Shown: piece by piece, positions 1 to 28,214 of the stretch
Layout: every line of letters begins with the position of its first letter
How positions within the stretch are numbered: the stretch's first letter is position 1
IMG/VR virus record: IMGVR_UViG_2657244961_000001
Direction: 5' to 3' (one strand)
Length of the DNA stretch: 28,214 bases
From: a virus
Taxonomy: Duplodnaviria > Heunggongvirae > Uroviricota > Caudoviricetes
Program-made: the position numbers and the translations under genes
Notes under the pieces: model-generated
Seen by the model: only the letters and a program-made list of their open reading frames with translations
The model's database searches: none
Told to the model about the DNA's origin: nothing

Positions 1-138
1 CTCCAGTGGTTCCGTGTTGGTGATGTGATTTACGTCATGACGGGGATGACACCCGCACAAGGCCGCATGACTGAAATCCTTTCTGACGAATTTATCCGGG
101 CGCAAAAACAGGCGGAGGTAAACAATGGAAAACAATGA
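1..138 (+). CDS. 3' end of an upstream early-region gene (partial, hypothetical protein)
   Basis: Only frame open from position 1; ends at TGA 136-138; translation LQWFRVGDVIYVMTGMTPAQGRMTEILSDEFIRAQKQAEVNNGKQ. Confidence 0.35.
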   Translation, partial: LQWFRVGDVIYVMTGMTPAQGRMTEILSDEFIRAQKQAEVNNGKQ

Positions 139-307
139 AACATCGTATTCGTGGCTGGGGACATTTACCACTGTGAAGCAGGAATGTCCGACCTGCGGTA
201 ATGAAAACCCTGAATATCTGAAAGAGTGCCCTCATTGTGGTGGGCAGAAATGCAACCACTGCGATATGGGCGATGACACGGCGTGCATGAATTGTGAAGG
301 TGAGTGA
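125..307 (+). CDS. small Cys-rich protein (four CxxC motifs, putative zinc ribbon), hypothetical early protein
   Basis: ATG at 125 preceded by GGAGG at about 114-118; 60 aa with CPTC, CPHC, CNHC, CMNC. Confidence 0.5.
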   Translation: MENNETSYSWLGTFTTVKQECPTCGNENPEYLKECPHCGGQKCNHCDMGDDTACMNCEGE

Positions 308-308
308 T

Positions 309-617
309 ATGAATAATGGTGTATTTTCAAAATCAGAAGAGCTTGCCGCCCTGCTGATTGCCGGTGGTTTGCCGAAAAAAGAAGTGCATGACTTTGTGAA
401 TTTTGTATATGAGACGTCTCATGAAAAAGCTATTGATGAGGTCATGGCGTACCGGTTTGGCATTATTGCTGAGTCACTGAGTCCTCACTGGATTATTGAA
501 AATCTCCGCGCTATTGCTGATGGCAACGATAAATCAGCAGCCGTTGCTGCACTGGATGTGTTACGGCAAATGAGTCTGAAATTTTATCCTGAATTTATTC
601 TGAGGGCCGCAAAATGA
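309..617 (+). CDS. hypothetical early protein (about 103 aa)
   Basis: ATG at 309 preceded by AGGTGAG; an in-frame GTG at 294 is an alternative start; stop overlaps next start (ATGA at 614-617). Confidence 0.5.
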   Translation: MNNGVFSKSEELAALLIAGGLPKKEVHDFVNFVYETSHEKAIDEVMAYRFGIIAESLSPHWIIENLRAIADGNDKSAAVAALDVLRQMSLKFYPEFILRAAK

Positions 618-916
618 ACAATGAAGATAAATTTACTCCCCTTAATATTGATAACGTCATGGCTGAAAAAGGGATGCTGGAACGTGTTCGCGCTATCGTT
701 GAATATGGTATTAAGCATAATCTCACCGCCAGAGAAGTCCGTGACATTATCAACCGCGAAATGAATCGTCTGGAAACAGTAGTGGCACTGCAAAATGAAA
801 CAGCCCGCGAGGAGTACATCCGCCGCAGGCTGGGGTTATCAGACCAGGATATTGTTACTGACGCTCATGTGTTTGAGGCTTTTGAGATCCGTCAGCATCT
901 GGGTCTAACGAACTGA
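614..916 (+). CDS. hypothetical early protein (100 aa)
   Basis: ATG at 614 preceded by GAGGG; six-frame ORF 614..916. Confidence 0.5.
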   Translation: MNNEDKFTPLNIDNVMAEKGMLERVRAIVEYGIKHNLTAREVRDIINREMNRLETVVALQNETAREEYIRRRLGLSDQDIVTDAHVFEAFEIRQHLGLTN

Positions 917-1121
917 TAATGTCTTCCATGATCTTTGACAGTTGCATGTTTTCGCGGCGGCTTGTTCTTATTGCAGGCGCATCTTTTAAAATCTCTGCTG
1001 AAGAGCTGAAAATGGCTTGGCCCTCTTCTGCAGTGATGATCGCCTTCTTCACCAGAAGGCGCACCAGTGCTGATGCAATCGCATAACCTGCAACATCATA
1101 AGGTTGTACATTATTTTCCAT
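855..1121 (-). CDS. hypothetical small protein (88 aa) on the opposite strand to the early operon
   Basis: Minus-strand ATG (complement of 1119-1121) preceded by GAGAGGA 4 nt upstream; fills a 274-bp gap (917-1190) with no plausible + strand ORF; 3' end overlaps 614..916 convergently. Confidence 0.35.
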   Translation of the reverse strand: MENNVQPYDVAGYAIASALVRLLVKKAIITAEEGQAIFSSSAEILKDAPAIRTSRRENMQLSKIMEDIISSLDPDADGSQKPQTHERQ

Positions 1122-1190
1122 AAAATCCTCTCTGATTGATGTGTAAATTCAGGCGGTGTTGCAGCACCGCCTCTTTCCGGAGGTACGATC

Positions 1191-1742
1191 ATGAGTCGCA
1201 CATCCCTGATTAAATTAATCCATGTCGCCCGTCGGGAGCTACAACTCGACGATGACACTTACCGCGCTTTTCTGATGCAGAACACGGGCAAAATCAGTTG
1301 CCGCGAGCTGACGGTTACGCAACTGGAACAGGTGCTCGATGCCATGAAAGAACGCGGCTTTAAAAAGCTGAATAAACATCCACGTCGCCGCTTTAAGGAA
1401 CATGTCACGCCCCGCGAGAAGGTGTATAAAATTTGGCAGCAGATGGCAGAAGACGGTTTTATTACCGATGGCGGTGATGTGGCGCTGGATAAATATGTTC
1501 AGCGCCTGACCGCGAAACGCAACGGCGGACAGGGTGTTTCCACACTGGCGTGGTGTCACGGAGAATCGTTGCAGGTTGTGCTTGAAACCCTGAAACAGTG
1601 GCACATCCGCTGTATTCGTGAAGCCTTTTCCCGTCACGGGCTTCCGTTGCCGGTCAGTCCGTCCGGGCGTGAACTGCGCGGCTATGATGCCATGACGGCG
1701 GCTTATGCCCATGCCAGAAAGACACGGAGGATGGCACAATGA
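1191..1742 (+). CDS. gemA: GemA-like protein (Mu gp16 family)
   Basis: 183 aa, ATG preceded by GGAGG; size and position immediately upstream of mor match Mu GemA as I recall it. Confidence 0.75.
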   Translation: MSRTSLIKLIHVARRELQLDDDTYRAFLMQNTGKISCRELTVTQLEQVLDAMKERGFKKLNKHPRRRFKEHVTPREKVYKIWQQMAEDGFITDGGDVALDKYVQRLTAKRNGGQGVSTLAWCHGESLQVVLETLKQWHIRCIREAFSRHGLPLPVSPSGRELRGYDAMTAAYAHARKTRRMAQ

Positions 1743-2128
1743 CGGAAGATTTATTTGGTGATTTGCAGGATGACACCATCCTGGCACATCTTGACAATCC
1801 CGCCGAGGATACGTCACGCTTTCCGGCACTGCTGGCGGAGCTGAACGATTTACTACGCGGGGAATTGTCCCGGCTGGGTGTTGATCCGGCCCATTCACTG
1901 GAGATTGTTGTGGCTATCTGTAAGCATCTGGGCGGCGGTCAGGTCTACATTCCACGCGGTCAGGTTCTGGACTCGCTGATTCGGGATTTGCGTATCTGGA
2001 ATGATTTTAACGGTCGCAACGTCAGCGAACTGACCACCCGTTATGGTGTCACTTTCAATACGGTTTACAAGGCCATTCGCCGGATGCGACGGCTGAAATA
2101 CCGCCAGTACCAGCCCTCACTTCTGTAA
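1739..2128 (+). CDS. mor: Mor-like transcription activator (Mor/C family)
   Basis: 129 aa, start overlaps gemA stop (ATGA); sequence MTEDLFGDLQDD... recognised as Mor-like; followed by a terminator hairpin. Confidence 0.75.
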   Translation: MTEDLFGDLQDDTILAHLDNPAEDTSRFPALLAELNDLLRGELSRLGVDPAHSLEIVVAICKHLGGGQVYIPRGQVLDSLIRDLRIWNDFNGRNVSELTTRYGVTFNTVYKAIRRMRRLKYRQYQPSLL

Positions 2129-2133
2129 ACAGT

Positions 2134-2158
2134 AAAGCCGGTTAATCCGGCTTTTTTT
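2134..2158 (+). terminator. rho-independent terminator after mor (AGCCGG stem, 5-nt loop, T7 tract)
   Basis: aaAGCCGGttaatCCGGCTttttttt read directly from the sequence. Confidence 0.55.
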
Positions 2159-2205
2159 ACGTCCTCAATATCCTGTGATGAATAACCGTACCGGGGGAAA
2201 TCATC
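2159..2205 (+). promoter_or_regulatory. candidate Mor-dependent middle promoter region (position inferred, no motif verified)
   Basis: Only non-coding stretch between the mor terminator and the first middle-operon ORF; distance from here to the hairpin after C is about 1.2 kb. Confidence 0.2.
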
Positions 2206-2424
2206 ATGGGTAAAGGCTGGAATGCATCCTTTCATCTTGGCAGACGTGAGCGGCTGCGTCAGGAGGTTTTGCACCGTGTCGCCGGTGGGCCACGGCCTGC
2301 GCCCCGCGACTATACCGGTCATGATGGCACCCACGGCAGTTATTACATGAAAGGCTGGCGGTCAGTTGATATGCCGGAAATTCTTCATCATTGCCTGCTT
2401 TACAGGGAGAAACATTATGTCTGA
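2206..2424 (+). CDS. hypothetical small basic protein (72 aa), first ORF between mor and C
   Basis: ATG preceded by GGGGGA; stop overlaps the start of the next ORF (ATGTCTGA), suggesting coupling. Confidence 0.3.
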   Translation: MGKGWNASFHLGRRERLRQEVLHRVAGGPRPAPRDYTGHDGTHGSYYMKGWRSVDMPEILHHCLLYREKHYV

Positions 2425-2779
2425 GCGTTCTGCTCATCAGTGGCCTGATTTTTTATCGGTGGTGTTACTGGCGCTGTTATTGTGGATAAGTCTGTTTTGT
2501 GGCTGGCGCGCGCTGATGTTTTGCTGTGCCTCGGTTTTCAGTGTTGCTTTATGTGTTGCCGGTGATTGTCTGGATGCGCTGATAATGAGCTGCCGGGTGC
2601 CTGAACATTTTGCCCGGTTCGTCTGGCCTCTGACCTGGCTGGGGAGTCTGTCCGGGCTGGGATTAGCCGTGATGGCAACGTCTCAACTGAAAACGGGTCC
2701 TGAGCATGTCATCTGGGCGCTGGCCGGATTGCTGACGTTCTGGCTCTCCTTTCGTTTTCGTGCTCGTCTGTTCGGGTAA
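2417..2779 (+). CDS. small polytopic inner-membrane protein (about 120 aa, about 4 predicted TM helices), function unknown
   Basis: ATG at 2417 preceded by AGGGAGAAA; hydrophobic stretches FLSVVLLALLLWISLF, LMFCCASVFSVALCVAG, FVWPLTWLGSLSGLGLAVMA, VIWALAGLLTFWLSF. Confidence 0.45.
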   Translation: MSERSAHQWPDFLSVVLLALLLWISLFCGWRALMFCCASVFSVALCVAGDCLDALIMSCRVPEHFARFVWPLTWLGSLSGLGLAVMATSQLKTGPEHVIWALAGLLTFWLSFRFRARLFG

Positions 2780-2788
2780 AGGGGCACC

Positions 2789-2908
2789 ATGTACAGAAAA
2801 TTCAGTGATGAATGTTTCGGGCCGTCCACGCTGATTAGTGCGATAAAAGTGATTGCCCTTGTGGTTCTGATAACCATCAGTGCCGTGGTGTATCTTTCTG
2901 TCTGTTAA
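2789..2908 (+). CDS. 39-aa single-TM peptide (not in the supplied ORF track)
   Basis: ATG 2789 preceded by AAAGGGG; translation MYRKFSDECFGPSTLISAIKVIALVVLITISAVVYLSVC, stop TAA 2906-2908. Confidence 0.3.
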   Translation: MYRKFSDECFGPSTLISAIKVIALVVLITISAVVYLSVC

Positions 2909-2920
2909 CCGGGGGAAAAT

Positions 2921-3343
2921 ATGCAGCATGATTTATTTGAACACGATCCGGCAATTCGCCAGTTAATCGGACACATTGATAACATCCCGGCCCCGGAACT
3001 GGAATCACGCTGGCCCCGTTCGGTGGTTGATCTGATTGATGTTCTGGAAAACGAACTGAAACGCCAGAACGTCAGCAATCCCCGTGAGCTTGCCCGTAAA
3101 CAGGCCGTTGCCCTGTCCTGTTTTCTGGGCGGGCGGCAGTTTTACATCCCCTGCGGCGATACGATCCTGACCGCGTTACGCGACGATTTGCTTTACTGCC
3201 AGTTCAATGGTCGTAACATGGAAGAACTGCGTCGCCAGTATCGCCTGTCCCAGCCGCAGATCTACCAGATTATTGCCCGCCAGAGAAAGCTGCATACACG
3301 ACGTCATCAGCCTGATCTGTTCTCACCTGAAAGCCAGAAATAA
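2921..3343 (+). CDS. C: C-like late transcription activator (Mor/C family)
   Basis: 140 aa; ATG preceded by GGGGGAAAAT; shares the C-terminal FNGRN...Y..I motif region with the Mor-like protein; sits directly upstream of the endolysin. Confidence 0.75.
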   Translation: MQHDLFEHDPAIRQLIGHIDNIPAPELESRWPRSVVDLIDVLENELKRQNVSNPRELARKQAVALSCFLGGRQFYIPCGDTILTALRDDLLYCQFNGRNMEELRRQYRLSQPQIYQIIARQRKLHTRRHQPDLFSPESQK

Positions 3344-3366
3344 CCGGCATCCTGCCGGTTATTTCC
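3342..3366 (+). terminator. hairpin overlapping the C stop codon (8-bp perfect stem AACCGGCA/TGCCGGTT, 3-nt loop), possible middle-transcript terminator
   Basis: Perfect inverted repeat at 3342-3360 followed by ATTTCC; the U tract is weak. Confidence 0.3.
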
Positions 3367-3377
3367 TGTCACCATAA

Positions 3378-3387
3378 TCCCGCACCT
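3378..3387 (+). promoter_or_regulatory. TCCCGCACCT motif, candidate late-promoter element upstream of lys
   Basis: Identical 10-mer recurs at 11229-11238 upstream of the I-like gene, at a similar distance from the start codon. Confidence 0.3.
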
Positions 3388-3434
3388 GCCATCTGATTTT
3401 TTAGACTGCCATCAGCGCATTTTTTCAGGGAAGC

Positions 3435-3953
3435 ATGATGGCGGGGATACCAAAAAAACTGAAAGCCGCACTGCTGGCGGCAACGATTGCCGGTGGCGGT
3501 GTGGGTGGTTATCAGGAAATGACCCGTCAGTCTCTGATCCATCTGGAAAATATCGCTTATATGCCTTACCGCGATATTGCCGGTGTGCTTACGGTCTGTG
3601 TGGGACATACCGGGCCGGATATCGAAATGCGCCGTTACAGCCATGCGGAGTGTATGGCTCTCCTCGACAGTGATTTAAAACCGGTTTATGCGGCAATCGA
3701 TCGTCTTGTCAGGGTGCCGCTGACGCCATATCAGAAAACGGCGCTGGCAACGTTTATTTTCAACACCGGTGTTACCGCATTCAGTAAATCAACGCTGCTG
3801 AAAAAACTCAATGCCGGTGATTACGCCGGAGCGCGTGACCAGATGGCCCGCTGGGTGTTTGCCGCAGGCCATAAATGGAAAGGACTGATGAACCGTCGCG
3901 AAGTGGAAATGGCTATCTGGAATATCAGGGGGGCGGATGACCTTCGCCAGTAA
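3435..3953 (+). CDS. lys: endolysin, T4-lysozyme-like with N-terminal signal-anchor-release (SAR) domain
   Basis: 172 aa; Gly/Ala-rich weakly hydrophobic N-terminus LKAALLAATIAGGGVGG followed by an E...D...T arrangement (LENIAYMPYRDIAGVLT). Confidence 0.85.
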   Translation: MMAGIPKKLKAALLAATIAGGGVGGYQEMTRQSLIHLENIAYMPYRDIAGVLTVCVGHTGPDIEMRRYSHAECMALLDSDLKPVYAAIDRLVRVPLTPYQKTALATFIFNTGVTAFSKSTLLKKLNAGDYAGARDQMARWVFAAGHKWKGLMNRREVEMAIWNIRGADDLRQ

Positions 3954-4323
3954 AAGTTTACTGCTGGCAGCCGTGTTTGCCGCCGTTCTGTCCGGGGTGT
4001 TGTGGCACAGGCTGGACAGCACCCGCCACGATAACCAGACACTGCGCCGTGAATTACAGACGGAGCAACAGGCCCGCAACACGGCTGAATGGTTGTTACA
4101 CAGTCAGGAACAGACGATGCAGGTATTTTCTGCTATCCGTGCCGCAAATCGTGCCGCGCGGCTGGCAGACGAGACAGAACATCATGATGCAAAACAAAAA
4201 ATTACAACCGCCATTACCGGTGACAATTGCAGCACTCGTCCTGTGCCTGCCGTTGCTGCTGACAGGTTGCGGGAACTCGAAAAACGCACCCGTGCCATCG
4301 GTGGTGATCCTGCCCGAAACTGA
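3937..4323 (+). CDS. inner-membrane spanin (Rz-like)
   Basis: Starts inside the endolysin stop region; N-terminal TM LLLAAVFAAVLSGVLW then charged coiled-coil-like region; contains an embedded out-of-frame lipoprotein ORF. Confidence 0.6.
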   Translation: MTFASKSLLLAAVFAAVLSGVLWHRLDSTRHDNQTLRRELQTEQQARNTAEWLLHSQEQTMQVFSAIRAANRAARLADETEHHDAKQKITTAITGDNCSTRPVPAVAADRLRELEKRTRAIGGDPARN

Positions 4324-4525
4324 TGCAGAACTGACGGAAGCAACGCCCGTTCCGCCCATGCCACAGCCCCTGACGTGGGGAGCATCCCTTCTCTGGAATG
4401 CTGACCTGTTGATGGCGCTCGGGCAGTGCAACCGCGACAAGGCATCAGTCCGGGAACAGGAGACCCGAAGGAAAGAAATTTATGAACGAAGACCAGAACC
4501 GGGCGGTGGCGCTGCTGCTCGCTGA
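4184..4525 (+). CDS. outer-membrane spanin lipoprotein (Rz1-like), starting inside the i-spanin gene in another frame and extending beyond it
   Basis: Internal ATG at 4184; signal peptide MMQNKKLQPPLPVTIAALVLCLPLLLTGC with lipobox LTGC; Pro-rich mature region. Confidence 0.5.
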   Translation: MMQNKKLQPPLPVTIAALVLCLPLLLTGCGNSKNAPVPSVVILPETDAELTEATPVPPMPQPLTWGASLLWNADLLMALGQCNRDKASVREQETRRKEIYERRPEPGGGAAAR

Positions 4526-4676
4526 ACTCTGGCAGGGGGATACCCGTGATATTCCCCGCCCGGCGGCGTATGACCCGCCTGTATTGTGTGCCGGTTGCGG
4601 TCGTGAGCTGCGGCCTGATGTGCTGAGACAGCAGCCGATGGCGAACTACTGCCACTGGTGCCGTGGAGCAGAATAA
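4482..4676 (+). CDS. small hypothetical protein with two CxxC motifs (CAGC, CHWC)
   Basis: ATG preceded by AAGGAAAG; 64 aa; stop overlaps next start (TAATG). Confidence 0.45.
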   Translation: MNEDQNRAVALLLAELWQGDTRDIPRPAAYDPPVLCAGCGRELRPDVLRQQPMANYCHWCRGAE

Positions 4677-4975
4677 TGGATTTGATTTCAGTTTTAGCGT
4701 TATGGCCTTACCTGTTGCCTGTTGTGGCCGGTGGGGCCGTCTGGGCGATGCGTCGTAGTTTTGCCAGCACCGAGCGTGTGGAGCGTCTTGAAAACCGGAT
4801 GACCGAAATGGAAACCCGCTACGCCAGCATCCCTGGCACAGAAGATGTACACGAAATGCGCCTGCGAATTGCAGAGCTGTCCGGCGATATCCGGGTGCTG
4901 TCCCAGCGGGTGCAGTCATTTTCCCATCAACTGGAGCTGCTGCTTGAAAACGCAGTAAACCGGAGTAATTCATGA
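4676..4975 (+). CDS. small membrane protein with N-terminal TM and coiled coil (Mu gp25-like, possible lysis accessory)
   Basis: ATG at 4676 preceded by GGAG; TM LISVLALWPYLLPVVAGGAVWAM then heptad-like region; an upstream in-frame start at 4658 is possible. Confidence 0.55.
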   Translation: MDLISVLALWPYLLPVVAGGAVWAMRRSFASTERVERLENRMTEMETRYASIPGTEDVHEMRLRIAELSGDIRVLSQRVQSFSHQLELLLENAVNRSNS

Positions 4976-5262
4976 TTAACGATATTCTGACCGAAGACCG
5001 TCGTCTGGTCATCCTGCGTTCCCTGATGGACTGCAATAACGAAGCAAACGAATCCATCCTTCAGGACTGTCTGGATGCATACGGACACAACGTTTCCCGC
5101 GATGTGGTTCGCGGCCAGATTGACTGGCTGGCAGAGCAGCAACTGGTCACCGTGGAAAACCTGCGCGGCTTTTATGTCGTAACGCTGACCTCCCGAGGTC
5201 AGGATGTGGCAGAAGGTCGTGCCCGCGTTGCCGGTGTCAAGCGCCCTCGTCCCCGTGCATGA
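4972..5262 (+). CDS. hypothetical protein (96 aa)
   Basis: ATGA overlap with upstream stop; six-frame ORF 4972..5262. Confidence 0.55.
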   Translation: MINDILTEDRRLVILRSLMDCNNEANESILQDCLDAYGHNVSRDVVRGQIDWLAEQQLVTVENLRGFYVVTLTSRGQDVAEGRARVAGVKRPRPRA

Positions 5263-5273
5263 CAGGAGGCGTG

Positions 5274-5849
5274 ATGGACAGGAAAACACGGGGCCGGGCT
5301 TCAAAAGTGGATTTACTGCCGGAAAACGTACGTAAAACGCTGCATGAAATGCTGCGTGATAAAGCGATCCCACAGGCCCGCATTCTGGAAGAAATTAACG
5401 CACTGATTGAAGACGCTGGCCTGCCGGATGAGATGAAACTCTCCCGTTCCGGTCTGAACCGTTACGCGACGAACGTCGAGCAGGTAGGCCATAACCTGCG
5501 ACAGATGCGTGAAATGACGTCAGCACTGACCGCAGAACTTGGCGACAAGCCAATGGGAGAAACCACAAAGCTGATTCTGGAAATGGCCCGCAGCCAGCTT
5601 TTTAAGGCCATGATGCGGCAAATCGAAAACCCGGAATCTGACGTGGATATTGACCTGCTGAAAAATGCCATGCTGGCGGCACAGCGTCTGGAATCCACGG
5701 CAATGTCCAGCCACCGGCGCGAGAAAGAAATCCGCCAGGCGTTCGCAGAAGAAGCGGCAAACGCTGTCAGTGAAGAACTGCGCGGGCAGGATGGCATCAG
5801 CGAAGAACTGGAGCAGCGCATCCGTGATGTACTGCTGGGGAAAGCGTAG
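5274..5849 (+). CDS. putative terminase small subunit-like protein
   Basis: ATG at 5274 preceded by AGGAGG (5264-5269); acidic, helical protein directly upstream of the large terminase; function assigned by position only. Confidence 0.55.
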   Translation: MDRKTRGRASKVDLLPENVRKTLHEMLRDKAIPQARILEEINALIEDAGLPDEMKLSRSGLNRYATNVEQVGHNLRQMREMTSALTAELGDKPMGETTKLILEMARSQLFKAMMRQIENPESDVDIDLLKNAMLAAQRLESTAMSSHRREKEIRQAFAEEAANAVSEELRGQDGISEELEQRIRDVLLGKA

Positions 5850-5859
5850 GCGTTACGTT

Positions 5860-6030
5860 ATGAAAAATAATTACAAAGCACAGCTAATCAGTGCCCATAA
5901 AAAAGCCTTCAGGATTGCAACATTGTCTGATGTCCGGTTGATACACCAGATTCGGGATGTGCTTGTTCAGGCCATGGCTTCAGGCAATTCATGGCATACC
6001 ACCATAAAGCAACTAAGGATGTTGTCCTGA
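5860..6030 (+). CDS. hypothetical 56-aa ORF between the terminase genes
   Basis: Internal ATG of six-frame ORF 5665..6030; weak ribosome-binding site. Confidence 0.25.
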   Translation: MKNNYKAQLISAHKKAFRIATLSDVRLIHQIRDVLVQAMASGNSWHTTIKQLRMLS

Positions 6031-6123
6031 GGAGATGAAAATGGCGGATGCCCGGCGACGGCAGGTCAGGTGATCGGTTGTTCCTGGATTCGCCGGTAAC
6101 GTTTTACACCGGATTTTTCACCC

Positions 6124-7779
6124 ATGAGCACCAGAGAAAGCAAACTTAAAGCCCTTCATGCGCCCCGCAAAATCGACCTGCGTAAGGAAGCCGAACTGCT
6201 GGGCGTGAATATCGTGACCGATATCGGGGAAGCACAGCCCCGCAATGAACCGGTTTTTCTGGGCTATCAGCGCCGCTGGTTTGAGGATGAAAGCCAGATT
6301 TGTATTGCTGAAAAATCCCGTCGTACCGGTCTGACATGGGCCGAAGCGGGCCGCAATGTCATGACGGCAGCAAAGCCGCGCCGCCGTGGCGGTCGCAACG
6401 TCTTTTATGTGGGTTCCCGTCAGGAAATGGCGCTGGAATACATCGCCGCCTGTGCCCTGTTTGCCCGCGCCTTTAACCAGCTGGCAAAGGCTGACGTCTG
6501 GGAGCAGACCTTCTGGGACAGCGACAAAAAAGAAGAAATCCTCACTTATATGATCCGTTTCCCTAACAGCGGATTTAAGGTGCAGGCGCTGTCAAGCCGT
6601 CCGTCTAACCTGCGTGGTTTGCAGGGGGACGTGGTGATTGATGAGGCGGCATTTCATGAAGCCCTGGACGAACTCCTGAAAGCGGCCTTTGCGCTCACCA
6701 TGTGGGGTGCCCGCGTGCGGATCATATCGACACATAACGGCGTCGATAACCTGTTTAACCAGTACATTCAGGATGCGCGCGAGGGGCGCAAGGATTACAG
6801 CGTTCACCGTATCACGCTGGATGATGCCATCGCTGACGGGTTGTACCGACGTATCTGTTACGTCACGAATCAGCCGTGGTCGCCGGAAGCGGAAAAAGCC
6901 TGGCGTGATGGCCTGTACCGGAATGCGCCGAATAAAGAGAGTGCCGACGAGGAATACGGCTGCATTCCTAAAAAATCCGGGGGCGCTTATCTGTCACGCG
7001 TGCTGATTGAAGCCGCCATGACGCCAGCGCGAGATATCCCGATTCTGCGTTTTGAAGCCCCGGACGATTTTGAATCGCTGACACCACAAATGCGCCACGA
7101 CATCGTTCAGGACTGGTGTGAACAGGAGCTGCTCCCGTTGCTCGATGCGCTGTCGCCGCTCAATAAACACGTACTGGGCGAAGACTTTGCACGCCGTGGC
7201 GACCTGACGGTGTTTGTGCCGCTTGCCATCACGCCTGACTTACGCAAACGCGAATGTTTCCGCGTGGAGCTGCGTAATGTGACCTATGACCAGCAGCGAC
7301 AAATCCTTTTATTCATTCTGTCCCGTTTGCCCCGTTTTACCGGCGCTGCATTTGATGCCACCGGTAACGGCGGTTATCTGGCAGAGGCCGCCCGTCTGAT
7401 TTATGGCCCGGAGATGATCGACTGCATCAGTCTGACCCCCGCCTGGTATCAGGAGTGGATGCCAAAACTGAAAGGCGAGTTTGAAGCGCAGAACATCACG
7501 ATTGCCCGGCATCAGACCACACTTGATGACCTGCTTCATATCAAGGTGGATAAGGGGATCCCGCAGATTGACAAGGGGCGCACAAAAGATGAAGGCGGTA
7601 AAGGCCGACGACATGGCGACTTTGCCGTAGCGCTCTGTATGGCTGTCAGGGCGTCTTATATGAATGGTTTTGTTATCGACGAGGACAGCATACAGGCGCT
7701 GCCACCACGCCACCGTGGTGATGATGTTGATAACGATGATTTTGATGATTATCACCAGTTTGAACGAGGGGGCTGGTAA
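6124..7779 (+). CDS. terminase large subunit
   Basis: 551 aa; size, position and Mu-like context; no obvious Shine-Dalgarno upstream. Confidence 0.9.
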   Translation: MSTRESKLKALHAPRKIDLRKEAELLGVNIVTDIGEAQPRNEPVFLGYQRRWFEDESQICIAEKSRRTGLTWAEAGRNVMTAAKPRRRGGRNVFYVGSRQEMALEYIAACALFARAFNQLAKADVWEQTFWDSDKKEEILTYMIRFPNSGFKVQALSSRPSNLRGLQGDVVIDEAAFHEALDELLKAAFALTMWGARVRIISTHNGVDNLFNQYIQDAREGRKDYSVHRITLDDAIADGLYRRICYVTNQPWSPEAEKAWRDGLYRNAPNKESADEEYGCIPKKSGGAYLSRVLIEAAMTPARDIPILRFEAPDDFESLTPQMRHDIVQDWCEQELLPLLDALSPLNKHVLGEDFARRGDLTVFVPLAITPDLRKRECFRVELRNVTYDQQRQILLFILSRLPRFTGAAFDATGNGGYLAEAARLIYGPEMIDCISLTPAWYQEWMPKLKGEFEAQNITIARHQTTLDDLLHIKVDKGIPQIDKGRTKDEGGKGRRHGDFAVALCMAVRASYMNGFVIDEDSIQALPPRHRGDDVDNDDFDDYHQFERGGW

Positions 7780-9317
7780 TGGGCCGTATTCTGGATATTT
7801 CCGGGCAGCCGTTTGATTTTGACGATGAAATGCAGACCCGCAGCGATGAGCTGGCAATGGTCATGAAGCGCACGCAGGAGCATCCTTCCAGTGGTGTGAC
7901 GCCGAACCGGGCCGCGCAGATGCTGCGTGATGCCGAACGCGGTGATCTGACAGCACAGGCTGACCTGGCCTTTGATATGGAAGAAAAGGACACCCACCTT
8001 TTTTCCGAACTGAGCAAGCGCCGCCTTGCCATTCAGGCGCTGGAATGGCGCATCGCTCCGGCACGTGATGCCAGCGCACAGGAGAAAAAAGACGCTGACA
8101 TGCTGAATGAATATCTGCATGATGCGGCGTGGTTTGAAGATGCCCTGTTTGATGCCGGTGATGCCATTCTCAAGGGCTATTCCATGCAGGAGATTGAATG
8201 GGGCTGGCTGGGGAAAATGCGCGTGCCGGTAGTGCTGCATCATCGCGATCCGGCGCTGTTCTGCGCGAACCCCGACAATCTGAACGAATTACGCCTGCGT
8301 GATGCGTCTTATCACGGGCTGGAGCTGCAACCGTTCGGCTGGTTTATGCACCGGGCCAAATCCCGCACCGGGTACGTTGGCACCAATGGCCTTGTGCGCA
8401 CGCTTATCTGGCCTTTTATTTTTAAAAACTATTCCGTGCGTGATTTTGCAGAGTTTCTGGAAATTTACGGACTCCCCATGCGCGTCGGTAAATATCCGAC
8501 CGGCTCCACGAACCGTGAGAAAGCCACGCTGATGCAGGCCGTGATGGATATCGGGCGACGTGCCGGTGGCATTATTCCGATGGGGATGACGCTGGATTTT
8601 CAGAGCGCCGCAGATGGTCAGTCAGACCCCTTTATGGCGATGATTGGCTGGGCAGAAAAAGCGATTTCAAAAGCCATTCTGGGCGGCACCCTGACCACAG
8701 AGGCTGGCGATAAAGGTGCACGGTCGCTGGGTGAAGTGCATGATGAGGTTCGCCGGGAAATCCGTAACGCGGATGTGGGCCAGCTTGCCCGCAGTATTAA
8801 CCGTGACCTGATTTATCCCCTGCTGGCACTGAACAGTGACAGCACCATTGATATTAACCGCCTGCCGGGCATTGTATTTGATACCAGTGAAGCGGGTGAT
8901 ATTACGGCACTGTCTGACGCCATTCCGAAACTGGCGGCGGGAATGCGTATTCCGGTCTCCTGGATACAGGAAAAACTCCATATTCCACAGCCGGTCGGTG
9001 ACGAAGCCGTGTTTACTGCTCAACCGGTTGTCCCGGATAACGGTCCGCAGAAAGAAGCCGCATTATCCGCTGATGATATCCCGCAGGAGGATGATATCGA
9101 CCGGATGGGCGTTTCACCGGAAGACTGGCAGCGTTCGGTTGATCCACTGCTGAAACCCGTCATTCTTTCTGTGCTGAAAGATGGCCCGGAAGCCGCCATG
9201 AACAAAGCCGCTTCATTATATCCGCAGATGGATGATGCAGAACTTATCGACATGCTGACCCGTGCCATTTTTGTTGCCGATATATGGGGGCGTCTGGATG
9301 CCGCAGCAGACCATTGA
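7779..9317 (+). CDS. portal protein (Mu gp29-like)
   Basis: 512 aa; TAATG overlap with terminase; GAGGGGG upstream. Confidence 0.85.
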   Translation: MGRILDISGQPFDFDDEMQTRSDELAMVMKRTQEHPSSGVTPNRAAQMLRDAERGDLTAQADLAFDMEEKDTHLFSELSKRRLAIQALEWRIAPARDASAQEKKDADMLNEYLHDAAWFEDALFDAGDAILKGYSMQEIEWGWLGKMRVPVVLHHRDPALFCANPDNLNELRLRDASYHGLELQPFGWFMHRAKSRTGYVGTNGLVRTLIWPFIFKNYSVRDFAEFLEIYGLPMRVGKYPTGSTNREKATLMQAVMDIGRRAGGIIPMGMTLDFQSAADGQSDPFMAMIGWAEKAISKAILGGTLTTEAGDKGARSLGEVHDEVRREIRNADVGQLARSINRDLIYPLLALNSDSTIDINRLPGIVFDTSEAGDITALSDAIPKLAAGMRIPVSWIQEKLHIPQPVGDEAVFTAQPVVPDNGPQKEAALSADDIPQEDDIDRMGVSPEDWQRSVDPLLKPVILSVLKDGPEAAMNKAASLYPQMDDAELIDMLTRAIFVADIWGRLDAAADH

Positions 9318-10617
9318 TCTGGCGTATGCCGCACGCCTCCCGCCAAAGGAGGCTGTCGCGTATTTCCGCGCCAAAGGCTACAACATCACCTGGAACTGGT
9401 ACGAACAACTGGCAGACGCGCACGCCCGCGCCTTTACCGTTGCCAAAGCCACCCGGATGGATGTACTGACCACAATCCGTGAGGAAGTGGAGCGGGCTGT
9501 CAGTGAAGGCATCACCCGTGAGGAATTTACCCGCACACTGGCCCCCCGGCTGCAAAAACTCGGATGGTGGGGAAAACAAATCATCGTGGATGCAGACGGA
9601 AACGCAAAGGTAATCGAGCTGGGCAGTCCGCGTCGTCTGGCAACCATTTATAACGTCAATACCCGTACGGCGTACGGGGCGGGACGTTATGCGCAGATGA
9701 TGAATACCGCCGATTTGTACCCGTACTGGCAGTACGTTGCCGTTATGGATGGCAGAACACGCCCGGAACATGCGCGGCTGCATAATATGGTTTTCCGGTA
9801 TGACGACATTTTCTGGCAAACGCATTACCCGCCCAATGGCTGGAACTGCCGCTGTCGCGTCCGGGCGCTGTCTGCGGCCCGCATGAAAGAACTGGGGCTA
9901 CAGGTCAGTTATGGTGCGTCATTCATGAATACCCGCGAAGTGGATGCCGGTACGGATGAAAGCACCGGAGAGATTTTCCGCACATCGTCAACCACGTTTG
10001 ACAACGGTCGGGTAAAAATGACGCCGGATGTGGGCTGGTCATATAACCCCGGTTCGGCGGCATTTGGTACGGATCAGGCACTGATTCGAAAACTGGTGGA
10101 AGTTCGTGACGCGCAGCTGCGTGAGCAGGTTGTTCAGACGCTGAATAACAGCCGGGAGCGTCAGCTTGCTTTTTCCCTCTGGCTTAAACGTCTGGCGAAA
10201 TCACGCCGGGCCGGACATGAGGTCCGTGCGCTGGGGTTTATGACGGAAGCCGTGGCGGAGGCCGTATATCAGCGCACCGGGAATATGCCAGCCCGTCTGC
10301 TTGTGATGAACGGAAAAAGTCTGGCGACCACTGCTGATGCCGCCCTGAAACCGGAGGATTTACAGCGTCTGCCGTCACTGATGGCAAAACCACAGGCGGT
10401 ATTGTGGGACAGGGAGAACCACCAGTTGCTGTATGTTGTGGCAACCCGCGACGGCACTGCAAAAGTTGTGGTCAGAACATCGCAGGCTGTCAGCAAACAG
10501 AATGACCGGGCGGATGTGCTGGTCAGTATCAGCCGCGTATCTGCACAGTCGCTTGAAGCCGCGATTGCTGACGGGATGATTGACGTACTGGAGGGGTATG
10601 TGGAGGTGAATAAGTGA
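9298..10617 (+). CDS. F: head morphogenesis protein, Mu F-like
   Basis: Contains WQYVAVMDGRTRPEHARLHNMVFRYDD and WNCRCRV, recognised as Mu F-like; ATG 9298 chosen, GTG 9262 is an alternative. Confidence 0.8.
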   Translation: MPQQTIDLAYAARLPPKEAVAYFRAKGYNITWNWYEQLADAHARAFTVAKATRMDVLTTIREEVERAVSEGITREEFTRTLAPRLQKLGWWGKQIIVDADGNAKVIELGSPRRLATIYNVNTRTAYGAGRYAQMMNTADLYPYWQYVAVMDGRTRPEHARLHNMVFRYDDIFWQTHYPPNGWNCRCRVRALSAARMKELGLQVSYGASFMNTREVDAGTDESTGEIFRTSSTTFDNGRVKMTPDVGWSYNPGSAAFGTDQALIRKLVEVRDAQLREQVVQTLNNSRERQLAFSLWLKRLAKSRRAGHEVRALGFMTEAVAEAVYQRTGNMPARLLVMNGKSLATTADAALKPEDLQRLPSLMAKPQAVLWDRENHQLLYVVATRDGTAKVVVRTSQAVSKQNDRADVLVSISRVSAQSLEAAIADGMIDVLEGYVEVNK

Positions 10618-11084
10618 GTCTTGATATGAACGTTGCCGTGGATGTGCGACGTATTCAGCTTGCGCTGGATGAACTGGGAACCGTCACACGTGACCGCGTC
10701 ATTCCCCGTGTGATGGCTGCGGCGCTGCTGTCATCCACGGAACAGGCATTTGAACGGCAGGCAGACCCGGATACAGGGAAAGGCTGGGAAGCGTGGAGCG
10801 ATTCGTGGCTGGCATGGCGTCAGGATCATGGTTTTGTTCCGGGCAGTATCCTTACCCTGCATGGCGATCTGGCACGCAGCATTACCACCGATTATGGACA
10901 GGATTATGCCCTGATTGGCTCGCCAAAAATTTATGCTGCCATTCATCAGTGGGGCGGTACACCCGATATGGCACCCCGCCCGGCAGGCGTTCCTGCGCGT
11001 CCTTATATGGGGCTGGATAAGACCGGGGAACAGGAAATTTTTGATGCCATCAGAAAACGCGTCAGCACCGCTCTGAGGCAATAA
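10614..11084 (+). CDS. G: virion morphogenesis protein, Mu G-like
   Basis: 156 aa; GTG start at 10614 after GGAGGTG, ATG at 10626 is an alternative; position after F. Confidence 0.7.
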   Translation: MSLDMNVAVDVRRIQLALDELGTVTRDRVIPRVMAAALLSSTEQAFERQADPDTGKGWEAWSDSWLAWRQDHGFVPGSILTLHGDLARSITTDYGQDYALIGSPKIYAAIHQWGGTPDMAPRPAGVPARPYMGLDKTGEQEIFDAIRKRVSTALRQ

Positions 11085-11131
11085 ACAGAATCAGGCATAA
11101 AATCAGCCGCACAGATTTTTTAAAACGCGCC

Positions 11132-11178
11132 ACGGGATTTTTAAACCGGTATTTAACGGTGTATGAATCCCGTTTTAT
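11132..11178 (+). terminator. inverted repeat ACGGGATT(26 nt)AATCCCGT followed by TTTTAT, possible terminator or regulatory structure after the F/G genes
   Basis: 8-bp perfect inverted repeat read from the sequence; loop is long for a simple terminator. Confidence 0.25.
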
Positions 11179-11228
11179 CTTCCTTCCACTTTCTTTCTCC
11201 AGTACTCAAATAGCATAACCCCAGATTT

Positions 11229-11238
11229 TCCCGCACCT
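11229..11238 (+). promoter_or_regulatory. TCCCGCACCT motif, candidate late-promoter element upstream of the I-like gene
   Basis: Same 10-mer as 3378-3387; lies 43 bp upstream of the ATG at 11281. Confidence 0.3.
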
Positions 11239-11280
11239 CCCGCAAACTGACTGCTCACAAACCATGATGAGCAGCAGGAC

Positions 11281-12366
11281 ATGAAAAAACACGCGATTGG
11301 CATTGCCGCACTGAGTGCGCTGTCCATTGACGATGACGGCTGGTGCCAGCTATTGCCTGCCGGTCATTTCAGTGCCCGTGATGGTCGTCCGTTTGATGTA
11401 ACAGGCGGTCAGGGGTGGTTCATCGACGGTGAGATTGCCGGGCGTCTGGTTGAAGGCGTTCGCGCACTCAACCAGGACGTGCTGATTGATTACGAGCATA
11501 ACCAGCTACGTAAGGACAAAGGATTACCCCCGGAACAACTTGTCGCGGCTGGCTGGTTTAACGCCGATGAAATGCAGTGGCGTGAAGGTGAAGGATTATT
11601 TATCCACCCACGCTGGACGGCGGCGGCACAGCAGCGCATCGATGACGGCGAATTTGGTTATCTCTCTGCGGTTTTTCCGTATGACACCGCCACCGGTGCG
11701 GTGCTGCAAATCCGCCTTGCTGCGCTGACCAATGACCCCGGTGCCACCGGCATGAAAAAGCTGACCGCACTGGCGGCAGACCTTCCCGACATCCTTCAAC
11801 AGGAGAACAAACCCATGAATGAAACGCTGCGCAAGCTGCTTGCGCGTCTTGGGGTGACGGTCCCCGAAAATGCAGACATCACCGATGAACAGGCCAGCGC
11901 GGCCCTGAGTGCGCTTGATGCGCTCGAAACAGATGCCGGAAAAGTGGCGTCGTTATCCGCCGAACTGGAAAAGGCACAGAAAGCCGCCGTTGACCTGACG
12001 AAATACGTCCCGGTGGAAAGCTACAACGCCCTGCGTGATGAACTGGCACAGGCGACTGCACAAAGCGCCACAGCCAGCCTGAGCGCCGTTCTGGACAAGG
12101 CGGAACAGGAAGGCCGCATTTTCAAAAGCGAACGCACTTACCTGGAACAGCTTGGCGGTCAGATTGGCGTGGCGGCACTGTCGGCACAGCTTGAGAAAAA
12201 ACAGCCCATCGCTGCGTTATCTGCCATGCAGACCACCACAGCGAAAATTCCGTCGCAGGAAAAACCGGCGGTGGCGGTGCTGTCTGCTGATGAACAGGCA
12301 GCAGTGAAGGCGCTCGGCATTACAGAGGCTGAGTATCTGAAAATGAAACAGGAACAAGAAAAATGA
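11281..12366 (+). CDS. I: head maturation protease / scaffold protein, Mu I-like
   Basis: 361 aa; N-terminal half protease-like, C-terminal half Ala/Glu/Lys-rich coiled-coil-like; position before major capsid gene. Confidence 0.85.
   Translation: MKKHAIGIAALSALSIDDDGWCQLLPAGHFSARDGRPFDVTGGQGWFIDGEIAGRLVEGVRALNQDVLIDYEHNQLRKDKGLPPEQLVAAGWFNADEMQWREGEGLFIHPRWTAAAQQRIDDGEFGYLSAVFPYDTATGAVLQIRLAALTNDPGATGMKKLTALAADLPDILQQENKPMNETLRKLLARLGVTVPENADITDEQASAALSALDALETDAGKVASLSAELEKAQKAAVDLTKYVPVESYNALRDELAQATAQSATASLSAVLDKAEQEGRIFKSERTYLEQLGGQIGVAALSAQLEKKQPIAALSAMQTTTAKIPSQEKPAVAVLSADEQAAVKALGITEAEYLKMKQEQEK
11815..12366 (+). CDS. possible nested in-frame scaffold protein (Mu Z-like) from an internal start
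   Basis: In-frame ATG at 11815 preceded by AGGAG (11801-11805); downstream product is the helical Ala-rich C-terminal domain. Confidence 0.35.
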   Translation: MNETLRKLLARLGVTVPENADITDEQASAALSALDALETDAGKVASLSAELEKAQKAAVDLTKYVPVESYNALRDELAQATAQSATASLSAVLDKAEQEGRIFKSERTYLEQLGGQIGVAALSAQLEKKQPIAALSAMQTTTAKIPSQEKPAVAVLSADEQAAVKALGITEAEYLKMKQEQEK

Positions 12367-13280
12367 TTGTCACCCCGGCATCCATTAAAGCCCTGATGAC
12401 CTCCTGGCGTAAGGATTTTCAGGGCGGTCTTGAAGACGCCCCGTCGCAGTACAGCAAAATTGCAATGGTGGTGAACTCTTCCACCCGCAGTAATACCTAT
12501 GGCTGGCTGGGTAAATTCCCGACCCTGAAAGAATGGGTGGGTAAGCGAACCATTCAGCAAATGGAAGCGCATGGCTACTCCATCGCCAATAAAACGTTTG
12601 AAGGCACAGTGGGTATTTCCCGTGATGACTTCGAGGATGACAATCTGGGTATTTATGCGCCGATTTTTCAGGAGATGGGCCGTTCTGCGGCAGTTCAGCC
12701 GGATGAGCTGATTTTTAAACTTCTGAAAGATGGCTTTACCCAGCCCTGCTATGACGGTCAGAACTTCTTCGACAAGGAGCATCCGGTATATCCGAATGTG
12801 GACGGCACGGGCAGCGCGGTTAATACCTCCAACATCGTTGAGCAGGACAGCTTCAGCGGTCTGCCATTCTATCTGCTGGACTGCTCCCGCGCAGTCAAAC
12901 CGCTGATTTTCCAGGAGCGCCGCAAACCGGAACTGGTCGCACGTACCCGTATCGATGACGACCACGTTTTTATGGATAACGAGTTCCTGTTTGGTGCCAG
13001 CGCCCGCCGTGCTGCCGGTTACGGCTTCTGGCAGATGGCTGTCGCGGTAAAAGGCGATCTGACGCTGGATAACCTCTGGAAGGGCTGGCAACTGATGCGT
13101 TCTTTTGAAGGTGATGGCGGTAAGAAGCTGGGCCTGAAGCCGACGCATATCGTTGTACCGGTCGGACTGGAAAAATCCGCAGAGCAACTGCTTAACCGTG
13201 AGCTGTTCGCGGATGGCAATACCACCGTCTCTAACGAGATGAAGGGTAAGCTGCAACTGGTTGTTGCTGACTACCTGTAA
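12363..13280 (+). CDS. T: major capsid protein, Mu T-like
   Basis: 305 aa; ATGA overlap with I; followed by a strong terminator hairpin. Confidence 0.9.
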   Translation: MIVTPASIKALMTSWRKDFQGGLEDAPSQYSKIAMVVNSSTRSNTYGWLGKFPTLKEWVGKRTIQQMEAHGYSIANKTFEGTVGISRDDFEDDNLGIYAPIFQEMGRSAAVQPDELIFKLLKDGFTQPCYDGQNFFDKEHPVYPNVDGTGSAVNTSNIVEQDSFSGLPFYLLDCSRAVKPLIFQERRKPELVARTRIDDDHVFMDNEFLFGASARRAAGYGFWQMAVAVKGDLTLDNLWKGWQLMRSFEGDGGKKLGLKPTHIVVPVGLEKSAEQLLNRELFADGNTTVSNEMKGKLQLVVADYL

Positions 13281-13287
13281 CCGTCGT

Positions 13288-13313
13288 TAAAAGGCGGTTC
13301 AGGCCGCCTTTTA
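13288..13313 (+). terminator. rho-independent terminator after the major capsid gene
   Basis: AAAAGGCGG-ttcag-GCCGCCTTTT read from the sequence. Confidence 0.6.
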
Positions 13314-13346
13314 ACCTGATTTAAAGGAAAAGGAGGAGCATGTGTT

Positions 13347-13757
13347 ATGTCAGGCACTTCGCTTAATTCACAACGGCTGGACACTTCTCGCATCACTTGC
13401 ACGGCGATTATTAAATGTCTTCGCCCGGTCTACCGCCGCGCCGGTATCGCCTTTACGCGTGGCGAAAACACAGTGGAAGTCACCGAAGAACAACTGGCGA
13501 TCATCCGTGCCGACAGCGTGTTGTCTGTTGTATCGACAACGGCAGCAGAAACGCTCGCTGAGGCTGGGGGGCTGGACGTTCTGGGTGTGGGCGATCTGAA
13601 TACCCGTATCCGTGCGGCCGTTGCCGGTCTGGATAAGGCAAACCCGGAGCACTTTACCGCAGGGGGAGAACCCAAAGTGAAAGCCGTCAGTGCGGCGCTG
13701 GGGGAACCGGTGAGCAGTGCGCAAATCAAAGCGGCGCTGGCTGAGGCGGATGCATGA
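13347..13757 (+). CDS. hypothetical head/neck protein (136 aa)
   Basis: ATG 13347 preceded by AGGAGG (13332-13337). Confidence 0.6.
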   Translation: MSGTSLNSQRLDTSRITCTAIIKCLRPVYRRAGIAFTRGENTVEVTEEQLAIIRADSVLSVVSTTAAETLAEAGGLDVLGVGDLNTRIRAAVAGLDKANPEHFTAGGEPKVKAVSAALGEPVSSAQIKAALAEADA

Positions 13758-14179
13758 ATTACGCGACAGTAAATGACCTGTGCGCCCGCTATACACGTAC
13801 GCGGCTGGATATTCTCACCCGCCCTAAAACAGCGGACGGTCAGCCGGATGATGCCGTGGCAGAACAGGCACTGGCAGATGCTTCGGCCTTTATTGATGGC
13901 TATCTCGCCGCGCGCTTTGTTCTGCCGCTTACCGTCGTCCCCTCACTGCTGAAACGGCAGTGTTGCGTGGTGGCCTGGTTTTATCTGAATGAATCACAAC
14001 CCACAGAGCAGATCACCGCAACTTACAGGGACACGGTGCGCTGGCTGGAACAGGTGCGCGATGGCAAAACAGATCCCGGTGTGGAAAGCAGGACGGCAGC
14101 CTCGCCGGATGGCGAAAACCTTGTGCAGGTGCAGTCTGACACGCCGGTCTTCTCACGAAAACAGAAGGGGTTTATCTGA
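13754..14179 (+). CDS. head-tail connector/neck-region protein (Mu gp36-like)
   Basis: 141 aa; ATGA overlap upstream; position. Confidence 0.6.
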   Translation: MNYATVNDLCARYTRTRLDILTRPKTADGQPDDAVAEQALADASAFIDGYLAARFVLPLTVVPSLLKRQCCVVAWFYLNESQPTEQITATYRDTVRWLEQVRDGKTDPGVESRTAASPDGENLVQVQSDTPVFSRKQKGFI

Positions 14180-14727
14180 TGCTGGAAGAAACCGAAGCCG
14201 CACTGCTGGCGCGCGTTCGTGAGTTGTTTGGGGCAACCTTGCGGCAGGTGGAACCCCTTACCGGCACATGGACTAACGAGGATGTACACCGTCTCTTTCT
14301 GGCCCCTCCATCGGTATTTCTGGCATGGATGGGCTGTGGTGAGGGGCGTACGCGTCGGGAAGTTGAAAGTCGCTGGGCATTTTTTGTCGTGGCGGAGTTG
14401 CTGAACGGGGAACCGGTAAACCGGCCCGGTATTTATCAGATTGTGGAGCGACTGATTGCCGGTGTTAACGGTCAGACGTTTGGCCCGACCACCGGGATGA
14501 GACTGACGCAGGTCAGAAATCTTTGTGACGACAACCGTATCAATGCCGGTGTGGTGCTTTACGGCGTTCTGTTCAGTGGCACTACCCCGCTGCCGTCCGT
14601 GGTGGACATGGATTCGCTGGATGATTACGAGCGTCACTGGCAGACCTGGAAATTCCCGGACGAAACCCCGGAATTTGCCGCACATATCAATGTGAATCAG
14701 GAAAAGGATCATGATGCTGAAAATTAA
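14179..14727 (+). CDS. neck/tail completion-region protein (Mu gp37-like)
   Basis: 182 aa; position between capsid and sheath genes. Confidence 0.6.
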   Translation: MLEETEAALLARVRELFGATLRQVEPLTGTWTNEDVHRLFLAPPSVFLAWMGCGEGRTRREVESRWAFFVVAELLNGEPVNRPGIYQIVERLIAGVNGQTFGPTTGMRLTQVRNLCDDNRINAGVVLYGVLFSGTTPLPSVVDMDSLDDYERHWQTWKFPDETPEFAAHINVNQEKDHDAEN

Positions 14728-14917
14728 ACCCGCAGCGGGAAAAGCCATCCGTGACCCGCTCACGATGAAATTACTGGCTCCGGAGGGAGAAGAAAAGCCC
14801 CGTAACAGTTTCTGGATACGTCGCCTTGCAGCCGGTGATGTGGTTGAAGTCGGGAACACCGAAAACACGGCGGATGATACCGACGCTGCGCCGAAAAAAC
14901 GGAGTAAATCGAAATGA
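14711..14917 (+). CDS. small hypothetical protein (68 aa, Mu gp38-like)
   Basis: ATG preceded by AAGGA; ATGA overlap with sheath gene. Confidence 0.55.
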
Positions 14918-16401
14918 GCGATATTTCATTTAACGCGATCCCGTCAGATGTTCGCGTTCCTCTGACGTATATCGAATTTGATAACAGTAATGCCGTCAGC
15001 GGAACACCGGCACCCCGTCAGCGCGTGCTGATGTTCGGGCAAAGCGGAAGTAAAGCCAGTGCGGCACCAAACGTGCCTGTCCGTATCCGTTCCGGCTCAC
15101 AGGCCAGTGCGGCGTTTGGTCAGGGTTCCATGCTGGCACTGATGGCAGATGCATTCCTGAACGCTAACCGCGTGGCGGAGCTGTGGTGTATTCCGCAGGG
15201 GAACGGCACCGGTAATGCTGCTGTCGGTGAAATCTCACTGTCAGGAACGGCAGGCGAAAACGGCTCGCTTGTGACTTACATTGCCGGTCAGCGACTGGCG
15301 GTATCTGTCGCAGCAGGTGCAACGGGAGCGGCGCTGGCTGACCTGCTGGTTGCCCGAATCAAAGGCCAGCCGGATTTACCGGTGACGGCAGAAGTTCGCG
15401 CAGACAGCGGGGATGATGACACCCATGCAGATGTGGTTCTGAGTGCAAAATTTACGGGTGCATTATCTGCCGTGGACGTGCGCTGGAACTATTACGCGGG
15501 TGAAACCACCCCTTACGGGATTATCACGGCATTCAAAGCCGCCTCCGGGAAAAATGGCAACCCGGATATCAGCGCAAGTATCGCGGGAATGGGCGATCTG
15601 CAATACAAATATATTGTGATGCCCTATACCGATGAACCGAACCTGAATCTGTTACGCACTGAATTGCAGGAACGCTGGGGACCGGTCAATCAGGCTGATG
15701 GCTTTGCCGTGACAGTGCTGTCCGGCACGTATGGGGATATTTCTACGTTTGGTGTCAGTCGTAATGACCATCTGATCTCCTGTATGGGGATTGCCGGTGC
15801 ACCGGAACCGTCATACCTGTACGCCGCCACACTGTGTGCTGTTGCCAGCCAGGCGCTTTCCATCGACCCGGCGCGTCCTCTCCAGACGCTGACGTTGCCC
15901 GGAAGAATGCCGCCTGCGGTGGGGGATCGTTTCACCTGGTCAGAACGTAATGCGCTGCTGTTTGACGGCATCTCCACGTTTAACGTGAATGATGGTGGTG
16001 AAATGCAGATTGAACGCATGATCACGATGTACCGCACAAACAAGTACGGTGACAGCGATCCGTCTTATCTGAACGTGAATACCATCGCCACGCTGAGTTA
16101 TCTGCGTTATTCGCTGCGAACCCGCATCACGCAGAAATTCCCGAACTACAAGCTGGCAAGTGATGGCACCCGCTTTGCCACCGGTCAGGCCGTGGTAACG
16201 CCATCCGTGATCAAAACGGAACTGCTGGCACTGTTTGAAGAATGGGAAAACGCCGGGCTGGTCGAGGATTTCGACACGTTCAAAGAGGAGCTGTATGTGG
16301 CACGTAACAAGGACGACAAAGACCGTCTTGATGTGCTGTGCGGCCCGAATCTGATTAACCAGTTCCGCATTTTCGCGGCACAAGTTCAGTTCATTCTGTA
16401 A
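14914..16401 (+). CDS. L: contractile tail sheath protein
   Basis: 495 aa; GGAG upstream; directly precedes tube gene. Confidence 0.9.
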
Positions 16402-16410
16402 GGAGCATTT

Positions 16411-16767
16411 ATGGCTGGAAATCAGCGTCAGGGGGTGGCGTTCATCCGTGTCAATGGCATGGAGCTTGAAACGATGGAAGGGGCCTCCTTCACGCCTTCC
16501 GGCATCACCCGTGAAGAAGTGACCGGCTCGCGGGTTTATGGCTGGAAAGGTAAACCACGTGCCGCAAAGCTGGAATGCAAAATTCCGGGCGGTGGTGATA
16601 TCGGTCTGGATGAAATCATCGGCTGGGAAAACATCACGGCAGAGTTTCAGGCAGACACCGGTGAAACCTGGATGATGGCGAATGCCTGGCAGGCAGATGA
16701 ACCGAAAAACGACGGCGGCGAAATTTCGCTGGTACTGATGGCAAAACAAAGCAAACGCATTGCATAA
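16411..16767 (+). CDS. tail tube protein
   Basis: 118 aa; AAGGAG upstream; position after sheath. Confidence 0.85.
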   Translation: MAGNQRQGVAFIRVNGMELETMEGASFTPSGITREEVTGSRVYGWKGKPRAAKLECKIPGGGDIGLDEIIGWENITAEFQADTGETWMMANAWQADEPKNDGGEISLVLMAKQSKRIA

Positions 16768-16776
16768 GGGGAAACA

Positions 16777-17211
16777 ATGGACGAAATGAATTTAAGTCCT
16801 GAAGCACAGGAACTGCATGACAGCATTGTGGCTGAGCTTCAGTCCGGTGGTCTGAAACTGAAAGACGGCCTGCCGTTCGGCACCGGTGACGAGACTGAAA
16901 TGCAGTATGACGTGACACTGCGTGAACTGACCGCAGGCGATATGATTGATGCACAGGCGGCTGCTGAAAAGCTTGTAATGAGCAAGGAAGGTCCGGTGCT
17001 GGTCAGTTCCCCGTCCCGGATGGGACTGGAAATGCTGCGCCGACAGATTGCCAGCGTGGGCTGCATCAAAGGCCCGTTGTCGATGGCGCTGATTCGTAAG
17101 CTGTCTGTCGATGACTTCCAGCGTCTGTCGCTGGCCACAGAAATGTACGACATGGCTGTGGCGGCATCGCTGACACAAGAACGGGGGCGAGTGGCTGCGG
17201 TGCCGGAATGA
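16777..17211 (+). CDS. tail assembly chaperone-like protein (Mu gp41-like)
   Basis: 144 aa acidic protein directly upstream of tape measure gene. Confidence 0.55.
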   Translation: MDEMNLSPEAQELHDSIVAELQSGGLKLKDGLPFGTGDETEMQYDVTLRELTAGDMIDAQAAAEKLVMSKEGPVLVSSPSRMGLEMLRRQIASVGCIKGPLSMALIRKLSVDDFQRLSLATEMYDMAVAASLTQERGRVAAVPE

Positions 17212-17355
17212 TATTGAGAAAGCGGCGACAGCGATTGGCGTTATTCTGAAAAGTGGCCCGGAATGGGCCTTGTCTCTCCCGCTGTCCCGCTTTTTCCGGC
17301 ACTGCCAGCAGGCTAAAACCCTCTCTCAATATCACCGTTAAATCAGGAAATATCT
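17212..17355 (+). promoter_or_regulatory. structured intergenic region upstream of tape measure gene (10-bp inverted repeat, internal hairpin, two TCCCGC copies)
   Basis: GATATTGAGA at 17210-17219 and TCTCAATATC at 17324-17333; GGCCCggaatGGGCC hairpin; TCCCGC at 17277-17282 and 17285-17290. Confidence 0.25.
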
Positions 17356-19428
17356 ATGACCGGGAAACGCTTAAAGGCGTCTGTCATTATTGATCTTAAT
17401 GGCAATCTTTCCCGGCGTTCCCGCCAGTATTCGAACCAGATAAACGCCCTGTCCCGTAGCGGGCAAAGTTCCCTTCGTGCCCTGCGTATGGAGGTTGTGC
17501 GCGTTTCTGGTGCCATTGACAGAATGGGTTCACTGTCAACCCGTACATTCCGAATGCTGTCAGCCGGGGCGCTGGGTATCGCTGGTGTGGGTTACACCGC
17601 CAATAAACTGTTTATTGGTGCAGCCGCCCAGCGTGAGCAGCAGATCATCGCCATGAACTCGCTGTATCACGGCGATAAGGTCAGAGCGCAGGCCATGATG
17701 GCCTGGGCAAAGCAGAACGCGAAGGACACCACGTGGGGGCTGAGTGGTGTTCTGGATGAGATCCGTTCGTCGAAAGGCTTCGGCATGACGGATGAACAGA
17801 CGAAACAGTTCATCACCATGTTGCAGGATCAGGGGGCCATGCACGGCTGGGATTTACCCACTGCCCAGGGTGCCTCACTGCAACTGAAACAGATGTTTGC
17901 CCGCCAGCAAATCACAGCGGCGGATGCCAACCTGCTGACCGGTTACGGTATCAACGTTTATCAGGCGCTGGCGGATGCAACGGGAACGGACGTTAAAAAA
18001 ATCCGTGATCTGGGTACAAAGGGCAAGCTGGGCCTGAAATCCATTCTGACGGTATTCAGAACGCTGTCAGAACAGTCAAAAGGTGCACAGGCCAGTGCGA
18101 TGAACTCCTGGGACGGGATGTTCGCCCAGATGGAAGCCAACCTGCTTGAATTTCGCATAAAGGTGGCAAACAGCGGCCCCTTTGAAGAAATCAAGAACGA
18201 GATGCGCCGGGTGCTTAACTGGCACGACATGGCGGATAAATCCGGGGAGCTTGACGCACTGGCAGAAAACATTGGTCAGAAATTTCTGACCACGTTCAGA
18301 ACGGTAAAAATCGCGGCGCAGGAGTTATGGCGCTGGCTGAAACCGGGTAAAGATGCGCTGGCATGGGTTGACCAGAATATTGTCAGCCTGAAAAAACTGG
18401 CTGCTGTTCTGGTGTCTGTCTGGCTTGCCAATAAAGCCCTGAGAGCAGGCTGGGCTGTGGCAAAACCCTCATGGCAGGTTGCCAGTTATCCGTTTAAAAC
18501 CGGGCGTCGTATGTGGCGCTGGATGCGAAACCGCAAACGTGGGCAGGCAGGTCTGCCGGTCCCGGATGCCATGACGTCTGAGACGCTGTTGCAGGGTATC
18601 GGCATTCAGCGTGTGTTTGTCATCAACTGGCCCCGTGGATTTGGTGGCTACGGGAGTGGCGGCGGTCGTCGCGTACGGAGCGGCGGAAGAATGGCCCCGC
18701 TGTTACCCCGCCAGCCGTTATTGCTGTCCGGGCCACAGCCGCTGGCATTACCTGCACCACGCCCTGTACTGGCATTACCCCCACCCGGCGTACCGGTAAC
18801 GGCACGGCCTGCACCATTACCTTTACCCGGTAAATCCGGTCTTCTGAGCAGGCTTGCAGGCAGTGCTGCCGGGCAACTGGTTACGGGAACGGTCGGAAAG
18901 CTGGCTGATGCCGGGCGTGCCGTTGGCGGGTGGTTTTCCGGTATCGGAAACAAACTTGCAGGCAGTGCGATCGGTCGGGTTGTGACAAAAGGTGCCGGGG
19001 CGCTGGGCTGGATGGGGAAAGGTGCCGGTCGTGCGTTGTCACGTCTGGGTGGCCCGGTAATGGGGGCACTCCAGCTTGCCCCCGTCCTGATGGATGAGCA
19101 GGCGTCAACCCATGAAAAAGCAGGCGCAATTGGCAGTACAGCCGGTGCATGGCTCGGCGGTGCCGTTGGCAGCCTTGCCGGACCGCTGGGTACGGTTGCC
19201 GGTGCCACGCTGGGCAGTGTCGCCGGGGAGTATCTGGGCGGTTTTGTAACCGACCTGTATCAGAAATGGACGGCCCCGGATAAGGAGCCGCAGGAGCAAA
19301 AAGTGAATGCGGAAGCCTCGCTGCGCGTCGAACTTGGCGAGGGGTTACGTCTGACCAGTTCCCGCGTCACCGAGGACGGTATGGGGCTGAATATTTACGC
19401 GGGCGATAACTACATTACGGGCTGGTAA
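17356..19428 (+). CDS. tail tape measure protein
   Basis: 690 aa; position after chaperone; Pro/Ala- and Gly-rich repetitive segment in the C-terminal third. Confidence 0.85.
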
Positions 19429-19432
19429 AACC

Positions 19433-20920
19433 ATGTTTGAAGATGCTTTAAATGCCGTTAATGCTGTCCGGGATAAAACCGGTGGAGGCAGGAAAACAAC
19501 CGGCAAAGGCACGTTCCGTAACGTGCCGTTTCTCGTCATCGAGGAGCAAAAACAGGCTGGCGGACGTCGCCTGGTTAAACGCGAGTACCCGTTACGTGAT
19601 ACCGGCGGCGTCAATGACCTGGGGAAAAAGCTTCGCTCCCGTACATTCAGCGTCTGCATTCTGAACAGTAACGCAGAAACAGCCAGAGATGAAGCGGGTG
19701 CGCTGATGGATGCTCTTGATGCTCCGGGCAGCGGTGAGCTGGTACATCCTGATTTCGGCACTGTGGACGTCATGGTGGATTCATGGGAATGCCGCACTAA
19801 AGCGGATGAACTGAATTATTACGCGTTCACCGTTACCGTTTATCCGTCATTGCAGGATACTGCCCCGGACGCAGAAACAGACACCAGTGCAGCCGTACCG
19901 GCACAGGCCGTTGCTGTAACCGGTTCTCTGGGAGATACGCTGTCCTCTGTCTGGCAGACCGTAAAAGATGGCACTGCGGCGGCAACCGCCGTGATGGAAG
20001 CTGTAACCGGTATCATCGATGATATCAGTGATGCGGTGGACAATCTGGGGGTTACGCAGACTGTCAGCGGTCTGATGGGATCGCTTTCTGCGATGAAAGG
20101 CTCTGTGACCAGCCTGATTAACCAGCCTGCCATGCTGGCCTCCTCGCTGATGGGGGCGCTGTCCGGCGTTTCATCGTTATGCGATACCCGGACAGCATTT
20201 TCCACATGGAACCGTCTGGCGCAGCGATTCGAACGTCGCCATACTGCCACCGCAGGCAGACAGGGGACAATCACAACCTCGTACAACAGTCCGGTTGCAG
20301 AAAAAAATATTGCCACACTGAACTACGTCATGCTGGCGGCGGCACAAACATACCGGGCAGAAGCTGCCAGCCAGGCACTGACTGCGGCACTGGATTTCAG
20401 TCGCCGGATGGATAATGCCGCCCGTGCACCTGTACTGGATGCCCCGTCCACCACAACCGGCACAGCCAGCGGGGCCAGCAGCACATCTGCTACCGTCACA
20501 CAGGGACAGTTACAGTTAACTGCCATAACCCCGGACGGCGGCTTTTCACCAGTATCCTTTTCAGACAGTAGCACAGCCACGCCCCCGGTATTTGAAAGCG
20601 TGTCCGATATCGAAAAAACAACTGCCATGCTGGGGGCGGCGCTGGATAGCGTCATTCTGACGGCATCTGAGCAGGGTTTTTCGACAGACAGTGTTCAGCT
20701 TACGCAACTGCGTCTGCTGGTTGTTGCCGACCTGGAAAAACGCGGGCTGCAACTGGCGGGCAGTGAAACGCACCGCCTGCCGGAGACGATGCCTGCAATG
20801 GTGGCCCTGTACCGTTACACAGGAAACAGCCGGAACTGGCAACGGCTGGCCCGCAGGAACGGTATCAGCAACCCGTTGTTTGTTCCCGGCGGTGTCAGTA
20901 TTGAGGTGATTAATGAGTAA
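19433..20920 (+). CDS. DNA circularisation protein-like tail protein (Mu gp43 family)
   Basis: 495 aa; position after tape measure. Confidence 0.75.
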
Positions 20921-22049
20921 TACCGTCACGCTGCGAACGGATGGCAGGCTTTTTACCGGCTGGACGTCAGTCTCTGTCACCCGCTCGATTGAATCCGTAG
21001 CCGGATATTTTGAGCTGGGGGTGAATGTGCCACCGGGTACAGATTTATCCGGGCTGGCACCGGGGAAAGCGTTCACGCTGGAAATCGACGGGCAGATTGT
21101 CTGCACCGGTTACATCGATTCGCGGCGACGCCAGATGACCGCTGACAGCATGAAAATCATTATTGCCGGGCGCGACAAAACGGCTGACCTGATTGACTGT
21201 GCAGCCGTTTACAGTGGCGGGCAGTGGAAAAAACGCACACTGGAACAGATTGCGCGTGACCTGTGCGCTCCTTATGGCGTTACCGTTCGCTGGGAGCTTT
21301 CCGATAAGGAAAGTTCGGCAGCTTTTCCCGGCTTCACGCTGGACCATTCAGAAACCGTTTATGAGGCGCTGGTGCGTGCCTCCCGCGCACGCGGTGTACT
21401 GATGACCAGCAATGCCGCAGGAGAGCTGGTATTCAGCCGGGCTGCCAGCACAGCCACTGATGAGCTGGTTCTCGGAGAAAATCTGCTGACACTGGATTTT
21501 GAGGAAGACTTCCGCGACCGGTTCAGCGAATACACCGTCAAGGGGTATGCCCGCGCAAACGGTGCTGAGGGTGATGATATTGATGCGAAAAGTATCGTCT
21601 CCCGGAAAGGGACCGCCACTGACAGTGATGTGACCCGTTACAGACCGATGATCATCATTGCCGACAGCAAAATTACGGCGAAGGATGCACAGGCCCGCGC
21701 CCTGCGTGAGCAACGCCGCAGACTGGCAAAATCCATCACCTTTGAGGCAGAAATTGACGGATGGACACGCAAGGACGGGCAACTCTGGATGCCGAACCTG
21801 CTGGTCACTATTGATGCCTCGAAATATGCCATCAAAACCACAGAATTACTGGTCAGCAAAGTCACCCTGATACTGAATGACCAGGACGGGCTGAAAACCC
21901 GCCTCAGCCTTGCACCACGCGAAGGCTTTCTGGTGCCGGTTGAAAGCGACCGTAAAAACAGGAAAGGCGACAGTAACGGCGGTATTGATGCGCTGGTTGA
22001 AGATTATTATCGCAGACACCCGGAGAAAACGCCGCCGTGGAAAGAGTAA
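20913..22049 (+). CDS. baseplate hub/tail protein (Mu gp44-like)
   Basis: 378 aa; GAGGTGA upstream; 8-bp overlap with the upstream gene. Confidence 0.75.
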
Positions 22050-22630
22050 ATGATTCCGCCATGAACCGCCTGTTGACACCGCTGATGCGTCGTGTGCGTC
22101 TGATGCTTGCGCGTGCCGTTGTTAACGTGATTAACGACGGGCGAAAGGTTCAGAACCTGCAGGTCGGTCTGCTGGATGATGAGGAATCTGATGAAGTGGA
22201 GCGCCTGCAAAATTACGGGCATTTCAGCGTTCCTCTGCCGGGCGCAGAGGCGCTGATTGCCTGTGTGGGTGCACAACGTGATCAGGGGATTGCCGTTGTG
22301 GTGGAAGACCGCCGCTACCGCCCGACAAATCTTGAACCGGGTGATGCAGGCATTTACCACCACGAGGGACATCGTATCAGGCTGACAAAGGACGGGCGCT
22401 GCATCATTACCTGTAAAACGGTTGAGATTTACGCCGATGAAAGTATGACCGTTGATACACCCAGAACCACGTTTACCGGCGACGTTGAGATCCAGAAAGG
22501 TCTGAGCGTTAAAGGTAAAAGCCAGTTCGACAGCAATATTACTGCCCCGGATGCCATCATCAATGGCAAATCGACGGATAAGCATATCCACCGCGGCGAC
22601 AGCGGCGGAACCACGGGGCCGATGCAATGA
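22037..22630 (+). CDS. baseplate spike/assembly protein V-like (Mu gp45-like)
   Basis: GTG start at 22037, ATG at 22061 is an alternative; position. Confidence 0.75.
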   Translation: MERVNDSAMNRLLTPLMRRVRLMLARAVVNVINDGRKVQNLQVGLLDDEESDEVERLQNYGHFSVPLPGAEALIACVGAQRDQGIAVVVEDRRYRPTNLEPGDAGIYHHEGHRIRLTKDGRCIITCKTVEIYADESMTVDTPRTTFTGDVEIQKGLSVKGKSQFDSNITAPDAIINGKSTDKHIHRGDSGGTTGPMQ

Positions 22631-23064
22631 CCGATTTAGCCATTATCTGGACGAACGGACGCGGCGATATTGCACAGGATGGCATTGATATGCTGACCGA
22701 CGACAGTCTGACAACCGATGTGACAATCTCCCTGTTTACCGACCGGCGCGCGCTGGATTCTGACACGCTGCCGGATGGTTCAGATGATCGCCGTGGATGG
22801 TGGGGTGACAGTTACCGCGACCGCCCCATCGGTTCGCGGTTGTGGCTGTTATCACGTGAAAAAGCCACGCCGGATACGCTGGAACGCGCCAGAGGGTATG
22901 CCGAAGAGGCGCTGGAATGGCTGAAAACAGCGGGCCGGGTAAGTGCGATTAACGTCAGAGCGGAACAGTTACATCAGGGCTGGTTATACCTCTACATTGC
23001 ACTGACATTACCGGATGGTTCCGTTATTCCTTATGAGTTTAAAGCAGCATTTAACGGGGTTTAA
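22627..23064 (+). CDS. baseplate wedge protein (Mu gp46-like)
   Basis: 145 aa; ATGA overlap upstream. Confidence 0.75.
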   Translation: MTDLAIIWTNGRGDIAQDGIDMLTDDSLTTDVTISLFTDRRALDSDTLPDGSDDRRGWWGDSYRDRPIGSRLWLLSREKATPDTLERARGYAEEALEWLKTAGRVSAINVRAEQLHQGWLYLYIALTLPDGSVIPYEFKAAFNGV

Positions 23065-24147
23065 ATGGCTTATTCACCACCGACATTATCATCGCTGATT
23101 GCCCGTACAGAACAGAATATTGAACAGCGCCTGCCGGGTAGCTGGCCTCAGGCCCGTGAAAAAACGCTGAGTGCCATTGCTTACGCCCAGGCAGGGCTTG
23201 CAGCCGGTTGTCACGAGCATATTTCATGGGTTGGGCGGCAGATTATCCCGTCGACAGCAGATGAAGATGAGTTGCTGGAGCACTGCCGGTTCTGGGGCGT
23301 GCGCCGCAAACAGGCGACAGCCGCCAGCGGCCCGCTGACTGTCACCACATCGGCAGCGACCACCATTCCTGCCGGTACACGCTGGCAGCGTGCTGATGGT
23401 GTGGTTTACAGCCTGGCTGATGCCATTGTGATTGACCGTGCAGGAACGACGGAAATTACCGTTACCGCACTGGCTGCCGGTGAAGCAGGAAATACCGGTG
23501 AGAATACCCTTTTAACGTTGATCACCCCGGTTGCCTGTGTTGTTTCCGATGCCATCACTGTAAAAGGGTTTTCCGGTGGGGCTGATATTGAGAGTGCAGC
23601 GGAGCTGCTGTCACGGCTGGAATATCGTGTCCAGTATCCTCCGTTCGGCGGTAATCAGTTTGATTACGTTCGCTGGGCACGTGAAGTCAGCGGCGTTACC
23701 CGTGCCTGGTGTTTTCCGACATGGAAAGGCGGTGGCACAGTCGGGGTGACGTTTGTTATGGATAACCGGAGCAATATTTTTCCACAACCGGCAGACGTGG
23801 AACGCGTGGCGGATTATATCGCCGGTCATACTGACCCGATCACCGGTCTGATTGTCGGACAGCCTGACGGTGTAAATGTCACGGTATTTGCGCCAAAGGC
23901 AAAGCCGGTAAATCCACGGATTTATATATCACCGAAGACAGCCGAACTGAAACAGGCTATTACCCACGCCATTAATACTATGTTTTTTAATGAAGTGACG
24001 CCGGGCGGCGCACTTGCCCCCTCCCGTATTATCCGTGCGGTGGCAGGTGTTATCGGTCTGGATGATTTTGAAGTGCGTTTCCCGACAGAGATCCAGCGTT
24101 CGGAGAATACGGAACTGTTAACACCGGGGACAATTGAATGGCTGTAA
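23065..24147 (+). CDS. baseplate J-like protein (Mu gp47-like)
   Basis: 360 aa; position. Confidence 0.8.
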   Translation: MAYSPPTLSSLIARTEQNIEQRLPGSWPQAREKTLSAIAYAQAGLAAGCHEHISWVGRQIIPSTADEDELLEHCRFWGVRRKQATAASGPLTVTTSAATTIPAGTRWQRADGVVYSLADAIVIDRAGTTEITVTALAAGEAGNTGENTLLTLITPVACVVSDAITVKGFSGGADIESAAELLSRLEYRVQYPPFGGNQFDYVRWAREVSGVTRAWCFPTWKGGGTVGVTFVMDNRSNIFPQPADVERVADYIAGHTDPITGLIVGQPDGVNVTVFAPKAKPVNPRIYISPKTAELKQAITHAINTMFFNEVTPGGALAPSRIIRAVAGVIGLDDFEVRFPTEIQRSENTELLTPGTIEWL

Positions 24148-24680
24148 CACCCTGGCAGACTGCCTTTCTGCAATTACTGCCGTCAGGGCTTGCCTGGAAT
24201 AAAAGCCCCGACAGCAAATTATCTGCGCTGGCGCAGGCCATCAGTGACGTGATTGCCACTGCGGCGGATGATGCGCGGCAAATGCTGCGGGAGCGTTTCC
24301 CTTCCACATCCCGCTGGTATCTGGGTGAGTGGGAATCATTTCTGGGGTTGCCGGACTGTACCAGCGAAAACGGCACCCTGTCAGAACGCCAGCGGGCTGC
24401 CGCAAATAAAATGCGTATGACCGGCAATCTGAGTAGGCGCTTTTATGAATGGCTGGCTGCGCAGTACGGTTTTACCGTCAGGCTGACGGATTCCACAGAA
24501 GGCCAGTGGGTTACGCAGGTCAATATTTACGGTATTAAAAATTATCGCAACGCAACGGTGCTGGATAATGTTCTGACGCCGTTACGTGTTTATGAATCGG
24601 GTGCGCTGGAATGTTTACTGGAGAAATATAAACCCGCGCATCAGATTTATAAATTTGTTTACCATGACGGAGATAACTAA
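24138..24680 (+). CDS. tail/baseplate protein (Mu gp48-like)
   Basis: 180 aa; directly precedes the tail-fibre gene. Confidence 0.75.
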   Translation: MAVTPWQTAFLQLLPSGLAWNKSPDSKLSALAQAISDVIATAADDARQMLRERFPSTSRWYLGEWESFLGLPDCTSENGTLSERQRAAANKMRMTGNLSRRFYEWLAAQYGFTVRLTDSTEGQWVTQVNIYGIKNYRNATVLDNVLTPLRVYESGALECLLEKYKPAHQIYKFVYHDGDN

Positions 24681-26089
24681 TGTTTTATATTGATAACGAC
24701 AGCGGCGTAACCGTCATGCCGCCCGTATCCGCCCAGCGTAGTGCTATCGTTCGCTGGTTTTCAGAAGGTGACGGGAATAATGTTATCACATGGCCCGGCA
24801 TGGACTGGTTTAATATTGTGCAGGCGGAGTTATTAAACACGCTGGAAGAAGCCGGTATTCAACCGGATAAAACAAAATTAAACCAGCTTGCACTGTCCAT
24901 TAAAGCCATTATGAGCAATAACGCGCTGCTGATAAAAAATAACCTCAGCGAAATTAAAATTGCCGGGGCATCAGCACAGCGTACAGCACGTGAAAATCTG
25001 GATATCTATGATGCCAGCCTGAACAAAAAAGGACTCGTTCAGCTAACCAGTGCCACTGACAGCCCCAGTGAAACGCTGGCAGCCACCGCAAAAGCGGTGA
25101 AAATTGCGATGGATAATGCCAATGCCCGTCTGGCAAAAGACCGGAACGGAGCAGATATTCCCAATAAGCCGCTGTTTATCCAAAACCTCGGTTTGCAGGA
25201 AACAGTAAACAAGGCTGGTAACGCCGTTCAGCGTTCCGGCGATAAAATGACCGGAGAGCTGAAAATTGGCACGGTGAATGCGCTGCGAATTTTCAATGAT
25301 GCCTTCGGTCTTATTTTCCGTCGTTCAGAAGATTTTCTTCATTTCATTCCGACGGCTGAAGGACAAGGCGAAAACGGTGATATCGGCCCATTAAGGCCAT
25401 TCGCTATAAATCTGAGAACAGGTGCTATATCTGTCAGCCACGGGGCCAAAATTGAAGGAGGTCTAGCTATTGGTGCTACTGATAACGCACTGGGTGAAAA
25501 CTCCATTGTTCTGGGAGATAACGACACCGGATTTAGGCAAGATGGAGATGGTATTATTAGCTTCTATTCAAATGGTTCGCGCATCGGACATATTGATGAG
25601 TTAGGATTACATATTTATAAAGATATTGAATCTAATGGCGGCAATTTTAGATTAAAAGGTAATTACCGCCACCACATTACATTCGCCAACGAAGACGGAA
25701 GTATTCGTATGTTTTTGTGGAAAGATAAAGATGGTGATGGTGTTCATATTAATAATGGTTCAAGCGGTGGCGGTGATTTCGTTTTTAAAACAGATGGGGG
25801 ATTTGCGCTGGGAAGTGGTGCGCAAGTTGCGTCTAATGGCGATATTTATGGTTCAGTGTGGGAAAACAACTGGTTAAGCACATGGCTGCATAATCATGTC
25901 GTTCGGGATATTCGTCTTGGCAGCATTGAATATAAAAACGTATGGCGCGACTCCGGCTTTGGCGATGCGTCAGGTTATGTTTTAACAGCCGCAATTAACA
26001 GCAATGCGGATGATATTGTCGACACTGTTGCCAGAAGGCCAATTCAGAAATTGATTGGGGGAATATGGTATAACGTGGGGAGTGTTTAA
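24680..26089 (+). CDS. S: tail fibre protein S (constant N-terminal part up to about 25190, variable C-terminal part after the gix-like site)
   Basis: 469 aa; GGAG upstream; C-terminus similar to the C-terminus of the inverted S' cassette. Confidence 0.85.
25176..25201. other. gix-like 26-bp site-specific recombination (DNA invertase crossover) site inside S
   Basis: TTATCCAAAACC-TC-GGTTTGCAGGAA; differs at one position from the Mu gix sequence as I recall it (TTATCCAAAACCTCGGTTTACAGGAA). Confidence 0.6.
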
Positions 26090-26090
26090 G

Positions 26091-26618
26091 ATGATGCACC
26101 TGAAAAATATTAAGGCCGGGAATCCGAAAACACCGGAACAATACCAGCTAACTAAAAAAGCGGGCGTGGTATGGCTCTTTTGTGAAGATGGCAAAAACTG
26201 GTATGAGGAACAAAAGAATTTTCAGCCAGACACCATAAAAATTGCTTACGATGAGAACAACATCATCGTTGCTGTCAGTAAAGACGTTTCAACTATTAAT
26301 CCTGAAGGGCTAAGCATAGTTGAAGTTCCTGATATTACGGCAAATCGTCGCGCAGACAATAACGGAAAATGGATGTTTCTGGATGGTAAAGTAGTAAAGA
26401 GGGAATATACAGAACAGGAACTGCAACAACAGGCCGAATCACAAAAGGCCGCGTTACTTTCCGAAGCGGAAAGCGTTATTCAGCCACTGGAGCGCGCTGT
26501 CAGGCTGAATATGGCAACAGATGAGGAACGTACACGACTGGAAGCCTGGGAACGCTACAGCGTTCTGGTCAGCCGCGTGGATACGGCAAAGCCAGAATGG
26601 CCACAAAAACCAGAGTAA
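26091..26618 (+). CDS. U: tail fibre assembly protein U
   Basis: ATG one nt after S stop; N-terminus [30 protein letters not shown]...[10 protein letters not shown] nearly identical to the N-terminus of the inverted U' copy. Confidence 0.85.
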
Positions 26619-26622
26619 AATT

Positions 26623-26642
26623 AAGGCCCGATAGCGGGCCTT
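26623..26642. terminator. bidirectional rho-independent terminator between convergent U and U'
   Basis: AAGGCCCG-atag-CGGGCCTT perfect 8-bp stem, flanked by A/T-rich sequence on both sides. Confidence 0.6.
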
Positions 26643-26645
26643 CTC

Positions 26646-27179
26646 TCATTCTGGTTGTTCGGGAAACGTTACTGGCAGGCTGGAGGTGTCTGTAGATTCG
26701 ACTTTCTGCGCATAGAGCATCCACTCGATTAATTTTTGTTTATTCTCGTCTGAAATGATACCCAGCCGTAGCTGTGAGTCCCATAGCTGGGTTTTATCCC
26801 TGACAAGTTGCAACAGGCTTTGTTTTTCATTCTCTGCCTGCTGCCTCTGTTCTTCCTCGGTATAAGTTCGCTTTATCACTACGCCATCTTTGAACATCCA
26901 TTTACCCGAAATGTCAGCACGGCGATTTGCAGTAATGTCAGCAACCTCAACAACGCTTAAACCTTCTGGATTTATTGTAGATACGTCTTTATCTATAGCC
27001 ACAATAATTCCATCTGATGTGTAAGCAATTTTTATAGTGTCATCCTGAAAGTTCTTTTGTTCCTCATACCAGTTTTTATCGTCCTCAGAATACAACCAGA
27101 CAACACCGAATTGTCGCGTCAATTCATATTGTTCAACAGTTTTTGGATTTCCGGATCTGATGTTTTTCAAATGCTGCAT
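26646..27179 (-). CDS. tail fibre assembly protein U' (alternative cassette, inverted)
   Basis: 177 aa on - strand; conserved N-terminus with U, divergent C-terminus. Confidence 0.8.
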
Positions 27180-27181
27180 AA

Positions 27182-28081
27182 TTAAATACTTCCCGCGTTA
27201 TACCAAGTGCCATTGATACAATACTGCACAGGTCTTGCCTGAGTTGTATCAATAAGTTCGTCCTTATTTGAGTTGATTGAGGCAGTAACAACATAACCAG
27301 ATTTATCGTTCCAACCAGGACCATTCCATGTTTGCACTGACGATTTTGTACCTAATCGAATACCTGTAATAAATCGTGAATTACATTCTGCTTTGGTATA
27401 TGCACCAACATCTCCCGCTGATGGCTTACGTGTTGTAGTGTAAAATTCCGACCAGTCGGCTTCAAAGCCATAACCGTCACGCGCAGAACGATAATAAATA
27501 CCGCCGTTCTTATAATTCACGCGGAACTGAACAGCCGGACAACTACCAGCTCCCATATAAAAATGAAGAATTAACGTAGATGCTCCACCAATATTTGCGT
27601 TATAAACCCCGCTAATTGAGTTCCATCCAACAGCTTTGTCATTTCCAACTGTGCTTCCTGTCTGCCCTAAAGCAAATGCAGGTTGTTGATTTTTCGTGTT
27701 GTAGTCTCGTCGCCAGCCAGGAGCGTAAGCATCACCATGATTGATATAAGTGAATTGAGCGTTAGTAATTCCGCCACCGCTGGACGTGCTCGGCGTGGTA
27801 ACGCGTATGGTCATTGCGCCGCGAGTGCCAATAACTTCCACCACAGCACCTGCAAGACAAATATTCCCGCAACCTGTATCTGTAATGACCTTATTATTTG
27901 TATAAGCCCATGAGCCTTTGCACATCCAGTAAGGATGGTTAAATGCTCCCTGACTCTCCAGCCACGAAATAAATTGCGCGGTTGTCCAGACCTGACTATC
28001 GCCACCAATATTCAGCCATGCGCTATATGCGCGGCAGGGGCACTGTTGCAAAGTTAGCGATGAGGCAGCCTTTTGTCTTAT
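27182..28081 (-). CDS. alternative tail fibre C-terminal cassette S' (open frame with no ATG or ribosome-binding site of its own)
   Basis: Frame open on - strand from 28081 to the stop at 27182-27184; C-terminus ...[33 protein letters not shown] parallels S ...[33 protein letters not shown]; the track's start at 28051 is a TTG. Confidence 0.6.
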
Positions 28082-28090
28082 TCAAAGGCC

Positions 28091-28213
28091 TTACATTTCA
28101 AAAACTCTGCTTACCAGGCGCATTTCGCCCAGGGGATCACCATAATAAAATGCTGAGGCCTGGCCTTTGCGTAGTGCACGCATCACCTCAATACCTTTGA
28201 TGGTGGCGTAAGC
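28091..28213 (-). CDS. 3' end of an unidentified leftward ORF (partial; runs off the window)
   Basis: Minus-strand frame open from the window edge to TAA at 28091-28093; translation ...AYATIKGIEVMRALRKGQASAFYYGDPLGEMRLVSRVFEM; same frame as S', separated from it by TAA and TGA. Confidence 0.2.
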   Translation of the reverse strand, partial: AYATIKGIEVMRALRKGQASAFYYGDPLGEMRLVSRVFEM

Positions 28214-28214
28214 C

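Follow-up and report, generated by a model that had tools for sequence, protein, structure and literature searches.

The minus-strand open reading frame (ORF) that separates gene 14 from gemA in the window, by which we mean the whole stretch of 28,214 nucleotides that was analyzed, is almost certainly a real protein-coding gene. By homology it is gene 15 of phage Mu, which has long been annotated, and the gene itself is not new. Our favored reading, which we hold as probable, is a genuine gene, predicted to be translated and non-essential, that forms a small accessory unit, perhaps of the moron type, pointing leftward between gene 14 and gemA. The result confirms and tidies up what was known of an existing gene and does not reveal a new kind of system; phage D108 gains a previously unannotated gp15 homologue, and the Shine-Dalgarno sequence (SD), stop and terminator of gene 15 are now precisely defined (Table 1).

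Table 1. Coordinates of gene 15 and the surrounding features in the window
Feature	Positions	Strand	Description	Basis
Gene 14 homologue	614..916	+	100 aa, PHROG 6075, convergent neighbor	ORF list, PHROG, Mu records
Gene 15 intrinsic terminator (predicted)	791..832	-	stem-loop 832..801, T run 800..791 (TTTCATTTTG)	scan and comparison
Gene 15 (Mup15/gp15 homologue)	855..1121	-	88 aa	ORF list, PHROG 8747 match, comparative tests
Variable segment	918..1140	.	223 nt, absent from vB_YpM_3, vB_YpM_23 and E. coli JCKP02	alignment
Plus-strand ORF	919..1086	+	55 codons from ATG, Mu_54 of AF083977.1, judged not to be a gene	comparative tests
Gene 15 SD	1126..1132	-	GAGAGGA, 4 nt (TTTT) ahead of the ATG at 1121	read from sequence
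Hairpin before gemA	1151..1172	+	GC-rich GGCGGTG-N6-CACCGCC, then a C/T run, then the gemA SD	sequence, alignment
gemA	1191..1742	+	divergent right-hand neighbor, with 69 nt between its start and that of gene 15	Pfam GemA, E 2e-31

The window comes from a Mu/SfMu-type prophage, and its positions 600-1300 are 100% identical to a prophage of E. coli APEC E19057, in which PGAP labels the ORF WP_021578945.1. At the DNA level the locus shares 98-99.3% identity with Mu and SfMu, in which this ORF carries the names Mup15 and ACQ86_gp16, respectively. These proteins share the length, position and orientation of the window ORF at 93-99% identity, the same range as is found against E. coli cluster representatives, and show no substantive difference from it. 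In RefSeq Mu NC_000929, Mup15 (NP_050619) lies at 7896..8162 on the minus strand between gene 14 and gemA; RefSeq annotates no other leftward ORF within the Mu early region. The same minus-strand layout is present in SfMu, in E. coli prophages and in Salmonella/E. coli contigs. An earlier sequence-only reading had described an 88-codon minus-strand ORF starting at 1121, preceded by GAGAGGA and overlapping the 3' end of its left neighbor. The sequence bears this out, with an ATG ORF running from 1121 to 855, the purine motif at 1132..1126, and the last 62 nt of gene 14 (855-916) shared with gene 15.

The length of the ORF is not beyond chance, because the window is rich in longer minus-strand ORFs (150-365 codons) that are spurious and lie opposite plus-strand genes, such as 1239..1898 antisense to gemA-mor. 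The ORF is credible because it is conserved. When both strands were scored for coding potential, as had been proposed, only the gene 15 frame was open throughout, with no stops in six diverged loci, against one to seven stops in each of the other frames. Between lineages, dN/dS for gene 15 is 0.13-0.37, and in most pairs substitutions increase from codon position 2 to position 1 to position 3. Purifying selection on the amino acids spans ~65 codons, and the start and SD are conserved; SD-like purine motifs, identified by eye in the alignment, lie 4-10 nt upstream of the start in other types as well (GAGGA in the L008 type, GAAGG in the Salmonella type and AAGGA in the D108 type). Comparison with related Mu-like prophages, likewise proposed earlier, recovered conserved homologues of equal length at 45-51% amino acid identity in an exhaustive HMMER search. 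In every case the homologue is antisense, begins 69-74 nt away from the start of GemA, and overlaps a gene 14-like 3' end. The suggestion of a gene antisense to the early transcript is thereby upheld, with frame conservation and dN/dS indicating a genuine coding gene.

The status of Mu gene 15 has nevertheless been disputed, as RefSeq carries minus-strand gp15, whereas the updated GenBank record AF083977.1 annotates the plus-strand ORF Mu_54 and drops gp15. We give almost no credence to the reading that there is no minus-strand gene and that Mu_54 is coding or the stretch non-coding. The updated annotation speaks for it, as does a pN/pS of 0.46-0.65 in the plus-strand frame, but this frame mirrors gene 15 and shares its third codon positions, so that it inherits the third-position pattern of gene 15 and appears constrained; pN/pS alone cannot tell the two frames apart. 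Moreover, the plus-strand ORF is interrupted by a stop in L015 and L018, both of the Salmonella lineage, the L008 type does not preserve its ATG, it matches no PHROG family (E 0.13), and the D108 cassette holds no counterpart. A coding plus strand would also leave the minus-strand terminator and SD unexplained. The earlier claim that 917-1190 lacks a credible plus-strand ORF needs correcting, in that a 55-codon ORF does exist there; it is discounted by the comparative tests. A conserved RNA structure as the cause of the gap fared no better, as Rfam and tRNA searches returned nothing matching the gene 15 stretch; the sole Rfam result was a 23.6-bit chance match, within gemA, to a herpesvirus snoRNA, and no tRNA was found. 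The comparative evidence from these sequences argues for restoring minus-strand gene 15 in the Mu annotation.

Gene 15 very likely has its own minus-strand intrinsic terminator, as predicted from scan and comparison. The stem-loop begins 22 nt past the stop codon, antisense to about codons 63-73 of gene 14. With a dG of -20.3 kcal/mol, it is the strongest of only seven terminator-like matches on both strands of the whole window (56 kb of strand). An equivalent hairpin and T run, with differing stem sequences, occur in the L008, Salmonella, D108 and L055 lineages. Across the five lineages, 93.8% of pairing cells are paired on the minus-strand RNA versus 80.0% on the plus strand, with 35-57% in slid controls. 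Three stem pairs show compensatory double changes, a covariation signal over only five lineages, and the G·U pairs of the stem function on the minus strand only. In AF083977.1, a TransTermHP terminator at Mu 7839..7873 covers the same stem-loop.

The gene 15 product is an acidic protein of 9.7 kDa with a pI of 5.0 (4.3-6.2 across types). AF2 predicts helices at residues 8-25 and 31-46 with pLDDT 84-92. Conservation extends over the first ~70 residues, for which a helical bundle is predicted; beyond them is a variable, disordered tail, and the final 20 residues are encoded antisense to gene 14. A protein and HMM search with the 88-aa product, which the sequence-only reading had called for, identified PHROG 8747 over residues 1-88 of 88 (E 1.3e-60). 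Nothing significant was found for gp15 in Pfam, NCBIfam, PADLOC or PDB sequences, nor any informative fold match, and PADLOC-DB 2.0 returned no family at E<=10 for gp15, the D108 ORF, P0006 or P0008. The proposal of immunity, anti-defence or toxin-antitoxin cargo thus finds no family match for gp15. Exhaustive HMMER searching of 1.84 billion representatives gave only six matches to gp15. One, P0005, a 1438-aa repeat protein with 12 matching stretches, was judged spurious. Two gp15 profile searches yielded only further near relatives, and a scan of one genome per species detected no homologue.

A likeness to SHOCT and SHOCT-like domains is discernible in the family motif L-x2-LL-x2-KG-(I/L)-IT-x2-EG-x2-I, which lies on a helix-turn-helix hairpin. 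Relatives of gp15 match SHOCT-like models (PF20612, PF22746) over residues 3-40 with E 0.0014-0.16, at 12.6-18.6 bits versus Pfam gathering cut-offs of 24-27; the window protein itself gives no match. SHOCT domains are typically C-terminal appendages of larger proteins.

As judged by alignment, enterobacterial Mu-like phages have a site for replaceable cassettes in the slot directly upstream of gemA. The 223-nt segment missing from some relatives is flanked by the direct repeat TGAT (914-917 and 1137-1140) and contains the gene 15 SD, start and first 68 codons. Relatives lacking the cassette align in two pieces at 69% coverage; in vB_YpM_3, gemA follows gene 14 after 51 nt. Gene 15 is lacking, but gene 14 is still there at 98% identity, in E. 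coli JCKP02 and in both Yersinia phages, vB_YpM_3 and vB_YpM_23. On this comparison, gene 15 is dispensable, being absent from phages that are otherwise near-identical. In a survey of 47 loci, the slot held a minus-strand gene in 28, a remnant in one (L035) and none in 18. Where the cassette is absent, plus-strand genes abut gemA, and where some IMG/VR loci seemed to have a gap in annotation ahead of gemA, this proved to be an artefact of the ORF filter. The slot may contain gp15 (two E. coli subtypes and one Salmonella subtype), remote homologues of it, a DUF2513-like gene, or nothing.

The remote homologues are a 119-aa minus-strand ORF of phage D108 (phrog_38610), unannotated until now, and the 80-aa ORF P0013 of the L055 type, which matches phrog_38610 and phrog_32893. 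Both gp15 and the D108 ORF match phrog_32893, and the L055 ORF bridges the two. BLASTP between gp15 and the D108 ORF was not significant, and the link needed PHROG bridging and profile-profile comparison, in which hhalign aligned gp15 residues 3-40 to the D108 ORF with E 6.5e-6 and 85% probability. The D108 ORF and P0013 resemble gp15 in slot and orientation. A distance of 64-70 nt separates their starts from gemA, each is preceded by an SD of its own and followed by a minus-strand terminator within gene 14, and they share with gp15 an N-terminal core of ~38 residues. The C-terminal halves are unrelated, however, and the D108 ORF differs further in an extra 28-residue acidic N-terminal extension. 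The DUF2513-like slot gene of other phages has a sub-threshold match of winged-helix type; homology between it and gp15 was rejected at an hhalign probability of 1.8%.

Between the divergent starts of gene 15 and gemA lies the inverted repeat that the sequence-only reading had noted as perfect over 8 bp. The arms AGGCGGTG and CACCGCCT (1151-1158 and 1165-1172) are indeed perfect, and a repeat search extends them to 11 nt at 91%. The repeat is not an element of gene 15. The hairpin is kept in loci with and without a minus-strand gene (without: vB_YpM_3, PhiR68_1, L034 and L058), and its T run is always on the plus-strand side, directly ahead of the gemA SD. For these two reasons we assign it to the gemA leader; from sequence comparison it is a terminator-like or leader element of the plus strand, outside the gene 15 cassette. 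The loop varies (TTGCAG, TTGCCG, CTGTCA, TGATAG), the outer G-C pair becomes A-T in PhiR68_1 and G·T in L055, and the 3' run reaches TTTTTTTT in L018. Homology of D108 to the window begins at this hairpin.

How gene 15 might be expressed can be considered from this layout. It would be a small leftward transcription unit set backwards within the rightward early operon, converging on the strong early promoter Pe and standing back-to-back with the gem operon, for which constitutive expression in lysogens has been reported (Paolozzi & Ghelardini 1992, as cited in PMC3820752). Because of this arrangement, convergent on Pe and back-to-back with an operon reported as constitutive, gene 15 would most likely be transcribed chiefly in the prophage, where Pe is repressed. 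Its promoter would presumably lie in the hairpin and gemA 5' region or to the right of it. Consensus and PWM scans of four lineages found no minus-strand sigma-70 promoter above background and none that was positionally conserved, but these scans are insensitive here, because they also missed the annotated plus-strand promoter of AF083977.1. Lower synonymous diversity in gemA codons 1-60 was considered as a promoter signal and set aside as too unspecific. A literature search found no paper on gp15 function, no gp15 transcript, protein or phenotype data, and no strand-specific transcriptome, RNA-seq or Term-seq of Mu. We regard a prophage-expressed accessory role of the moron type as plausible, at slightly less than even odds. 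As such a factor, gp15 may act in host or phage interaction, through exclusion, counter-defence or host modulation, and would bind another protein, perhaps as an oligomer via its SHOCT-like helix-turn-helix motif.

The same arrangement invites an explanation in which the leftward RNA, or transcription itself, is the function, damping or processing leaky early transcripts before gemA-mor, with the ORF secondary; together with the plus-strand hairpin, the gem/mor module would then be insulated. We consider this, the insulating step included, quite unlikely. Its appeal lies in the convergent overlap with gene 14 (53-74 nt for the ORFs, ~120 nt for the transcripts), which recurs in the gp15- and D108-type lineages checked, in the placement of the gene 15 terminator within gene 14, in the terminator-like hairpin directly ahead of gemA, and in the low-level Pe and Pe* transcription of Mu lysogens described in PMC3820752. 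Yet a purely RNA-based function does not explain the codon-level purifying selection or the conserved start and SD, and there are unrelated DUF2513-like cassettes as well as phages without any cassette, the latter deposited as isolated phages. We judge it very unlikely that gp15 is instead a small DNA-binding regulator of the divergent gem promoter or of early read-through, perhaps acting at the dyad. By analogy, Mor binds a dyad overlapping the early terminator that lies downstream of mor. The divergent spacing with a perfect dyad between the starts, the modeled two-helix core, and the DUF2513-like gene, winged-helix-type by a sub-threshold match, in the slot of other phages would suit a regulator; against it, the dyad is equally conserved without a minus-strand gene and next to the unrelated D108-type allele, gp15 is acidic across its types, and it matches no HTH or other DNA-binding family.

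A toxin-antitoxin-like, or in some other way obligate, pairing of genes 14 and 15 is highly improbable. Each of the gp15, D108-type and L055-type alleles observed goes with a gene 14-like allele of its own, with which it has sequence in common, but since the genes physically overlap and the terminator is embedded in gene 14, they are bound to vary together. The two genes converge and overlap rather than forming a co-directional bicistronic operon, and neither matches a toxin, antitoxin or defence model in Pfam, PADLOC or NCBIfam. The toxin-antitoxin suggestion of the sequence-only reading is disfavored because the genes converge and the two Yersinia phages retain gene 14 alone, as does E. coli JCKP02.

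The accessory-unit reading of gene 15 is best set beside the morons of lambdoid phages (lambda bor and lom; HK97/HK022), which, like gene 15, are small, dispensable, and present or absent between near-identical phages, with their own terminator and an orientation independent of the surrounding operon. The moron proposal made from the sequence is therefore sustained in part: the presence or absence of the 223-nt segment, the swapped cassettes, the SD and the predicted terminator speak for it, whereas the promoter scans rose nowhere above background. A further departure from morons is that the composition of gene 15 is not distinct from that of its left neighbor. GC content is 44.3% in the cassette, 45.5% in gene 14 and 53.8% in gemA, and because the cassette matches its left neighbor, there is no clear compositional sign of foreign origin. 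A bolder combination, which we rate as rather unlikely, is that the cassettes of a hot spot are leftward and prophage-expressed, with gp15, the D108 ORF and P0013 forming a new counter-defence or superinfection-exclusion family that binds a host or phage protein, and that the terminator antisense to gene 14 is a rare structured terminator kept by covariation within the frame of another gene. The accessory site can also be likened to the "regions of genomic plasticity" of Pseudomonas Mu-like phages (PMC4378225). If it encodes prophage-expressed host-interaction proteins, it would add an extra accessory hot spot of the Mu family beside the known ones.

The 88-codon minus-strand ORF between gene 14 and gemA is already known as gp15 of phage Mu, and the finding is real. 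Window positions 600-1300 share 99.3% identity with Shigella phage SfMu and 98.0% with phage Mu, and are 100% identical to a chromosomal prophage of E. coli O78:H4 APEC E19057. The flanking genes are as expected. The 107-aa gene upstream of gene 14 is present in SfMu and absent from Mu, whose homology to the window begins at 611. In RefSeq Mu (NC_000929) the gene Mup15/gp15 (7896..8162, minus strand) is precisely this ORF, the SfMu record and the NCBI PGAP annotation of E. coli prophages give the same ORF, and a 1991 record of the Mu left end carries a longer version, F-134. The updated GenBank record, AF083977.1, drops gene 15 and gives instead a plus-strand ORF, Mu_54 (7960..8127 in Mu). Two further entries of that record are a "semi-early promoter" (window ~1110-1176, citing PMID 9454718) and, within gene 14, a TransTermHP terminator (Mu 7839..7873) spanning the minus-strand stem-loop discussed below. 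As the two Mu annotations disagree on strand, what has to be decided is the coding strand.

Features of the gene 15 region and related sites in the window
Feature	Position	Strand	Remarks
gp13-like zinc-ribbon ORF	125-307		
107-aa gene	294-617	+	phrog_1988 (unknown function); between gp13-like ORF and gene 14
Gene 14	614-916		PHROG 6075
Stem-loop	832..801	-	32 nt
Gene 15	1121->855	-	ATG start, 88 codons
Segment absent from some relatives	918-1140		223 nt
Mu_54	919..1086	+	55 codons
15-nt inverted repeat	991-1037		87%
8-bp inverted repeat	1041-1061		perfect, 5-nt loop
GAGAGGA	1132..1126	-	4 nt 5' of gene 15 start
Hairpin	1151-1172		perfect inverted repeat
gemA	1191-1742		Pfam GemA, E 2e-31
mor	1739-2128		
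Terminator-like hairpins	26447-26485, 26612-26652	-	adjoin ORFs 26646..27179 and 27182..28051

The start, length and Shine-Dalgarno sequence described in the sequence-only reading are borne out, as is the overlap with the end of gene 14, which measures 62 nt. ORF length alone has little meaning: opposite real genes, the window has many minus-strand ORFs of 150-365 codons that are spurious. Comparison of the same locus in related Mu-like prophages, which that reading had proposed, finds gene 15 conserved, in the same position and with a coding signal. When 1.84 billion representatives were searched exhaustively with HMMER, the family proved very small, consisting of near-identical E. coli proteins and three diverged homologues (51, 49 and 45% identity; 86-90 aa); one further match, the repeat protein P0005, was judged spurious. 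The diverged members all come from E. coli and Salmonella Mu-like prophages, where each is antisense and diverges from a GemA gene at a distance of 69-74 nt. With one exception, a copy that an IS256-family insertion has truncated, they also overlap a gene 14-like gene, at the 3' end of the latter. Of the six reading frames, only the minus frame of gene 15 is free of stops in all six diverged loci compared. Between-lineage dN/dS is 0.13-0.37, and substitutions follow pos2<pos1<pos3 in most lineage pairs. Gene 15 is a real gene, non-essential and rapidly diversifying. On the Salmonella enterica serovar Aberdeen contig (L018, 3236-4444), an IS256-family (Transposase_mut) element has inserted into the gp15 homologue at its 3' end, and the C-terminus is replaced (protein P0007).

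Coding from the plus strand is not favored. The sequence-only reading saw no credible plus-strand ORF here; one does exist, Mu_54, and its pN/pS resembles that of gene 15 because it is the mirror frame, with third codon positions common to both. It is not itself conserved, being rejected as a gene on an internal stop in Salmonella-lineage loci and a start that is not conserved in the L008 type; it has neither a PHROG family nor a counterpart in D108. A non-coding RNA was rejected as the explanation of the stretch, for which no Rfam family or tRNA accounts. Our analysis adds evidence for the minus-strand annotation of RefSeq and against the plus-strand ORF of the updated GenBank record.

Within gene 14, 22 nt 3' of the gene 15 stop, the minus strand carries a stem-loop with a dG of about -20 kcal/mol, followed by TTTCATTTTG. 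By our own criteria, only seven sites on the two strands of the 28-kb window are terminator-like, and this is the strongest. Equivalent hairpins with a T run occur in L008-type, Salmonella-type, D108-type and L055-type loci, with stems that differ in sequence among lineages, though the opposite strand there encodes a portion of gene 14. In an ungapped alignment of five lineages, 93.8% of cells pair in the minus-strand RNA, with compensatory double changes at three pairs, compared to 35-57% in slid controls. The same helix on the plus strand reaches only 80.0%, as ten G·U wobbles turn into A·C mismatches. The structure and its U tract thus belong specifically to the leftward RNA, and our analysis adds a strand-specific terminator, kept by covariation inside gene 14. 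The leftward transcription unit has its Shine-Dalgarno sequence, ORF and terminator, the promoter alone being missing. Two other inverted repeats, the shorter of them CGCCTTCT/AGAAGGCG, lie within the gene 15 coding sequence, and neither is followed by a T run. The hairpins near the right end of the window adjoin minus-strand ORFs that are presumably inverted G-segment tail-fibre genes.

Evidence of loss and replacement is apparent at this site. Exactly the 223-nt segment is absent from Yersinia phages vB_YpM_3 and vB_YpM_23 and from E. coli JCKP02; it is flanked by a TGAT direct repeat and contains the gene 15 Shine-Dalgarno sequence, start and 68 codons. In its absence gene 14 is 51 nt from gemA. 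As the missing piece does not include the terminator, we read these as deletion derivatives. IMG/VR locus L035 (about 1183-1431) retains only the first five codons (MENNV), after which a larger deletion extends back to the gp13-like gene, and represents a second, independent loss of the cassette. Phage D108 (NC_013594) has no homology to the window from within gene 14 up to the 1151-1172 hairpin. Its 376-nt "gap" between gene 14 and gemA holds an unannotated 119-aa minus-strand ORF (1611-1970; phrog_38610, E 8e-83) with a Shine-Dalgarno sequence and its own minus-strand terminator, starting at the same distance from gemA as gene 15. Both gp15 and this ORF match phrog_32893, an 80-aa ORF of another prophage (P0013) bridges them, and in a profile-profile comparison residues 3-40 of gp15 align with residues 29-66 of the D108 protein (E 6.5e-6, probability 85%). 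The D108 ORF is a remote homologue of Mu gp15, newly reported here.

The 47 Mu-like loci surveyed from IMG/VR do not represent independent samples; in these, the slot holds gp15 types in 14, the D108 type in 2, the 80-aa type in 1, a gp15 remnant in 1 and an unrelated DUF2513-like minus-strand gene in 11; the other 18 have no minus-strand gene, and plus-strand genes abut gemA. The DUF2513-like cassette (L023-L027, L039, L040, L042, L046, L050 and L062; about 1054/1066-1470, minus strand) encodes a protein of 134-138 aa (phrog_585), with a sub-threshold DUF2513 match (E 4e-4). It starts 31 nt from gemA, a single palindrome (CTCATTCCTTAATATGAG) contains both divergent Shine-Dalgarno sequences, and these loci lack the GC hairpin. 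The gene 15 cassette is dispensable and swappable, and we recognize the site upstream of gemA as a recurrent cassette hot spot, a further addition to what was known of the locus.

The inverted repeat AGGCGGTG/CACCGCCT at 1151-1172 is perfect, as first read. Its stem is nearly invariant and its loop variable, the outer pair being A-T in PhiR68_1 and G·T in L055, and its left edge is the D108/Mu homology boundary. On the plus strand, the hairpin is in every case followed by a C/T run, with as many as eight Ts, directly 5' of the gemA Shine-Dalgarno sequence. The hairpin is kept with or without a minus-strand gene, which rules it out as part of the gene 15 cassette and, with the C/T run, makes it an element of the gemA leader, possibly a partial plus-strand terminator or an RNA-end stabiliser.

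The gene 15 protein is 9.7 kDa with a pI of 5.0 (4.3 to 6.2 in related types). Conservation falls mostly in residues ~3-65 (M-x-N-x2-Q-x-YDVAGY-x-[IV]AS-x-L-x2-LLV-x-K-x-[IL]IT-x2-EG...), and the C-terminal ~20 residues, read from gene 14 antisense, are variable. The AF2 model has helices at 8-25 and 31-46 (pLDDT 84-92), then weaker helices and a disordered tail. Fold searches returned only the protein itself or generic helical bundles. Sub-threshold SHOCT-like matches cover the conserved hairpin of gp15 relatives, with none for the window protein itself, and offer a lead for oligomerisation, not family membership.

Gene 15 has its own translation and termination signals and, lying at a recurrent cassette site, is oriented against the early operon. 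Promoter scans found none for it, which is weak evidence because they also miss the annotated plus-strand promoter. As the gene converges on transcription from the early promoter Pe, it would probably be expressed mainly from the repressed prophage. Constitutive expression of the gem operon in lysogens has been reported (Paolozzi & Ghelardini 1992, as cited in PMC3820752), and the back-to-back arrangement of gene 15 with this operon would fit lysogen expression. The protein probably acts as a moron-type protein-binding factor. We do not favor an RNA or transcriptional-interference role for the leftward unit, whose reading frame is under the constraint described; nor gp15 as a DNA-binding regulator of gemA, the protein being acidic and the 1151-1172 hairpin being kept without any minus-strand gene; nor genes 14 and 15 as a toxin-antitoxin pair, the two genes being convergent and gene 14 persisting in the deletion derivatives. 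Within gemA, synonymous diversity among 35 unique sequences is lower in codons 1-60 (window 1191-1370; 0.12-0.20) than in codons 100-160 (0.25-0.47). An embedded element, for example the leftward promoter missing from the unit, could account for the difference; so could mosaic recombination alone.

Follow-up and report, generated by a model that had tools for sequence, protein, structure and literature searches.

Genes 18, 19 and 20 in the middle operon of a Mu-type prophage of avian pathogenic Escherichia coli and their counterparts in Mu-like phages

The sequence of the middle operon of bacteriophage Mu dates from the early 1990s, and later re-annotation has covered the transmembrane (TM) topology of its products, the promoter and the terminators. 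The curated Mu record holds gp18, gp19 and gp20 along with Pm, the promoter that depends on Mor, and the two terminators. Mor, annotated in Mu as middle operon regulator, is the activator of the middle promoter and is encoded by the final gene of the early transcript; the late-gene activator C is encoded by the final gene of the middle transcript, for which Stoddard and Howe reportedly described a length of 1.2 kb in 1990. Small membrane or soluble proteins encoded beside an endolysin gene are also found among holins and antiholins (lambda S105/S107, phage 21 S68/S71), and the P2 genes lysA, lysB and lysC are analogous small lysis-regulator genes next to the endolysin gene. In Mu, cells in which gp19, gp20 or both were induced remained fully viable even after treatment with DNP, and the two proteins were neither lethal nor holin-like (PMC9239132). 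For the observation that inactivation of genes 19 and 20 did not significantly affect lysis, that study refers to Mathee and Howe (1993).

The DNA analysed here, referred to as the window, comprises 28,214 nt of a Mu/D108-type prophage. Positions 2100-3400 are 100% identical to a prophage of E. coli APEC E19057, and nucleotide identity with Mu, D108 and Mu_3F6 is 98.6-98.8%. This region almost certainly belongs to a phage Mu-type prophage and covers the part of its middle operon nearest the promoter. Operon structure, gene identities and the outcome of toxicity and lysis tests are already known for Mu, and in this respect our description restates that of the Mu middle operon. Genes 18, 19 and 20 are real yet dispensable Mu genes and, as they have also long been annotated, their finding is ordinary. 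New here are the purifying selection on all three open reading frames (ORFs), the gene 19 cassette and the position of gp18 homologues behind the endolysin outside Muvirus. Taken as a whole, we somewhat favour an account in which the region represents the Mu middle operon, genes 19 and 20 are dispensable for lysis with non-toxic products, and genes 18-20 would represent the remnant of a lysis cassette with an accessory role.

Regulatory layout of the middle operon

The control elements and the flanking regulator genes are located as follows:

1739..2128, + strand: mor (gene 17); Pfam Mor, E 4e-33; 98.6% nucleotide identity to Mu
2131..2146, no strand: Mor-binding dyad of Pm (-51 to -36), AGTAA-AGCCGG-TTAAT; published positions mapped with +1 = 2182
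2134..2160, + strand: intrinsic terminator of the early transcript; terminator scan and fold; terminator annotated in Mu and D108
2169..2182, + strand: probable Pm -10 hexamer TATCCT (2169-2174) and start +1 at 2182; published base identities for +1
2921..3343, + strand: C (gene 21); Pfam Mor, E 9e-34; called C in Mu, D108 and SfMu
3338..3364, + strand: hairpin ending the middle transcript, 12-bp stem; fold; terminator annotated in Mu and D108

The order of mor, terminator and Pm, three small ORFs, C and a second terminator, as read by the first-pass annotation, agrees with the curated Mu annotation, and every feature that it listed was found where it had been placed. The middle operons of Mu and D108 (GenBank AF083977 and GQ357916) have the same gene order, sizes, overlaps, promoter and terminators. 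Different from these laboratory phages, the window is a chromosomal prophage of avian pathogenic E. coli with few substitutions: gp18 differs by one residue from both, gp19 by two residues from Mu and one from D108, and gp20 by one residue from Mu and none from D108. The small ORFs are bracketed by two genes of the Mor family, with mor directly upstream and C as the last cistron.

The positions of Pm were rebuilt from later open-access papers, which place the Mor dyad at -51 to -36 (PMC4287176, PMC4390567), and were then transferred to the window. With +1 at 2182, eight out of eight published base identities were matched, and this was the only one of 21 offsets tried to do so. The Pm region of the window is that of Mu, with the Mor dyad, a -10 hexamer, a matching +1 and no -35 hexamer; we infer that TATCCT is the probable -10 hexamer. 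The promoter annotated in Mu corresponds to positions 2121-2191. The sequence of the Mor dyad is the same as in Mu and invariant in seven relatives, and a 36-bp core including the hairpin is also invariant in relatives with a mor dS of about 1.1.

The early terminator consists of an 8-bp stem (2134-2141 and 2147-2154) with a 5-nt loop, followed by a T run, and has a folding energy of -12.2 kcal/mol (z = -3.3), with only one of 200 shuffled sequences being as stable. It is embedded in Pm, the right arm of the stem occupying -35 to -28 and the T run lying in the spacer. Within this element, the perfect dyad AAGCCGG-N5-CCGGCTT was present at 2135-2153 as initially noted, where it had been suggested to act both as terminator and as binding site for an activator. 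An overlap of hairpin and Mor site was confirmed, but the G+C-rich repeat AAGCCGG/CCGGCTT itself is not the Mor dyad. As the latter maps to 2131-2146, its half-sites are A/T-rich pentamers, one on either side of the hairpin's left arm, and the symmetry centres of the two dyads are 5.5 bp apart.

The hairpin behind C has a folding energy of -15.5 kcal/mol (z = -6.6); it was not reported by a simple terminator scan because its T run is weak. A distance of 1,183 nt between +1 and this hairpin fits the earlier suggestion of a single middle transcript of about 1.2 kb. In the corresponding sequence of events, early transcription would stop at the hairpin at 2134-2160, and Mor produced from the early transcript would bind the dyad overlapping this hairpin and bring RNA polymerase to Pm. 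The transcript of about 1.18 kb starting at 2182 would encode gp18, gp19, gp20 and then C, and would end at the hairpin at 3338-3364.

Three small genes between mor and C

The three genes between the two regulators are the following:

2206..2424, + strand: gene 18 (E18), 72-aa basic soluble protein, predicted three-helix fold, PF26867 Phage_Mu_gp18; homology
2417..2779, + strand: gene 19 (E19), 120-aa inner-membrane protein with four TM segments; homology and hydropathy
2789..2908, + strand: gene 20, 39-aa single-TM peptide; homology and hydropathy

Each of the three ORF starts is preceded at 5-9 nt by a purine-rich ribosome-binding site, and all three ORFs are under purifying selection and, thus, not chance reading frames. 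Searches of gp18, gp19 and gp20 against Pfam, NCBIfam and PADLOC gave no significant matches, and among the PHROGs only families of unknown function were matched. With respect to the PADLOC defence models, gp18 and gp20 had no match and gp19 matched a generic 2TM model at just E 0.057. A literature search for Mup18, Mup19 and Mup20 returned only papers on mouse urinary proteins. None of the three proteins has a predicted biochemical activity.

The product of gene 18 is basic, in line with the first-pass annotation, with a pI of 9.8, and has no hydrophobic segment. It is 98.6% identical to Mu gp18 and matches phrog_2121 (E 1e-35). Homologues were found in 112 clusters of 51-101 aa, all with a precomputed match to PF26867; the direct Pfam search, for which a Pfam set without this model was used, gave no match to gp18. 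The protein is conserved across Enterobacterales, Vibrio and Shewanella, and its dN/dS is 0.05 against the divergent relative L007. The AF2 model of gp18 has a pLDDT of 88. The RDRL and GW motifs of the protein recall RMF by eye, and with a first, low-confidence model the RMF of Vibrio (2jrm) was the second Foldseek match, which together raised the idea of a small basic RMF/CrpP-like protein acting on ribosomes. However, this Foldseek match had an E value of only 7.4, the hhalign probability of gp18 against RMF was 0.6%, and the gp18 profile had no match to PDB sequences at E up to 10. We rejected this assignment for lack of similarity in profile and fold, and give it virtually no credence. 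A fusion of gp18 to a holin was also considered, as the phrog_2121 profile covers both proteins, but did not occur in any of the 112 gp18 clusters.

Gene 19 overlaps gene 18 by 8 nt at 2417-2424, and the overlap ATGTCTGA noted in the first pass was found there; the start-stop overlap is also conserved in relatives. Hydropathy supports the predicted four-helix membrane protein, with two strong hydrophobic segments (about residues 10-29 and 31-57) followed by two weaker ones (about 66-86 and 96-113), and the Mu annotation of gp19 likewise gives four TM segments with both termini inside. The protein is 98-99% identical to gp19 of Mu and D108 and matches phrog_4975 over residues 1-120 (E 4e-72). 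Gene 19 evolves faster than its neighbours, with a dN/dS of 0.24-0.27 (0.24 against L007). It behaves as a precise 372-bp presence/absence cassette, which is absent from SfMu, vB_YpM_3, _5, _6, _23, Tongde and PhiR68_1 as well as from as many as roughly half of the E. coli prophages matched. In SfMu, vB_YpM_3/23/Tongde and PhiR68_1, all Muvirus, mor, Pm, gene 18, gene 20 and C are shared at 98-99% identity; unlike in the window, gene 20 of these phages begins at the start point of Mu gene 19, and gp18 carries a C-terminal extension of four residues. The distribution of gp19 is very narrow: when 1.84 billion representatives were searched exhaustively, the only matches were Mu-type copies and fragments, one further relative of 123 aa with 37-41% identity depending on the alignment, and two weak matches to long proteins of more than 700 aa.

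The product of gene 20 is indeed a peptide with a single TM segment (hydropathy, at about residues 11-39). It is 100% identical to D108 gp20 and 97% identical to Mu gp20, matches phrog_19823 over its full length (E 8e-30), and is encoded in all 14 Muvirus records. The dN/dS of gene 20 is 0.3-0.4 (0.39 against L007). We also considered gp20 as the truncated remnant of an about 200-aa, GTA_holin_3TM-like membrane protein and rejected this at an hhalign probability of 0.1%.

Gene order in Mu-like phages

In the close Mu relatives YpM_5/6 and L007/L008, a GH108 muramidase gene lies directly upstream of gene 18 within the middle operon. Outside Muvirus, the gp18 homologue directly followed the endolysin in every sampled context with upstream sequence. 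The contexts sampled were from Klebsiella and Klebsiella-type metagenome contigs, Enterobacter-type contigs, E. coli, Serratia, Yersinia, Shewanella, Vibrio and Aliivibrio. The order here was endolysin (GH108+PG_binding_3 or DUF5675), gp18, membrane proteins (one or two), a zinc finger of the TraR type at the position of Mu gp24, DUF2730 at the position of the Mu releasin gp25, and gp27.

The lysis cassettes of these phages, e.g., of the Klebsiella Kp4866-3, Shewanella MuM16-2/MuSo and Vibrio martha 12B12 types, thus share with Mu the PF26867 gp18 homologue and, downstream, the TraR-type and DUF2730 genes as equivalents of gp24 and gp25. In Enterobacterales, a gene for a four-TM protein overlaps the gp18 stop as in Mu. 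Unlike in Mu, the endolysin gene (GH108 or DUF5675) directly precedes gp18, a membrane protein of about 180-203 aa is present, and there is no second Mor-family gene in the regions examined and no gp20, SAR endolysin or spanins. For the neighbour of about 200 aa, the best match to GTA_holin_3TM had E 0.0025, which is below threshold. In the Mu lineage, gene 20 is now separated from gene 24 by C, as the second Mor-family gene, a SAR endolysin and spanins. In the window, genes 19 and 20 are set apart from the endolysin gene by C and a terminator; in the relatives, the equivalent genes adjoin an endolysin gene.

Possible roles of gp18, gp19 and gp20

The first-pass annotation had considered lysis factors, superinfection-exclusion proteins and membrane-acting toxins. 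With respect to gp19 and gp20, which are 98-100% identical to the induced Mu proteins, neither a lysis factor nor a toxin agrees with the viability of those cells (PMC9239132). The proposal by Samanta et al. (2021) that gp19 and gp20 form the missing holin-antiholin pair of Mu that times lysis draws on their being small membrane proteins encoded close to the lysis genes, and in relatives the equivalent position does sit between the endolysin and a holin-like protein. However, unlike lambda S105 and phage 21 S68, gp19 and gp20 were not lethal after depolarisation by DNP (PMC9239132), they are encoded by middle and not late genes, their inactivation had no significant effect on lysis according to the citation of Mathee and Howe (1993) in that study, and SfMu, several Yersinia Mu-like phages and PhiR68_1 do without gene 19. 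This reading is largely refuted by published work and we consider it highly improbable. In addition, no similarity in sequence or fold of the three proteins to any known lysis regulator was found.

Two further explanations are independent of lysis. The membrane proteins, particularly gp19, could be moron-type cargo directed against superinfecting phages or host defence during lytic growth. This would fit the exact 372-bp cassette, the extremely narrow distribution and the faster evolution of gene 19 as well as its dispensability (PMC9239132), but the PADLOC defence models gave no match, expression is from the Mor-dependent lytic promoter and not in the prophage state, and the overlapping pair of gp18 and a four-TM gene occupies the same position also in distant Mu-like prophages, a pattern that speaks more for an integrated module than for random cargo. 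We regard cargo as unlikely. Still less probable is that the ORFs are a translated spacer that shields the leader of about 740 nt from Rho-dependent polarity and sets the delay and level of C synthesis, with products that are nearly functionless. The cistrons are tightly packed or overlapping, and C is the sole essential product of the operon as far as the title and citation of Mathee and Howe (1993) convey; against this, the dN/dS of 0.05 and the wide conservation of gp18 show that the protein itself is selected, and phages without gene 19 or with an additional GH108 gene tolerate differences of 370-560 nt in leader length.

Based on gene order, Mu genes 18-20 may instead be what remains of the upstream part of the lysis cassette ancestral to Mu-like phages, a reading we hold tentatively. 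The same evidence makes an accessory, envelope-directed role of gp18-20 most likely. Soluble gp18 together with its co-translated membrane partners gp19 and gp20 would then tune membrane or lysis events. In Mu, with lysis carried out by gp22, gp25 and gp23/23.1, such a role would be redundant. As genes 19 and 20 have shown no significant lysis phenotype or toxicity in Mu, any role must be subtle or conditional. A more far-reaching version, which appears rather doubtful, is that gp18 (PF26867) and the membrane protein translated next are a conserved lysis-control component of Mu-like phages, needed for export or timing of cytoplasmic GH108 or DUF5675 endolysins in phages without a canonical holin; the copy in the Mu middle operon would be vestigial because insertion of C, the SAR endolysin and the spanins split the ancestral cassette. 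Gene order suggests that a phenotype is to be expected not so much in Mu itself as in those Mu-like phages that have an endolysin devoid of a secretion signal, which bears on the question of the 2022 paper on Mu lysis, namely how holin-less Mu-like phages release endolysins that are not of the SAR type. For a putative homology of gp19 with the four-TM proteins that occupy its position in Klebsiella-type prophages, hhalign gave a probability of 9-18%, and a CFxGWxAF-like motif is common to both.

Genes 18, 19 and 20 of the middle operon

The region carrying genes 18-20 is a known operon of phage Mu that had already been annotated, and which the first-pass annotation re-described; its interpretation was mostly right. 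Window 1739-3400 was 98.6-98.8% identical to phages Mu, D108 and Mu_3F6, window 2100-3400 was 100% identical to a prophage of E. coli O78:H4 APEC E19057, and gp18, gp19 and gp20 each differed from their Mu and D108 counterparts by 0-2 residues. The curated Mu record AF083977 lists the same order, namely Mor, the Mor-activated middle promoter (Pm) with a predicted terminator inside, Mu_18 (E18), Mu_19 (E19; N-in C-in with four TM domains according to Phobius and TMHMM), Mu_20 (one TM domain) and C, then a terminator, Plys and the SAR endolysin. The D108 annotation is alike for the middle operon, and E18 and E19 were already included in the 1991 left-end record M64097.

Open reading frames between mor and C
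2206-2424, plus strand: gene 18, 72 aa, basic (pI 9.8), no hydrophobic segment
2417-2779, plus strand: gene 19, 120 aa, two strong and two weak hydrophobic segments
2789-2908, plus strand: gene 20, 39 aa, single TM segment

ORFs of 72, about 120 and 39 aa, with genes 18 and 19 overlapping by ATGTCTGA (2417-2424), were all confirmed where they had first been placed, and the claim of two membrane proteins among the three agrees with the Mu annotation (four hydrophobic segments in gp19, one TM segment in gp20). Judged by their sequences, all three are real genes. Each is preceded by a purine-rich ribosome-binding site, and against L007, the locus of a divergent relative, genes 18, 19 and 20 gave dN/dS values of 0.05, 0.24 and 0.39, respectively, compared to 0.06-0.10 for mor and C; against L019, gene 19 gave 0.27, with synonymous and non-synonymous changes numbering 20 each. 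Distant relatives keep the overlap of the gene 18 stop with the start of the membrane-protein gene that follows. Gene 20 was found in 14 of 14 Muvirus records, and L007 has a recognizable homologue of it at 38% identity. In the source prophage, this 39-codon gene is missing from the RefSeq/PGAP annotation (NZ_CP126934.1, between 1869563 and 1869705).

The proteins belong to PHROG families 2121 (gp18), 4975 (gp19) and 19823 (gp20), in all of which function is unassigned. Homologues of the 72-aa protein carry the Pfam family PF26867 (Phage_Mu_gp18); a Pfam search of the window proteins returned nothing for it because this model is newer than the copy searched.

When 1.84 billion representatives were scanned exhaustively with HMMER, gp19 matched Mu-type copies and fragments, a 123-aa relative (P0021; 37-41% identical, depending on the alignment) and, weakly, two long proteins (>700 aa), and on this basis is almost an orphan. 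The gene behaves as a presence/absence cassette of 372 bp (window 2417-2788) with ATGT at either side: the gene 20 start of SfMu and YpM_5 is at the exact position of the gene 19 start in Mu, and the match to the window is split into two pieces in SfMu, vB_YpM_3, vB_YpM_23, Tongde and PhiR68_1. The 3' end of gene 18 in SfMu and YpM_5 is locally far more diverged than its flanks. At least 80% of the region was covered in 20 of the 41 complete E. coli genomes carrying it. Loss of gene 19 from the lineages without a copy is more probable than insertion into Mu, since the divergent relatives L007/L008 have the full 18-19-20 trio, in the order Mor, GH108+PG_binding_3 muramidase, gp18, gp19' (P0021), a 41-aa gp20' and C.

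The middle promoter and its terminator

A terminator scan detected the early terminator hairpin, with an 8-bp stem (2134-2141/2147-2154), a 5-nt loop and a T run (-12.2 kcal/mol, z = -3.3). At Pm, the Howe laboratory mapped a Mor footprint spanning -56 to -36 and, within it, the 16-bp Mor dyad (-51 to -36), in which a G/C-rich hexanucleotide lies between two 5-bp inverted repeats; G at -57, A at -54 and permanganate-reactive bottom-strand T at -12, -4, -1, +1, +3 and +4 were also published (PMC4287176, PMC4390567). Matching these eight base identities over 21 candidate offsets left 2182 as the sole +1 position with 8/8 identities. The Mor dyad is thereby placed at 2131-2146 (AGTAA-AGCCGG-TTAAT) and a probable -10 hexamer, TATCCT, at 2169-2174; the hairpin's right arm then covers -35 to -28, and the T run falls within the promoter spacer. 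A G+C dyad at 2135-2153 had been proposed to act as both early terminator and activator-binding site. The hairpin and the Mor dyad overlap, and the dual-use idea is therefore right as a physical overlap; however, the Mor element has a symmetry of its own, distinct from that of the G+C stem, and the two centres lie 5.5 bp apart.

A 36-bp core (2126-2161, TAAACAG...TTTTTTTACG) holds most of the Mor footprint, the entire hairpin and the T run, and is unchanged across seven phages, including L007 and YpM_5, for which dS of mor against the window was 1.1 and 0.44, respectively. Such constraint is unusually strong for a non-coding element, here one that doubles as terminator and promoter. A second hairpin lies 3' of C (3338-3364; -15.5 kcal/mol, z = -6.6). 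From +1 to its end the distance is 1,183 nt, a geometry that fits the suggested middle transcript of about 1.2 kb; Stoddard and Howe reportedly gave 1.2 kb for the C-operon transcript in 1990.

Gene order around gp18 and a putative lysis-associated role

A profile search recovered gp18 homologues in 112 clusters (51-101 aa) from Enterobacterales, Vibrio, Aliivibrio and Shewanella. Contexts outside Muvirus were sampled from Klebsiella, Klebsiella-type metagenome contigs, Enterobacter-type contigs, E. coli, Serratia, Yersinia enterocolitica, Shewanella, Vibrio and Aliivibrio, and all that had upstream sequence displayed one gene order.

Gene order in non-Muvirus gp18 contexts
1: Mor
2: variable protein, 107-176 aa, signal-peptide-like N terminus in most of those translated
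3: endolysin, GH108+PG_binding_3 or DUF5675
4: gp18
5: four-TM protein, 117-136 aa, Enterobacterales only
6: membrane protein, about 180-203 aa
7: TraR-type zinc finger
8-10: DUF2730, gp26-like gene, gp27

The distal genes correspond to gp24/gp25 (releasin)/gp26/gp27 of Mu. In 7 of 10 members, the membrane protein of about 200 aa matched GTA_holin_3TM, though below threshold (best E 0.0025), and the flanks examined in these prophages contained a single Mor-family gene. A 186-aa GH108+PG_binding_3 muramidase also lies between Pm and gene 18 in YpM_5 (L004 1273-1833) and L007 (3237-3797). YpM_5/6 and L007/L008 have retained this gene ahead of gene 18, whereas Mu, D108 and the window are without it; close Mu relatives that have it thus encode, besides the gp22-type lysozyme after C, a different muramidase in the middle operon.

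A direct lytic function was proposed for the membrane proteins, gp19 and gp20 being regarded as a holin-antiholin pair by Samanta et al. (2021), as cited in PMC9239132, and the first-pass annotation likewise considered a membrane toxin or lysis factor. The expression test it called for had already been published with a negative outcome: DNP-treated cells remained fully viable after arabinose induction of Mu gp19, gp20 or both, while lambda S105 and the S68 protein of phage 21 proved lethal, and one construct with all Mu holin candidates was non-lethal too (Chamblee et al., 2022; PMC9239132). The authors concluded that Mu has no holin, and genes 19 and 20 are reported, as relayed in PMC9239132, to be dispensable for lysis. 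For gp18, a by-eye resemblance to RMF failed all profile and structure comparisons. Its AF2 model is three-helical (pLDDT 88), suggesting a soluble, basic three-helix protein; structure searches returned generic helical matches only, and neither an enzymatic nor a binding activity can be assigned to it.

Most likely, gp18 acts together with the product(s) of the membrane-protein gene(s) immediately after it, in an accessory function connected with the envelope or with lysis; in Mu this function would be redundant. In the simplest reading, the ancestral lysis cassette, driven by a Mor-dependent promoter, would have consisted of an endolysin gene, gp18 and one or more membrane-protein genes. On the branch leading to Mu, the gene for the approximately 200-aa protein would have given way to C, a duplicated Mor-family gene, and its terminator, together with Plys, the SAR endolysin and the spanins; the GH108 muramidase before gene 18 would have been lost in Mu, D108 and the window prophage; and genes 18, 19 and 20, left behind on the upstream side, would have become the promoter-proximal segment of what is now the middle operon. 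Control of Pm transcription by Mor, and the close packing or overlap of the cistrons, are shown here or published. The strict adjacency of endolysin and gp18 over Mu-like phages provides a lead for future work.

In the non-Muvirus Mu-like prophages, the slot between mor and the endolysin is highly variable (107-176 aa; L009 1339-1824, L016 1288-1818, L022 1116-1565, L023 1285-1743), and its four translated proteins all have signal-peptide-like N termini, with no Pfam match for the two checked and no PHROG match for the one checked; it looks like a cargo (moron) slot. The phrog_2121 profile (284 positions) matched gp18 at positions 3-73 (window 2206-2421) and the approximately 200-aa membrane protein at 89-272 (L009 3107-3715). 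This points either to a member in which the two are fused or joined by read-through, or to an artefact of clustering; none of the 112 gp18 clusters contained such a fusion.

An antisense gene near gemA

On the minus strand, an 88-aa ORF (855-1121) has a strong ribosome-binding site and a full-length phrog_8747 match (E 1e-60). It would be unusual for a gene to lie antisense to the early transcript just ahead of gemA. At the equivalent position the curated Mu record has a 55-aa plus-strand gene, Mu_54, and a PHROG search with the plus-strand ORF 919-1086 of the window gave no match. The minus-strand ORF is called as a gene in SfMu (SfMu_16), L007, L014 and L019.

Follow-up and report, generated by a model that had tools for sequence, protein, structure and literature searches.

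Does a 10-bp sequence that recurs exactly ahead of two late gene blocks of a Mu-like phage form the shared site through which the late activator C would switch these genes on? The sequence, TCCCGCACCT, has exactly two copies in the window (the whole 28,214-nucleotide stretch analyzed here), both on the plus strand: the first, at 3378-3387, ends 48 nt before the ATG of lys (3435), and the second, at 11229-11238, ends 43 nt before the ATG of gene I (11281). A sequence-only reading had reported these coordinates and distances, which are confirmed, and had named the two gaps as the place where C-dependent late promoters would be expected. That expectation is borne out by comparison with phage Mu, which places both copies inside the mapped C-dependent late promoters Plys and PI of a Mu relative, with a gene of the Mor/C family upstream of Plys. 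The locus and the 10-bp match are already known, and Plys and PI are textbook Mu promoters; the earlier work on them is reportedly that of Margolin, Rao and Howe (1989) and Chiang and Howe (1993). The match between the lys and I promoters was also marked by Swapna et al. 2015 in their Fig. 1B, with no function assigned to it (PMC4461284). A role of the 10-mer as the shared C-responsive element, which the sequence-only reading implied, was not supported, and the promoter register, the comparison with homologous promoters, and the statistics of the match are set out below.

The window is a relative of phage Mu

In both flagged regions the window is 98-99% identical in nucleotide sequence to Mu, D108, and SfMu, and likewise to related Yersinia and Escherichia phages. 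The Mu reference was the curated record AF083977, in which four 67-bp late promoter features are annotated, citing PMID 2522923. The genes and terminators around the two copies of the 10-mer are as follows.

2921..3343, plus strand: gene C, late transcription activator of the Mor/C family, 140 aa (Pfam PF08765 Mor, E 9e-34)
3341..3364, plus strand: hairpin and T-tract after C, a terminator in Mu (mapped from Mu feature 10383-10406)
3435..3953, plus strand: lys, SAR endolysin/phage lysozyme (Pfam PF00959, E 1e-37; Mu annotation)
11133..11178, plus strand: terminator between gene G and PI, as predicted in Mu (position carried over from Mu feature 17908-17953)
11281..12366, plus strand: gene I, head maturation protease/scaffold (Pfam PF10123, Mu-like prophage I protein, E 2e-97; Mu annotation)

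Gene C lies directly upstream of Plys in the same element, and its product is 98-100% identical to C of Mu and related phages. C also requires the β sliding clamp (PMC12867686), and the two clamp-binding motifs reported in 2026 for MuC, the N-terminal QHDLF and a QPDLF close to the C terminus, are both present in the window C. In C homologues of 54-67% identity the C-terminal motif is invariant, and the N-terminal one keeps only Qx[D/E]LF (QSELF, QNDLF). The lys start is taken here as the ATG at 3435; the Mu annotation uses the second ATG, at 3438. The terminator sequence after C, CCGGCATCCTGCCGGTTATTT, is identical in the window and Mu and abuts and overlaps the left edge of the Plys C box, and the one after G is near-identical to that of Mu. 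A simple terminator scan of the window flagged neither of these two terminators, which are annotated in Mu by TransTermHP. The G-I gap, the largest of the late region, also holds the position of the gyrase cut site annotated in Mu (Mu 17879/17880; window ~11104-11105), and it is long because that position and the predicted terminator (~11133-11178) both lie there.

Other differences from Mu, and one further promoter, lie away from the two flagged sites. Between the small and large terminase genes the window carries about 267 bp more than Mu (window 5850-6123), where the Mu gap is 7 bp; this added segment includes an overlapping ORF of 121 aa (5665-6030) as well as a short one that starts at 6035, and across it the coordinate offset from window to Mu shifts from 7042 to 6775. 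An 88-aa ORF on the minus strand (855-1121) overlaps the position of the small plus-strand gene Mu_54 of Mu. By offset from Mu feature 9163-9233, the Mor-activated promoter Pm lies at ~2121-2191. Mu Pm resembles the late promoters in its activator family, its dyad centered at -43.5, its poor -35, and its use of σ70 holoenzyme, but it differs from them in its recognition sequence and activator and in its dependence on the α-CTD and σ-CTD (PMC2582627).

Promoter anatomy and register

In Mu, C dependence of the late promoters has been demonstrated both in vitro and in vivo (PMC4461284, PMC2582627). At Plys there is a 16-bp imperfect dyad centered at -43.5 and a C footprint from about -30 to -55, and mutagenesis of the promoter identified as required a 19-bp region, -52 to -34, plus the -10 (PMC2582627); bases just downstream of the dyad matter (PMC2582627, PMC4461284). 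The consensus of the C site is TTAT-N5-6-ATAA (PMC12867686). C acts at the closed-to-open complex step at Plys, PI, and PP and requires the σ70 holoenzyme, and PP behaves like Plys and PI in vitro (PMC4461284). C was described as dimeric, and a 2025 cryo-EM preprint presents it as a tetramer that covers about three turns of the helix. The corresponding features of the window are these.

3361..3427, plus strand: late promoter Plys, 67 bp, with a probable +1 near 3414 (Mu feature 10403-10469, "Late promoter activated by C, PMID 2522923")
3362..3380, plus strand: C-response element of Plys, -52 to -34 (from the four-promoter register and the values of PMC2582627; a conserved block in divergent homologues)
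3378..3387, plus strand: copy 1 of the 10-mer, TCCCGCACCT, at -36 to -27 of Plys (offsets 17-26)
3402..3407, plus strand: Plys -10 hexamer TAGACT, 24 bp downstream of ATAA, a spacing that recurs in all homologous promoters examined
11202..11268, plus strand: late promoter PI, 67 bp, with a probable +1 near 11255 (Mu feature 17977-18043, "late promoter, PMID 2522923")
11204..11221, plus strand: C box of PI (CTCA-N6-ATAA) and conserved CCC block, in register with Plys, PP, and Pmom and conserved in PI homologues
11229..11238, plus strand: copy 2 of the 10-mer, TCCCGCACCT, at -26 to -17 of PI (offsets 27-36), in the spacer between C box and -10
11243..11248, plus strand: PI -10 hexamer CAAACT, 24 bp downstream of ATAA (from the four-promoter register and homologues)
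20512..20578, plus strand: late promoter PP, inside gene N, with box ATAACCCC and -10 TATCCT (Mu feature 27287-27353)

The PI of the window is identical to that of Mu at 67 of 67 positions and Plys at 64 of 67, its three substitutions (at about -24, +3, and +5) all falling outside the 10-mer, the C box, and the -10; PP is found with four mismatches to Mu, and Pmom lies past the end of the window. Plys and PI thus match their Mu counterparts in flanking genes (C-lys and G-I), C box, -10, and spacing, and show what marks the Mu late promoter class: the same gene context, a -10 without a -35, and a C box 24 bp upstream of the -10. A consensus scan for a σ70 -35/-10 pair found none in either the Plys or the PI region, where the -35 positions read CCCGCA and CCCAGA; CCCGCA, at -35 to -30 of Plys, matches TTGACA at two of six positions and is not -35-like. 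From this near-identity to Mu we infer that transcription from both promoters depends on C: with a -10 present and a usable -35 absent, C, as a Mor-family protein, would bind the imperfect dyad at -43.5 and, at Plys, PI, and PP, would let σ70 RNA polymerase pass from the closed to the open complex.

No gaps are needed to align the four Mu features, and each of them has ATAA at offsets 13-16, followed by (T/C)C(C/A)C. The -10 hexamer occupies offsets 41-46 in Plys (TAGACT), PI (CAAACT), and PP (TATCCT), and that of Pmom, TAAGAT, lies one position later. Pmom carries a perfect TTAT-N6-ATAA at offsets 3-16, whose center is -43.5 if +1 is offset 53, and the imperfect dyad of Plys, TCCT-N6-ATAA at 3364-3377, is likewise centered at -43.5, so that the register agrees with the published dyad center (PMC2582627) and consensus (PMC12867686). 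The +1 sites, as well as the absence of an effect of mutations from -33 to -13, are taken from secondary summaries, the Mu GenBank features, and the present register.

Placed in this register, the two copies of the 10-mer are displaced from each other by 10 bp relative to both the C box and the -10. In the Plys copy the first three to four bases form the conserved YCCC block beside the C box and the remainder covers the position of a would-be -35 hexamer, whereas the PI copy lies one helical turn farther downstream, in variable spacer; its last base begins a second TCCCGCA (11238-11244) that runs into the -10. A possible second promoter in PI, with the 10-mer as a shifted flank of a C box, was considered and rejected, since the sequence at 24 bp downstream (GCTCAC, 11253-11258) is not a -10. 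Mu PP and Pmom are like Plys and PI in being C-dependent and in having the ATAA(C)C(C/A)C box in the same register, with the -10 24-25 bp downstream, but they lack the 10-mer in the four aligned features; in addition, PP lies inside gene N, and Pmom uses an additional recruitment step (PMC4461284). Direct reading of TCCCGCACCT found no internal dyad symmetry.

Conservation among homologous promoters

Homologous promoters were collected from IMG/VR and GTDB prophages, either downstream of C homologues (54-67% identity) or upstream of I homologues (50-77%); a scan of genome contigs with the C alignment gave five loci. In every lineage compared, an [AG][TG]AA four-mer is followed, after exactly 24 nt, by an NAnnnT hexamer. 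Conservation was measured as the mean information content per position over 17 lineage-representative promoters and amounts to 0.76 bits for the C box, 1.19 bits for the four bases after it (YCCC), and 0.86 bits for the -10 hexamer, compared with 0.30 bits for offsets 21-26 and 0.17 bits for offsets 27-36. C makes up 33-58% of the spacers and pyrimidines 54-88% (62% or more in all but Mu PP), and the spacer sequence is not conserved. Divergent Plys homologues read TCCCCGATAC, TCACCTCTCT, TCCCTGACCA, and TCCCCGCCAG at the positions equivalent to the 10-mer, keeping only TC(C/A)C, and in divergent PI homologues the equivalent positions are unrelated. In the sister clade, Plys and PI both carry GTCAGATACCGGAATC(C/A)CC in register, which is how a true activator site would be expected to behave across promoters. 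The elements common to all four late promoters and to the divergent homologues are the C box, an adjoining YCCC on its downstream side, and a -10 exactly 24 bp on.

Among close relatives the two copies of the 10-mer have fared differently. The Plys copy is invariant in 21 of 21 close relatives from IMG/VR. The PI copy is polymorphic: it reads CCCCGCCCCT in one relative (L043), in which two of only three substitutions in 170 bp fall in the 10-mer, and two of the 10 copies from metagenomes have CCCCGCACCT and CCCCGCCCCT. Another relative (L031/L135; IMGVR_UViG_2531839192_000008) combines an I protein 100% identical to that of the window with a G-I intergenic region and a PI spacer that have clearly diverged, so that a boundary of mosaic recombination falls at the promoter or close to it. 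Beyond the promoters, the endolysin (the lys homologue) of L026 and L065 (Erwinia tracheiphila prophage) is lengthened in its N-terminal region by several tandem copies of a 9-bp repeat, CCCCAAAAG.

The geometry of box, 24 nt, and -10 persists in distant Mu-like prophages with I proteins of 45-53% identity, in the form CTGA-N6-ACAA, 24 nt, then CATTAT or CAAAAT. These prophages share with Mu the succession of a 4-mer, N6, [AG]NAA, 24 nt, and a -10, but they differ in the box itself (CTGA-N6-ACAA), in a -10 only 6-9 nt before the ATG, and in the absence of the 10-mer. In this clade (L162-L213) the box is found some 50 nt ahead of the I start, and a Shine-Dalgarno sequence is absent; with the -10 so close to the ATG, the I mRNA is therefore probably leaderless or nearly so. 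Two apparent matches were rejected as out of register under the 24-bp geometry, one between CCCGCAAACT of Mu PI and the CCGCAAAC box of the distant phages and the other between AATCCCGCA of L163 and Mu Plys.

Occurrence of the 10-mer and the odds of a chance match

The motif alone is not unique, as the sequence-only reading had itself stated, and counting confirms that it is not enriched: with up to one mismatch allowed, the window holds 4 copies versus 2.17 expected, and 18 of 100 shuffles reach 4. One of the two 9/10 copies is the match that had been noted inside the portal gene, which exists but lies at 8361-8370 (plus strand) rather than 8371-8380; the other is at 14052-14061 on the minus strand. 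TCCCGC is not enriched either (25 versus 19.2 expected). Two TCCCGC copies had also been pointed out upstream of the tape measure gene; they are present (17277 and 17285), but in coding sequence, not in a promoter, where a -2 frameshift extends the tail assembly chaperone; this part shows 98.3% collinearity with Mu, and its frame is open to 17341. The third late promoter is PP inside gene N, and none lies at the TCCCGC pair.

How surprising the exact match is depends on what is compared. There are 1301 exact same-strand 10-mer pairs in the window, and a 10-mer common to some two of the seven noncoding gaps arises in 25% of shuffles that preserve dinucleotides. A word of at least 10 nt common to the two flagged gaps alone occurs in 3.2% of shuffles, and one common to the two 67-bp promoters alone in 0.4% of dinucleotide shuffles. 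The match is thus nominally unusual only if the two promoters are picked in advance.

Two other repeated words were encountered. The 10-mer TGAAAATGGC, also common to noncoding gaps (1007 and 6036), was judged unrelated, its copy at 1007 lying in a minus-strand ORF and that at 6036 in a short ORF context. An exact 11-mer, ACCGGGGGAAA, at 2190-2200 and 2908-2918, lies 5 nt ahead of the ATG at 2206 (an E18-like ORF) and 2 nt ahead of that at 2921 (C) and constitutes a shared, unusual ribosome-binding context of these two genes. The ribosome-binding site of C has been called peculiar and inefficient (PMC12867686).

What the 10-mer is

Because the 10-mer is out of register, absent from PP and Pmom, and unconserved, it is not the shared C-responsive element; what would be expected of a C operator, namely presence in every C-dependent promoter, a fixed position, a dyad, and conservation, is in each respect not what is found. 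On the alignments above, only the first three to four bases of the Plys copy appear to belong to the C-response element, and the rest of that copy, together with the whole of the PI copy, reads as sequence-tolerant spacer. Our preferred reading, to which we assign a probability of about 0.85, is that the 10-mer is a lineage-specific coincidence, or a remnant of shared ancestry, in C- and pyrimidine-rich spacers, and does not itself contribute to recognition by C. Three observations count against coincidence. The 0.4% figure is not comfortable for a pair picked in advance, the 10-bp displacement is one helical turn and so would leave both copies on the same face of the DNA, and the Plys copy is invariant in all 21 close relatives.

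One possible though not favored account of the match is that the two promoters recombined, or underwent partial duplication between them, in the ancestor of the Mu clade and left it as a functionless trace. Similarity does extend slightly beyond the 10-mer, with 14 of 18 positions matching between CATAATCCCGCACCTGCC and GATTTTCCCGCACCTCCC, and promoter regions are mosaic boundaries, as the relative with an identical I and a diverged upstream region illustrates; however, the similarity decays within 2-4 bases on each side, and no intermediate forms occur among the relatives sampled.

An active role in the spacer is improbable. The 10-mer would here be a Mu-clade element of the spacer or -35 region, read on the same face of the helix by RNA polymerase, or by C and polymerase together, and tuning open-complex formation at Plys and PI. 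The same three observations, the rarity of the match in shuffles, the shift by one turn, and the invariance of the Plys copy, speak for it, as does the action of C at isomerization at these promoters, where bases immediately downstream of the dyad matter. PP, however, shows the in vitro behavior of Plys and PI in the absence of the motif, one or two substitutions are tolerated in the PI copy of natural relatives, mutagenesis of Plys found only -52 to -34 and the -10 to be required (PMC2582627), and there is no conservation outside the Mu clade. We consider it marginally less probable again that such an element, independently of the C box, sets how strongly or when the lysis and head operons are expressed relative to each other.

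Least credible, to the point of being very nearly dismissed, is that the 10-mer is the recognition sequence of C, or an essential part of it, common to the late promoters: although it stands upstream of two late gene blocks and the first seven bases of its Plys copy fall within the C footprint (-55 to -30) and the first three within the required -52 to -34 (PMC2582627 with the present register), that copy lies mostly outside the required region (PMC2582627), the two copies are shifted by 10 bp against C box and -10, PP and Pmom are C-dependent without it, it has no dyad where C binds the dyad TTAT-N5-6-ATAA centered at -43.5 (PMC2582627, PMC12867686), and divergent homologues conserve the real box and not the 10-mer, the sister clade having GTCAGATACCGGAATC in register in both promoters.

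An inverted repeat across the late promoters and start codons

A different feature of the two leaders does recur between lineages. In PI, the sequence that begins at the end of the -10 and reaches the start codon of I folds as a hairpin in which 11247-11259 pairs with 11265-11277 (-14.7 kcal/mol). Hairpins were assessed by folding each sequence against versions with a shuffled 5' part, and that of the window PI has a z of -5 against such shuffles. A PI-type hairpin is found in all eight lineages close to Mu, with different arms (ATGGCCT/AGGCCAT, ATGACCT/AGGTCAT, ATGGTCCG/CGGACCAT, and CTGCTCA/TGAGCAG); p is at most 0.04 for each, and Fisher's method gives a combined p of 8e-13, for lineages that are not fully independent of one another. 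At Plys, 3406-3414 pairs with 3436-3444, start codon included, and a corresponding hairpin is found in four of six lineages (Fisher combined p 5e-4). Of 25 distinct sequences from the distant clade, 15 carry a short inverted repeat on either side of the -10 that reaches up to the ATG, with stems that covary. Homologues with the inverted repeat comprise L031, L045-L063, L090-L099, and L162-L213, and here too the stems covary between lineages. In a MAFFT alignment of the PI leaders, in which indels misalign the arms, RNAalifold recovered only six outer pairs and one compensatory pair.

The 3' arm of the PI hairpin covers the Shine-Dalgarno region, the AUG, or both, and the 5' arm lies at about -8 to +5. 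With its 5' arm located at +1 or upstream of it, the hairpin could arise only on RNA that reads through; RNA started at PI would lack that arm and is predicted to be unstructured (0 to -2.8 kcal/mol). Read-through past the upstream terminators would carry the middle transcript into lys and the lys operon into I. The most coherent reading suggests fold-back inhibition, in which the start site would be sequestered on read-through RNA and only promoter-initiated RNA translated. The arrangement resembles the fold-back inhibition of IS10. A search of the literature for a hairpin or fold-back inhibition in the leader of Mu lys or I found no description of either.

Implications for the Mu family

The 10-mer is unsuited as a signature of C-dependent promoters. 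The diagnostic signature is instead the C box with its YCCC and a -10 hexamer 24 bp downstream, which holds down to an I identity of about 45% and correctly finds PP in gene N. If the fold-back reading is true, silencing of lys and I on read-through RNA could explain how the late functions of these phages, especially lysis, are insulated from middle transcription.

Follow-up and report, generated by a model that had tools for sequence, protein, structure and literature searches.

The 196 bp at positions 11085-11280 of the window (the whole 28,214-nt stretch of phage DNA analysed here) are, on sequence grounds, the intergenic spacer that separates gene G from gene I in the middle of the genome of a Mu-type transposable phage. 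Very probably this spacer stacks the strong gyrase site (SGS), the terminator of the upstream late transcript and the late promoter P_I, together with a fourth element, an inverted repeat that lies across the P_I transcription start. The gap is thus long because three characterised cis elements are stacked in it, with the SGS, which was overlooked in the earlier note, as the chief reason for its length. The observation made in that note is real and of an ordinary kind in Mu, where gyrase site, terminator and P_I are all known already; the conserved repeat is a modest lead. The identities, geometry, folds and conservation reported below were computed in this study.

The G-I spacer and the strong gyrase site

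A 1.1-kb query around the gap was 99.2% identical to phage D108 and 98.9% identical to Mu, and SfMu as well as several Mu-like Yersinia and E. coli phages also matched the whole query; the G-I region is carried by 44 of 5,426 complete E. coli genomes. With window position 10600 corresponding to position 17375 of the Mu record (AF083977), the gap differs from the Mu reference by a single base, at 11186. Based on the open reading frames and the Mu and D108 annotation, it is flanked by gene G (Mu gp31; 10614-11084, plus strand), the last gene of the lys-G late operon, whose stop codon opens the gap, and by gene I (Mu gp32; 11281-12366, plus strand), which encodes the head maturation protease and, from an internal start, the scaffold Z, while the T start at 12363 overlaps the stop codon of I. 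In AF083977 the gap contains four features (gyrase cut site, terminator, late promoter and ribosome-binding site). A search of positions 10900-11500 against Rfam gave no match at E ≤ 1.

For comparison, 159 G-I gaps were collected from Mu-like loci in E. coli genomes, GTDB genomes, IMG/VR and metagenomes, spanning I protein identities down to approximately 40% and falling into 46 sequence clusters, with the Mu clade represented by 13 distinct gap sequences. The claim that this is the largest gap in the late region holds in the Mu annotation (196 bp, with at most 94 bp elsewhere), and in nearly all of the Mu-like loci the gap measures 165-250 bp, which makes the long spacer a conserved feature in its own right.

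Published gyrase assays have employed a 133-bp 'Mu SGS' fragment (supplementary table S2 of PMC6379681) which, when reverse-complemented, corresponds to window positions 11037-11169 and matches at 131 of 133 bases. Of the two mismatches, the first falls in gene G (11067), and at the second (11106) the window agrees with the Mu reference; neither is expected to change function. The centre of the 133-mer (11103) adjoins the cleavage position at 11104/11105, which is annotated in Mu as a misc_feature 'gyrase cut site' (Mu 17879-17880), and a qPCR primer from the tables of the same publication, CGCGCCACGGGATTTTTAAACC, is found at 11126-11147. The first half of the gap, including nearly all of the terminator hairpin described below, is thus the core and right arm of Mu's SGS, an element acting at the DNA level.

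The right arm (11110-11160) consists of phased direct repeats: an 18-nt repeat is present as CACAGATTTTTTAAAACG at 11110-11127 and as CACGGGATTTTTAAACCG at 11131-11148, 21 bp apart, followed by a partial third copy (ATTTAACGG) at approximately 11152, and nowhere else in the 28-kb window are two TT[AG]AA[ACG] motifs helically phased. This motif is also a property of the relatives, since over the 46 clusters it is 5-fold denser in the gaps (16.5 per kb) than in the coding DNA of G and I on either side (3.2 per kb), at least two copies are present in 44 of the 46 gap clusters, and the spacings are almost only 10 bp (35 cases), 11 bp (34 cases) or 20 bp (26 cases). Such gyrase sites are known to occur in Mu-like prophages (PMC3820752), with which the motif array in the relatives agrees. 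According to the literature, the SGS lies at the genome centre near G and I and is required for replicative transposition to proceed on time; it can do without its left arm but not without its right arm, whose repeat motifs favour the wrapping of DNA around GyrA (PMC10052514, PMC13284261, PMC3820752, PMC6379681). The distribution of variable sites among the 13 distinct Mu-clade gaps matches this division, as 5 of the 13 variable sites fall in the 16 bp to the left of the cut, and the 73 bp between the cut core and the hairpin's end hold only 3 of them.

The element therefore combines the location between G and I, identity with an experimentally cleaved fragment and helically phased right-arm motifs. 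Cleavage by gyrase with a 4-bp stagger and the need for the site in timely Mu replication are taken from published work (PMC10052514, PMC6379681, PMC3820752). Host gyrase would bind here, cut at 11104/11105 and wrap the TTTAAAC-type phased right arm around the C-terminal domain of GyrA, and the processive supercoiling ascribed to the SGS in the cited literature would help the distant prophage ends to synapse before replicative transposition.

Terminator of the lys-G transcript and late promoter P_I

Inside the SGS right arm lies a rho-independent terminator (11132-11182, plus strand), formed by a hairpin at 11132-11173 followed by UUUAUCUUC. The 8-bp inverted repeat from which it was recognised (ACGGGATT at 11132-11139 and AATCCCGT at 11166-11173) had been quoted correctly, and proved to form the outer section of a larger, imperfect inverted repeat, whose 20-nt arms are 80% complementary and contain an inner CCGG/CCGT stem. 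Of the tail given as 'TTTTAT', the T-run after the repeat stands and the exact letters do not: the tail reads TTTATCTT, and T11173 belongs to the stem. The resulting two-tier hairpin starts 48 nt past the G stop codon, has a predicted folding energy of -19.8 kcal/mol (z = -4.2, equalled by 1 of 200 shuffles) and is followed by an interrupted U-run (UUUAUCUU). A scan of 10500-11800 with a simple terminator consensus gave no plus-strand terminator, which is uninformative as the hairpin loop exceeds the 8-nt limit of the scan. The 'terminator' feature of AF083977, a TransTermHP prediction, corresponds to window positions 11133-11178.

Analogous elements are found in diverged Mu-like phages. The outer hairpin arms are invariant across the 13 distinct Mu-clade gaps, and E. 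coli prophages of approximately 81% identity (L003 and L004) have another stem (GAAGGGG.../...CCCTTCCCC) followed by the same TTTATCTTTC. Of the 46 clusters, 24 carry a hairpin with T-run, at -8 kcal/mol or better, in the stretch from the repeat array to the promoter, versus 81 of 460 shuffles (18%). The distance from the inferred Plys start to the U-run is approximately 7.5 kb in Mu coordinates, and Zha, Zhao and Howe (J Bacteriol 1994) reportedly mapped the 3' end of a lys transcript of approximately 7.6 kb to the G-I intergenic region. The combination of a stable, G+C-containing hairpin, a U-run directly after it and a position downstream of the last gene of the operon supports the earlier assignment as the terminator for the upstream head genes, that is, the already known terminator of the lys-G late transcript, with its experimental standing drawn from the reported 3'-end mapping and the TransTermHP prediction. 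Late in infection, the C-activated Plys transcript (lys-G, approximately 7.5 kb) would end at this hairpin and U-run, which is partly built from right-arm sequence.

Two other readings of this part of the gap need to be weighed. The repeat at 11132-11173 might be no terminator, having merely arisen from the self-complementary TTTAAA repeats in the right arm and having a role confined to DNA, as the 5' arm of the hairpin lies within right-arm repeat unit 2, TTTAAAA and TTTTAAA are mutually inverted repeats, and all of the hairpin except its last 4 nt is contained in the 133-bp SGS fragment. We consider this improbable: the G+C-rich outer arms (ACGGG/CCCGT) are foreign to the TTTAAA motif and precede a T-run, hairpins with a T-run but unrelated stems occupy the stretch between repeat array and promoter in other clades, and the fold is stronger on the plus strand than on the minus strand (-19.8 versus -16.7 kcal/mol). 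The distance between Plys and the hairpin also fits the length of approximately 7.6 kb that Zha et al. 1994 reportedly found for the lys transcript. With regard to coding capacity, D108 records contain a CDS ('gene 31.5', 42 codons) at the equivalent of window positions 11090-11218, and some other records have 'hypothetical protein' calls overlapping the gap. That the gap encodes such a small protein can hardly be credited, since the frame opens with ATC (Ile) and has no start codon in either D108 or the window, passes through gyrase site, terminator and C box alike, is not a CDS in the curated Mu record, and would have to accommodate gap lengths that differ between relatives by non-multiples of 3.

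Downstream of the terminator, the region that had been proposed to hold a late promoter is the C-dependent promoter P_I, as is supported by the annotation, the literature (PMC2582627, PMC4461284) and the geometry of C box and -10 hexamer. Mu late promoters have a -10 hexamer and no -35 hexamer, with a 16-bp binding site for the C protein centred at -43.5 (PMC2582627), and the feature 'late promoter, PMID 2522923' of AF083977 corresponds to window positions 11202-11268. All elements are on the plus strand: the C-activator binding region of P_I at 11205-11222 (PMC2582627), with the conserved core CATAACCCC at 11214-11222, and the -10 hexamer CAAACT at 11243-11248, which is without a -35 hexamer. 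The consensus CATAAYCCC occurs exactly three times in the window (0.46 expected), each time on the plus strand and at a late promoter, namely at 3373 (Plys), 11214 (P_I) and 20524 (P_P), and the ATAA-N24-hexamer geometry is identical at Plys (TAGACT), P_I (CAAACT) and P_P (TATCCT). This geometry of box, 24 nt and hexamer is kept in the diverged relatives, with positions A2 and T6 of the hexamer conserved. A scan of 10500-11800 for the sigma-70 consensus gave no -35/-10 promoter, and is uninformative for a promoter which lacks the -35.

The transcription start can be placed from published 92-mer promoter oligonucleotides, which carry 20 nt downstream of the S1-mapped start (PMC4461284). The last phage-derived base in the I oligonucleotide is window position 11275, which places the P_I start at 11255/11256, accurate to approximately 1-2 nt and located 7-8 nt past the -10 hexamer, as at Plys and P_P. 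The spacer between C box and -10 (11229-11244) contains the motif TCCCGCACCT, found at 11229-11238 exactly as had been described, and an overlapping second copy; the partial CCCGCA reported at 11239-11244 is present and extends one position further, to the 7 nt of TCCCGCA at 11238-11244. The full motif occurs exactly twice in the 28-kb window, each time in a late-promoter spacer (Plys 3378 and P_I 11229), a 10-bp match between the lys and I promoters that was already noted in PMC4461284. Its offset from ATAA differs, however, between Plys (+4) and P_I (+14), and allowing one mismatch gives four occurrences with 2.2 expected, which is not above chance.

Taken together, the -10 hexamer without -35, the CATAAYCCC box with ATAA at approximately -41 to -38 and the 24-nt spacing support the presence of the already known C-dependent late promoter P_I, of which the C dependence and the start site are derived from the literature (PMC2582627, PMC4461284). 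The Mu C protein, bound at approximately -43, would activate P_I approximately 80 nt past the lys-G terminator, so that the transcript of the head and tail genes would start at 11255-11256.

The inverted repeat across the P_I start

The fourth element (11251-11274, plus strand) is an inverted repeat of CTGCTCA (11251-11257) and TGAGCAG (11268-11274), which straddles the P_I start and was recognised by repeat search, folding and covariation. The earlier note had correctly located this 7-bp stem, and had read it as a structure in the 5'-UTR that ends one nucleotide before the Shine-Dalgarno sequence of I and could modulate its translation. The sequence taken for the Shine-Dalgarno (AGGA, 11276-11279) exists, and is not suited to this role at only 1 nt from the ATG; the ribosome-binding site annotated in Mu is the weak Shine-Dalgarno GAG at 11269-11271, 9 nt from the ATG and within the 3' arm of the repeat. 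RNA folding, which that note had suggested, showed that the stem as well as the terminator hairpin folds better than chance, each being equalled by 1 of 200 shuffles, with -10.6 kcal/mol (z = -3.2) for 11249-11283. The RNA initiated at P_I (11255-11300) is unstructured, however, at -1.5 kcal/mol (z = +1.15). With its start at 11255/11256, within the 5' arm, P_I mRNA cannot form the 7-bp stem, which requires RNA begun upstream and hence would fold only in RNA that reads through the terminator. The stem thus covers the ribosome-binding site and is conserved, as would suit a control hairpin in the 5'-UTR, while its two arms are not both contained in the transcript from the gene's own promoter. 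In summary, the terminator and the late promoter of the earlier interpretation stand and the 5'-UTR stem of the native mRNA does not, while the suggested comparison with Mu yields terminator and P_I in the equivalent region, plus the gyrase cut site.

Conservation of the repeats in related phages, on which the earlier reading had been made to depend, was found both for the terminator, with its arms invariant in the Mu clade, and for the repeat abutting the ATG, which covaries. Twelve distinct diverged sequences of the leader type form a stem (-8 to -15 kcal/mol) only when the 6 nt right after the -10 hexamer are included, and lose it (0 to -3.8 kcal/mol) when folded from the expected +1. Because the MAFFT alignment mis-registers the stem by a 1-nt shift, pairs were counted at set distances from both the -10 hexamer and the ATG. 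When positions 1-5 past the hexamer are set against positions 1-5 before the ATG in nine of the 12 sequences, 44 of 45 cells pair, versus 10-27 of 54 cells in a control with slid partners, and compensatory double changes are found at three of the five pairs (G-C to A-T, C-G to T-A and T-A to C-G). One further locus (L047) has a compensatory change in the inner register of the Mu type (CGCTCA/TGAGCG). Over all clusters, the ATG-abutting stem is longer than 95% of its own shuffles in 20 of 46, and stem length peaks at the ATG-abutting position, with a mean of 4.13 versus 2.4-3.2 at most other positions in the gap and smaller rises, up to 3.8, where the terminators lie. The repeat is absent from approximately 40% of the gap clusters, and the independent lineages with compensatory changes are few. 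From these data the start-abutting repeat is conserved across Mu-like phages, and not accidental.

As to its role, the mRNA from P_I would have a short and open leader of approximately 25 nt, while RNA leaking past the terminator would contain both arms of 11251-11274 and fold over the weak GAG, resulting in poor translation of I. T, which is translationally coupled to I, would be affected as well, and the untranslated read-through RNA would then be open to Rho. We therefore tentatively put forward, as a possibility with less than even chances, that the repeat is a conserved device of Mu-like phages which makes translation of the head operon depend on initiation at P_I, through fold-back of read-through RNA. 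The lys and I operons are both C-dependent and co-timed, and so the selective gain from blocking read-through translation is not evident. No description of such a start-straddling device, or of leaderless I mRNA, was found in the accessible literature.

The main competitor for the fold-back device is that the repeat acts as DNA, either as a palindromic protein site or as a hairpin, extruded by supercoiling, that would tune the opening of the promoter beside the gyrase site. We regard this as unlikely, albeit worth keeping in mind: in most of the distant clades the two arms lie on either side of the -10 hexamer itself (e.g. GGCGCA-TGAT-TGCGCC-ATG), a very strong gyrase site is located 150 bp away, and C acts at the isomerisation step at P_I, according to PMC4461284. 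Conversely, the -10 hexamer lies outside the repeat in the Mu clade, arms of 5-7 bp extrude poorly, and the arm sequence and spacing (4-22 nt) vary freely while complementarity and ATG abutment are kept, which fits nucleic-acid pairing better than a protein site. Still less probable, and to be rated about as low as the by-product reading of the terminator or slightly below it, is the full model of the earlier note, in which terminator and late promoter are followed by a 5'-UTR stem-loop that modulates I translation. It gains from the stem being real and significant, conserved at its position and containing the annotated ribosome-binding site in its 3' arm, but the published start leaves only 2-3 of the 7 nt of the 5' arm in the mRNA, the RNA from the P_I start does not fold (see above), and in the relatives the 5' arm is formed by the 6 nt directly past the -10 hexamer, upstream of any plausible start.

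Two further candidates were rejected. A minus-strand terminator at 11251-11274 was discarded because the T-run found after it on that strand in some relatives is no more than the complement of the -10 hexamer, and is missing from the clades whose arms enclose the hexamer. Stems of only 5-7 bp speak against an RNase III site.

Comparison with known systems

The G-I region is a textbook case of packed cis elements, and also has a lesson for annotation: reading of the raw sequence recovered the terminator and the activator-dependent promoter, and missed the element acting at the DNA level, the gyrase site, which explains half of the gap. The only possible new knowledge lies in the conserved repeat across the P_I start and the leaderless I mRNAs predicted in distant Mu-like phages, which, if true, would show how two co-timed late operons are insulated.

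Compared with the elements described for Mu itself, the gyrase site has the same locus, the same cut position and the same right arm with phased bending repeats as the published SGS, with 131 of 133 bases shared. Hairpin and U-run are identical to the Mu lys terminator and at its annotated position, with no sequence difference; what is made explicit here beyond the description of that terminator is that the hairpin is physically within the right arm of the gyrase site. Similarly, the C box, spacer, -10 hexamer and start region are identical to those of Mu P_I (Margolin, Rao & Howe 1989; PMC2582627; PMC4461284), to which we add that in distant Mu-like phages the same geometry puts the -10 hexamer 5-7 nt from the ATG of I. 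By this promoter geometry, the I mRNA is predicted to be leaderless in most of the distant Mu-like relatives.

With regard to the repeat, there is a common plan with IS200, where a terminator is followed by a stem which sequesters the Shine-Dalgarno sequence, shielding the transposase gene from outside transcription (PMC4513863). The geometry found in Mu and the 12 diverged sequences, with a 5' arm upstream of the start of transcription and a 3' arm that covers either ribosome-binding site or start region, is that of the IS10/IS50 type. For IS10 and IS50, 'fold-back inhibition' of read-through transcripts was reportedly described by Davis, Simons and Kleckner in 1985 and by Schulz and Reznikoff in 1991. 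As in these elements, the 5' arm of the I repeat lies upstream of the gene's own start, so that only read-through RNA would fold. In contrast to IS200, IS10 and IS50, the upstream transcript here is the phage's own co-regulated late operon and not host DNA, and the resemblance would be in the manner of action, with no membership claimed. Within Mu itself, the stem-loop of the late gene mom forms in the native mRNA, where it masks the region in which translation begins until Com protein opens it. The I repeat would likewise hide the start of a late gene in the same phage, but differs from mom/com in that the native P_I transcript lacks its stem, for which there is also no known trans factor.

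Promoter spacing and predicted leaderless mRNAs for gene I

The final ~45 nt 5' of the start of late gene I were compared between the Mu-like G-I gaps, the spacers separating late genes G and I. Approximately 29 of the 46 sequence clusters of these gaps have a −10-type hexamer located only 5–7 nt (mode 6) upstream of the I ATG, as seen in L046, L081, L087, L097, L104, L113, L146, L159, L168, L173 and other loci, and the arrangement of the C-activated late promoter P_I, with 24 nt between the ATAA of the C box and the −10 hexamer, is conserved in these short-spacing clusters. This combination of spacing and geometry predicts that the I mRNA is leaderless in ~29/46 clusters, unlike in Mu and ~10 other clusters, which have a leader of 28–41 nt.

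In the clades with a predicted leaderless mRNA, the arms of an inverted repeat enclose the −10 hexamer itself, while the 3' arm adjoins the I ATG. Examples are the repeats of L159 (GGCGCA-TGAT-TGCGCC-ATG), L081 (GACCGCC-CTAAGCT-GGCGGTC-ATG) and L113 (CCGCC-TCACACT-GGCGG-T-ATG), and complementarity is kept across at least 15 distinct arm sequences in these clades.

Repeats were also observed at the C-activated late promoter Plys of the window, where the 5-bp arms of the inverted repeat CTGAT/ATCAG (3393–3397 and 3411–3415) lie on either side of the −10 hexamer (3402–3407) and extend as far as the expected start. Plys also carries GCCATC(T/A)G as a direct repeat.

Small ORFs and the gyrase site in the G-I gap

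The end of the gap in the window contains a six-codon mini-ORF (ATG ATG AGC AGC AGG ACA TGA, 11264–11284), the stop codon of which overlaps the I start as ATGA. Comparable ATGA-overlapping mini-ORFs are found in L008 and L011, L003 instead has an upstream ATG in frame with I, and no such mini-ORF is present in the region before the I start in L005, L006 and L029; the mini-ORF is probably incidental. The D108 records also contain a 42-codon CDS named '31.5' (GQ357916, 17914–18042, corresponding to window 11090–11218), which spans the gyrase site, the terminator and the C box. This is likely to be a spurious gene call, as the annotated frame opens with ATC and no CDS is marked at this position in the curated record of Mu.

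At the equivalent of the cleavage core of the Mu strong gyrase site (SGS), a near-perfect palindrome (e.g. AGGCGTTTAAAATCATTTAAACGCCT) is found ~25–50 nt 3' of the G stop codon in L005, L029, L035 and L047, and in Mu and the L003 clade AAAATC is separated from the first TTTAAAC repeat by ~10–11 additional bp. Position 11106, within the 4-bp cleavage stagger, is a G in both the window and the Mu reference, versus a C in the published 133-bp 'Mu SGS' fragment. The nuB up-mutations are mentioned in PMC10052514, and this C may be one of them.

Relationship of the window to phage Mu

The G-I gap of the window is identical to that of the IMG/VR loci L017, L025 and L028. Gene coordinates of the window and Mu (AF083977) agree from 6124 to past 20900, and upstream of ~6124 (window 1–6123) the register is shifted by ~267 bp, with the ATAA of Plys at 3374 in the window versus a Mu-equivalent position of 3641. 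Judged by this shift in sequence register, the window is a variant of the Mu-like type, distinct from the reference Mu genome.

Follow-up and report, generated by a model that had tools for sequence, protein, structure and literature searches.

Does the tail-fibre locus at the right-hand end of this viral contig encode an invertible host-range switch, or the remains of one? The G segment of phage Mu is a textbook invertase switch, and a first, sequence-only reading had proposed a Gin/Hin-family host-range switch at the present locus. As to family, that proposal is right and was even put too cautiously, since the locus is homologous to the Mu G segment and carries an authentic gixL crossover site, but the contig, with one gix site, no invertase and an IS26 end, does not show a working switch. 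From our comparisons we conclude, with a probability of about 92%, that this is a Mu-type G segment in the G(+) orientation in which, on this contig, IS26 stands in place of the start of Sv', of gixR and of all that would follow to the right, leaving what is, as seen here, a disabled one-way remnant.

The window, that is, the whole stretch of DNA analysed, is one entire contig of 28,214 bp (JRRG01000057.1) from the draft assembly GCA_000826805.1. A literature search on this assembly accession found no publications, and an exact protein look-up with S returned the source contig only. The window is collinear with phage Mu 7347–34923 and about 98% identical to it up to the start of S. Positions 1–24722 align with Mu 7347–31500 at 95.6–98.2% identity, interrupted at just two short stretches that have no match in Mu (319–610 and 5840–6123), and homology extends past Mu 31500, across the G segment, as far as Mu 34923. 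The late structural genes have the lengths of their Mu counterparts or differ by no more than a residue, with the exception of gene F, for which the open reading frame was listed from an earlier GTG start. Such a collinear match of high identity is that of a Muvirus prophage, and the whole contig is, to judge from the alignment, a Mu-type prophage with its own G segment and not an analogue. The left end of the contig lies at Mu 7347, which indicates that the prophage was fragmented in the assembly. The G segment region comprises the following features.

24680–26089, plus strand: S, a single uninterrupted open reading frame of 469 aa.
24680–25175, plus strand: Sc, the constant 5' part of S, outside the invertible segment and assigned by its identity to Mu Sc.
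25176–25201, plus strand: gixL, the left Gin-type crossover site, with the 26-mer TTATCCAAAACCTCGGTTTGCAGGAA.
25202–26089, plus strand: Sv, the variable, receptor-binding portion of S, continuing the reading frame of Sc.
26091–26618, plus strand: U, the tail-fibre assembly chaperone for S, 175 aa (Pfam Caudo_TAP, E = 1.9e-36).
26623–26642, no strand assigned: G+C-rich hairpin between the convergent U and U' (-25.4 kcal/mol, z = -6.3).
26646–27179, minus strand: U', the alternative assembly chaperone, 177 aa (Pfam Caudo_TAP, E = 1.6e-35).
27182–28038, minus strand: Sv' remnant, the alternative variable fibre part, consisting of the 3' 285 codons; the first 34 codons are absent.
28039–28214, minus strand: IS26 end, identical to an annotated IS26 copy at 176 of 176 positions.

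The layout read from the sequence, with S and U followed by an inverted U'/S' pair, is borne out by the open reading frame table as well as by the genes called in the source record. Two Sv/U sets thus face each other in opposite orientation, Sv–U on the plus strand and U'–Sv' on the minus strand, the latter lacking the beginning of Sv'. Gene order, orientation and the position of the crossover within S are the same as in the Mu G segment. The differences from Mu are a distinct Sv allele and, on this contig, IS26 in place of gixR, gin and the first 34 codons of Sv'.

The fibre gene is divided into a constant and a variable part, with the crossover site lying inside the reading frame, where gixL supplies codons 166–174. 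The constant part is nearly that of Mu (99.6% nucleotide and 99.4% amino-acid identity between the two Sc sequences) and includes a Phage_fiber_2 repeat (Pfam) at residues 113–153. The variable part, which carries a gp37_trimer domain (Pfam), is only 36% identical to Mu Sv and has 300 residues versus 335 in Mu; it is 98.7% identical to Sv of the Escherichia coli MIN10 prophage. The fibre tip predicted to be expressed is accordingly an already known alternative allele. The reading frame continues unbroken from Sc across gixL into Sv, which makes the orientation one of the G(+) type, and the same Sc–Sv configuration occurs in Mu, MIN10 and the viral contigs L002, L010 and L013. The opposite, G(-) configuration is found in L004 and L005, in which Sc is fused to a homologue of Sv'. 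The intact 488-aa Sc–Sv' fusion of L005 shows the product that inversion would yield in this prophage if its Sv' were whole.

The crossover site had been described as lying inside S, one mismatch from the Mu gix site, and the Mu genome record confirms this. Both gixL and gixR of Mu read TTATCCAAAACCTCGGTTTACAGGAA, and the present gixL, at the same position inside S, differs from it by the single substitution A20G (25/26 identity). Its half-sites, TTATCCAAAACC and GGTTTGCAGGAA, flank a central TC at 25188–25189; in the Gin/Hin systems, crossover falls at the central dinucleotide. The 26-mer TTATCCAAAACCTCGGTTTGCAGGAA is the sole match in the window at up to three mismatches, and none is expected from shuffled sequences. 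When viral contigs were scanned for the gix site, twelve stretches of DNA matched. The exact A20G variant also occurs in four viral contigs (L007, L011, L012 and L014), and in two of these, L012 and L014, an inverted partner site lies at a distance of about 3 kb with gin just beyond. Since these two contigs pair the variant with an inverted gix and gin, A20G is a natural allele found in complete switches.

The right-hand half of the switch is missing from the contig. A second copy of gix was found in the window neither at up to three nor at up to five mismatches, and no two inverted sites bounding a segment of about 3 kb are present on the contig; the place where gixR would be expected, about 28127–28152, is taken up by IS26. 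A tblastn search of the window with the Gin proteins of Mu and MIN10 found no Gin-like coding sequence; no E value was lower than 4. A serine invertase gene (gin) next to the segment is likewise lacking on the contig, which ends before the position that gin occupies in the relatives, and com and mom, which together with gin follow gixR in those relatives, are also absent from it. An inverted gix about 3 kb away, with gin about 55 bp past it, is present in Mu, E. coli MIN10 and the viral contigs L004, L006, L010, L012, L013 and L014. The contig has neither the second gix nor an invertase because IS26 cuts Sv' 114 bp before the outer end of gixR.

This cut is sharply defined. None of the alignments with phage or E. 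coli prophage sequences extends past 28038, and the very next base opens the terminal inverted repeat GGCACTGTTGCAAA of IS26 (14 bp, 28039–28052). The last 40 codons of the transposase follow at 28094–28213 on the minus strand, with a translation that ends in GDPLGEMRLVSRVFEM and a stop codon. This IS26 end thus contains both the 14-bp repeat GGCACTGTTGCAAA and Tnp26 coding sequence, and repeat and transposase C-terminus are identical to those of IS26 (IS6 family). Positions 28039–28214 match thousands of plasmid records annotated as IS26. The reference IS26 copy spans 820 bp between its inverted repeats, and 176 of these 820 bp are on the contig, which terminates within the element, 176 bp in. 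The right boundary of 28081 proposed earlier for the switch region extends 43 bp into IS26; the element had gone unnoticed in the sequence-only reading, which took the cut S' frame for a whole one. In Mu and MIN10 alike, 114 bp separate the equivalent of the breakpoint at 28038/28039 from the outer end of gixR, and these missing 114 bp correspond to the first 34 codons of Sv' plus gixR.

IS26 insertions are commonplace in Enterobacteriaceae. An exact scan of species-representative genomes gave 0 matches to the phage–IS26 junction, and no record spanning it was found among all complete E. coli genomes. The contig might be an assembly chimera at the IS26 junction, with a G segment that is really intact; the ends of draft contigs are error-prone, and the junction occurs on this one contig only. 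Yet phage sequence gives way to IS26 precisely where the 14-bp repeat starts, which is typical of transposition and improbable for a random mis-join, and we consider a chimera very improbable.

The IS26 junction also accounts for the form of the alternative fibre gene. The Sv' remnant is 93.3% identical in amino-acid sequence to Sv' of Mu and MIN10 over 284 residues and contains a gp37_C domain (Pfam). Full Sv' has 318 codons in Mu and E. coli MIN10, of which 284–285 are left here: the remnant starts at CRAYSAW, where intact Sv' reads GLQETVNQASGALQ...NIGA-CRAYSAW. As Sv' lacks its 5' end, a full-length S' is impossible whatever lies past IS26. In the sequence-only reading, the length of the S' frame had been equated with the distance from the crossover site to the stop codon of S. 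This agreement is an artefact, since the frame was listed from a TTG (28051) within the IS26 repeat (28039–28052). We reject the match in length between the listed 289-aa open reading frame of S' and Sv as meaningful, because the frame is cut by IS26 and the near-equality is accidental. For annotation, the S' open reading frame as called is an IS26-truncated pseudogene with its apparent start inside IS26. The similar C-terminal tail that S and S' were said to share does exist, but it is limited to about 66 residues. An outward hybrid promoter carried by IS26 and driving the Sv' remnant and U' was considered as well; it was dropped, as a consensus scan found no site.

The two chaperone genes are whole. 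U is 82% identical to Mu U and 98.3% identical to MIN10 U, and its true start is the ATG at 26091, the mechanically listed TTG at 26055 not being a start. U' shares 84.7% identity with Mu U'. The contrast that had been drawn between the N-termini and C-termini of U and U' is real, with about 73% identity over the first 120 or so residues and about 27% over the rest, but the N-termini had been called almost identical, which overstates their likeness. The hairpin at 26623–26642 is terminator-like on the minus strand and is likely a terminator common to U and U'.

Among known elements, the closest full-length relative of the segment is that of the Mu-like prophage of E. coli O126:H45 MIN10 (NZ_CP069677.1), with 93.4% identity over 4 kb. 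In contrast to the present contig, the MIN10 segment is complete and free of IS26, and the prophage has intact gixR, gin, com and a gene at the position of mom; its gix sites show one or two differences, at other positions. The switch principle is common to the C segment of P1/P7, the P segment of e14 and the Hin/hix system of Salmonella (Din family), and the U, U' and Sv' genes have matches in P1, P7 and D6 at 79–84% nucleotide identity. The elements of P1/P7, e14 and Salmonella are, however, set in other phage or chromosomal backbones, whereas the backbone here is that of Mu itself.

The enhancer bound by Fis sits inside gin. In the Mu system, Gin dimers bind two inverted gix sites and, with Fis on the enhancer, form a synaptic tetramer. 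This tetramer cuts the centres of the sites, rotates and religates them, so that the segment is inverted and the Sv–U pair behind Sc is swapped for Sv'–U' (see, for example, PMC3575834). By extension from Mu, Gin acting on gixL and on an inverted gixR about 3 kb away would flip the segment in an intact element; the flip would fuse Sc to Sv', bring U' into the operon and change the host range. In the prophage as found, the late transcript would run from Sc through gixL into Sv and U and would provide one complete tail fibre with its chaperone. With IS26 abutting Sv' at 28038/28039, no complete alternative fibre S' can be made.

How far the loss extends beyond Sv' can be read in more than one way. 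IS26-mediated adjacent deletion or rearrangement may have taken away gixR and gin, and possibly com, mom and the Mu right end as well; the segment would then be locked in G(+), and the prophage might not transpose or package. Replicative transposition of IS26 produces adjacent deletions and rearrangements, and the observations of one IS26 boundary only and of neither a gix partner nor gin in 28 kb are in line with such an event, as is the left end of the contig, which also stops short, at Mu 7347. On the other hand, the late genes are intact, so that any damage would be recent: their lengths are as in Mu, which suggests that the IS26 event itself was a recent one. We put the chance of such a frozen relic at about even.

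The term disabled is also bounded by the end of the contig. With a simple insertion, gixR and gin could lie at least 820 bp further on, and the flip could continue, although S' would still be broken. The corresponding alternative is that IS26, or a larger IS26-bounded unit, simply inserted into Sv', with gixR and gin on another contig. Gin would still flip the enlarged segment, between a functional S/U pair and a fusion of Sc with 34 Sv' codons that runs into IS26. Short-read assemblies stop at repeats, and this contig ends inside IS26 in just that way, placing the far side out of view; gixL and the other G-segment genes are intact, and the remaining prophage looks undamaged. Set against this, no complete E. 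coli or species-representative genome carries the junction, which leaves no relative to compare, and we hold this alternative to be possible, at odds somewhat below even. It makes a specific prediction, namely that the other end of IS26 is joined to GCGGCAGG-CACCAATATTTTTGG...gixR...gin, where GCGGCAGG would be the 8-bp target duplication. The predicted order is …TTTGCAACAGTGCC (the other IS26 end), GCGGCAGG CACCAATATTTTTGGTGAAGG…TTCCTGYAAACCGAGGTTTTRGATAA, and gin. In a further conceivable arrangement, the G segment keeps both gix sites and gin and houses IS26 or an IS26-bounded unit, for instance a resistance region; Gin would then flip insertion-sequence cargo and alternate between a functional and a truncated fibre. 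We regard this last idea as unlikely.

The G(+) segment interrupted by IS26 is, in its biology, already known: it is a commonplace instance, in damaged form, of a textbook system, and it matters little beyond correct annotation. On this contig gixL is an orphan site, and the prophage can express one fibre type only. Its Sv allele corresponds to one from an E. coli prophage and not to Mu Sv, so that a host range other than the one of classical Mu G(+) is probable.

The expressed Sv, the variable part of the tail fibre S (25202-26089), has 36% identity to Mu Sv, whereas its identity to Sv of the E. coli MIN10 prophage is 98.7%. The Sv allele represents a mosaic exchange of receptor-binding tips, set in a genome of which the remainder is approximately 98% identical to Mu. 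The additional features considered here are as follows.

294-617: open reading frame for a protein of 107 aa, assigned to PHROG family 1988 (function unknown)
26623-26642: stable hairpin, flanked by U and U' in convergent orientation
28039-28052: terminal repeat of IS26
28039-28214: end of IS26, its transposase pointing at the phage; these last 176 bp of the contig lie inside the element

Because positions 319-610 of the window have no counterpart in the alignment to Mu, the open reading frame at 294-617 is an additional early-region gene relative to that phage. Megablast revealed a second stretch unmatched to Mu at 5840-6123, located where the small terminase gene has its 3' end, ahead of the large terminase gene; despite this, the small terminase is still assigned to phrog_426. 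Further downstream, the hairpin separating the assembly chaperone genes U and U' is probably a terminator common to both.

Two relatives showed particularities in the G segment region. The viral contig L008 (IMGVR_UViG_2690316161_000025) carries U-U'-gixR-gin twice, at 1125-4113 and 9245-12233, in apparently identical copies approximately 8.1 kb apart, which reflects either a true duplication or an artefact of the assembly. In the MIN10 prophage, the crossover site gixL (L002 4177-4202) has a G instead of a C at position 12, directly adjoining the central TC and unlike gixR of the same prophage, which might impair inversion there.

Position 1 of the window corresponds to Mu position 7347, within Mu gene 12 (E13), and no insertion sequence or other recognisable repeat was found at this left end. 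No visible contig contains the early region (c, A, B) or the prophage's left end. At the right end, the window stops 176 bp into IS26, so that the far end of the element and the target duplication fall outside the visible sequence. The presence of IS26 in this Mu-type prophage suggests a multidrug-resistance background of the host strain.

Follow-up and report, generated by a model that had tools for sequence, protein, structure and literature searches.

An IS26 end joined to the silent tail-fibre gene at the right contig end of a Mu-like prophage G segment

Introduction

The G segment of bacteriophage Mu is organised in the order Sc–gixL–Sv, U, followed by the inverted U' and S'v, with the left crossover site gixL located at the Sc/Sv junction. 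The Mu right end comprises the 5' end of S', the second, inverted crossover site gixR, the invertase gene gin, com and mom. The 5' part of gin also carries a Fis-dependent enhancer, and relatives of the Mu Gin/gix system are the G segment of D108, the C segment of P1 and P7 with Cin, and Pin of e14.

Two Escherichia coli prophages are the closest relatives of the locus described here. The Mu-like prophage of MIN10 (E. coli O126:H45, NZ_CP069677.1) has the closest G segment, which is present in the same orientation, and the prophage of the APEC isolate E19057 (NZ_CP126934.1) has the closest backbone, with the other cassette fused to Sc and seemingly without gixL. In both, the right end is uninterrupted, includes gin, com and mom, and is free of IS26.

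IS26 is an 820-bp element of the IS6/IS26 family encoding the DDE transposase Tnp26. Elements of the IS6 family have 14-bp terminal inverted repeats and generate 8-bp target duplications upon insertion, and their intramolecular transposition gives rise to deletions or inversions without flanking repeats (PMC7986276). In this work we analysed a stretch of 28,214 bp of Mu-like DNA, termed the window, for which a preliminary description, guided by the Mu model, had expected a right-hand crossover site and an invertase gene, had found neither, and had offered either a decayed switch or an architecture different from that of Mu as the cause.

Results

A look-up of the S protein identified the window as the entire draft contig JRRG01000057.1 (28,214 bp, assembly GCA_000826805.1), the only contig on record with this protein, whose last 13.5 kb are identical to the window. 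The right "edge" of the window is thus an assembly break. Window positions 1–25230 are collinear with Mu 7347–32008 at ~98% identity, spanning the late early and the middle regions as well as the lysis, head, tail and baseplate genes up to Sc, and the Mu-type Pfam families expected for such genes were present on the gene calls of the window. The E19057 prophage showed 99.0% identity across window 1–25161.

At its left end (window 1–20) the contig opens partway through the homologue of Mu gp12, at the equivalent of Mu position 7347, and shows neither an IS end nor a visible repeat. The E19057 prophage extends leftwards past that point with gam, B, A, ner and c. Possible reasons for the break on this side are a second Mu-like prophage with a common early region or another insertion. 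Within the backbone, window 318–611 contains ~290 bp more than Mu between the gp13 and gp14 homologues, where an ORF (294–617, 107 aa) is found; the E19057 prophage has the same ORF, listed there as a hypothetical protein. Likewise, ~275 bp between the homologues of gp27 (terminase small subunit) and gp28 (window 5846–6123) are missing from Mu and present in the E19057 prophage, there without annotation; this stretch contains a possible small ORF with an ATG near 5861, reading MKNNYKAQLISAHKK…, and a stop at 6028–6030.

The tail-fibre gene S, in which the variable part Sv is fused to the constant part Sc, occupies 24680–26089 on the + strand as an ORF and called gene of 469 aa in the expressed orientation, with PF03406 on the called gene and the Pfam families Phage_fiber_2 and gp37_trimer. 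The gene is 98% identical to Mu up to 25230 and unlike Mu after this position, and it shares 92% identity with the MIN10 prophage. Sv, the receptor-binding part of S (25231–26066), has no Mu counterpart. S is followed by U (26091–26618, +), a called gene of 175 aa with PF02413 (Caudo_TAP) that represents the tail-fibre assembly chaperone for S, by the ORF of the chaperone U' of the alternative cassette (26646–27179, −; PF02413), and by the variable part of the alternative fibre, S'v (27182–28038, −), as delineated by protein and nucleotide alignment. Two opposed fibre/chaperone cassettes are therefore present, Sv and U on the + strand and U' and S'v on the − strand, and the arrangement is that of Mu G(+), the S/U-expressing orientation, as had been read from the letters before. 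The closest G segment was that of MIN10, with 92% identity over window 24680–28038 in one collinear piece, whereas U, U' and S'v reached only 72–83% identity to Mu.

The left crossover site gixL was located at 25176–25203 in the Sc/Sv junction, as a single exact match to TTATCCAAAACCTCGGTTTGCAGGAAAC with 0 expected by chance. The site matches the annotated G-segment boundary of Mu (Mu 31966), differing by one mismatch from the Mu site (31954–31981) and by two from the MIN10 site. Allowing up to 3 mismatches, no second gix was present on either strand of the whole window, leaving gixL as the sole copy and agreeing with the reported lack of an intact right-hand site. A tolerant search of 27500–28214 yielded 15 of 28 matching positions both for the best inverted and for the best direct alignment, equal to the maximum reached in a shuffle control (15.2 ± 0.9 over 500 shuffles), and thus revealed no residual site.

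At its right end, the homology of the G segment stops abruptly. Alignments to Mu, D108 and E. coli prophages including MIN10 all end at query position 3359, corresponding to window 28038, and a three-way alignment of the window, MIN10 and Mu is nearly identical up to …TATATGCGCGGCAG(G) and unrelated beyond. The S'v remnant comprises 284 complete codons (28036–27185), aligning without gaps to residues 34–317 of the MIN10 S' protein (317 aa) at 93% identity, and retains the C-terminal gp37_C domain (Pfam). Its 5' end is cut: ~33 codons together with gixR are missing from the contig.

In MIN10 the sequence continues beyond the homologue of 28038 with CACCAATATTTTTGG…, making up 87 bp of S' 5' coding sequence, followed by gixR (GTTTCCTGCAAACCGAGGTTTTAGATAA) and gin. 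This gixR is identical to the inverted gixL of the window at 27 of 28 positions. Downstream of gin, MIN10 carries com and then a Mom-type gene annotated only as a hypothetical protein, the same layout as in Mu; gin, com and mom are likewise retained in the E19057 prophage. In the closest relatives gin starts 169 bp past the homologue of the breakpoint, so that the placement of gixR and gin derived from the Mu model, 87 bp and 169 bp past 28038, was right. The equivalent position for gin in the window would be ~28207, which is occupied by IS26.

The remaining part of the window, 28039–28214, is the end of an IS26 copy (bases 1–176 of 820 bp, with the transposase reading on the − strand), as assigned by nucleotide identity. 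Compared with IS26 of plasmid R46, 176 of 176 bases matched starting from the terminal base, a comparison that covers 176 of the 820 bp; the other 644 bp, with the second inverted repeat and the rest of tnp26, lie outside the contig, as would the far copy of a target duplication. Positions 28040–28214 were 100% identical to at least 5000 plasmid records, all annotated as "IS6-like element IS26 family transposase". The 14-bp terminal inverted repeat GGCACTGTTGCAAA is located at 28039–28052 as an exact match and is the sole copy in the window at up to 1 mismatch. The R46 element extends over 820 bp between the inverted repeats GGCACTGTTGCAAA and TTTGCAACAGTGCC, and its 234-aa transposase gene lies on the opposite strand, ending 52 bases from this terminus. 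The visible 176 bp, including the 14-bp repeat and the last 40 codons with the stop of the transposase gene, are thus no different from known IS26. What is seen may belong to a truncated IS26 or mark one boundary of a larger structure enclosed by IS26.

This assignment also accounts for the open frame at the window edge. On the + strand, the letters are TCA at 28082–28084 and TTA at 28091–28093, so that the S' frame meets TGA and TAA on the − strand, as had been noted. From 28094 rightwards this frame contains no further stop up to the end of the window, again in agreement with the preliminary description. From the placement of the gene in R46, the transposase stop falls at window 28091–28093 and is the TAA in question. 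The translation of 28213–28091 on the − strand gives AYATIKGIEVMRALRKGQASAFYYGDPLGEMRLVSRVFEM followed by the stop, ending …MRLVSRVFEM, so that the 3' end of tnp26 with its last 40 codons and stop is assigned to 28091–28213 (−) by translation and by its match to the R46 position. Given the identity of the element, the − strand ORF reaching the window edge and ending at 28091, when compared with known sequences, is tnp26, the IS26 transposase gene. The full-length R46 transposase matches PF13610 (DDE) with 2.4e-48, and the 40-aa fragment of the window is too short and remained without a match. The TGA at 28082–28084 is an incidental stop in the subterminal sequence of IS26.

The tnp26 frame, this TGA and the S' remnant share one − strand frame by coincidence, and owing to this shared frame ORF finders carry "S'" into IS26 as far as a TTG at 28051, the start given by the ORF finder, which lies inside the element. 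The crossover site had been expected in the S' frame at about 28036–28081; instead, 28039–28081 belongs to IS26, which by chance has no stop in that frame over this stretch. Similarly, the fragmentary similarity to the site described for this region (28053–28080) amounts to 13 of 28 positions, which is at chance level and lies inside the IS26 terminus. No invertase-like + strand ORF starts in 28090–28214, as stated previously, and the only + strand ORF there (27982–28200) runs antisense to the S' remnant and the IS26 sequence.

The phage–IS26 junction, for which the evidence consists of one draft assembly, had no match in genome_contigs, metagenome_contigs or viral_contigs, and no complete E. 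coli genome covers it. The mirror junction predicted for an 8-bp duplication, TTGCAACAGTGCC followed by GCGGCAGG and C, was not found in genome_contigs, a collection that does not hold the source assembly. We also considered a hybrid promoter, made of an outward-directed −35 element of IS26 and a phage −10 element, as a possible driver of the S'v remnant and U'. This candidate was rejected, as a consensus scan of 27700–28214 contained no promoter-like site.

The E19057 prophage shows a different arrangement at the left side of the segment. On the minus strand of NZ_CP126934.1, at ~11270–11370 (compare window 25140–25240), Sc runs into S'v-type sequence with no gix in between. The join lies within a short repeat, AACGG[A/T]GCAGATAT, encoding the peptide NGADIP, which is found in Sc, upstream of gixL, and again in S'v, downstream of gixR. 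With up to 3 mismatches in 28 allowed, the prophage contains one gix-like site, adjoining an intact gin. Judged from these sequences, the E19057 prophage appears to have lost gixL and so to be fixed in the opposite orientation.

Discussion

The missing right-hand site and invertase are almost certainly explained by a copy of IS26 joined to S'v at 28038/28039 together with a contig break inside IS26, as an element located in S'v and a contig ending within it leave both features absent from the window. In this reading, the outermost base of an IS26 copy abuts the 5' part of the silent S'v at 28038/28039, the element having probably disrupted a previously standard Mu switch, and the short-read assembly stalled in the multicopy IS26, so that the contig ends 176 bp inside the element.

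A different origin of the junction would be an assembly chimera at the contig end that does not exist in the cell. Contig ends beside repeats are prone to error, and the junction is known from the one draft assembly and absent from the other collections searched; however, the join coincides to the base with the start of the IS26 terminal inverted repeat, which is the signature of transposition, and a random mis-join would hit that base in only about 2 of 820 cases per IS copy, making a chimera very unlikely. Of the two causes offered in the preliminary description, an architecture unlike that of Mu would have the right site and the invertase located elsewhere or provided in trans, their absence being native. 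The cassettes Sv, U, U' and S'v, which are 72–83% identical to Mu or without a Mu match, do represent a different cassette set. Yet the backbone shares 98% identity with Mu and 99% with a prophage that carries gixR, gin, com and mom, as do MIN10 and Mu, and MIN10, with its 92% identical G segment, has S', gixR, gin, com and mom in Mu order directly after the homologue of 28038. Moreover, an S' remnant without the first 33 codons of its intact homologue points to truncation rather than to another design, and we regard a non-Mu architecture as still more improbable than a chimera.

The other proposed cause, decay of the switch by ordinary mutation, with gixR and gin drifted past recognition and the segment frozen, is in keeping with the lack of any recognisable site or invertase in 27500–28214, and the E19057 prophage, which seems to have lost one gix by a small deletion, suggests that frozen switches occur in this lineage. 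Nevertheless, the window follows Mu and MIN10 almost perfectly as far as 28038 and shows no similarity to them from 28039, the change occurring within a single base without any fading, and the sequence from 28039 onwards is 100% identical to a known mobile element from its terminal base. Decay is hence the least probable of these explanations and hardly conceivable. Taken together, the Mu model and the S/U-expressing orientation of the preliminary interpretation stand, and both of its offered causes fall, since IS26 and the contig break account for the absence.

With IS26 joined to S'v at 28038/28039 as the preferred reading, two outcomes at the locus have roughly even chances: either IS26 was simply inserted, duplicating 8 bp of the target, or it brought about a deletion or rearrangement. 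In case of a simple insertion, the 8 bp adjoining the element, GCGGCAGG (28031–28038), would be one copy of the target-site duplication, and beyond the remaining 644 bp of IS26 one would find GCGGCAGG, then the missing 5' end of S'v, gixR and gin. The far side would then read TTTGCAACAGTGCC-GCGGCAGG-CACCAATATTTTTGGTGAAGG…, followed by GTTTCCTGCAAACCGAGGTTTT(A/G)GATAA (gixR) and the gin ORF. A deletion or rearrangement driven by IS26 would instead have cost the prophage its right end together with gixR, gin, com and mom. Even in the best case, the right site would lie ~740 bp beyond 28214 and not just past it.

Under either outcome, a complete S' fibre could probably not be made. Were gixR and gin to survive, the inverted segment would join Sc to ~33 codons of S'v, beyond which reading would enter IS26; after a simple insertion, Gin could thus still invert the segment together with IS26, but this would yield no functional alternative fibre. 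If gixR and gin are deleted, the segment would be locked in the S/U orientation. The prophage would in both cases have lost its alternative (G-minus type) tail fibre and with it one of two host ranges, and if the IS26 event was a deletion, the additional loss of gin, com/mom and the right end would render the prophage defective.

More tentatively, the locus may represent either an invertible G segment with IS26 or a deletion from gixR through attR, in both of which an IS associated with antibiotic resistance would, in nature, be reshaping a phage host-range switch; we put this forward as a possibility that falls somewhat short of an even chance. If the simple insertion is true, Gin would flip a 3.9-kb segment with a live IS26, alternating between an S/U phage and a fibre-less dead end, and if the deletion through attR is true, the prophage would be an immobile Mu remnant with one host range.

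Compared with the known systems, the locus holds nothing new in kind: it consists of a known element, IS26 over its visible part, and of a Mu Gin/gix system whose right end has been cut away. In contrast to the Mu switch, the segment is interrupted by IS26 ~100 bp before its right end, and the window lacks gixR, gin, com and mom; where Mu has the inverted second site, the window has IS26, and the site may exist beyond the element. The position of IS26 inside S' of a Mu-type prophage has no counterpart among the records searched, and the insertion site, which appears unique among them, is unremarkable. The region is hence best annotated as an IS26 end beside an S' pseudogene truncated at its 5' end, rather than as an inversion system that is degenerate or novel. 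For genome scans this means that a feature vanishing at a window edge may reflect a contig break in a repeat, and that a reading frame without an end at such an edge may belong to a transposase.

As regards the fibre cassettes themselves, identical copies of the U' protein are found on very many contigs of P1-like phage-plasmids (682 collection blocks). At the level of sequence comparison, the pattern of U' and Sv is consistent with fibre cassettes being exchanged between Mu-type and P1-type phages.
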